Below, one piece after another: positions 1-64,000 of a stretch of DNA of 64,000 bases; position 1 is the first letter of the stretch; the number at the start of each line of letters is the position of its first letter. The notes beneath the pieces are model-generated. The model did no database searches. It was not told the origin of the DNA and saw only the letters and a program-made list of their open reading frames with translations. The stretch covers positions 29,264,001 through 29,328,000 of the forward strand of contig OZ024757.1 in NCBI GenBank assembly GCA_964016885.1, in the 5' to 3' direction. A program made the position numbers and the translations under genes. This DNA comes from Eledone cirrhosa (Eukaryota).

Positions 1-77
1 GGCTGATCGACGGGGAAGCATATGTAATATGTTAATGAATTGTGTTTTGATGTATCACTGATTCCTCGTTATCTATA
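1..77 (+). mobile_element. 3' end of hammerhead-bearing fold-back family C (cut by the window edge)
   Basis: Aligns with 8745-8823, 13500-13578 and 27905-27985 (..tgatc..gaa(a/g)cat(at)gtaatatgttaat..cactgatt..cgttatct). Confidence 0.75.
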
Positions 78-234
78 ATAATTGTTTCTACTTTTGGCAC
101 AAGGCCAGCAATTACGCAGTGCATTACTGGTACTTTATTTTATCGACGCCGAAAGGATGAAAGGCAAAGTTAACCTCGGCGGGATTTGAACTCAGATCGT
201 AAAGGGACGTAACGATACTGCCAATTCACCGCCC
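78..234 (-). mobile_element. tRNA-derived SINE (family S), small internal deletion
   Basis: Minus strand has A-box-like TGGCAGTATCG, B box GAGTTCAAATCCC, central GCCTTTCATCCTTTCGGCGTCGATAAAATAAAGTACCAG and a TTA-type tail. About 11 related copies occur in the window. Confidence 0.9.
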
Positions 235-235
235 T

Positions 236-250
236 ATATCTATCTATATG

Positions 251-284
<34 letters not shown>

Positions 285-359
285 ATAATATATATATTAT
301 ATATATATATTATATATATATATTATATATATATATATATTATATATATATATATATAT

Positions 360-393
<34 letters not shown>

Positions 394-395
394 AT

Positions 396-429
<34 letters not shown>

Positions 430-564
430 ATATATATTATATATATATATATATATTATATTATATATATATATATTATATTATATATATATATATTATA
501 TTATATATATATATATTATAGTAGAAACAATTATATATATATATTATATATTATATATATATAT

Positions 565-619
<55 letters not shown>

Positions 620-662
620 TATATATATATTATATATTATATATATATATATATTATATATA
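236..662. repeat. (TA)n/(TTA) microsatellite
   Basis: Direct inspection. Confidence 0.97.
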
Positions 663-1244
663 AAGATCAGACACTTTTGCATTGACATTCGTGGGAGAAC
701 TCGTGCTTAGACCTGAATGAAGAGTACTACAAGAAAACCATAGAAAATCAACATTAAATGTAGTAGTGAGTATTAAAAAGTTAGAGGAGTGTGTATTATT
801 TTAAAATCGCATCCACCCACACATAAACCAGCACCACTACCACCATCATCGCCACCACATACATCGCCATCGCCATCACCATCACCACCCTATTCACAAC
901 CACATACACCACCAGCACCTCCACCATCATCATTAATTTCATTCTCCAAAAGAAACCATATTAAAGCATTTTCACTTACGTTAAAAAAAGAAACACACAC
1001 ACACACACAGACACAGAGGCGCATGTACATACGCACACACACATAGACACAGCCACACACCCACACACAGGTGCATACACACACAAGTGCATACACAGAC
1101 ACACACATACTCTCAGACATGCACATTCATGTCCCACACTCGTACACTCACATAAGTACGTAGGTTATTTCAACACGCAAACGTATGTGTATATGTATGT
1201 ATATATATATCTATGTATGTTTATATATATATATATATATATAT

Positions 1245-1447
1245 AGTTTTAATATAGATGAGATTCTACAAGACTAGAACTGTTTCATTCATTTGAAATC
1301 ATCAGGAATCTCTGATTCCTGATGATTTCAAATGAATGAAACAGTTCTAGTCCTGTAGAATCTCATCTATATTAAAACTGTTATACTCTGCTATGTATTG
1401 AGTACCTTACTTACTGTGGTTACCTCCGATTCAACCCGGAATAACGT
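1245..1447 (+). mobile_element. Family A fold-back element: 135-bp palindrome (1245-1379) plus unique tail; putative Penelope-like pLTR remnant
   Basis: 66-bp arms with 1 mismatch and apex TCT at 1311-1313; (TA)n on both sides; sister copies at 10285, 39403 and 62363. Confidence 0.85.
1314..1362 (+). ncRNA. Type I hammerhead ribozyme (mirror copy on minus strand at 1262-1310)
   Basis: gattc-CTGATGA-tttcaaatgaat-GAA-acag-ttctagtc-ctgt-A-gaatc. Helix I is 5 bp, helix III is ACAG/CUGU, triplet is GUA (predicted cut after 1357). Confidence 0.8.
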
Positions 1448-1699
1448 ATATATATATATATATATTTGTATGTATGTATGTTGGCATGTATGTATATATA
1501 TAGGTTGATGGATGTATGTACTACAATGTATGTATGTATGTATGTATGTATGTATGTATGTATATGGATATATGTATATATATATATATGAATGTGAATA
1601 TATGCTTCTATCAAAATAAGTATAAGTGTATGGTTATGTTGTGTCTGTATCTCTGCTTAATCGTGTGTGCATTTGTGTGTGGATGTATGCCTATTTTCT

Positions 1700-3020
1700 T
1701 GTGCGTGTGTATGTATGTATGTATGAGTTTTAAATTGTGTGTGCATGTCTGAATTCTAATGTGTGTCACCGAGCGCCTACACGTCTGTATGTGTATGTGT
1801 CTGTTTTTGTGTGTTTCATGAAGTGTGGCGCAGTTTGTGCGTATGAGCGTGCATATATGTGCGATGTGTGTGTGTCTTAATGCGCCACTATTTGAATGGG
1901 TGTGTGTGTGTTTGTGTGTTTGCATGTATATGTTTGTGCGTGCATGCATATGTTCGTGTGCGTGTCTTAATGCGCCACTGTTTGAGTGTGTATGTATATG
2001 TGTGTATGTGTGTGTGCGTGCGTATATGTATTTGTGTGTGTGTCTTAATGCGCTCCTATTTGAGTGTATGTGTGTATGCGTGTTTTTGCGTTTGTTTGAC
2101 TGTATGTGTATGCATGCGCTTGTGTATCGGTGTGCGTGCATGTGTATGTACGCGTGTGTATTTACGTTTGTGAGCGTCTATGTGCCTGTATGTGTATGTG
2201 TGTCTTCATAATGTGCCACTGTTTGAATGTGTGTGTGTTTGTGTGTGTGTTTGCGTGTGTATGTGTGTGTGTATGTGTGTGTAAGTGTGTCACTATTTGA
2301 GTGCGTGCTTCAGTGTGCATGTGTGTGCGTGTGTACAATAGAGTAATATCAATGCTAAGTGTCTGTTTTCGTGTGTGTTTTAAAGTGTGTCGCTGTTTGA
2401 GCGTGTGTGTGTGCATGTATGTGTGTGTGTATGTGTGTCTTAATGCGCCACTGTTTGAGTGTGCGTGTGTATGTGTTTGCTTTTGTGTATGTGCGTGTAT
2501 GTGTATATGTTTCAAAGTGTGTCGCTGTTTGAACGTGTGTGCGTCCATGTATGTATGTGTGTGTGCGTGTCTTAATGTGCTATTGTTTGAGTATATGTGC
2601 GTATTGGTGTATGTGTGAGTTTGCGTATGTGCGTGTATGTGTCTATGTATGTGTGTGTGCGCGCGTGTGTGTGTGCATGCGTGTGTTTGCGTTCGTATGG
2701 GTGTATGTGCGTGTATGTATACGTGTGTGTTTGCGTTTGTGTATGTACGTGTGTACTTATGTTTCAATGTGTGTCACTATTTTGAGTGTGTGCTCCTCTG
2801 AGCATGCGTGTATGTGTGTTTGCGTTTGTGTGTGTGTATGTGTGTGTCTGTGTGTGTGTGCGTGTATGCGTGTGTTTTGATGTGCCACTGTGTCTATGCC
2901 TGCGTTTGCGTTCGTGTGTATGTGCGTGTGTGTCTGTGTTCGTGGCTGTGTGAACGTATGTTTCAATATGTGTCACTATTTGAGCGTGTGCTCCACTGAG
3001 CATGCGTGTGCTTGTATACG
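1700..3020. repeat. Degenerate TG-rich minisatellite
   Basis: Recurrent gtcttaatgcgccactgtttgag-like anchor every ~80-200 bp within (TG)n. Confidence 0.85.
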
Positions 3021-3189
3021 TTATAGTAATATCAATGCGCTGAAGAATTTCCCGCCCACGTGTTTCCTCTCGAAGCCTCCCCCCCCCCCCCACTGTGCAA
3101 TGGTTGGCTACACCGAAGTCGAGGCTACCAAGCAGAACCAGGCTAGGCTGTCACTAAGGCATCTCTCTCGCTATACACCACTAACACTA

Positions 3190-4031
3190 ACACTAACACC
3201 ACACCACCACCACCACCCTCATATCATCATCATCATCATCATCATCATGATCGTCGTCGTCGTCATCATCGGCATCATCGTCATCGTCATCATCGACGTC
3301 GTGATTGTCATCGTCGTTATCATCGTCATTAACATCATCGTCGTCATCATCAGCAGCAGCATCAATAGCATCAATAGCCTTAATATTACCACCACCATCA
3401 TCATCACCATCGTTAGCATCATCATCATCATCGTCACCTCCACCATCACCATCATCATCGTCATCAACAGTATCTGTCATCAGCATCAGCAACAGTAGCA
3501 TTAATGTCATCATCGCCACCACTATCCTCATCATCATCATCATCAGTCATCGTTAGCAGCATCAACACCACCACCAACACCCTCAACACCCTCAACACCA
3601 CCACCAACACCCTCAACACCACCACCACCATCACCACCACCACTAACAAAACACAACAACACCACCACCATCACCCTCAACACCACCACCACCACCCTCA
3701 ACTCCACCACCACCACAGTCACCACCACCACAGTCACCACCACCACAGTCACCACCACCACAGTCAGCACCACAGTCACAACCACCGTGAGCATCCATCA
3801 TCATCATCATCATCGTTAGTAACAGTAATAACAAGAGTAGAAATAACAGCTGCATTAGTGTTGGTAGTATGATGAGTAGTAGTAGTAGCGGTGGTGGAGG
3901 GTTAGTGGTGCTTGGAGTAGTAGTAGTAGTAGTAGTAGTAGTTTTAGTAGTAGTAGTAGTAGTAGTAGTAGTTTTAGTAGTTTTAGTAGTAGTAGTAGTA
4001 GTAGTGGTAGTAGTTTTAGTAGTAGTAGTTT

Positions 4032-4067
<36 letters not shown>

Positions 4068-4088
4068 TAGTTTTAGTAGTGGTAGTTT

Positions 4089-4121
<33 letters not shown>

Positions 4122-4325
4122 TAGTTTTAGTAGTAGTAGTTTTAGTAGTAGTTTTAGTAACAGTAGTCGTGTTAGTAGTAGTGGTGTTAGTAGTAGTGGT
4201 GGTGGTGTTAGTAGTAGTGGTGGTGGTGGTGGTGGTGGCATTAGTGGTGGTAATAGTAGTAAAAGTGGTTGTAGTAGTAGTAGTAGTAGTAGTAGTAGTA
4301 ATAGTAGTACTTTTAGCAACTAATA
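3190..4325. repeat. Compound trinucleotide repeats (CAT/CAC/TAG)n
   Basis: Direct inspection; source of the poly-I/D/S/V/L ORFs. Confidence 0.95.
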
Positions 4326-4663
4326 GTTAGTAAGCGCTAGCTGATGCACACAACACTGATGGTGCATACATATGATCAAAATCTTTCCAGCCGTGAACAT
4401 CTCATGCTATATAGGAATACAGTTAGCACTGTGGACTTTCAGCATTAAATAGACTAGTAGGTGATTCGAAGATGGTTTACCTGCTATGTTTAGCAGGTCG
4501 AGCCATCAATAAAGCACCCCACCCTCGGTAGATGAGGTGGGGGTTGTATTAACACCAAAGTAATGGTTTTTATTCTGTTTCAATACTGATATGGTGATTC
4601 TAATATCTAGCCCCAACTCTTACACAATGTATGTATGCACGAGAGTATGTTCATCTTTTGTAG

Positions 4664-4694
<31 letters not shown>

Positions 4695-5787
4695 TATCGG
4701 AGGAAGCTTTTAGCGATACTCCGGCTAATATATGTATGTATATATATATATATAATCATACATCACATGCATATACACACGCACACAGACACATTCATAC
4801 ACATACATATATATATATATATAGTTATGAAATAACATAAGACAATTATTCCATTTACCAAAGGTTTCACGAAGACAGACGTGCTCGACACAGACGTCTG
4901 AAATCGCTCATTATATATATATATATATATATTTAGGATATCAAAGTATTCCAGTGGTTTGATCAGACACACACTGTAATTAAGGTCGAGTGACGTAATT
5001 TCTAGTGATCAGCGGCCTTTAGACTCACCTGATTAATGAAACAATTGTCAATACTGTAAATAAACTCTTTTTGTACAGCCGACCATGTTATTCTTCACTC
5101 TTTCACTATATACATATATATATATATATATATATGAAAACAGGGAGAAAGAGACGATTATTAGGAAGAAAAATATATTTTTTCCCCTTTTTTATTTATT
5201 TCTCACTTTTTTTCTGGGTTAGAAAATGATTAAAACGAAATATTTTACTTTGTGTGAAATGTTAAGGTATTAGTTGATTGATTTATTAATTAACAATGGC
5301 ACTTATTTATCTATTTATATATTTAATAATTTTCTATTACCGGTTTCAGCATTTTTATGCATTATCAAATGATAGTGATATGTATTGGTGTAGAATGGTG
5401 GTGTTGCAGATGTTAAAGAAATGGTACAGAAAGAATAATGTTATTTACAAACAAGATTCATGAAGGGAAAAGAAAAAAAGAAAAAAAGATAAAAAGAAAA
5501 AAGAAAAAAAAGGGGTGTAATGTGGAGCATAAAAGTCGTCAATGTGAAAGAAAAAATAATGTTATTTACAGGCATAGTTCTTGAAGTTAAGCAGATCAAA
5601 ATAAGTTAATATAGCAAGGGTTCTTAGTTGTTCCGTGATGGGGGCAAACGTATATATATATATATCTATGTATATATATATATATATATCATTTTATATA
5701 TGGCTTAGTGTACCTCTCGTAACAGAGTTGTATGTATAGTGGATTGTGTAGTTTTTCCGTAATTGTTATGGATGAAGAATGACCTCA

Positions 5788-5861
5788 AAAATTCTTGCGT
5801 AGCTAAAAGATAAGTCGACCTATGATTAGTGGAGGCCCTTGTTATTAAGAAGCTGTTGCCG
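5788..5861 (+). pseudogene. Decayed GIY-YIG-endonuclease-like C-terminus of a Penelope-like element
   Basis: Reads KILA*LKDK / frameshift / DL*LVEALVIKKLLP, resembling the recalled PLE pattern xILx(7-8)LxxxEALxIxxxxP. A same-strand hammerhead follows ~80 bp downstream. Confidence 0.45.
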
Positions 5862-5943
5862 CCGGAGAGCCCTGGACACAGGGAAACACCTACAAACGTA
5901 TTCCGACAGGCAACGGATTTGCCAAGACATGAATTAGATTATC

Positions 5944-5985
5944 ATAGTCTGAAGATAGATTATAAAATCAGAAAGGGCTCACTGT
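5944..5985 (+). ncRNA. Type I hammerhead ribozyme, minimal helix III
   Basis: atagt-CTGAAGA-tagattataaaatca-GAAA-gggc-TC-actgt. Helix I is 5 bp including one G-U; triplet CUC. Confidence 0.6.
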
Positions 5986-6157
5986 CAAGTGAACAATATT
6001 AACCAAGCAACTCATAAACTGTAACCTTTCTAACAATAATACTAACCCTAATCCTAATTCTATCTCCAACCCTAACCCCAAGTTTATATCACATATCTAA
6101 CTTTCTACATCTTTCTACACCTCTACCTATATATATCACTATATCTATATATACATG

Positions 6158-6675
6158 ATGGCTGCCCCCTCGTTATCGGGTATGGCCATTGCACGATATA
6201 CCATTATTAATAATTATTAATTAATTCAATCGTGCAATGCCTGTGCGTGAAGATATTTTTTTAATTGGGGAAAGACTGTGCACTGAGCCAATCTCACTCT
6301 CTGAGCGACAGTAGCTATAACCCGAAAATAAGAAAAGATCAACATCATCGGTAACTACTGAGCCGCAGGTTTTATATCGGAGTTATCCCAGTTTCCTGAA
6401 GAATGCCCTGACAAAGGTTAGAGGTCCTTCAGTCCCAGTGGTTTAACCGCGTGGTAATGTATATATACATATTTACACACTTTCGGATGGCCCTTGACTC
6501 TTATGAGTTCTTCTGCCCTTTGTCAGGTTTTGTTTTTCGTCCTGCAGGGTGTCCAAAATCCCCCTCCTCACCAAGTAAACTTGGTGGAGTTGCCAGTTTA
6601 GTCGCCGACGACCCGACCATGCGACAGGTTGTACTGGGTTACATGTTACCAGTAGCACTCAAGAGTGACCCGACA
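6158..6675 (-). mobile_element. Diverged copy of bipartite non-autonomous RTE derivative (family B)
   Basis: 6481-6675 aligns closely with 39015-39212; 6158-6190 and 6236-6300 match the family 3' end and middle. Confidence 0.8.
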
Positions 6676-6813
6676 TATATACATACACACACACACACTC
6701 ACATATATATATGTATGAATGAAATAATTCCGTCGGAAAGGGCCAGGAAAAAAGAGTGCTCTATGTAGGTTACAGAGCTTATTAGTTATGTAATAAACAA
6801 GATAAGATAATTA

Positions 6814-6873
6814 TTTCATTTACCAGTGGTTTCTTGAAAGCAAACCAATCTGTTTTCAGTCGTCAGAATGAAA
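6814..6873 (-). ncRNA. Type I hammerhead ribozyme in a ~250-bp island between TA-rich tracts
   Basis: Minus strand: tttcatt-CTGACGA-ctgaaaacagattggtttgctttcaa-GAAA-ccactgg-TA-aatgaaa. Helix I is 7 bp, helix II ~9 bp, helix III ACCA/UGGU, triplet GUA. Confidence 0.8.
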
Positions 6874-7158
6874 AAACTCTGGTGTTTTATTGAATGTGGA
6901 TTTGGAAACAAAAATATAAAAAATATGAAAGTGAGGCTGAGGGAAGAAGAAAAAAAAGATTATAAATATATAAGTATATAAACACACACACTCTCTCTGT
7001 CACATACACACACGCACGCACGCACACACACACACATAGTATTTTTTGACTAATAGTTGGAGTTATAAAAACGTACATAATGGAAAAAGGGATGAACAAT
7101 GACGTAGTATATGGAACAGGAACCCACATCTTTGGCTATCAGGACCACTGTGCTCACC

Positions 7159-7218
<60 letters not shown>

Positions 7219-7522
7219 CATACATATATATATATGTATATATGTGTATATATATTCTTATGAAAATTAAATGATTCGCTCTGTGACTCCAAGTTTTCAG
7301 CACCGAACTAAGTAAGCATGAAATTTCTATGAAGTCAATCGGCCAACTAGAAATAACAGCTAACATCTCCAGTCTTTGAAAAGGAAGTTAGCATTGTATG
7401 ATATATTTCCACCAGAATCAGTTTCATCGCCATCACCGCCATCACCAATAACACCACCAACAACCCCTATTACTAATGTTACAAGACACACACTATCAAC
7501 AATGTCAACAACAACAGCAACA

Positions 7523-8432
7523 ATCGAACCCGTAAGGATGAAAGACAAAGCTAACCTCACCTGGATTTAAACTTAGAACGTAAAGGGCAGTAACTCATGC
7601 TGAAAATCATGCTGTCCGACGCTCTAATAATAATTGTTTCTACTTTTGGCACAAGGCCAGCAATTACCCAGTGCATTACTGGTACTTTATTTTATCGACC
7701 CCGTAAGGATGAACGGCAGAGATAACCTCGACGGGATTTAAACTCAGAACGTAAAGGGTAGTAACTCTATGCGTCAAAGCATGGCGTCCGACCCTCTACC
7801 GACACTACCAGTCCACCACCCTTAATAATGATTTCTACTATAGGCACAAGGCCAGTAATTTTGGGAAGGCAAAGTCGATTAAATCGACCCCAGGTCATTA
7901 CTGGTGATTTATTTATCGACACCTTAAAGATGAAAGGCAAAGCTAACTTCGGCTGGATTTGAACGCAAGACGTAAAGAGCCGTAACTATATGTTGCGAAG
8001 CATGTTGATCTTCCTTCTATATCTACTGCCAATACACCGCCCTCCTGGCGGCCAAATAACAAGATGGTATTACCGTTTACATCTTTTCTGTCCAACATAA
8101 CCCAAACAGAATTGTACAACTTTGATAACTATTTACCGATAAACAGAAAAAAAGGAAAACATCTGACTCTGATCACACATATTTAATTCCTAATTAGCAA
8201 ATTTGGCTGCCAGCAACTTGAGATTACATCAAATATAACTGACCATTACACACACAATAATTGGCACAAAGCCATACATTTTTTGGGGATGAAAAAATAA
8301 ATTAAATCGACCCCAGTGCATTACTGGTGTTTTATTTATCGACCCCATAAAAATGAAAGGCAAAACTAACCTGAGTGGGTTGAACTTAGAACGTAATGGG
8401 CCGTAACTCTATGCATAGTGTTCGACGCTCTA
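7523..8432 (-). mobile_element. Cluster of four same-orientation family S SINEs (7523-7626, 7628-7822, 7825-8043, 8255-8432)
   Basis: Each contains atcgac..gatgaaaggcaaag.taacct..ggatttgaac or a close variant. Confidence 0.88.
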
Positions 8433-8544
8433 ATTACATGTATATACGTATATAGAGAGAGTTGTTGTAAGGTTGCAATAAATGCGTCGGTAGGCGGTAC
8501 GCCGTTTGAGCACTCGATGCTTACGCGGAGCAGAGTATATTATC

Positions 8545-8823
8545 ATAAATAACGAGGTATCAGTGATGCATCAGAATACTATTTATTAACATAACCTGTC
8601 TCTGCATTCGCAAGGTCCTCAGATACTGCTGGGGATGAAACGGACCGAATATTGTCAGTTGGAAGAAATGCCTTGAAAACGATAAACATATCTGAGGACC
8701 TTGCGAATGCAGAGTCAAGTTCGATCTATGATAGATCCTGCCTTGAGTTGATCGTCGGAGAAACATGTAATATGTTAATAAATTGTGTTCTAATGCATCA
8801 CTGATTTCTCGTTATCTATAATA
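8545..8823 (+). mobile_element. Family C fold-back element with degenerate ~50-bp terminal inverted repeats
   Basis: ataacgaggtatcagtgatgcatcagaatactatttattaacata versus tatgttaataaattgtgttctaatgcatcactgatttctcgttat; inner IR gcattcgcaaggtcctcagata / tatctgaggaccttgcgaatgc. Confidence 0.8.
8685..8776 (+). ncRNA. Type I hammerhead ribozyme with long (~60 nt) domain II
   Basis: aacatat-CTGAGGA-[..tcaag..gatcta tga tagatc..cttga..]-GAAA-catg-TA-atatgtt. Helix I is 7 bp, helix III is the palindrome ACAUGU, triplet GUA. Confidence 0.7.
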
Positions 8824-8828
8824 ATATG

Positions 8829-8861
<33 letters not shown>

Positions 8862-8897
8862 AAACCCTCCAAGTTGCACTTTCAATTTCTTATCCTT

Positions 8898-8946
<49 letters not shown>

Positions 8947-8949
<3 letters not shown>

Positions 8950-9007
8950 AGCCAAACAGAGTCGAACCCTTGCTAGCAGAGATACAACCCTTGCATCTCT
9001 TTCAACG

Positions 9008-9051
<44 letters not shown>

Positions 9052-9111
9052 AGCCAAACAGAGTCGAACCCTTGCTAGCAGAGATACAACCCTTGCATCT
9101 CTTTCAACGTG

Positions 9112-9161
<50 letters not shown>

Positions 9162-9219
9162 AGCCAAACAGAGTCGAACCCTTGCTAGCAGAGATACAAC
9201 CCTTGTATCTCTTTCAACG

Positions 9220-9275
<56 letters not shown>

Positions 9276-9335
9276 AGCCAAACAGAGTCGAACCCTTGCT
9301 AGCAGAGATACAACCCTTGCATCTCTTTCAACGTT

Positions 9336-9380
<45 letters not shown>

Positions 9381-9442
9381 AGCCAAACAGAGTCGAACCC
9401 TTGCTAGCAGAGATACAACCCTTGTATCTCTTTCAACGTTAT

Positions 9443-9505
<63 letters not shown>

Positions 9506-9565
9506 AGCCAAACAGAGTCGAACCCTTGCTAGCAGAGATACAACCCTTGTATCTCTTTCAACGTT

Positions 9566-9614
<49 letters not shown>

Positions 9615-9672
9615 AGCCAAACAGAGTCGAACCCTTGCTAGCAGAGATACAACCCTTGTATCTCTTTCAACG

Positions 9673-9716
<44 letters not shown>

Positions 9717-9775
9717 AGCCAAACAGAGTCGAACCCTTGCTAGCAGAGATACAACCCTTATATATCTTTCAACGT
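8947..9775. repeat. Tandem array: 8 copies of a 62-bp unit separated by variable (TA)n
   Basis: Unit aggagccaaacagagtcgaacccttgctagcagagatacaacccttg(c/t)atctctttcaacgt starts at 8947, 9049, 9159, 9273, 9378, 9503, 9612 and 9714. Confidence 0.97.
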
Positions 9776-9842
9776 TATATATATAGAGAGAGATAAATAA
9801 AAAAAATAAATTATCGCTGTACATGGCTGAATACAATAAATG

Positions 9843-10206
9843 TAATCTGAGTTTTTCGAATATTAATATTCGATTCGTTTGCATTTATGCGAACAGCCAG
9901 CTTTCCAAAGCCATGTCAGCAGAATGAGCCCCTTTTGTGAAATGCTTTGGGAAGGAGGCTGTTTGCATAATTGCAAACGAATTGAATATTATTATTACCG
10001 GTGAATTGGCAGTATCGGTGGAGGGTTGCACGCCATGCTTTCCAGCATAGTTACGTCCCTTTACGATCTGAGTTCAAATCCTCCCGATGTTAACTTTGCC
10101 TTTCATCCTTACGGGGTCGATAAAATAAAGTACCAGTAATGTACTGGATAATTGCTGGCCTTGTGCCTAAAATATATATATAATATAATATTCGAAAAAC
10201 TCAGAT

Positions 10207-10208
<2 letters not shown>
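9843..10208. mobile_element. Fold-back element whose right arm is split by a SINE
   Basis: Left arm 9843-9898 pairs with 9957-9990 plus 10186-10208. Confidence 0.8.
9999..10170 (+). mobile_element. Family S SINE
   Basis: A box tggcagtatcgg, B box gagttcaaatcc, central domain. Confidence 0.9.
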
Positions 10209-10240
<32 letters not shown>

Positions 10241-10241
10241 A

Positions 10242-10284
<43 letters not shown>

Positions 10285-10453
10285 GATGCTTCTACAGGAC
10301 TAGAACTGTTTCATTCGATAGAAATCAATGATTCCTCTTGAATGAAGCAGTTCTAGTCCTATAGAAGCCTTTTCTATATTAAATATTTATACTCTGCTTT
10401 GTATTGAGTACCTTACTTACTGTGGTTACCCCTGATTGAACCCGGGATAAACT
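10285..10453 (+). mobile_element. Family A fold-back, degenerate (hammerhead core partly deleted)
   Basis: gcttctacaggactagaactgtttcattc ... gaatgaagcagttctagtcctatagaagc plus the family A tail. Confidence 0.8.
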
Positions 10454-11427
<974 letters not shown>

Positions 11428-11616
11428 CATTGTTTTATTCATTATTTTATACATTGTTTTATTCATTATTTTTTTAATATTTTATCTTGACTCTGTATTC
11501 CTTTTATCTTTCACCGAAAGTGATTTTTGAATGCATCTCTTCTTTCCATGATATCCGGATTACATTGAGTTCTTCATACGGATTGGACACTACCGTAAAC
11601 TTTTGGTAGATTTATC

Positions 11617-11661
<45 letters not shown>

Positions 11662-12183
11662 AAGTTTAAAAGAAATGATAATACAACCATATACCAGCAA
11701 GGAACATTTTAAAAGCACTAAGTTAAGTAGTGAAAAATTGAAGTGTTGTTTACGAGTGGTTTACTAAAATGTTGTAGTCTCGTGTAGATAAGTTGACTTT
11801 CACGAATCGAAACTACGACATTATGATACTAACTCCAACACAATTAACACCAGGCCACACGATGGTCAGCATAGACATACTAAATTCATTCTCTCACATA
11901 CAGAAATATAAATCTGATAAAGTCTTTTCGAAAATTACGAACAACACATCGATCTATGATTTCCACAGCAAACGTTGATAGACGACAGAATAAATAAACC
12001 AAAATGGCGCAGGAACATATAGTGAGACCACTTAAAGGCCTCGTGATTTGGTCAGAAGTATAAAGAAATAATAACATTGATGTGCCAATAATATATAATA
12101 TAATCCATCATTATGTCGATCCTGTCTGGGCACCTAATCTCTTTGTAATACATACCACAACAAACTACAAGGAGTATATACAC

Positions 12184-12226
<43 letters not shown>

Positions 12227-12234
12227 TGTGTTTT

Positions 12235-12281
<47 letters not shown>

Positions 12282-12480
12282 TTATGTAACACATGTGTGT
12301 GTATAGGTAGGTATGTTTATATATGTATGCCTATATATATATATATATATAAGTTTGGTGGTTCACCACTGGAGAAGAAATGGTCATATATATATATATA
12401 TATATATATAAATATATAAATGTGTGTGTGTATGTGTGTATGTGTGTGTGTATGTGTGTGTGTAAATAGGAGTGTGAGTC

Positions 12481-12566
<86 letters not shown>

Positions 12567-13163
12567 GTGTGTGTGTGTGTGTGTGTGTGTGTACATACAT
12601 GTAAGCACATACTGTATCATCCATCAAAGGCTTCACCACAAACAAAACCCATATATCGCTTTACATGTAAGAATTAAAATAGTAATCATGATTTATTAGC
12701 TTGCCATCCCATGTGTACAAGTATAATGCAATAGAAATATTTTACCCTCAAAGGACATTGCCTCACGTACACCATCACTTTCAAACTCAAGATATACATC
12801 TACAACGTATGGATGCACAACATACATATATATATATATATATATATAGCGGGAGAGAGATAGAGGGAGAGAGGGCGGCAGAGCGAGAGAGAGAAAGAAA
12901 TGGTGAAATTGCTTCTTTGATTCGTCAAACTGACATTATTGAAAAAATGAGAGGGAAAATACTTTTAAAAAATACTTTTATAATGTATATAAAATATAAC
13001 CGATTTCGATGTATTTGTGAAATCCATCTTATCTAATGTTAAAATAAAAAAGAATTAAAAATTAAAGATTTGAAGCTAAGGTTAAGTGTTGAAGCAAGTT
13101 TGTTCATGTTTCTTGTTGAGAAGACTGGAAAAATATAATCTTATATATATAGAGAGAGAGGTA

Positions 13164-13224
<61 letters not shown>

Positions 13225-13244
13225 ACATATATATACACAAACAG

Positions 13245-13289
<45 letters not shown>

Positions 13290-13294
13290 TAGCG

Positions 13295-13578
13295 TGACAA
13301 TAAGAAGTCAGATTTTCAGCTTGTTATGGAACTTTATTGCATATTACAATTGTTTACATATCGATCAGCTCGTGATTGATCAGTCGCTTAGATCCCGATT
13401 CTTAATCGACACTTCTTCAGATGTGCGAGTCTACATTGGTGGTCCCATCCATGTGTATATATATTTAAGAATCAGGATTGATCATTAATCGATCGTACCT
13501 CGAGCTGATCAACAGTGAAACATATGTAATATGTAATTAATATGAATATAATGCAACACTGATTCTTTGTTCCCTGAT
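13295..13578. mobile_element. Family C fold-back, diverged
   Basis: IR catattacaattgtttac..gatcagctcg / cgagctgatc..gtgaaacatatgtaatatg; degenerate hammerhead cores on both arms; TA flanks. Confidence 0.7.
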
Positions 13579-13697
13579 ATATATATATATATATAACATA
13601 TATATAATATATATATGTAGGTTGGTAGAAATCCATAGATGAAAGATCGAAAGATCAAGGAAAACAGCGCCCAATCTGTTAGAAGAGAGCTTATTTA

Positions 13698-13868
13698 GTA
13701 AATCAAAATTTCATACGGTTAACATGTATATGTGCTGCCCAAGGTTTTAGTCATGGCCACCACTGTTTAATGGCCCTTCATTCAGGCATATCATACAGCT
13801 GTGGTCATGATTGGACACCGAAACCATTGGTAGCACATGCATGTTAAGTATATGAAACTTTGTTTACA
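13698..13868. mobile_element. Degenerate fold-back element with a hammerhead 3' half
   Basis: tttcatac..ttaacatgtatatgtgctgcc versus ggtagcacatgcatgttaagtatatgaaa; contains GAAACCATTGGTA. Confidence 0.55.
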
Positions 13869-14004
13869 CTATATATATATATATATCTAAAAATCGGAAT
13901 TATATATATATATTAAAATAACAGATTAAAGTTAAAGCAAAGAATCGCTGCTTTCACCCTTAACGGGATCTTCTGATTTTAGTCTTCACATTTATTATTA
14001 TTAC

Positions 14005-14051
<47 letters not shown>

Positions 14052-14088
14052 TATTAACAAATGGAAAATATCTTTATAATACCATGTT

Positions 14089-14148
14089 TATTTTACTATA
14101 CGTATTTCAAGGAGACAGAATTTTAGTGTGATTTCATCAGATAAAATA
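14089..14148 (-). ncRNA. Type I hammerhead ribozyme
   Basis: Minus strand: tattttat-CTGATGA-(25 nt)-GAAA-tacgta-TA-gtaaaata. Helix III is the palindrome AUACGUAU; triplet AUA; helix II is decayed. Confidence 0.7.
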
Positions 14149-14152
14149 TAAT

Positions 14153-14327
14153 TGTTTCTACTTTTGGCACAAGGCCAGCAATTACTCAGTACATTACTGG
14201 TACTTTATTTTATCGACCCCGTAAGGATGAAAGGCAAAGTTAACCTCGGCGGGATTTGAACACAGACCGTAAAGGGACGTAACTGTGCTGCAAAGCATGG
14301 CGTCCGACCCTCTACCGATACTGCCAA
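14153..14327 (-). mobile_element. Family S SINE with 20-bp flanking direct repeat (TSD)
   Basis: ttcatcagataaaatataat at 14133-14152 and 14328-14347. Confidence 0.92.
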
Positions 14328-14496
14328 TTCATCAGATAAAATATAATATTTGGTGTTAAGATATTCACATACCTTAGGGTAGACTTAATAGTATAAGGTC
14401 GCTAACGGTAGCGAGGTAACAATTCAAAACAATAAGGGAACTAAGTTAACAAGGATACATTAAATAATCAACAAACCATATAACTAATTGTTTATA

Positions 14497-14533
<37 letters not shown>

Positions 14534-15542
14534 GACGTACATTTAAAAGCGTCTCTCTTTATATATATATAAGAAATATACATATGTATACATACACACA
14601 GAGACATACACATATACAGATATAAACGCACATACACATACATCCACAGAGAATGCGTATATACATACATACACAAACAGAGACATAAATGCACATACAC
14701 AAACAGATACAAAAATGCACACACACATACAGACATACACACAAACATAGACACACACACACACATACATAAATATATACACACACATACAGTAAAAGTT
14801 ACCTTGTCTACAAAAGGCATACACATATACACAGAGAAACACACACACACACACACACAGACAGACATACTTGCACACACGGAGACATACACGCATACAT
14901 ATACATAGACATACACATATAGATACATACACAATAGGATATACGCATATACATACACACGTAGACATACACGCATATACATACACACGCAGACATACAC
15001 GCACATACATACATACACACACAGTGCGACACATTAAAAGTTACCTTCTCTTCAAGAGGCTACAACATTTTAGTAAACCACTCGTAACCTACACTTCAAT
15101 TTTTCACTATTCAATGTAGAAACACATTATACAGAGACGAAAGAAAATATAAACAAAACAGCCACCCCCTCTCCCTCTCTCTATCTCTATCTCTCACGCT
15201 CTCTCTCACACACACTATCTCTTTCTCTCTCTCACGCTATCTATCTATCTATCTATCTCTCTAACTCACTCTCTCTCACACACACACATTCTCTCTTTCA
15301 CGCTCTCTCTCTGGCAGTCATAACCAAATTTCTCTGCTCTCTCTCTTCTCTCTCTCTCTGTCACACACACTCTCTCTTTCACCCTCTCCCTCTCTCTCCC
15401 TTTCTCTCCCTCTCACTGGCAGTCACACTGTTTATCTATCTCTATCAATATCTATCTCTCTACCACACAGACTCTCTCTCTCTCCCTATCTCTCGACCAC
15501 ACAAACTTTCTCTCTCTCCCTCTCTCTCTCTCAATCACTCTG

Positions 15543-15745
15543 GCTATCAATATCTACCTCTCTCCCACACAGACTCTCTCTCTCCCTATCAATATCTACC
15601 TCTCTAACACACAGACTCTCTCTCTCTCCCTATCAATATCTACCTCTCTACCACACAGACTCTCTCTCTCTCCCTATCAATATCTACCTCTCTACCACAG
15701 ACTCTCTCTCTCTCCCTATCAATATCTACATCTCTACCACACATA
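15543..15745. repeat. ~40-44-bp CT-rich minisatellite, ~5 copies
   Basis: Unit ctatcaatatctacctctctaccacacagactctctctctctcc. Confidence 0.9.
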
Positions 15746-16029
15746 CTCCCCCCCTCTCTCTACCACACAAATTCCCCATCCCCCTCTCTCCATACCTCGA
15801 TATAACTATTCAGCTCTCTAACTCCGCTCTCGCGTTTTCTCCCTCCTTATCGTTCTCGTTATATCTATATTTCTTTCCGGCGTTATCACTTTCACTCTTG
15901 CTATCCGTTTCGCAGTCTCTGTCTCAATGTAATGCGCACACACATACTGTAAAGACGCGCGATCGTTAACAAAAAACATGCCATATATGGTCATAACCTA
16001 TTTTGTGTTTCAATAAACATGCTTGTTAA

Positions 16030-16743
16030 TATCTATATCTATATATATATATATATATATATATGCATATGTATATATATATATATATATATATGCATAT
16101 GTATATATATATATATGTATGTATATATATATATATGCATGAATATATATATATATGTATGTATATATATATATATGCATGAATATATATATATATGTAT
16201 GTATATATATATATATATGCATGAATATATATATATATGTATGTATATATATATATATGCATGAATATATATATATATATATATATATATGTATCTATAT
16301 ATATAATATATATATGTATCTATATATATATATGTATCTATATATATATATGTATCTATATATATGTATGTATCTATATATATGTATGTATCTATATATA
16401 TGTATGCATATATATATATGTATATATATATGTATGCATATATATATATGTATGCATATATATATATATATGTGTCTATATATATATGTGTATATATATA
16501 TATATGTATGCATATATATATATATGTATGCATATATATATATATGTATGCATATATATATATATATATGTATGTATATATATATATACGTATGTATATA
16601 TATATACGTATGTATATATATATACGTATGTATATATATATACGTATGTATATATATATACGTATGTATATATATATACGTATGTATATATATATATACG
16701 TATGTATATATATATATACGTATGTATATATATATATACGTAT

Positions 16744-16785
<42 letters not shown>

Positions 16786-16895
16786 GCATATGTATGTACA
16801 TACATATATGTGCATATATATATATATATGCATATGTATGTACATACATATATGTGCATATGTATTATATATATGTATATATATATATATATGAA
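16030..16895. repeat. Compound (TA)n/(TATG)n microsatellite
   Basis: Direct inspection. Confidence 0.95.
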
Positions 16896-16946
16896 TTAGT
16901 TTTGCGGCCATGAATTAGTTTTGCGATGTAATCGTGTGTCGAACAA

Positions 16947-17287
16947 ATATTGTTATACTTGGGGAGGGTTATATTTGTGTAATAATATTGCCAGAATTAA
17001 TAACAGTAAGATGGCGTAGGCATACTATACAACGGGAGGAAATATAATAACACCACTGACGATGTTACAGATGTGCAACGAAAGAACTTTGTTAGACTAT
17101 ATATATGTGTTTGTATCTATATTATATCTGTATTTTTGACCGTTGGTCAGTCAATGGTAACATTGAGGACTGAATAAATTAAATTAACCGATATAAAAGA
17201 CACAGAACCGAAAACCAACCAAACAGTGAGTGTGTTATTAATTCTGGCAATATTATTACACAAATATGACCCTCCCCAAGTATAACA

Positions 17288-17291
<4 letters not shown>
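16947..17291. mobile_element. 345-bp element with 59-bp near-perfect terminal inverted repeats
   Basis: 16947-17005 versus 17233-17291 (1 mismatch); internal CTGACGA..GAAA at 17056-17083. Confidence 0.85.
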
Positions 17292-17321
<30 letters not shown>

Positions 17322-17338
17322 ATATATTTATATATATT

Positions 17339-17528
17339 AGAAAGTGAGGTTTTTTTACAAAATAAAAAAAACGAGATGTCCTACACCAGTGAAAGTATAA
17401 AGAAAAAATCGAAAATGCAACTGGAGTCTTTTTTTTTTTAAATATATATTTATTTGGTTCCTTTACCGGTTTCGCAGTTCTTGTGCTTTTCAAAAGTAGA
17501 ATTGAGATGGAGGGTTTGTGGTTTTTCT

Positions 17529-17531
<3 letters not shown>
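17339..17531 (-). mobile_element. Family K (TA)n-embedded repeat
   Basis: Copies at 20323-20525 (same orientation) and 21162-21315 (inverted). Minus strand carries GAAACCGGTA..AATAAA, i.e. a hammerhead 3' half only. Confidence 0.85.
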
Positions 17532-17563
<32 letters not shown>

Positions 17564-17566
17564 TTG

Positions 17567-17635
17567 TGCACTAATCGCTCAGAATGTACGACAATACAGA
17601 TATATATTAATCGTAGATTCTGAGTGATTAGTGCA
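17567..17635. repeat. Short inverted repeat with 25-bp arms
   Basis: tgcactaatcgctcagaatgtacga / tcgtagattctgagtgattagtgca (2 mismatches). Confidence 0.85.
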
Positions 17636-18390
17636 TTTGTATGCATTTTTATATATATATTTACACAGCGAGAAACTAGACAAGTAAACTTTAAACCTTA
17701 AATTGTACATTCACATGTTAAAATTTAATCATACACTCACATATACAAATCCATACATACACTAACACTGCAGTAAACTTATTAAATTCACATATTTCCC
17801 TTTGAATTTAGAAACCTGATAAATACCTTCAATTGATATTTGAACCTTTTTGGGGTATTCATCAGGTGTAACATCGAAACTACAGCAAAGAAATACGTAA
17901 CCATGAAGGATATAAACTCTCTAGCTTATAGTAGTATCACTGAAACGGCTATATTAATTTGCATATTATTAATATTTATGTTAGTAGTTAATAAATATAT
18001 ATATATATATTAAACTGTGCACTAAGCAGCCGAAGTACACGAGGAATTTATAGCTGTGCATATAGATACAGAATAGAGCTAAAAATGACTGCGTAAAGCG
18101 TATATAATTTTACGCATATTTAGTATACTACTACTTTGACGCTAAACTCAACCAGTTGCAGACTGCACATGGACATGAAATATTTTTCTCTACAAAGTTC
18201 GATCACCAATAACAGAGTTTAAACCGCAAAGATCAAGTCCAGTCCATAGGTTGACATTTGAAGACTAAGTTCTTCGCTACTTACATCCTACCAGTTGTGT
18301 GATATGATCTTGACTGTGTTAATTGGACGACAAGGTCATTTCAGAAGCTTTCTATATTCCAGAACCACATCATGAGACTTATGACTGGTA

Positions 18391-18675
18391 AGCGGCTCAG
18401 CAACCGTATCTGTATCAGTGAGCGGCTCAGTGACCGTAGCTGCATCAGTAAGCAGCTCAGCGACCGTATCTGTATCAGTGAGCGGCTCAGTAACCGTAGC
18501 TGTATCAGTGAGCAGCTCAGCGACCGTATCTGTATCAGTGAGCGGCTCAGTGACCGTAGCTGTATCAGTGAGCGGCTCAGCGACCGTATCTGTATCAGTG
18601 AGCGGCTCAGTGACCGTTGCTGCATCAGTGAGCGGCTCAGCGACCGTAGCTGTATCAGTGAACGGCTCAGTGACC
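18391..18675. repeat. 30-bp minisatellite (~9.5 copies) with 60-bp higher-order alternation
   Basis: Unit agcggctcag(t/c)gaccgta(g/t)ctgtatcagtg. Confidence 0.95.
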
Positions 18676-18844
18676 CATATAGGCATGACACATATATGTA
18701 TAACATATACTACTGACATGAATCACAGTAGAAGATTAAATGTATGAATCTCATACATATGCTCTACTACTTCTTGCTGTTGTTGTTGCAGTTGATGTTT
18801 ACGTTGTCGATGTTAGTTGTTTTAATTATGGATATATGTAATTA

Positions 18845-19150
18845 TTTCTTCTTTGCCTACTTATTCCTGAGAGGGTCGTGGGGGCGGAGTCCTCAAACAT
18901 TCCCGCCAGTGGCTCCTGTCAGAAGCAACTGTCTCCAATTGATTCGGCTGTACCCTCAAAGCGAGACATCCCGAAATCATGAATGCTATCCAAACATCTT
19001 GTTCTGGGGTCAATCTCTGGGTCTGCTGTCGGTTCGCTTTGCCCATAAAATCTGTCCAGTGACTCTTTCCTGAGACATTCTAACCACCTGCCCGTAATAT
19101 CGGAGCTATGATCTCTCAATTCGAAGAAATAGTGTCGCTACCTGGAGCGA
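18845..19150 (-). mobile_element. 3' fragment of an RTE-clade LINE
   Basis: Translates LRYYGQVVRMSQERVTGQILWAKRTDSRPRD*P and, after a frameshift, QLETVASDRSHWR. This matches the RTE C-terminal pattern LRWFGHVxRM..RPRGRP..DRxxWR. Confidence 0.8.
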
Positions 19151-19836
19151 CTCTGTGATCTTATAATTCGATCTCTTTCATAATTACTTTTCTGTCTGAG
19201 TGCTTTCACTGTCACATATATGCACATACGTATGTGTGTATGCGTATGAGCATGTGTGTGTATCTATGTGAGTGCGTGTGTGTGTACGTGTGTGTATGCG
19301 TCTGTTTGTGCTTCATATTTTGTATGGGTCTTTTTTATATACATACGCCCACGCGTGTTTTTTTGTACTCTCTCTCTCTCTTCCAATAATGATTTCAAAT
19401 TACTTTTGTCTGTTGTTTTATTGTTTTATATTCTTTAGTCTGAACGTCTCCAGTTGAAGAAATTCATTATATGTTATTTTAGACTAAAGGCCTTATAGTT
19501 ATAAGTATATTAGTCAAAATAGTTTTGACTAATGATACGATGGATTATTTTAACTAAATTTCAGGAACAGACAAACAGAAACACAAACCTAAAATGTTAG
19601 TATTATGCAGATGGCTATGGGCACAATCCAACTAGGAACAGTGGCTTTGATATAAGGTAGAAGTACAGAGCGTGAGGGGGATAGATATGAGTGTAGGAAG
19701 AACAGATAATGAGGGAACATGAAGCAAAGAAACGGGGAGATTGTATACCAAGGAGAACGTTAGATATACTATAGAGCAATGATCTTATATATATATATAT
19801 ATATATATATATGTTACACAAGAGTCACATATATAT

Positions 19837-20028
19837 TGGATTGGCAGTATCGGTAGAGGGTCGGACGCCATGCTTTGACGCATAGAGTTACGGCCTTTGC
19901 CATTCTGAGTTCAATTCCCGCCGAGGTTAACTTTGCCTTTCATCCTTACGGGGTCGATAAAATAAAGTACCAGTAATGTACTGGGATAATTGCTGGCCTT
20001 GTGCCAAAAAGTAGAAACAATTATTATT
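19837..20028 (+). mobile_element. Family S SINE, near full length
   Basis: A and B boxes, central domain, (TTA) tail; nearly identical to 39830-40024. Confidence 0.92.
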
Positions 20029-20096
20029 ACTATATATATATATATATACTTATGTAAGTATATATATATATATATTTCCTTGCAGATATGCAGATA

Positions 20097-20137
<41 letters not shown>

Positions 20138-20322
20138 GTATATATTTGCTTACATATGCTTATGTAGTTATGTATGCATATATATATTTGTTTGCATTAT
20201 ATGCATATGTGTGTGTGAAATATTGTGTATGTGTACTCATCAATGTCTGCATGCATGGGTGTGATTGCGCAATGCTATAGAACTGATACCCACACAAACA
20301 TATATATATATATATATATATA

Positions 20323-20520
20323 AGAAAGTGAGGTTTTTTTTACAAAATGAAAAATAACCGAGGTGTCCTACACGAGTGAAAGTATAAAGAAAAAGAGATG
20401 AAATCGAAAATGCAACTGGAGTCTTATTTTTTTTTAAAATATATATATTTATTTGGTTCCTTTACCGGTTTCGCAGTTCTTCTGCTTTTCAAAAGGTGAG
20501 TTGAGATGGAGGGTCTGTGG

Positions 20521-20525
<5 letters not shown>
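20323..20525 (-). mobile_element. Family K repeat
   Basis: Aligns with 17339-17531; (TA)n on both sides. Confidence 0.85.
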
Positions 20526-20570
<45 letters not shown>

Positions 20571-20859
20571 GAGCAAGAGAGAGAACGAAACAGATATAGA
20601 GAGGGAGGAAGAGAGAAAGAGAGTGATGGAGAGAGAGATGGACAGAAAGAGAGAGTGGGGGGGGGGGATATAGAATTGCATATATAATTCTGTATATAAA
20701 ATATTCTATTAGATTGACGTAGGCTTTAACGATACTAATGCTATTTCCAAGATGGACGCAGGTCTTTCACTTTTACGTATGAAATATTGCGTTCGTTTGA
20801 ACAGAAAACATCGATAGCTTAACTGTATACAACAATACTATGGCACTCAGTATTCCATC

Positions 20860-21005
20860 CGGTAAAATTGGCAGAACCTTGGAGAGATTACTTTGTACTG
20901 TTCGTTCCGGTTGTTTGCGTTCTCAAATCAAATGCCACCGAAGCCAACTTTGCCTTTCACCATTTTGAGGTCGATAAAAAAAAAGTACCAGTCCAATACT
21001 GCGGT
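20860..21005 (+). mobile_element. Family S SINE, old and diverged
   Basis: aactttgcctttcaccattttgaggtcgataaaa..gtaccagt. Confidence 0.7.
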
Positions 21006-21161
21006 CCATATTTCCTCTATATATTTTCATCCTTCCTTCCCCCTTTATGACTCACTCACTCCTGATATGGTAGGATTTGATTGTGTTTTGATTTAAAATG
21101 TCCAAGACACGCCGTGTGTCACCACACACACATATATATATATATATATACACACATATAT

Positions 21162-21315
21162 GCGAGAAAACCACAAACCCCCCATCTCAATTCTACGTTT
21201 GAAAAGCACAAGAACTGTGAAACCGGTAAAGGAAACAAATAAATATTCTTAAAAAGACTAATTGCATTTTCGATTTTTTTCCTTATATTCACTCGTGTAG
21301 GAGATCATTTTCTTA
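21162..21315 (+). mobile_element. Family K repeat, inverted copy
   Basis: Reverse complement of 17375-17531. Confidence 0.85.
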
Positions 21316-21334
21316 TATATATGCACATGTAGCT

Positions 21335-22260
21335 AAAAACACACAGATCCACACATGCAATGATATTCATACCTGTACACAGGTAAAGACATACATAATT
21401 ACGTCACTGGTATTGTCTAAATTCAAATGAGAGTGACTTGTTTCTGTGTTAGAAACGAGTTCTCACTCCTTCTCTCTTTAATCATGAAAAATTTATTTTA
21501 AAAAAAACACGCATATAATCCATCATTCAGACATTTTAATAGACACTCTCGAAGCCAACAGAACCACACATGCAATGGCATCCTTACATGCACAAATATA
21601 CAAATCAAAATACATAAAGACAGTAATATCTAATTATCTAGTGGGTGTTGTCTAAATTCCAATGAAGGAATCTTGTTTCTGAATTAGGAACCGTCTCTTC
21701 CTCTCTATTAGTTAAATAAAAAAAATAAAAAATTGTTAAGCCAGAAAAACATATACCGTCCATCTTTTATGCATTTTAATAGACTCTCAAAACCTGCAGA
21801 TCCACACATACAACGACATCCATATTTGAACATAGACGCTCACAAACACACACACGAATACACCGAAACTCATACATAATTATCTATGAAAGTGTCTTGT
21901 CTCTGAGTGAGAAACTCTCTCTTTCTGTCTCTCGCTCTTTTGATATTGGTGAGAAATTCATAACAAATAAAACTAAATAAAACCTGAAGAACATACGTAT
22001 TGACACAGATCCTCACATGAAATGACTCACATATTGATTCACATATACAATGACGACCATATCTGCACATGCACGCATACACACTCACACGATCACATAC
22101 ATAATTATAATTATTTGCAAAAGTGTCTTGACTCTGTGTGAGAAACTATCTCTCTCTCTCTGTCTCTTTTTATATTAGTAAGGAATTAACAAAAGATAAA
22201 TCTAAATAAAACCAGAAAAACACACGCATTGAGTCCAACATTTATGCCTCTCAATAGACA
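21335..22260 (+). repeat. Four degenerate ~220-240-bp tandem units related to the 3' UTR at 38350-38578
   Basis: Shared cagatccacacat..tgtctaaattccaatga..tcttgt.tctg..agaaac..ctctct..aaaaccagaaaaaca. Confidence 0.7.
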
Positions 22261-22833
22261 CAGAAATGGCGTACTTATTACATACCCGTTGGGACTTGCA
22301 GACTCCAATGTTTACATGATTGAGCTACGAAATAATAATATCGTCACCAAATGATGCGTAAGATTACGTTGCAAATATAATTGCAGTAAGGTGAAGTTGT
22401 ATTTGGCGTCGATAGCAGACATAAAGTAGTTTATTGAATGTTCAAAATAACGCAGGACAAGACAGGACAATCATTTGTTTTTCTTCTTCTCCCAATCCAC
22501 AGTGGAAATGGTTTAGAAACGTGAATCTCCCTGACCACATATTACAAATAATACAATTAATAATAACTTTCAGATAAAGAGAAAGTAAATAATTTTCGGA
22601 AATAGATATTAAGATATCATATATATTCGCATAAAACAGTTATAAAAACGAAGCACTTTACATTACATTATACATCATACATATATATGTCCGGGTGTGT
22701 TTGTATTTATGCGTGCGTGTGTGTATATATATAGGCAGATACACACTTATAAACGCATATATATATATATGCATACCGATTGTGTTGCTATTTCTGTTTA
22801 CCTTTCAAAAATATATATATATATATATATATA

Positions 22834-22877
<44 letters not shown>

Positions 22878-23082
22878 ACTGTGTGAGAGTGGAATGTTTT
22901 TGCCTATGCGTACCTGCATGTGTGTGTGAGTGTATAGGTAAGAGCAACAGGAATAGAATGAATGGAATATGGTGGAAGAAGGAAGTGAGAAGAGAACAAC
23001 GTGAGAGTTTAGAGTATCAGGTGAAAGAAGAAAACACGCGTGGACATAATATCTGCTCACAAACACAGATAATGTGTCCTTC

Positions 23083-23129
<47 letters not shown>

Positions 23130-23348
23130 TAGAGTGAGATGTCGAGATATATGTATATATATTTATATATATACATATATCTCGACATATATATTTATAT
23201 ATATGCACACACACATACACATATATATAGAGTGTGAGAGAGACAGAAAGATAGAGAGATAGATAGATAGAGAGTGATAGAGTGAGATATATAGAGAAAT
23301 AGAGAGAGACAGAGAGAGTGGGAGTCATATATATATATATATATATAA

Positions 23349-23439
<91 letters not shown>

Positions 23440-23602
23440 ACGAAAAATGCGAAAGTCATAGGTAAAATCTCAATGATATCATGTACTATAAATAATCCTC
23501 AGTATTTGGAATTTTCTTCTGGAGTTCCTCCAATTACTTCACAAAGGAAACAGTCAGGAATCTGTGACACTGCTCCAGGTCTAATATAATATATATATAT
23601 AT

Positions 23603-23662
<60 letters not shown>

Positions 23663-23807
23663 CCGACATGCATACATATATATATATGTGTGTGTATGAA
23701 ACTACAAACACACACACATATATATATATATATTATATAGATTTCAAGGAGACAACAGAGTTACAAAAACTTAATAGTTTCACGCTTGTATGGAAAGGGG
23801 GAAAAGA

Positions 23808-23869
23808 AAGTTCGACGTGTGTGTATAAATATATATATATATATATATTTATACACACACGTCGAACTT
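23808..23869. repeat. Perfect 62-bp palindrome centred on (TA)n
   Basis: aagttcgacgtgtgtgtataaa(ta)n tttatacacacacgtcgaactt. Confidence 0.92.
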
Positions 23870-24031
23870 AATCTCTCCCTCTCTCTATATATATATGTAT
23901 ATATATAACCAAAAGTTAAACAAGGTTCATTGATTAATCAATGAATATAGTTTTACAATAGATTAGAAGCACTCAACTGCCAAAACTGGAATTGAACCAT
24001 CAGCACAGTTGAGGTATGTCAGACATCAATT

Positions 24032-24097
24032 TATTTTATCTGATGAGGACGTACTGATGAAACAGTTCAGTACCTCTGAAATATATATAATAAAATA
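24032..24097 (+). ncRNA. Type I hammerhead ribozyme (family E)
   Basis: tattttat-CTGATGA-ggacgtactga..tcagtacctct-GAAA-tatata-TA-ataaaata. Helix I is 8 bp; sister copy at 27043-27104. Confidence 0.82.
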
Positions 24098-24700
24098 TAT
24101 TTGATCACATGAATATCTATATTTGTTATTATTTTGAAGTAATATATATGTGTATATAGAGCGAGAGAGAGAGAGAGAGAGATATGTATACATATATATA
24201 TGTAGTTACACACACACAGCTATATATTTATACATTTTTATCTCTCCTTCACTCTCTCGCTCTCTCTCTCTATATATATATTCATAACTCATCCACTCTT
24301 CTACTTCTTTTCACATTATATCCTTAATAACATTATTTTAATAATACATATTAACAATTTCTTTTCCTCGCACATATTATTAAACCCTTCAATATACAAA
24401 CCTTAATTTAATATTATTCTTAACCCCCTTTTTCTCTTCATCAACTTTTAATTTCAAATTCTTTTAAATTATCTATTATCTTCCAACGGCTTTTTAACTT
24501 CTCTCTGTGAGACAATATATATTTTTTTCTCAGTTGTAAAGGCTATCTCTCTCTCTCTATCACCCATCTCTCCTCCTCTCTCATCCTTCCTTCTTATACT
24601 CCTCCCCCACCATTCTTTACTCTCATCTCCTCCTCTTCCTTACCCTTTCCAACCCCCTCACTGTTTGCCAATATCACACATCAATCTTAAATTATTTTTC

Positions 24701-24973
<273 letters not shown>

Positions 24974-24975
24974 TA

Positions 24976-25055
<80 letters not shown>

Positions 25056-26498
25056 TATATAAAGAGTGAGTAGAATTTTTATATACATACATACAACGGA
25101 AGGGAAGCCACTTGTTTAATTTTACCTAGAGGCAGTGTCATACATTTCTGACTTGTATTATTTCAAGGCGGAGACGGTGGAGAGGATAGTTGGTGGTGGT
25201 ACCCATGTTGAGGATGATATTAATGCGATTACTGGCCTTTAATATGTGTGTGTGAGTGTATACGTCTTTTTCTCTCTATCTCTTTCAAGTTATTTATTTA
25301 GTTATTTATTTGCTTTTCGTCAAATAAGAGTTCGTGTGTGTGTGCGTGTGTGTGCTTATTTGCGCGCGCGTGTGTGTGCGCGTGTGAGTGTGTGTGTGTG
25401 TGATTGTGTGTATACGTCTGTCTCTCTCTCTCTCTCTGTGCGCATAGTTATTTATTTGCTTTTCATAAAAGGAGAGTTTACGTCCATTTTGAAACTGTTT
25501 CTGGAAGATGGAAATATGTTGAACTTTGCAGTAAATAGTTGGGTTGGCTTTCTATGAGAAAATAGTAACACAGAGAGGAAAACAGTAGAAGAGGGTGTTG
25601 TATGTGGCGAGGAGAGAGAAAGATAGAGAGACAAAAGTAAAGGGAGAGATAGAGAGAGAGGGAGGAGAGATACAGAGGGACAGACTATGAGAGAGAGATG
25701 GGAGAGAAAGAGAGAGAGAAATTGGAGAGGGAGAGAAAGAGATAGATAGATGAAGAGAGAGAGAGAGAGAGATGAAAGATAGAAAAAGACAAAATTAAAG
25801 AAAATGAGAGTAGATGAGCAGTAGAGTGTGTGCATGTGAGAGTGTGTGTGTATGTGAGAATGAGAGAAAGAGAGATATAGAAAGAGAGATAAAGAAAGAG
25901 AGATAAAGAAAGAGATAGAAAAGAAAAATTTAAGAGAAGATAGAGTGAGAGAGAGAGGGCGAGAGAGAAAATTCAAGAGAAGGACAGATAGTGAGAGAGA
26001 GTGTGTGTGTGTGTGTGAGAGAGAAAGAGGTAGAGATGGAAAATTCAAGAGAGAGTGAGAGAGTGAGTGAAAGAGAGGACAAGAGAGAGAGTTGTAGTTA
26101 GAATAAGAAAAGGAACTAGGGAGTTATAAGTATGAAAAAACGTTAAATAATGTAAAGAAAAACTGAGAAAGAAATAACGAAAGATAGAAAGTGCGACAGA
26201 AAGAAAGAACGAGCGAAAGAAAGAAATAGTTAAAGAAAGAAATAGCGAATGAATTAAAGATAGCAAGCAAAAGTGTGGTATGTTGGCAGATGAAGTTTAG
26301 TGCCTGGATATATATATATATATGGTGTCCATTTATGGAAATTTTGGCCTTTCACTGGTCTGTTCCTTGACGGATGTCATTTTACAATTCTAGAATGTTC
26401 CCTTGAAATAATATATTTACACAGAAACATACACACATACATATACACATGTATATACACACACGTACACATATGTTTCCATATGTGTGTAAATTTAC

Positions 26499-26543
<45 letters not shown>

Positions 26544-26598
26544 CACACGCACCTACGTACACATATATCTATCTATATATATATATATACATATACAC

Positions 26599-26644
<46 letters not shown>

Positions 26645-27042
26645 ACACAAATATATACATATATATACATTCACAAATATATACATATATATATACATTC
26701 ACAAATATATACATATATATATACATTCACAAATATATACATATATATACATTCACAAATATAAACATATATATACATTCACAAATATAAACATATATAT
26801 ACATTCACATATATATACATATATATACATTCACAAATATATACATATACATGTGTAATATATATATACACATATACACATAGATATGCACATATAGACA
26901 TATAATACATGTATATATATATATAAATACATGCATACACACGTATACACACATATGTATGTATATATATATATATATATATATATAAATATATTATTCA
27001 GAATATTAATAAATGAAGACATTCACATACTCAAAATATATG

Positions 27043-27104
27043 TTTTATTATATATATTTCGAAGGTACTGCGCTGTTTTTTTAGTACGTCCTCGTCAGAT
27101 AAAA
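27043..27104 (-). ncRNA. Type I hammerhead ribozyme (family E)
   Basis: Minus strand: ttttat-CTGACGA-ggacgtact..agtaccttc-GAAA-tatata-TA-ataaaa. Flank 27110-27133 matches 24008-24031. Confidence 0.8.
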
Positions 27105-27134
27105 TACATGAATTGATGTATGACATACCTTAAC

Positions 27135-27456
27135 GGTCTTGATGGCTCAATGCCAGTATTGGCAATTGAAGTGTCCTGAGTGTGGAAAGATTTGCTTGAG
27201 CAAATCTGGTCTCAGGTGTCACAGTCGCAGCCATGTTCAAAGAGAACCAGTGAACTATGATCTCCACTGCTTTGTGAAGGTTCACAGGCAACCTGATGCA
27301 AGACCCGAGGCCAGGGAGATCCATAGTTGCCGTCAATGTGTGAAGGGGAGCAAGTCTCTAGCAGGCTTGAAAAGCCTTATCCGAGCTTCAAACATCTGAA
27401 TTTGACAAGCGATGGCAATACTCTTAGCAGACTTTGCAGCCATCTTGTATGTATGT
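27135..27456 (+). mobile_element. 3' end of an RTE-like LINE with two C2H2-type finger remnants
   Basis: CPECGKICLSKSGLRCHSRSH and [17 protein letters not shown]; ends in gcagccat followed by (tatg)n, like family B. Confidence 0.7.
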
Positions 27457-27650
27457 AAGCATGGTCCCGTAACTCCTGGAAAAGTTTGGTCTAGCTTGGT
27501 TAACAAGTCTCCTTTGTAAATCGGGCTGGAATCGGTTCAATAGCATTTACATAGATCCTGAACCACGGATTAGTGAAACTGTCGTAACGGTGTATAATCT
27601 AAAAAGACCTTAATGTGGAACCTCGCTTTGTTTTAATATAACACTATGTC

Positions 27651-27800
27651 GCGGCCCTTTACGTTCTGAGTTCAAATCCCGCCGAGGTTAACTTTGCCTT
27701 TCAACCTTACAGGGTCGATAAAATAAAGTACCAGTAATGTACTGGGGTCTATTCAATCTACTTTCCCCTCCTGCTAAAAATGTTTGGCCTTGTGCCTTAA
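27651..27800 (+). mobile_element. Family S SINE, 5'-truncated
   Basis: B box and central domain present. Confidence 0.88.
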
Positions 27801-27980
27801 TCCTCAGATACGTCTTGATTCTTCGAAACTCTGCTTCGAAAAATCGAGACGTATCTGAGGATCTTGCGATTTCAGAGTCAGGTTAGATCATTGCATCGAT
27901 CGTGCCTCGAGCTGGTCGCCAGAGATATAATTGTAATATTTCTAATAAATTTTAATTCGTCGCACCACTGATTCTCCGTT

Positions 27981-27985
<5 letters not shown>
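27801..27985 (+). mobile_element. Family C fold-back remnant
   Basis: Hairpin tcctcagatacgtcttgattcttcgaa / ttcgaaaaatcgagacgtatctgagga, then sequence aligning with 8690-8820. Confidence 0.75.
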
Positions 27986-28018
<33 letters not shown>

Positions 28019-28021
<3 letters not shown>

Positions 28022-28155
28022 TCCAGAATTAGCCGTCGAAACGGCTTGGGCTCTGCCGTCGTGGTCATATTTGTTCCTATTACCCACTCTACTACCCTAA
28101 GTATTGAGTACTTTGGTGCGTTATGGTTCATCTTGTTCCTTACCACATTTCCTTC

Positions 28156-28158
<3 letters not shown>
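28019..28158 (+). mobile_element. Family J (TA)n-embedded repeat (second copy 35787-35850)
   Basis: Shared aagtattgagtactttggtgcgttatggt..cttaccacatttccttc.tta terminus. Confidence 0.8.
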
Positions 28159-28203
<45 letters not shown>

Positions 28204-28367
28204 TATCTCTCTATCTCTCTATATATATACACATACATATATATTCATATCGATCTATCTTTATATATATACATATATATTTATATCTATCTATCTACAT
28301 ATATATATATATATTCATAAATATGTATAAAATATATGTATATATATTCATAAATACATTGTTTTAT

Positions 28368-28416
<49 letters not shown>

Positions 28417-28430
28417 TAAATACATTGTTT

Positions 28431-28477
<47 letters not shown>

Positions 28478-28491
28478 TAAATACATTGTTT

Positions 28492-28569
<78 letters not shown>

Positions 28570-28799
28570 CTGTATGTTTTTCTTTGTGTTTAGTTGAAGA
28601 GAATTTTGCTAATGTAGAGTAAAGGTTAGCGATTGATTTAGCGTGGTTAATGTTGCTGGTTAATGTTAAGTGGTGGCGCTGGCGACGGTATCTGATAAAC
28701 GTGTAATGGTGAACACTAAATTGTACACTATCGGCTTGTGATGGATTTTAAATTGATTCATTAAGAGCAAAGACAAAGTCAAAGAATACAAACGAAAAA

Positions 28800-28814
28800 T
28801 ACACACATACACAT

Positions 28815-28845
<31 letters not shown>

Positions 28846-29367
28846 CATATATATATACATATACATATATATATACATATATATACATAGATATATATAC
28901 GTAGATATATACATATATATATATACATATACATATACATATATAAATATATATATATAAATATATATACATATATACATATATATATATACATATATAC
29001 ATATATACATATATATATATACATAGATATATATATACATAGATATATATACATAGATATATACATATATATATATACATAGATATATACATATATATAT
29101 ATACATAGATATATACATATATATATATACATATATATATATACATAGATATATATATACATAGATATATATACATACATATATATATATATATACATAT
29201 ATACATACATATACATAGATATATATATATATACATACATATACATAGATATATATATATATATACATACATATACATAGATATATATATATATACATAC
29301 ATATACATAGATATATATATATATACATACATATACATACATATATATATATACATACATATATACA

Positions 29368-29398
<31 letters not shown>

Positions 29399-30058
29399 AT
29401 ACATACATATATATATATACATACATATATATATATACATACATATATATATATACATACATATATATATATACATACATATATATATATACATACATAT
29501 ATATATATACATACATATATATATATACATACATATATATATATACATACATATATATATATACATACATATATATATATACATACATATATATATATAC
29601 ATACATATATATATATACATACATATACATACATATATATATATATACATATATATATATACATATATATATACACATATATATACACATATATATACAT
29701 ATATATATACATATATATATACACATATATATACACATATATATACATATATATATACATATATATATACATATATATATACACATATATATACATATAT
29801 ATACATACATATATATACATATATATATACATATATATACATACATATATATACATATATACATATATATACATATATACATATATATACATATATATAC
29901 ATATATATATACATATATATACACATATATATACATATATATACATATATATATACATACATACATATACATATATATACATATATATATACATACATAC
30001 ATATACATATATATACATACATATATATACATATATATATACATATATATATATATAC

Positions 30059-30095
<37 letters not shown>

Positions 30096-30215
30096 CATAT
30101 ATATATACATATACATATATATACATATATATATATATACATATATGTATGAATATATACACACACACACGTGTGTGTGTGTGTGCGTGTGCGTGTGCGT
30201 GTGCGTGTGCGTGTG
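28800..30215. repeat. (TA)n/(TACA)n compound microsatellite
   Basis: Direct inspection. Confidence 0.97.
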
Positions 30216-30267
30216 TCCTACCAATCAACTGAACAATTAAAAATGATATGAGACTGGTTATTCTCAC

Positions 30268-30476
30268 CTCATTAGAGATTTTAGAGGCAATACGATATTG
30301 TTATTGTTGTTGGTGGTGGTGGTGGTGATAGTGGAGCCAGTGGTGTTGGTGTTTGTGGTTACGATGATGATGGTCGTGGAGGAGCAGGTTCTATCTGGTG
30401 ACGGTGGTGTTGATGCGTAATAATTGTGAGAATTATGATAGAAAACAGAAAGCATAAAATAAAATTGCAGCGCTTG
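30268..30476 (-). CDS. Candidate coding exon of unknown product ([27 protein letters not shown]...LPLKSLMR)
   Basis: Acceptor tctgtgtttcttcttcag|, donor GAG|GTGAG, open frame (phase 0 to phase 2), largely unique sequence. No homology recognised. Confidence 0.3.
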
Positions 30477-30787
30477 CTGAAGAAGAAACACAGAACTGTG
30501 CTCAGATGCTCAGATAATACTGATTTCCTATATAGACACAATGCCCACCTTCCAATTTTTGCGGCAGAAAGCTGCGGTTCGGTGACTGAAGACACCATAT
30601 GTCTTGGCAGAAAGTAGCATGAAAAAGAAACAATCGGTCATGCCCAGTATTTCTTAATCTTCCTCCCTGTTTTCTGCGTAATGGGTGGAGGTGCTCGGGT
30701 CTTTCTCTTTTACCCAATCGAAAAGGATGGACGCGGAGAACGTGTTGCAGCACGGGACAGTTATCTATAAATAATTTTGAGCGACTT

Positions 30788-30990
30788 CCGTTCGTCCGTC
30801 TGTCACACAGTGTGTGTGTGTGAATGTATGTGTGTGTAAAAGGAAGGAAGGGGATGATGGAAAAGCTATCCATATATAAATTTGAATGATATTCGTTCGT
30901 CCGTCCGTCACAAAATGTGTGAGTGCGTGTGCGTTTGTGTGAATGTATGCGTGTCTATGGAAGGAAGGAAGGATGGTGAAAAAACTATAG
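30788..30990. repeat. Degenerate ~105-115-bp tandem duplication
   Basis: cgttcgtccgtc.gtcaca..gtgtgaatgtatg..aaggaaggaagg occurs twice. Confidence 0.8.
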
Positions 30991-32016
30991 CAAAACTGTG
31001 ACTGGCTTTTCATTTGCTATGCTGTGTGTGGGTGCATGTGTAAGTCTGTGCTTGTGTAAGTCTGTGCTTGTGTAAATGTATGTGTGATTCTGTGAATGTA
31101 TGTATGTCTGTAAGTTTGTAATTTTGTAAGTGTGTGTGTGTTTACGCGTTTATATTTATATAGTTCAAGGGATTATAAAAGAGGAAACTGAAATCCATCT
31201 TCCTCTTTCTTTCGGTTTTTTCTCAAACTGATCACATCGAGCGCAAGCAGGCTAACCTTTCTCCAACCACATCTCATGGTTCAGGATTGTGCCTCGTTAT
31301 GCCACGAGGATATTTGTTTACCAAGTTTGTAACATGCACTACATAAAATGAAAGTTATTTTTGATACTCGTTTTGAGAAACTTATTACGCTATCAGTCAT
31401 TACTTCTTGTAGTGAGAGAAAATTCTCACAAGGCATGATATTGTATGAAAATTCTCCTATCTCATATTTCTATTAAAATTAGTAGTTGGGATCCGGTGGT
31501 ACTTACTAGAGTAAGTAACCCTGGGACCAGCTCACTAAATACACATACGTGCCAGTGTATTGAAAAATATGCTAGTATATGAAAACAATGGTGAATAGTT
31601 ATAGATGGAACTTCAAGTAACGTCTTGAGTATTTGTTACTTGGAAAATATGTATTAGCTTAGCTGTTTCTGCAGTCGAATCTCCACATATCGTGATTACC
31701 ACTATGACATTTAATAACATAGCCAACTATAAGACAATATATATATATATATATATATAATATATATATATATATACATAATATATATATACACATACAT
31801 GTATGTACATATACATAATAAATAGATATATATATACATGTACATATATATATACATATATATATACATACATATATATGTACATGTGCATATATATACA
31901 TATATATATACATATATATGTACATGTACATATATATATATGCATATATATATATAAATTTATGTGCACATATATTTAAAATTATGCATACCCCACCATC
32001 TCTCTCTCTCTATGTA

Positions 32017-32057
<41 letters not shown>

Positions 32058-32679
32058 TTTGATAGGTTTCAGCCAGTATTGGCCCAGGCCATGTTTAACT
32101 TAATAGCACCACCTCGTGAAGTCTTACAAATCAGGGTTTGGGCACCATGGCCCACTTGAGCAGAGAGTTATTGATGGGGTATGTTTCTGCTTCGATGTGT
32201 TTTGGTGAAATGTTAAAGCGAGCAGGGCCAATTGAGGTGAAATAATTTCGCCGTGTTGTTGTTATGAGATGCGAGTGAGATTTATGTCATGGGCGGATAG
32301 CACGGGGCTCAATCCTTGTGTGTACATATATATATATATATGAAGGCATGTATTTATATATGAAGGTATTCATGCTAATATGTTCATAGGCATGTATGCA
32401 TGCAAGCATGCATACATACATATATATATATATATACCTATACATATGAGTGTATGTGTGTACATCTGTCTGTGGACATTTGTATGCGAGTATGTATTTA
32501 CCAGCTATATTGTTTTCGAATTTGTTTCATACATGGAGAAAATATTGATAAACAAATATATTGATATATATTATGCAACTCATGTCTTGTGGCATCTGTC
32601 AGAAATAATGATTCTTTCACGAATATTTTTCTCCTCTGTAATATATAATCAAAATAATATTTCTTTCTCTGTGTCTCAT

Positions 32680-34395
<1,716 letters not shown>

Positions 34396-35110
34396 CCTGT
34401 ATGTGTTTGTGCGAGCCTGCCTGTATATACAGTTTGTAAAAAAAGGGTTTGTGGAATATACACGTATCATATATGGTTCCATCAGTCTATGCATCTGTAT
34501 TAAGAATCACACGCATACAACAACAGCAACAACAACAGCAGCAAAAGAAAAGCAATAAACGAAATATAATCTGATTGATCTCACATCCTTACCAGACACA
34601 AAGAAACAGTATCGCTGTCTTGCGACGTTTCACGCCAGCGAGTATTCTTGTAGGACTTCAAAAAATAATATAATTCTTCCCTGTTATGACATCTGATAAA
34701 CGTCTCAGTGTCGTAGAATTTGATGTAAGTGACAAGTATTCAGGCTTAACAATATATACATAGAGTAAACTAGGGGAAGTAACTCAAGTTGTTTAATGCC
34801 ATGGATGTCTCTATAATATTTTTATATTCTCTGTTCGATTGTAACAGCTATGTCGTCATGGTGCTGCTTTTATAAGAAGTTGTTTATATTAATTAAATAC
34901 AAGCGCACTAAACAGGAAAAATCTTGTAACCGAGTTTTCTTTTGCACACACACTTATATATATATACTAGAAGAACGGTTACCACAAACATACAAGCATA
35001 TATAAATAGATACACCTACATACATATATATACATTTATATACATGTATACATTTTCATATATACACATCATTATGGACCATCCCCAAAACACATATGTA
35101 TGTACATATA

Positions 35111-35556
35111 TGGTCGGGTCGTCGGCGACTAAACCGGCAACCCCAACAAGCTTGTTTGGTGAGGAGGGTGATATTTGGACACCCTGCGGGATGAAATACA
35201 AAACCTGGCAAAGGGGGGAGGAACTCAGCAGAGTCAACGGCCATCCAAATAGTACTTTTTTTTTTTTTTTTTTACATGGGAGTGAAAGGCCCCCAGTTGT
35301 TGTCACAACACCTTTTTAAGAGAGAGAAACTCTGTATAAAAAACCTGCGGATTTGGAAGCATCCGATGATGTTGACCAGTTCTCATTTTCGGGTAGTGTT
35401 TTCGATGTTCAGAGAGTGGGATTGGTCGAGTGCAAGGCCTTTCCACACTTAAAAAGCCTTCAAAGCACAGGCATTGCTTTTCAGGTTATGTTACAAGTTC
35501 ATGTGGCTGGCCGTAGCCTAAAAGTGGAGCAAACTCTAATCTGACAAGCGATTGCA

Positions 35557-35562
<6 letters not shown>
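35111..35562 (+). mobile_element. Diverged family B (RTE-derived) copy
   Basis: Head tggtcgggtcgtcggcgactaaaccggcaacccc, middle agagagtggga..gcacaggcattgc, end gcagccatc. Confidence 0.78.
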
Positions 35563-35614
<52 letters not shown>

Positions 35615-35644
35615 AGATCAAAAGATGGTTAAATGAGTTCCATG

Positions 35645-35715
35645 TATTTTATTATGCGCATTTCAAAAACAAATATCATCATGCAATAACATTTGTGTTT
35701 TCATCAGATAAAATA
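35645..35715 (-). ncRNA. Type I hammerhead ribozyme (family D, element 35612-35774)
   Basis: Minus strand: tattttat-CTGATGA-aaacacaaatg..atatttgttttt-GAAA-tgcgca-TA-ataaaata. Confidence 0.85.
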
Positions 35716-35848
35716 GGAGGACATGATATGAAGGTTAAAAACACTTGTGGATAGTGCAGTTTTAAATCAACATATATATATATATACCCCAAGTATTGAG
35801 TACTTTGGTGCGTTATGGTCCACCTGGTTCCTTACCACATTTCCTTCG

Positions 35849-35881
<33 letters not shown>

Positions 35882-35884
<3 letters not shown>

Positions 35885-36044
35885 GACATTTTAGCCTGAT
35901 AGGGGTTCAGAACCCGCATAGAAATGGAAAAAGATGAGTATTGACGTCCGTGGTTATCCAGACCACTGTGCTACCATTACACCAACACATATTCTTCCAT
36001 TTCTCAGTTGGTTCTAATCCCCACTATCAAGCGAAAATTTCTTC
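35882..36044. repeat. Degenerate fold-back with ~60-bp arms next to (TA)n
   Basis: gaagacattttagcctgatagggg..agaacc..agaaatggaa versus ttccatttct..ggttcta..cccactatcaagcgaaaatttcttc. Confidence 0.65.
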
Positions 36045-36118
36045 GCTCAAAAACATGACGAAAGCTTCTATTTCTATATTTAAACTCGCTCACTGTTTCA
36101 AAAACATACTTACATGTG

Positions 36119-36151
<33 letters not shown>

Positions 36152-36295
36152 ATATATATACCTGCATCTCTATTTTTTAATCTTAGATATTACACAATAT
36201 TTCTAAGTTCATTCCACAAATTTTCAGTTTTGATAATGTAATATCAAAGTTTTAATTGCAGTTAGTAAACTCAACTTGCACCATATATATATATG

Positions 36296-36329
<34 letters not shown>

Positions 36330-36344
36330 TGTATGTATGTATGT

Positions 36345-36429
<85 letters not shown>

Positions 36430-36533
36430 GATAAATGAAATATGAAAAATATATATATAATATATATATAATATAAAGTATATATATATATAATATAAAA
36501 TATATATATAATATAATATAAAATATATATATA

Positions 36534-36578
<45 letters not shown>

Positions 36579-36768
36579 TACAATGGCCTGAAGGTATAAG
36601 TGTCAGAAGCTGCCACCTCTCAGCTTGAACTCCAATTAATTGATACATCATTAGCGGGTCCAATTAACTGATAGATCTATATATTTTCTTTAAAACATGC
36701 ATGCATATGTGTCTGTGAGGTGTATGAAGTTTGTGTGTAATTGTGAGGTTAGTATACAGCTGGTGTTA

Positions 36769-36813
<45 letters not shown>

Positions 36814-37130
36814 ATACAAGTGAAGCTATTCTTTTCCTTTTTTCAAATAAATGTATATATTGTGTATGTATATATGTATGTATGTATGTATGTAAATATA
36901 TATATATATATATATACATACATATATGCATATATATCTATGTATGTATGAATATATATATACAATAGCATAGGCGTATGGTTTGCAGATTTCAGTAATG
37001 TTAGACACTAGTTATATTTTCACGCAACTTACATTACTTACCGTAGATGCTTATTTATGTGAACTCCATTTTGAATCTTGCTATCCTCTCTTCACATCAA
37101 AAGAAACACACGAATACGTATATGTATATA

Positions 37131-37171
<41 letters not shown>

Positions 37172-37355
37172 TTCAATCGTATATGTAAGTGGGTACATAA
37201 TAAATATTTGTATTTCTATAGACCCACGCATATATATATATATATATATTGATACATATATATATATATATATATTGATACATACATATATATATATATA
37301 TTGATACATACATATATATATATATATTGATACATACATATATATATATATATTG

Positions 37356-37389
<34 letters not shown>

Positions 37390-37415
37390 TGATACATACA
37401 TATATATATATATTG

Positions 37416-37459
<44 letters not shown>

Positions 37460-37575
37460 ATACATATATATATATATAGATACATATATATATATATATA
37501 TATATATTGATACATATATATATATATATATATATTGATACATACATATATATATATATATATATATTGATACAT

Positions 37576-37613
<38 letters not shown>

Positions 37614-37677
37614 GAGAATAAACGAACAAAGCACAGGAGGCAAATGTACACAGTTATATTAGGTTCACGCTTGGTGG

Positions 37678-37718
<41 letters not shown>

Positions 37719-38122
37719 GATAAATATATCGTATTATATTAAATATATCTTTTATAGTAATGTCTCCAATTTCAACATTTACTGGGGTTTCTAGGTCCAC
37801 TTTTTGTAACATAGTTTTGGTTTAATGTTAGATATTCACTTTTTTGTAGTAATACAAAGACAGATGTATTGGTTGATAGTCTTTGTCCACGTGTAGATAT
37901 ATGTGTCTCTATGTTATATAGTCTTTGGGACTTGTGGGTGAGTGTGTGTGTGTATGTGAATACGTGTGTATATGTATGAGTTTGTATTTATGATATATCT
38001 TGATACACAGCGATACAATCAGATGTTTATAATGTGTATATATGTATGCAAGCACACACACACACATATTTATACACATACATACATACATACATTCATA
38101 CATACACACATACATACATACA

Positions 38123-38578
38123 TATGCAGAACTGATGAGAAATCTGCAGATACTCCACCCTAATTACACCTTCAGATTTATGCCTATGATTATTGGGGCA
38201 CTGGGGTATGTTAGTAACTGCCTCAATACAAATCTTGAGAAGCTGGGCTTCACAGGAACAGAAAGAACACAACTAGTTAAGAAATTACAAGTACAATCCA
38301 TTAATGGAACAGTAAAAATATGTAAAACATTCAAAACATTTACATCTAATAACTGCATATACACATGTACAGATGCAAAGCATATACACATGCGCACATA
38401 CAACTCAAAACATCCACACCCACACATACAATAACATCCATATCTACACATGCATGCATACATACATATCTACCTAGTTAATGTTGTGTAAATTCCAATG
38501 AGAGAGTCTTGTGTCTGTTAGAAACCGACTCTCTCTCTATTGGGAAAACTTTGTGAAATTATAAAACCAGAAGAACAT
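38123..38578 (+). mobile_element. 3' end of an R4/Dong-like (restriction-like endonuclease) non-LTR retrotransposon
   Basis: YAELMRNLQILHPNYTFRFMPMIIGALGYVSNCLNTNLEKLGF..LQVQSINGTVKICK matches the recalled RLE C-terminal pattern KYxxL..PxxIGALG..LG..LQ..GTxxI. 3' UTR stem-loop ccaatgagagagtc / gactctctctattgg; (CATA)n on both sides. Confidence 0.8.
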
Positions 38579-38603
38579 ACATACATACATACATACATAC
38601 ATA

Positions 38604-39212
38604 GTGGCTGCCAACTCGTTTTCGAGTACGACCACTACTTTATATCCATGTAGGAGAACCCCTACTGATGCGCTGAACGAGTGTGACTTTTTAGTCCAGC
38701 CAGCGACTTGAAAACTCTGGTACAAACACTACACTTGTGACAATTATTGACACATAGTGCTGGGCCCTTGGTACCATGTGATGACAAGTGCAGAGAGATC
38801 TCCAGATATAAAGCAATGCCTGTGCCGTGAAGCTTTTATAGTGAGCAAAGGCACTGCACAAAGCCAGTCCCACTCTCTTAACCAAGATGATATTTACCAA
38901 AAAGAAGAACAAGTCAACATCATTGGATACCATCAGAGTTGCAGGTGTTATATCAGAGTTTTCCTTCTCCTAGAATTCTACCTTGACAAAGGCTATGGGG
39001 TCATCTCTCCCGGTGATTTTGGATGGCCATTGACTCTTAAGAGCTCCTTTGCCCTTTGACAGGTTTTGTTTTTAGTCCCGCAGGATGTCCAAAGTCACCC
39101 TCCTCACCAAGAAACCTTGGTGGGGTTGCCAGTTTAGTCGCCAACGACCCGACCACGAGACAGGTTGTACTGGGATACATGTTACCAGTAGCACCAACTG
39201 GTGACCTGACAT
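38604..39212 (-). mobile_element. Family B full-length ~610-bp bipartite non-autonomous RTE derivative
   Basis: Near-identical end to end with 53035-53642; 3' part encodes [22 protein letters not shown]; (TATG)n tail. Confidence 0.88.
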
Positions 39213-39364
39213 TTCGTACCTACATACATACATACATACATACATACATACATACATACATACATAGTTGTAATGAACCTTAGCACTGTACACAATAATT
39301 TCATTATTATAAATATATATATTTCTATAGGAAGGGGATATTCCTACACTCCCCTTTCGTACCT

Positions 39365-39402
<38 letters not shown>

Positions 39403-39406
<4 letters not shown>

Positions 39407-39597
39407 TTAATATAGATGAGATTCTACAGGACTAGAACTGTTTCATTCTTTAGAAATCATCAGATTCCTGATGATTTCTAAAGAATGAAACAGTTCTAGT
39501 CCTGTAGAATCTCATCTATATTAAAACTTTTATACTCTGCTATGTATTGAGTACCTTACTTACTGTGGTTACCTCCGATTCAACCCGGAATAACGTA
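39403..39597 (+). mobile_element. Family A fold-back (126-bp palindrome 39403-39528 plus tail)
   Basis: Perfect 61-bp arms, apex ATTC at 39464-39467, (TA)n flanks. Confidence 0.88.
39462..39512 (+). ncRNA. Type I hammerhead ribozyme (family A)
   Basis: agattc-CTGATGA-tttctaaagaat-GAA-acag-ttctagtc-ctgt-A-gaatct. Confidence 0.8.
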
Positions 39598-39714
39598 TAT
39601 ATATGCTAGCTCAAATATATTGATATACAAGTGTATATGTTCGTATTATCATAGTATGGTTATTTCCATGCATATATCTATATAAATGTGTACGAGGGTG
39701 TTTGTCTGACTTAG

Positions 39715-40024
39715 CCGCCGAGGTTAACTTTGCCTTTCATCCTTACGGGGTTGATAAAATAAAGTACCAGTAATGCACTCGGTAATTTGCTGGCCTTGTG
39801 CCTAACGTAGAAACAATTATATTAGTATAGGGGCGGTGGATTGGCAGTAACGGTAGAGGGTCGGACGCCATGCTTTGACGCATAGAGTTACGGCCCTTGC
39901 CATTCTGAGTTCAAATCCCGCCGAGGTTAACTTTGCCTTTCATCCTTACGGGGTCGATAAAATAAAGTACCAGTAATGTACTGGGATAATTGCTGGCCTT
40001 GTCCAAAAAAGTAGAAACAATTAT
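39715..40024 (+). mobile_element. Tandem family S SINEs (truncated 39715-39820; full length 39830-40024)
   Basis: Both have the central domain; attagtata follows both tails (likely TSD of the second copy). Confidence 0.92.
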
Positions 40025-40109
40025 ATTAGTATATTTAGCAGAAACTGTTAGTGTGTGACTTAGCGTTATATTACAAATATCACAAGCAATAGTATAGAAT
40101 TAATAAAGA

Positions 40110-40390
40110 AATCGATAGTTGGTTGAAAAAGTAAGGAAAAGGAAACTTCACTATTTTGGTCATGTCATCAGCATCCAAAACCTGACTACCCGCATCCTCG
40201 AGGGACGAATACAGGGGAAAAGGGCCACGGGACGGCAGAAAAGAAGCTGGACAGATGATATTAAGGAGTTGACAGGAGAGCGTTTAGTGGGATGTACAGC
40301 AACGACAAGAGACAGGTCAGGATGGAGAGCGCTGGTTTATAGGTCCATGACCCCCGACAATTGGATATGGGGATGGGATGAGGCTAGGCT
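40110..40390 (+). mobile_element. 3' fragment of an RTE-clade LINE
   Basis: RKLHYFGHV..ILEGRIQGKRATGRQKRSWTDDIKELTG..DRSGWRALV is the typical RTE/BovB-like C-terminus. Confidence 0.88.
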
Positions 40391-40465
40391 AATACGGAAA
40401 TCAGTAGTGTCTTCAAACTTGCATACGTTCATACATACATACATACACACGTATATATGGATCGT

Positions 40466-40590
40466 GAGCTAGTGAGTTCGTTTCCTGAACCGGGCGATGT
40501 GTTGTATTCCTGAGCCAGACTATATATTTCACGTAGCTCCAGTTTACTGTAGAAATGAGTTGTGACGTCACTGGGGCCAAACTATATCGA
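40466..40590 (+). mobile_element. Fragment of a second SINE family (CORE/V-like)
   Basis: B-box-like gagttcgtttcc followed by tgttgtattcctgagccagac..tttcacgtagctcc..aaatgag; resemblance is from memory only. Confidence 0.45.
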
Positions 40591-41949
40591 ACATTATAAT
40601 ATAGGCGATTGCCGTTTCCTTAGACAACAACGATGGTATGGAGAGGGGAGACGGGTATACATCAGTGACAGCTGGTCTTCCACAAACAACTTTGCCCAGA
40701 GTTTTGCCTCAGGTGGGAAACTTTCTAGGTACAAATCCCATGGACATTCGTGACCAAAGGGGACCCTTTTTACCCTTACCATTATATATATATATATATA
40801 TATATATATTTCGCGGTGATTGGCTTCACGGGAGTTACGACTCAATACGCACACAAATATATTTAAATATATGTACACACACAGAGGCATCTACCTATAT
40901 ATATATATATATATATATATAGCGCTTCTAGTTTTACTTCAAGGTTTAACTAGATAGACTAGACAAACCAAGGGCGTGGCGTATGTCATATTGCTTGGAT
41001 TTAATTTGAGTGCATACAAACAGGTCACGCAGGTCACGAAACACGAAACTTTGAACTCTTTGGTAACCTTTTGACTCGACACTTTTTTGATTTACCAGAT
41101 AAAAAAACAACAAAAAAAAACAAAGCAAAACAAAAACAACAACAACAAAAATTTAAAAAAATCAAACCGGAATTATTGAATCTACCCCCCCCCCCCCCCC
41201 CTGCTAATTAAATCGATACTGTTGTGTCTGACCTTTCCGCCTGAAATAAATAATTAGATTTCTCACCAACGAAGGTCGTGCTGTGATTTTGTTTCTTCTT
41301 TTTTTTCATAGACTTCAGAGTTCAGAGGAAATTAAATTAAATTATTTGACTTGAGCTGATTTCGGTTTTTCGTTAGCTTTATATTCGTTAACGAACGCCA
41401 TTATCAATGCTACCAACACCTTCACATATATCACCACCACTACCACTAAAACCAACAACCCTCGCTAACACCACCCCTAATAAAATCCTCACTAACATCA
41501 CCACAAACATCACCATCACGAAACCATTACTAATACCACCACTACAAACACCACCACCATCACGAAACCATCACTACTACCACCACAGCCATTACCATCG
41601 CTACTTAAACCATCACTATTACCACCACTAGAACCACCACCATCACGAAACCATCACTACTACCACCACAGCCATCACCATCGCTACTTAAACCATCACT
41701 AATACCACCACTACAAACACCACCACTAGAACCACCACCATCACGAAACCATCACTACCACCATCACAGCCACCACCATCACTACCACAACCAGCACCAC
41801 CACTACCATCATCCCCACCATCATCATTACAACAATCACTACCAAAACCAGCACCACCACTACCATCATCCCCACCATCATCATTACAACAATCACTACC
41901 AAAACTACCACCACAGCCATCACCTCCACAACCACCACAACGACTACGA

Positions 41950-42690
41950 ACTACCAACATAACTAGAACCCAAACAATCACCAATACCACCACAACCATC
42001 ATCACCACAACCATCACCACCACAACGGCTACCAACGTAACTAGAACCCAAACCATCACTATTACCACCTCCAACACCACCACAACGAACACCACCACAA
42101 CCATCATTACCACAACCATCACCACCACGACCACAACGACTACCAACATAACTAGAATGCAAACAACCACCAATACCACCATAATCATCATCACCACAAC
42201 CATCACCACCACAACGGCTACCAACGTAACTAGAACCCAAACCATCACTATTACCACCTCCAACACCACCACAACGAACACCACCACAACCATCATTACC
42301 ACAACCATCACCACCACGACCACAACGACTACCAACATAACTAGAACGCAAACAACCACCAATACCACCATAATCATCATCACAACAACCATCACCACCA
42401 CAATGGCTACCAACATAACTAGAACCCAAACCATCACTATTACCACCTCCAACACCACCACAACGAACACCACCACAACCATCATCACCACAACCATCAC
42501 GACCACAACGACTACCAACATAACTAGAACCCAAACAACCACCAATACCACCACAACCATCATCACAACAACCATCACCACCACAATGGCTACCAACATA
42601 ACTAGAACCCAAACCATCACTATTACCACCTCCAACACCACCACCACAACGAACACCACCACAACCATCATCACCACAACTACCACTAGC
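41950..42690. repeat. ~177-180-bp ACC-rich tandem repeat, 4 copies, each made of two related subunits
   Basis: Anchor ctaccaac(a/g)taactagaaccc recurs 8 times at alternating spacing. Confidence 0.9.
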
Positions 42691-43303
42691 AAAACCAACT
42701 ACTGGGTTTTATTTAATCGGCTTTACATATTTCCCCCTCAAAGGTTTCTGGCCTGACCTTGTGCCTAAACGAGAGATCAATATTATATACAATGTGTAGC
42801 TATTTACTGTATAGACACAACGTTTAGAAGCTGAATCTTACTGTCCATAGGAATTCTTAAGAAATATATTTTTACTTGTGTAAAATAAGCAAAAATAAAA
42901 TATGCAGAGAAAAAGAAAAAGGTAAGAATCGAATAAAAGAAGTTAATATATTAAACAAAAACATCACGTAAGTTTTATATTGATAAAAAAAAAAAAAACT
43001 TTTACTTTGACACTACGCCATCTTTCGCTTGACTCAAGCAAGAGAATGTTGAACTATTGAAGTGAAAGTAGTATTTGACTTAAGCTCTAAGACATTAAGG
43101 AGTAGACCTCCCACAGACTTGTATCGTGTTATTAGGTGGTGAGCTAGCTAGACAGAATAGCTAGTAAAGTATAGCATCGTAAAGATATCTGTATCTGTTA
43201 ATCTACAGCTAAAGCCTGTCTCAACGATCTTCTTAAAGAAATCTATGTTATTTTTTTTAAATATATATATTCCGATTTTTCTCTCTCTCGCATACACACA
43301 CAC

Positions 43304-43377
<74 letters not shown>

Positions 43378-43770
43378 TTATACATATCTATATACACGCA
43401 CACACATATATACACACTTATATGTATATATATACACATATATGTATATATATATAAAGTATATATGTATAATATATATATAATATATATATATATATAT
43501 TTATATATAATTATAATAAATAAAGACCCCCCCCACCACCACCACATGTATATTCATCAATATCAATCTATCTATCTCTCTGTATGTATATATATATATA
43601 TTCAGCATAACCTATACATACAAAACATGGACGTTATGTTACAAAATCAAATTATGCAAGATGGATCGTTTCCCTAATTCTTATATAATTCTCCAGGAAA
43701 TGGTGCCGAAGCATCTCGTATTTTGAACGAGATTGAGGATCTCGGATGTTTCGAAATGTGATTAGAATTT

Positions 43771-43809
<39 letters not shown>

Positions 43810-43899
43810 TGTATAAATAATATATATATATGAATAATATATGTATTATATATATAAATAATATATATATATATAATATATATATATATAAATAATATA

Positions 43900-43938
<39 letters not shown>

Positions 43939-44063
43939 CATATATATATAATATGCATATATAATATGCATATATATATAATATGCATATATATATAATA
44001 TACATATATATATAATATACATATATAAATAATATACATATATAAATAATATATATAAATAAC

Positions 44064-44108
<45 letters not shown>

Positions 44109-45446
44109 ACATATACAATGTACATTATATATATATATATATATAATTTACATATATAAATAATATAATATATATACATAAATAATATATATATATATAC
44201 ATATATATTTGTGTATATATGTATATGTATATTCACATATTGTATTAATAGTTACAAGATATATTGGGGCGACTTTGTGCTGTTGAAAACGCAAAGCAAC
44301 GCAACAAATTTCCAATATTCGAGTAAGAACCAAAAGGAAGACGGTGTCAACAAAAAACATTCTATAATAGGCAGCAAATAAAATATAATAAAATAGATAT
44401 ATATATAAAGATATAGAAAGCCACCAATCCTTCAATATGCGCATTTTTAGATAATGTTTGAATATTGTCACGTCGTATTAAAGTGTTAGTCATATATCTA
44501 ACCTGACATACTCTATCTAATAAAGCCGGCATGATCACACCCATTCTTATATTCAACATTAGAGTTCTTGTGAATACGGTTCGGGCAGTTGATGCTGTTG
44601 TTGTTTGTGTTGTTGCTATTGTTGCTGGTGCTACTGTTGTTGTTGATATTGTTTGTGTTGTTGTTGGTGTTGTTGGTATTGTTGTTGTTGTTTGTGTTGT
44701 TGCTCGTGATGTTGCTATTGTTGCTGTTGCTATTGTTACTATTGTTGCTGTTGTTGTTGATGCTGTTGTTTTAACTGTGGCTGTTAGTATTATTATTGTT
44801 GCTGTTGCTATTTTTGTTGTTGGTGTTTGTATTGTTGTTGTTGGTGTTATTACTGCTGCGGTTGTTGGACCTGTAGTTGTTGGTATTGTTGTTACTGTTA
44901 CTATTTTTGTTGTTGCTGTTTGTATTGTTGATGTTGCTCTTGGTATTGTTGCTATTGCTATGCCAAGATTCAGACAAGGCGCTCTTCTTTGTGGGTAATT
45001 TCCTCACTTGGCCACCGCCACCCCAAATTTCTCGATGTAATGAGTATAGCTATGTATCGTGACTAACCTAATCCAAGTCCCCCACCTCTACGAAAAAAAA
45101 AAAGGAAAAATTCAAGCCCCCAACATCAAGGAAAAAAAATATAGAAGCTAAAACAAAATCCTGTAACAGTTTACACGGATTTAGGATTTTAACTTAAGAG
45201 GTTATAAAGCCAAGGATTTGGTATCCTGGATCCAGAATTATGAAACAACTTAAAATAAAATGACACACATACACACACACATACATACACACACATACAC
45301 ACACACACATATATGTATACACGCACATGTACCCAGGCATATAAACATACTGAGTCTTAAATACACAAATACAAACACACGCATACACACACACGCACAT
45401 ATACCCACGAATATAAACGCACTGGGTGTTAAATACACGAATACAA

Positions 45447-45477
<31 letters not shown>

Positions 45478-45561
45478 CATACACATGCAAATATTCCCAG
45501 GCATATAAACACATAATGTCTAAAATACAAATACAAACACATACATATACACACACACACA

Positions 45562-45612
<51 letters not shown>

Positions 45613-45690
45613 CATATATATATACATACACACCCATATACTCAAGCACTCAAGCACATATACCCACAGATAAACACACTAATACACACC

Positions 45691-45722
<32 letters not shown>

Positions 45723-45885
45723 CACACCCATATAATCAAGCATTCAAGCACAAATACCCACGCATATAAACACACTGGGTATTAAACACACACACAAACA
45801 ACACAAACAAACACAAGTATTTTAATCCCAATCCCTCAAAAACAAAAAAACAAAAAGAAACATTTTCAAGAAATATTTTCCTCAC

Positions 45886-45990
45886 CCAAGGAACACTGTT
45901 TGCAATATTCTGTTCCTGGTTGTGTAAAAATGAAGTACTTAGCGCTGATATTATTTCTTGTTCTCCTGTATACGTCACCAACTCAGCCAT
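45886..45990 (-). CDS. Candidate first coding exon MAELVTYTGEQEIISALSTSFLHNQEQNIANSVPW (exon 45886-46002)
   Basis: Acceptor atcttttttaatcgccttatag|, in-frame upstream stop, gggATGG start, donor TGG|GTGAG; unique island among repeats. Confidence 0.3.
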
Positions 45991-46248
45991 CCCAACAGAT
46001 TACTATAAGGCGATTAAAAAAGATAACGAACTGTGATTCTTATTGTTGTGTTATGGTTTGGTTTTGGTTTTGGTTTGGTTTGGTGATAGTTAGTATTTTT
46101 TTTTTTAGGTTTTTTTAAATGTTGTTTAATACGTTTATTTTTAACTTGATTTAATTGTATATTATATATTTGCATATTTCTTCTTCTTTAATATTATTAT
46201 TAATTTTTTTTTTACTTCGCTATTTTCTTTTTTGATATTATTATTTTT

Positions 46249-46290
<42 letters not shown>

Positions 46291-47004
46291 TGTGCCGTTT
46301 CCTTCGATTTCATCATCATCATCACCATCATATTCCAGTTGATGTACACCAACATCATCACCATTATATTCCAATAGCTGTTCATCATCATCACCATCAT
46401 CATTTTTCTCTTTTATTCTTCATCTTCTCCTTTTACATCTTCATTCGTCATCCATCTTCATATTTCGTTCGTCTTCATTATATATAATCATAATTATCAC
46501 CATTATCACTATCATCATCATTACTACTACTACTACTGCAATTATTGTTATTATTATTATTACTATCATTATTATTATTACTATCATTATTATTATTATT
46601 ATTATTCCAGTTTTGAAAAAAAATTCTTTTTAATTTTCGGGATTAATTTAATACGTTCGATCTTCCACCGTCAATTTGCTTTTGTGTATATTTTATAATT
46701 GTTTAATACTGACAGAGAGAGAGAGAGACAGAGAGAGAGAGAGAGGGGGGAGGATAGAGAGAGGGTGGGAGGGTGAGAGATAGACAGGGAGATATATATA
46801 TATATATATACACACATACACACATACATAGAGATGACGCGTAAATAATCTTACACACACGTATAACACCGCTCATACAAGCAACACAAATACAAGGACC
46901 ACACATACAAACACTAACACACACGTAAATAATCATACATACACACACTCAAACGGATATATACACACGTACAACAATAATTATACACGCACACAGAAAT
47001 ACTC

Positions 47005-47049
<45 letters not shown>

Positions 47050-47215
47050 AAACTTTACACATATTCATTCAAAACAGAAATAAATACAGACACACACATA
47101 AGAGGAACACACACAACAATCTCTACACACCTTCATTCAAAACAAACACACACAGAAAAGCAGAAACACACACGCAGAGAGAGAGGGAGAATGAGAGAGA
47201 GAGAGAGAGAGAGAG

Positions 47216-47313
<98 letters not shown>

Positions 47314-48006
47314 GAGAGAGAGAGAGAGAGAGAAAACACAAACACACAACACACACTGAAATCTCCCTTGCACCCAAAACGAAACCTTACTGCTACCCTT
47401 TACTTTTTCTATTTATTTTGTGTTATTTTTTCTATCGTCTGCTTCTTTCAATCAATCTTCCATTATCGCTACTGATTATGTCAATATGACTTCCATATTG
47501 GAAACTACTCGCTTTTAATTCTCAAGGCCGATGTCACGTACACCATTACCATTGTAACTTCTACGTAGTATTATCGTCGCCACCATTACCACTGCTGCTA
47601 CTTCTACCAATACTACTATCATCACCATCGCCACCACCATTAACACTACCTCTACCACCACCATCACCTCCACCACCACTACAAATAGCAACAGCAGCAC
47701 CACCATTACCACTACCACCATCACCACCACCACCACCAATAACAATTGCAGCGCCAATCTGCCACTACCTTTACCACTACCACCATCATCACCCTCGCCA
47801 CCACACTTACCACTACCCCCACCATCATCCCCACCATCATCATCACCATCTCTACCACCACCACCAATAACAACAGCAACGCCAATCTGCCACTGCCACC
47901 ATTTCTACCACTACCACTACCTCCACCACCAACACACCACCATCACTACCAACAACACCAACAACACTAACACCAACGCCAACACCACCAACAACAATAC
48001 AACAGC

Positions 48007-48710
48007 AGAGTTTGATCTGTTGTGAGATTGTCGTTGTGATTTAGGGCCAAGCAATGATGGTATATAATCTATACCACCTATACTACAGGTTATGGACTTC
48101 GTGAGTTGTGGTAGAGTTTTGAACCATTGTGAGATTACTGTTGTGGTTTAGTGTTAAGTGGTAATGGTATAGGCCATTGACTGTGTAAGTTGTGTTATTT
48201 CATTAGGCGGCGATGGAGTTTTGATCTATTGTGAGATTGTTGTTGTGGTTTCAAACGGTGATGGTAATACCACACTAGTTTAGATCATCGGCTGTGTAAG
48301 TTGTAATATTTCATTAGATGGTGATAGAGTTTTATCTATTGTGAGCTGTGAGATTGATGTTGTCGTTTAGTGTCAAACGATGATCGTATAGAGTGTCGGC
48401 TGTGTTAGTTGTGTTATTGTATTAGGTGGTGATAGACTTGTTATCTGTTGTGAGATTGCTGCTGTGGTTTAATGTCAAACGGTGATGGGAATACCAGACT
48501 GGTTTAGATCATCGGCTGTGTGAGTTATTTTATTTTACTGGGTGGTGATAGAGGTTTTATCTGTTGTAGTTTAGTGTTAAACGGTGATTGTGTAACATAT
48601 GGGCTGTATAAGTTTCGCTATTTTGTTGAGTGGTGATAGAGGTTTGATCTATTGTGAGATTGTATCAAAACGGTGATAGCATAGATAATCGAATGTGTAA
48701 GCTGCGCTAT
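48007..48710. repeat. Degenerate ~105-115-bp tandem repeat, ~6-7 copies
   Basis: Recurrent gagttttgatct.ttgtgagattg..gtggtttag..aaacggtgat..ggctgtgtaagttgt. Confidence 0.85.
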
Positions 48711-49064
48711 TTGTTGTTTGAACTGTTTCATATGTATTGGGAAATATGTGTCAGGGTTTAGTGTTAGGTTAGGTGTGAATATATGAATAGAGAGAGAGGT
48801 GAAGAAATTGCTTTCTAGCATTTAACAACAAACTGTTCTTATTTTGAGTTCGAATCCCGCTTCCGTCCCACATTACAGTTCAACCTTTTAAAGGAACTAC
48901 ACAATTTCATACCAAACCCTGGCAATATTTCAAAGACAATGAGTATGGGAATCTGGAGACAGCCGGATAAAATGCTTTTCAGTATTTAAATAAAGTCGTT
49001 TACGTTCTGTGTACGGATCTATCCCCGGATATGCAGGAGTTTGTGTGAAGTGTGTGTGTGTGTG

Positions 49065-49097
<33 letters not shown>

Positions 49098-49216
49098 GTG
49101 TGTGTGCGTGTGTGTGTGTGTGTGTCTGTGCGTGTGCGTGTGTGTGTGTGTGAATTGTGTATGTGTATGCTTGGCTCGATGTGATCGACTAAAACGAATG
49201 AACACCGTCTTCCAAA

Positions 49217-49234
49217 ATGGCGTCAGTCCAATGG
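49217..49234 (+). CDS. Candidate start exon (MASVQW|)
   Basis: ccaaaATGGCG initiation/YY1-like context followed by G|GTGAGT consensus donor; no downstream exon found. Confidence 0.22.
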
Positions 49235-49493
49235 GTGAGTTTTATATATATAAACATAAATGCACACACAGACATAGATATATATGTATACGTACATATA
49301 TATATATATATATATATGTACGTATATATATATATATATACAGATACATAGTGTGTGTGTCTAACTATATTTCTATCCAATTATCACCCCTCTTTTTCTT
49401 AATGTCTGTGTGTGTGTATATATATATATATATATAATATATATACACTGTATATATATATAGTGTTTGTGTGCGTGCGCGTATGTGATTATA

Positions 49494-49575
<82 letters not shown>

Positions 49576-49847
49576 GTGTGTGTGAGTGTATTCATCATTA
49601 TATCGTCAACGGAATTTTGGCGCTGAGTGTATTTTCGATAAACCACGGTAATAATCTTTGTTGCAGCAAACTTAACTATAGGCATACTCCCTAGTGACGT
49701 GAGTCCATTTATATTATATAGATATATTCACTGGAGCAGTTGATCGAGAACATAACAAAAGTTGTGTGCTTATGATATAACAGTATGAGGAAGGAGAGGA
49801 GTTCTTCAGTTCATAGCAAATGGAACACCTTACGAAAAGGCAGCATG

Positions 49848-49881
<34 letters not shown>

Positions 49882-50205
49882 TGTATGTATGTATGTATGT
49901 ATGTATGTATGTATGTATGTATGTATGTATGTATGTATGTATGTATGTATGTATGTATGTATGTATGTATGTATGTATGTATGTGTGTATGTATGTATGT
50001 ATGTATGTATGTATGTGTGTTGGTATGTATGTATGTATATATGTCTGTATATATGTTTGTATGTATGTATACATATGTATATCTGTATATATGTATGAAT
50101 GTGTGTGAATGTAGGAACGTATGTATGCATGTATATATGTGTGTATGTAATTATGTATATATTTATGTGTGTATGCATGTATATATGTATGCATGTGTTT
50201 AGGTA

Positions 50206-50247
<42 letters not shown>

Positions 50248-50480
50248 ATGTATGTATATATGTATGTATGTGTGTGTGTGTGAATGTATGCGTGAATGTG
50301 TTTGTGCAGGTAGGAACGTATCTATGCATGGTATATATGTGTATGTATGTGTGTATATATTATTTATGTATGTATCATGTATATGTGTATGTATGTATAC
50401 ACAGTGAATGATGTTTAATCAATATATTCTGCTCGGAGTCGGAGTAAAATATCTATTTATCTATACAATGAATGATAAAG

Positions 50481-50515
<35 letters not shown>

Positions 50516-50929
50516 AAACATATACATACATTTGTATACATACATATATGTATATATATATAGATACATATGTATATATGTGAGTGTGTATATATATATG
50601 CACAAACACGCACAAATATATATTTATATACACTTATAAATGTCCTTTGTGTGAGTTAAGGCTTAATCCAATTGGAGCAGTCAGGAAGAGAGTAATGGAA
50701 TAAACAGTTTCTTAGTGAAATCTTTTAGGATGAGACGCATGATAAAAGAAAATATCATTTAAAGGTGGGATGGCCGAAAATATATACCTTAGTAATAAGA
50801 TAAAGTCTTTCGGGGAAGGGAACGAAAAAAGAAGGGGAGTGGTTGAAGGAAGGGAAGTAGGAGGGGTTAAGAGGAAAGAAGGGAATTAAAGAAATATATG
50901 GTTACGTAGATTGTATATATTACGTTTTA

Positions 50930-53033
<2,104 letters not shown>

Positions 53034-53034
53034 G

Positions 53035-53642
53035 GTGGCTGCCAACTCGTTTTCGAGTACGGCCACTACTTTATATCCATGTAGGAGAACCCCTACCGAT
53101 GCGCTGAACGAGTGTGACTTTTTAGTCCAGCCAGCGACTTGAAAACTCTGGTACAAGCACTACACTTGTGACAATTATTGACACATAGTGCTGGGCCCAT
53201 GGTACCATGTGACAACAAGTGCAGAGAGATCTCCAGATATAAAGCAATGCCTGTGCCGTGAAGCTTTTATAGTGAGCAAAGGCACTGCACAAAGCCAGTC
53301 CCACTCTCTTGACCAAGATGATATTTACCAAAAAGAAGAACAAGTCAACATCATTGGATACCATCAGGGTTGCAGGTGTTATATCAGAGTTTTCCTTCTC
53401 CTAGAATTCTGCCTTGACAAAGGCTAAGGGTCATCTCTCCCGGTGACTTTGGATGGCCATTGACTCTTAAGAGCTCCTTTGCCCTTTGACAGGTTTTGTT
53501 TTTAGTCCTGCAGGATGTCCAAAGTCACCCTCCTCACCAAGAAACCTTGGTGGGGTTGCCAGTTTAGTCGCCAACGACCCGACCATGAGACAGGTTGTAC
53601 TGGGATACATGTTACCAGTAGCACCAACTGGTGACCTGACAT
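53035..53642 (-). mobile_element. Family B full-length copy
   Basis: End-to-end match with 38604-39212. Confidence 0.88.
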
Positions 53643-53696
53643 AACATATATATATACATATATATATACATATATATATACATATATATATACAAC

Positions 53697-53755
<59 letters not shown>

Positions 53756-53776
53756 CATATACATACATACATATAC

Positions 53777-53815
<39 letters not shown>

Positions 53816-53904
53816 CATATACATACATACATATATATACATACATATACATACATACATATACATACATATATATACATACATACATATACATACATAC
53901 ATAC

Positions 53905-53973
<69 letters not shown>

Positions 53974-54703
53974 CATATATATAGCATACATATATATACA
54001 TACATACATATACATACATACATATATATACATACATATACATACATACATACATATATATACATACATATACATATACATATATATACATACATATACA
54101 TATACATATATATATACATATATACATACATATATACATACATATATATATATACATATATACATACATATATATATATACATATATACATACATATATA
54201 CATACATATATATATATACATATATATACATACATACATATACATATACATATATATATACATATATACATACATATATACATACATATATATATATACA
54301 TATATATATACATATATATATACATATATATATACATATATATATATATATACATATATATATACATATACATATACATATATATATACATATATATATA
54401 CATATACATATACATATATATATACATATATATTATAAATATAATATATACATATATATATACATATATATATACATATATATATCACATATATATATAC
54501 ATATATATATACATATATATATACATATACATATATATATACATATATACATATATATATATACATACAATATATATACATATACATATATATATATACA
54601 TACATATATATACATATATACATATATATATATATACATACATATATATACATAAATATATATATATACATATATACATATATATATATATACATACATA
54701 TAT

Positions 54704-54736
<33 letters not shown>

Positions 54737-54948
54737 TACATATATATACATATATACATATATACATACATATATATACATATATATATTACATACATAT
54801 ATATATACATACATACATATATACATACATACATTATATATATTAATATATATATATATATATATGCATACATGCATTATATATATATATGCATACATAC
54901 ATTATATATATATATATATATGCATACATATATATATATATATATATT
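53643..54948. repeat. (TACA)n/(TA)n microsatellite
   Basis: Direct inspection. Confidence 0.97.
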
Positions 54949-54949
54949 A

Positions 54950-55290
54950 ATAAGAGGAATTCCAACTTGTCTGATTTACTCGTTTTATTTACAATCCTTT
55001 AAAATTTATAATGGTATTATAATGAAATAGTATGATAGAATATTAAATGTTAAGTGTTAATTGAACAAGTACTTCATGCTTTCGCAATCTTCAGGTTCAT
55101 AATGTGTGGTGACAGTCAAGTTTGCAATTTTCAACTTGAAAATTTCAACTTAAAAATTTCAAACTTGACTGTCACCACACATTATGAACCTGAAGATTGC
55201 GAAGCAGGAAAGTACTTGTTCAATTAACACTTAACATTTAATATTCTATCATACTATTTCATTATAATTTCATTATAATACCATTATAAA
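54950..55290 (-). mobile_element. Fold-back element with ~125-bp arms (55005-55130 / 55155-55290) plus one-sided tail
   Basis: Arms near-identical apart from a short duplication in the right arm; (TA)n on both sides; AATAAA in the minus-strand tail. Confidence 0.88.
55062..55099 (-). ncRNA. Minimal hammerhead ribozyme lacking helix II (mutated mirror at 55185-55222, + strand)
   Basis: Minus strand: tgaac-CTGAAGA-ttgc-GAAA-gcatgaagtac-TT-gttca. Confidence 0.65.
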
Positions 55291-57013
<1,723 letters not shown>

Positions 57014-57123
57014 AGGAGGTGAGTTTTATTGTAGCACAATAAAGCAATGTAAATAACGGATAATATGTACATTTAACACTTCACTACTCGCAAGTGTTTT
57101 TTAAACTTCATATCATGTCTCCC

Positions 57124-57194
57124 TATGTTATCTGATGAGAACGCAAGTATCATCCCATGATGATATTTGTTTTTGAAATGCCCATAATAAAATA
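57124..57194 (+). ncRNA. Type I hammerhead ribozyme (family D, island 57014-57226)
   Basis: tatgttat-CTGATGA-gaacgcaagtatcatc..gatgatatttgttttt-GAAA-tgccca-TA-ataaaata; one change each in helix I and the helix III palindrome. Confidence 0.78.
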
Positions 57195-57226
57195 CATGGA
57201 ACTCTTTTAACTATCTTTTGATCTTA

Positions 57227-60360
<3,134 letters not shown>

Positions 60361-60599
60361 CATACTCACACTGAGTCTAACACTTCTCTCCAACTTCTCG
60401 GTCTTCCTGTATCTTCCTATAATCTAGAGACATTAAAATTATAAACACAATCTTAGACGTAACAGAACAGTTAATTGTGTATTTAGAGTTGTTGATCGCC
60501 AAAGCGTCAATTAAACTGTCTATCGATGATCCAACAAGGATATCTATATGATAAAAATAACATTTATATTCCTTGAAATAAAACCCTGTCTTTAAAAGT

Positions 60600-60900
60600 A
60601 AATGAAGGACACACCGGACGATGTAGTCTTTGGTATGCCATAAATTGGGAAGCTGGATACAGGAATACTTTGATGGTTATTCTGTCCACACTCCGTTAAA
60701 ATTTAAAAAAAATAAAAATTGAAGGACAGGCTGGATAATGTGGTCTTAGATGTGTAATAGACTGGGAAGTTCATGTTCATTATAGGTGTATCTTCCATTA
60801 TAATTCCGTATAAGATAACGAAAGAACACATTGGAAAATCTAGTCTTAGATATATGATAAATTGTAAAGTTCATGATAGGAATATCTTTTATCATAATTC
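60600..60900. repeat. Three degenerate ~100-120-bp tandem units
   Basis: gaa(g/a)gaca..gga.(a)atgt.gtctt(a)gat..(a)attg.(g)aag.t recurs at about 60603, 60720 and 60819. Confidence 0.6.
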
Positions 60901-61371
60901 TGCTAAATCAAAGGTGAAGTGGGGTTAAAAAACAACATCAAATGACCATCGTAACTCGCGATTGTTGAACAGATGTGATTACACTTCATATTGCCATGTA
61001 ATGGGCCTTTAATTCCTGATGGAATTGTTGGGGAATCATCGTTACATTGACCATACCATGGTTATTTTCAACATGGCGGAGTTCATCTCTTTCCAGTCTT
61101 GAAAACAGCCAATTTATTGCAGATTATGAGAAAGAGAGAGAGGGGAAGAGAGAAATAGAGAAAGAGAGAAAGAGAGAAAAAGAGAAAGAGAGAAAAGGAG
61201 AAAAAGAGAGAAAGAGATAGATAGCTAGCTAGCTAGCTAGCTAGATAGATAGATAGATAGAGGGAGAGAGTTGGGAAAAGAGTACCATCAATCAATCTAT
61301 CTATCTATTGATTTTTTACAATGTCTGTGTGTGTATAAATAAATATATATATGTATGTCTATGTCTATGTC

Positions 61372-61402
<31 letters not shown>

Positions 61403-61579
61403 ATGGGGGGATTAAGTTGATTCGTGCAAAGGATTGTCGATTTAATGAAACATGCAGGAACGTACACACGTACACATGTATGTATATATATATATATGGA
61501 TGTATCTATGTATGTATGCATGTGTGTATGTATGTATAATATGTATGTAAGTATGTATGTATATTATATATGTATATTA

Positions 61580-61870
61580 AATATCAACTTGGTCAAGAGA
61601 GTGGGACTGGCTTTGTGCAGTGCCTTTGCTCACTATAAAAGCTTCACGGCACAGGCATTGCTTTATATCTGGAGATCTCTCTGCACTTGTCATCACATAG
61701 TACCATGGGCCCAGCACTATGTCTCAATAATTGTCACAAGTGTAGTGTTTGTACCAGAGTTTTCAAGTCGCTGGCTGGACTAAAAAGTTACACTCGTTCA
61801 GCGCATCGGTAGGGGTTCTCCTACATGGATATAAAGTAGTGGCCGTACTCGAAAACGAGTTGGCAGCCAC
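61580..61870 (+). mobile_element. Family B 5'-truncated copy
   Basis: Reverse complement of 53035-53325 with an intact 3' end. Confidence 0.9.
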
Positions 61871-62322
61871 CATATTATATATATATATATGTAAGTAAGT
61901 ACGTATGTAAGTATGGATGTATGCATGTACGTAAGTTTACATACATGCATGCATTCATATATAAATGCATTTACACTTAAATAGAGATTTACAAATACAT
62001 ATGAAATAAAGTTGTGGCAGCATATGCCACAAGTATTTTTGTGTGTCTGTTTGTTTGTTTTGTAAAGATTCATAGCAGGTTATTTTCCATTCGTCAATCA
62101 CGATGATAATTCTTTTTATTTCAACGTTTAAACATTTCTCATTTATATAACTCTTGCTTTAGTAAAAGAGATACAAAAGAAGAAATCAAACACGTTCGCC
62201 ATGTTTGCACCCGACCACTACACTTTACCAATGGATTATGTAACAACAACAACCACCACCACCATCACCCCACCGCAGCGTCAAAACCAAAGGCATTCGC
62301 ACAAACACACACACACACACAC

Positions 62323-62362
<40 letters not shown>

Positions 62363-62508
62363 GAAAAGCTTCTACTGCTATGTATTGAGTACTTTACTTC
62401 ATGTGGTTACACCCGATTGAACCCGAAATAACTTATATATATATATATATATATATAAGTTATTTCGGGTTCAATCGGGTGTAACCACATGAAGTAAAGT
62501 ACTCAATA
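62363..62508. mobile_element. Family A tail duplicated tail-to-tail across (TA)n (perfect 126-bp palindrome 62383-62508)
   Basis: tattgagtactttacttcatgtggttacacccgattgaacccgaaataact-(ta)n-exact reverse complement. Confidence 0.9.
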
Positions 62509-63157
62509 TATATATATACATATCCATCTTTCATGATGAAAAGAATGGAAAGTGCATCTCATACCAACACCGCCTCCACCACCACCAACAAAAACAACAC
62601 GACGATGAGTGACCAACACCAAAAGCACTAACGTCCACAACACACCACTACCACCACCATCACATCACCACGCCATCACCACAACCATCAACCACAGGAA
62701 CACGACGTTGACAGTGACCACCATCACTATCACCACCACCAACACCACTACCGACAACTACATATCACTACCACCACCACATCACCACCACAACAACCAT
62801 CATAACACCACCACCACCAACACCAACACCAACAACAACACGACGATGACCACAACCACCACCACCAACACAACCATCATCAACAAAAACACGACGTCGG
62901 CGAGGACAACTACCATCAACAACAACAACACGACGACCACCACCACTATCACCACCACCAACAACAACAACACCACCACCAACAGCAACAAAGCCAAACG
63001 TAATCTCAACTTCAGTACGACTAAAAACCTCTACTGATTCGTAACGACAACAACAACATCAACAAAAAATATCAACAACAACATTAAAACAATATTAGCA
63101 CAAGGACAACAACCATCAACATACAGTCACAACAACAACATCAACATCCTAACAACA

Positions 63158-63552
63158 ACATCAAAACAATACCATCATCACAAGGACTACAACAACCACC
63201 AACACACAGTCACAACAACATCAAAACAATACCATCATCACAAGGACTACAACAACCACCAACACACAGTCACAACAACATCAAAACAATACCATCATCA
63301 CAAGGACTACAACAACCACCAACACACAGTCACAACAACATCAAAACAATACCATCATCACAAGGACTACAACAACCACCAACACACAGTCACAACAACA
63401 TCAAAACAATACCATCATCACAAGGACTACAACAACCACCAACACACAGTCACAACAAGATCAAAACAATACCATCATCACAAGGACTACAACAACCACC
63501 AACACACAGTCACAACAAGATCAAAACAATACCATCATCAGAAGGACTACAA
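63158..63552. repeat. 60-bp minisatellite, ~6.5 near-perfect copies with degenerate flanking units
   Basis: Unit caaggactacaacaaccaccaacacacagtcacaacaacatcaaaacaataccatcatca. Confidence 0.97.
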
Positions 63553-63957
63553 CCAACATCAACAATACAATCATCACAAGGACTACAACCAACAACAACA
63601 ACAACACAGTCAGAGCAACAACAACAACAATAACAATAACGGCAATATCAACATCCTAACAACATCAAAACAATACAATCCTCACAAGGACTATCATCAC
63701 CACCACCACCAACACAACAAAACAGTCACAACAACAATAACAACAATATCAACATCCTAACTAACCAACCAATCAAGATGGCTACTTGTCATCTTCTCCA
63801 TATGGCGGTCGTGACAGAAATGAGAATGAGTTATATACCATCAGATATTATATAATACATGAAAGATTGTATATTAGATATGAAAATACAAATATATACG
63901 AACGAGAACAAATAATGAATGGAATACGTATGTATGTATATATATATATACACACAC

Positions 63958-63996
<39 letters not shown>

Positions 63997-64000
63997 TATA

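What the first reader, a model, noticed from the sequence alone, without database searches (positions are those of the whole stretch)
1245..1447. Family A palindrome arms were copied from each other at each insertion
Seen: copy 1 (1245) has loop II tttcAAATgaat in both arms, while copy 2 (39403) has tttcTAAAgaat in both arms. The apices differ (ggaatc-tct-gattcc versus cag-attc-ctg), but both lie at the 5' strand of hammerhead helix I. The left arm stops at the same base (agttttaata..) in both copies and omits the ~68-bp tail. Inference: the inverted arm is made per insertion by fold-back or template-switch synthesis with a defined stop point, or is homogenised locally, rather than inherited as a transposon TIR. 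In copy 1 the result is a full ribozyme on both strands, and a read-through transcript would form a long dsRNA hairpin that should block ribozyme folding.
Basis: partly seen in the sequence, partly recalled or inferred. Interest (0 to 1): 0.75.

Follow-up and report, generated by a model that had tools for sequence, protein, structure and literature searches.

The report
Double-primed Penelope retroelement hairpin insertion
This hairpin is one of well over a thousand short back-to-back insertions of a Penelope-like jumping gene in TA repeats, a known layout, and its junctions indicate that both halves were likely copied outward from the two ends of one DNA cut, likely from one capped RNA, rather than from each other.

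Summary
The repeat is the end (pLTR) of a Hydra-like Penelope retroelement; head-to-head copies with a one-sided tail are known. Arms agree within loci genome-wide (1,552 concordant, 4 mixed), so the palindrome is made per insertion. Fold-back fails for many copies: the tail-less arm reaches further 5' in 35 of 100 loci, and 24 of 30 helix-I junctions have the orientation fold-back cannot make. Homogenisation fails: 45 one-arm variants, no private both-arm variant. The apex lies 30 nt below a TATA box, and arms ending at +1 carry an extra G (28 of 30; 9 of 10 clean), as expected at a capped start. In 7 of 7 informative spliced loci both arms are spliced. Best reading: both target strands prime reverse transcription at two internal sites (about +60/+67 and +135) of one RNA; the cDNAs run to the cap and are joined by microhomology. 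The fixed 'stop' is likely a start. Against: among long insertions the tailed arm is longer in 13 of 17; no RNA data. This scan reached the double-priming idea before on other DNA.

The parts
1222..1244 (.). (TA)n target, left flank of copy 1
1245..1311 (-). Tail-less arm of copy 1: unit +67 (1245) to +1 (1311), read on the minus strand; likely cDNA primed from the left target end
1262..1310 (-). Complete type I hammerhead sequence on the minus strand; one private C-to-T turns a helix III G-C pair into G-U
   Evidence: activity untested
1312..1313 (.). Apex: 1312 is the extra G 5' of +1 on the minus strand (genome has C there; likely cap-derived); 1313 is one untemplated base
1314..1447 (+). 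Tailed arm of copy 1: unit +2 to +135
1314..1362 (+). Type I hammerhead: helix I GATTC/GAATC, CTGATGA core 1319-1325, helix II with U-U closing mismatch, GAAA, helix III ACAG/CTGT, predicted cut between 1357 and 1358
   Evidence: compensatory GCTTC/GAAGC helix I in 4 arms of an older lineage; no Rfam hit at gathering score
1380..1447 (+). 68-nt tail; in long copies it runs on into the ORF leader, so its end is internal to the element RNA
1448..1465 (.). (AT)n target, right flank of copy 1
39403..39463 (-). Tail-less arm of copy 2: +67 to +7; lacks the 5' strand of helix I
39462..39596 (+). Tailed arm of copy 2: +1 to +135; overlaps the other arm by 2-3 nt of microhomology (CAG)
10290..10450 (+). 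Older, decayed head-to-head copy of a related lineage with the apex deleted

Best explanation
These palindromes are short head-to-head insertions of a Hydra-like Penelope retroelement in (TA)n, likely made when the element's enzyme cuts both DNA strands and uses both ends to prime reverse transcription on one RNA. One end likely primes near +60/+67 and the other near +135 (1-5 nt of TA-like pairing), so the tail is the gap between two start sites. Both cDNAs likely run to the RNA's capped 5' end, which maps 30 nt below a TATA box and coincides with the 5' strand of hammerhead helix I and with an intron's 3' splice site. The two cDNA 3' ends are then likely joined through 1-3 nt microhomology or short templated insertions. 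Shown: element identity, arm concordance, mirror-image junctions, extra G, TATA spacing, splice concordance. Inferred: double priming, one RNA molecule, cap origin of the G, order of events, joining enzyme.
For: Element: long copies carry a C-terminal GIY-YIG ORF upstream of the same end. Concordance: 1,512 T/T and 40 A/A short palindromes against 4 mixed, about 80 expected by free mixing (my arithmetic); none of the 4 is an A/B mix; the three loop types agree between arms in 95 of 96 loci. Mirror junctions in 100 loci: GAATC 12 / GATTC 10, GAATCTC 6 / GAGATTC 7, GAAT 5 / ATTC 9; tail-less arm further 5' in 35, tailed arm in 49, equal in 16. 24 of 30 helix-I junctions have the tail on the arm lacking the core. 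Tail-less arm longer by about 20 nt to 2 kb in L053, L067, L079, L081, L083, L085, L202. Extra G in 28 of 30 arms ending at +1, 9 of 10 where a spacer separates the arms; TATAAA at -30 in 15 of 28 upstream variants, at -28 to -37 in 6. Spliced junction: 16 exact matches in 14 loci against 10,768 matches to one core variant; partner arm also spliced in 7 of 7 informative loci. Both arms stop at the start or both run upstream in 57 of 58 pairs. In vitro a related PLE cuts and extends both strands and starts at two internal sites that bound its tail (PMC11167929).
Against: Among 21 long head-to-head pairs the tailed arm reaches further in 13, the tail-less arm in 4, 4 undecided (read by eye); fold-back could have made those 13, and 49 of the 100 short ones. 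None of 30 copies that hold the ORF leader begins at +1 with an extra G; most run on upstream, six begin between -6 and +10, so the capped start is seen only in short copies. For arms ending at +2 in clean junctions the next base is T in 13 and G in 7. About 18 arms could be read as running to -1 because the other arm supplies CAG. Samples were chosen by exact patterns, many with a gap of at most 9 nt, and favour young copies. A spliced master locus was not found (two long spliced copies are 5'-truncated) but is not excluded. An earlier scan note on another genome reports arms from different parents (e1-9539494, not tested).
Confidence: 0.72

Rival explanations
1. Fold-back: one cDNA primed at the tail end reaches the 5' end, folds on itself and copies itself to a fixed stop.
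For: Explains concordance. Tailed arm reaches further in 49 of 100 short and 13 of 17 decided long insertions. 6 of 30 helix-I junctions fit it.
Against: It requires the tail-less arm to lie wholly within the tailed arm; this fails in 35 of 100, 24 of 30 and L053, L067, L079, L081, L083, L085, L202. 5 loci have a loop-free GAATTC apex, and 4 (L016, L019, L024, L091) have the extra G on both arms. It may still account for a subset.
Confidence: 0.1
2. Double priming, but on two RNA molecules from the same source locus (for example one per subunit of a dimer).
For: Explains concordance of sequence variants and mirror junctions equally well; arms of long insertions often end at different places; one possible A/D mixed locus, L104.
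Against: Splice state agrees in 7 of 7 informative loci although spliced arms are about 1 in 1,000; both arms come from the same pLTR copy in 57 of 58 pairs; the 24:6 bias fits a leading and a trailing enzyme on one template.
Confidence: 0.13
3. The apex marks the intron's 3' splice site or an enzyme stall at helix I, not a transcription start; the extra G is an untemplated addition or recapping after cleavage.
For: The 3' splice site (CCCAG|ATTCC) is real and lies at +2/+3; intron end at helix I is also described in D. virilis Penelope (PMC4209133); no full-length copy begins at +1 with G in 30 seen.
Against: Arms keep the intron's last two bases (AG) and then carry G where the genome has C; TATAAA lies at -30 and survives in lineages about 72% identical. 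This rival changes only the reason for the apex, not the double priming.
Confidence: 0.15
4. Arms were homogenised after insertion (gene conversion or hairpin repair), or the palindrome is an inherited MITE with terminal inverted repeats.
For: Concordant arms; a few junction types recur in many loci.
Against: 45 variants in one arm only and none private to a locus in both arms over +7 to +54 in 96 loci; the only both-arm variant (A53T) recurs in three loci of one lineage. 43 distinct junctions in 100 loci, arm lengths from tens of bases to kilobases, and spliced forms.
Confidence: 0.02

Closest known systems
Hydra-clade Penelope-like elements (Craig et al. 2021, PMC8557442; passages and section 11 seen)
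   Same: C-terminal GIY-YIG, CxCX5C linker, DKT motif, CxxC and CxH around the conserved E and N, hammerhead, (TA)n target, inverted 5'-truncated copy, one-sided tail, partial tandems.
   Different: RWR in place of RWK; tail is 68-75 nt rather than 30-40; a 1.3-3 kb microsatellite-filled intron that holds the promoter; the paper leaves the origin of inverted structures open.
PAc (Poseidon, Anolis) in vitro system (Frangieh et al. 2024, PMC11167929; abstract and main text, part of methods seen; supplements not read)
   Same: Both strands cut and extended; two internal start sites bounding the tail; AT-rich target; uncleaved hammerhead RNA is the template.
   Different: Different clade; the main text does not link the two start sites to inverted copies ('inverted' occurs once, for a blocking group); here priming uses 1-5 nt of TA-like pairing, whereas PAc starts without homology.
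Adineta vaga Penelope inverted pLTRs (Arkhipova et al. 2013, PMC3846280; passages seen)
   Same: Head-to-head pLTRs, palindromic junction, tail on one arm, TATA/Inr in the pLTR.
   Different: That paper proposes self-priming on an antisense template; extra G at the sense start and spliced arms here point to a sense, capped template.
Drosophila virilis Penelope hammerhead (Cervera and de la Pena 2014, PMC4209133; passages seen)
   Same: Intron end maps to the 5' end of helix I, giving different ribozymes before and after splicing.
   Different: There the start lies upstream of a 75-bp intron (as cited in PMC8557442); here the likely start lies at the intron's last two bases.
LINE-1 twin priming
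   Same: Both target ends prime on one RNA; junction closed by microhomology.
   Different: L1 twin priming inverts non-overlapping parts; here both primers copy the same stretch, giving a duplication.

Membership tests
EN+ Penelope-like elements | Single ORF with RT and GIY-YIG endonuclease | tested here: met
   L084/L085 ORF shows RT motifs (LQLDI, MGAS, YRDDG) and IVY..YIG by eye; Pfam GIY-YIG only weak, E 0.022, below cut-off, no RT family hit
EN+ Penelope-like elements | pLTRs from partial tandems; inverted 5'-truncated copy; one-sided tail | tested here: met
EN+ Penelope-like elements | Retained spliceosomal intron | tested here: met
   GT..AG intron kept in most long copies, precisely removed in 14 loci
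Hydra clade | CxCX5C linker, DKT motif, CxxC and CxH motifs | tested here: met
   CNCLNKEAC, SSDKTK, CDLC, CMH (against section 11)
Hydra clade | RWK motif present, GxKF/Y not conserved, CCHH absent | tested here: inconclusive
   RWR and EKFGFK; two Cys lie in the GIY-YIG core but a second His was not seen
Hydra clade | Insertion in (TA)n; body under 3 kb | tested here: met
   about 2.4 kb from +1 to the splice donor
Hydra clade | Placement in the clade by RT phylogeny | not tested
   no reference Hydra proteins were fetched
Type I hammerhead ribozyme | CUGANGA and GAAA core, NUH site, three helices | tested here: met
   compensatory change in helix I; helix II opens with U-U; the minimum-energy fold is not the hammerhead; no Rfam hit
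Type I hammerhead ribozyme | Self-cleavage | not testable with these tools
   5' ends of long copies do not cluster at the cut site (1 of 30); the helix-I junction class (57 matches) can arise by microhomology alone
MITE / TIR DNA transposon | Fixed internal sequence between inherited terminal inverted repeats | tested here: not met
   43 junction types in 100 loci, unequal arms, spliced forms

The most novel reading that the evidence does not exclude
Penelope-like elements integrate by a duplicating twin-priming reaction: a dimer cuts both target strands and two reverse transcriptases copy the same capped RNA one behind the other from two fixed internal sites; the short palindromes are paired 'strong-stop' cDNAs joined at the cap, and the pLTR, the tail and the inverted copy all follow from this one reaction.
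Probability: 0.55. Interest if true: 0.72.

Novelty: new member of a known kind. Interest (0 to 1): 0.5.

Why it matters
How Penelope-like elements make their inverted copies and tails is named as an open question (PMC8557442). The 2024 in vitro work supplies the parts but does not connect them to the inverted copies. This family gives over a thousand young junctions that separate the models: mirror classes exclude fold-back as the general route, the extra G points to a capped sense template, and splice concordance points to one molecule. Each is directly testable in the existing in vitro assay. The layout itself is ordinary.

Tried and rejected
Rfam at gathering score: no hit. The repeat finder was swamped by microsatellites. 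A DNA search with copy 2 returned nothing, although a pattern found 10,768 matches. Sequencing runs: no RNA holder listed; laid contigs of four runs gave nothing on RNA ends or editing. I first called the element Neptune-like, then changed to Hydra-like after reading section 11 of PMC8557442. I expected full-length copies to begin at the hammerhead cut site; only 1 of 30 does. The far end of L033's longer arm was not found in the next 8 kb, so L033 is not counted. Target-site duplications cannot be read in (TA)n. No arm tree was built: the arms differ at too few sites, so direct counts were used. Paper searches for the double-priming explanation found no paper stating it; subscription papers and all supplements were not seen, and the supplements of PMC11167929 may bear on it. 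A sequence look-up in earlier scan findings gave nothing.

Full report
Observation. I number the unit from the A of AGATTCC (+1; window 1313 and 39462). The hammerhead core CTGATGA starts at +7, the predicted cut lies between +45 and +46, the tail-less arm ends at +67 and the tailed arm at +135. Both copies sit in (TA)n. The rest of the window is simple repeats and other mobile-element pieces; no host gene was evident among its ORFs by eye.

What it is. The window lies in a 3.0-Gb genome; the tailed arm has at least 40 identical copies and copy 2's core variant matches 10,768 times. [quoted passage not shown] The linker CNCLNKEAC, DKT, CDLC and CMH match the Hydra clade as described in PMC8557442 section 11; no phylogeny was run. 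The microsatellite stretch is a GT-AG intron: 16 exact matches in 14 loci carry the precise spliced junction. In copies that hold the ORF leader (116 matches, 30 read) the tail runs straight on into it, so the tail end is internal to the RNA. Head-to-head pLTRs with a tail on one arm are the described PLE layout (PMC8557442; PMC3846280; passages seen).

Made per insertion. With a gap of at most 9 nt there are 1,512 palindromes with T-class loops in both arms (this class pools several lineages), 40 with A-class loops in both, and 4 mixed; free mixing would give about 80. Of the 4, two are truncations, one is an older copy with point changes and one (L104) may be an A/D mix or a point mutation. 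From 114 script rows I kept 100 loci, dropping duplicate nested rows, older lineages and broken tails. They hold 43 junction types. In 96 of these loci three loop types agree between arms in 95; 45 variants sit in one arm only; the only both-arm variant recurs in three loci of one lineage. So neither an inherited TIR nor later homogenisation fits.

Not fold-back in general. A cDNA that starts at the tail and folds on itself can only give a tail-less arm contained in the tailed arm. The tail-less arm reaches further 5' in 35 of 100 loci, the tailed arm in 49, equal in 16, and the common junctions come as mirror pairs. Where a complete arm joins the other at +46 through helix I homology (57 matches, 30 read), 24 have the tail on the arm that lacks the core. 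L053, L067, L079, L081, L083, L085 and L202 have tail-less arms longer by about 20 nt to 2 kb. Against my reading, among 21 long pairs the tailed arm is longer in 13, the tail-less in 4, with 4 undecided (by eye); fold-back is not excluded for such copies.

The apex. Upstream of +1 lies TATAAA, at -30 in 15 of 28 distinct upstream variants, at -28 to -37 in 6, absent in 7 (two read TATATA at -30; the others are cut off by their own junction); CCAGATT fits the initiator consensus (recalled). Arms ending exactly at +1 carry G at -1 in 28 of 30, where the genome has C; in junctions with a spacer, 9 of 10. A G copied from the cap is known for other reverse transcriptases (recalled). Arms ending at +2 are followed by T in 13 and G in 7 clean cases. 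About 18 arms are ambiguous because the other arm supplies CAG. None of 30 copies with the ORF leader begins at +1 with G, which is unexplained; transfer of a strong-stop cDNA to the downstream pLTR would account for it but is untested. The same two bases (AG) end the intron and extend helix I; a like coincidence is described in D. virilis Penelope (PMC4209133).

One template. Spliced arms are about 1 in 1,000. In 7 loci where the partner arm can be read it is spliced too (L197/198, L199, L200/201, L202, L204, L208, L210; L202 rests on 3 nt); three lineages are represented; the other 7 loci were uninformative or had no partner in view. The two longest spliced copies are 5'-truncated. In loci not chosen by apex, both arms stop at the start in 36 pairs, both run into the intron in 20, both are spliced in 1, and 1 mixed pair appears to join two separate insertions; partners beyond the fetched flanks could have been missed.

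Mechanism. Shown in vitro for another PLE: both strands are cut and extended, and reverse transcription starts at two internal sites that bound the tail (PMC11167929). Inferred here: each target end primes on the same RNA, one at +60/+67 and one at +135 to +139, always at a U that can pair with the (TA)n primer; the downstream enzyme trails and displaces the first cDNA; both reach the cap; the 3' ends are joined by 1-3 nt microhomology or short inserts templated from nearby sequence (L006, L019), as polymerase theta leaves (recalled).

The hairpin RNA. A transcript through copy 1 would fold at -101 kcal/mol and preclude the ribozyme fold. The short palindromes lack the TATA box and are likely dead on arrival. 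One palindrome nested in the intron of a longer copy (L036) differs from copy 1 by 8 changes, all A-to-G on the host element's sense strand, spread over both arms and none in the unpaired tail: a likely fossil of A-to-I editing, a single case. No RNA data were available.

Novelty and verdict. A new member of a known kind. My paper searches found no statement of the double-priming explanation, within an open-access library and without supplements; the bioRxiv retrozyme preprint (10.64898/2026.07.22.740005, passages) does not treat it in what I saw. Earlier notes of this scan reached the same idea on retrozyme arrays, read after my analysis; they are not independent support. What this locus family adds is the cap signature, the mirror junctions and the splice concordance. 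Interest 0.5.

Noticed in passing
L036:4820-5020 (G000:C2 near 233,016,170): Nested short palindrome with 8 changes, all A-to-G on the host element's sense strand and confined to the paired part: likely fossil A-to-I editing.
   Followed up: partly
L085:6568-7847 and relatives: The intron that holds the TATA box is 1.3-3 kb of microsatellite and collects nested insertions (same family, other PLE families, RTE-type LINEs with long ORFs).
   Followed up: partly
L085:7832-7909 as reference, DNA runs X2-X4: A frequent joint from +63 back to -14 suggests head-to-tail arrays of a 77-nt hammerhead unit, possibly a retrozyme-like derivative.
   Followed up: no
L259 (+174), L252, L227, L215: Template jumps inside insertions; in L259 the ORF leader is joined to a unit that starts with the extra G and +1.
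   Followed up: no
L207, L245, L251, L255, L257: Arms whose 3' ends lie inside the ORF (+246 to about +1600) next to (TA)n: further internal priming sites.
   Followed up: no
window 62375-62512: Two tails of a related lineage face each other across one (TA)n tract, tail to tail.
   Followed up: no
window 24040, 24770, 57132 (+); 35707, 27098, 14140 (-): Further CTGANGA..GAAA motifs of other repeat families.
   Followed up: no
L032:1062-4574, L035:5683-7980: Neighbouring long ORFs of other Penelope-like families; L032's has an asparagine-rich insert like those described in Adineta.
   Followed up: no
L128, L130, L101, L023: An older lineage has helix I GCTTC/GAAGC and makes the same apex palindromes in both mirror forms.
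   Followed up: partly
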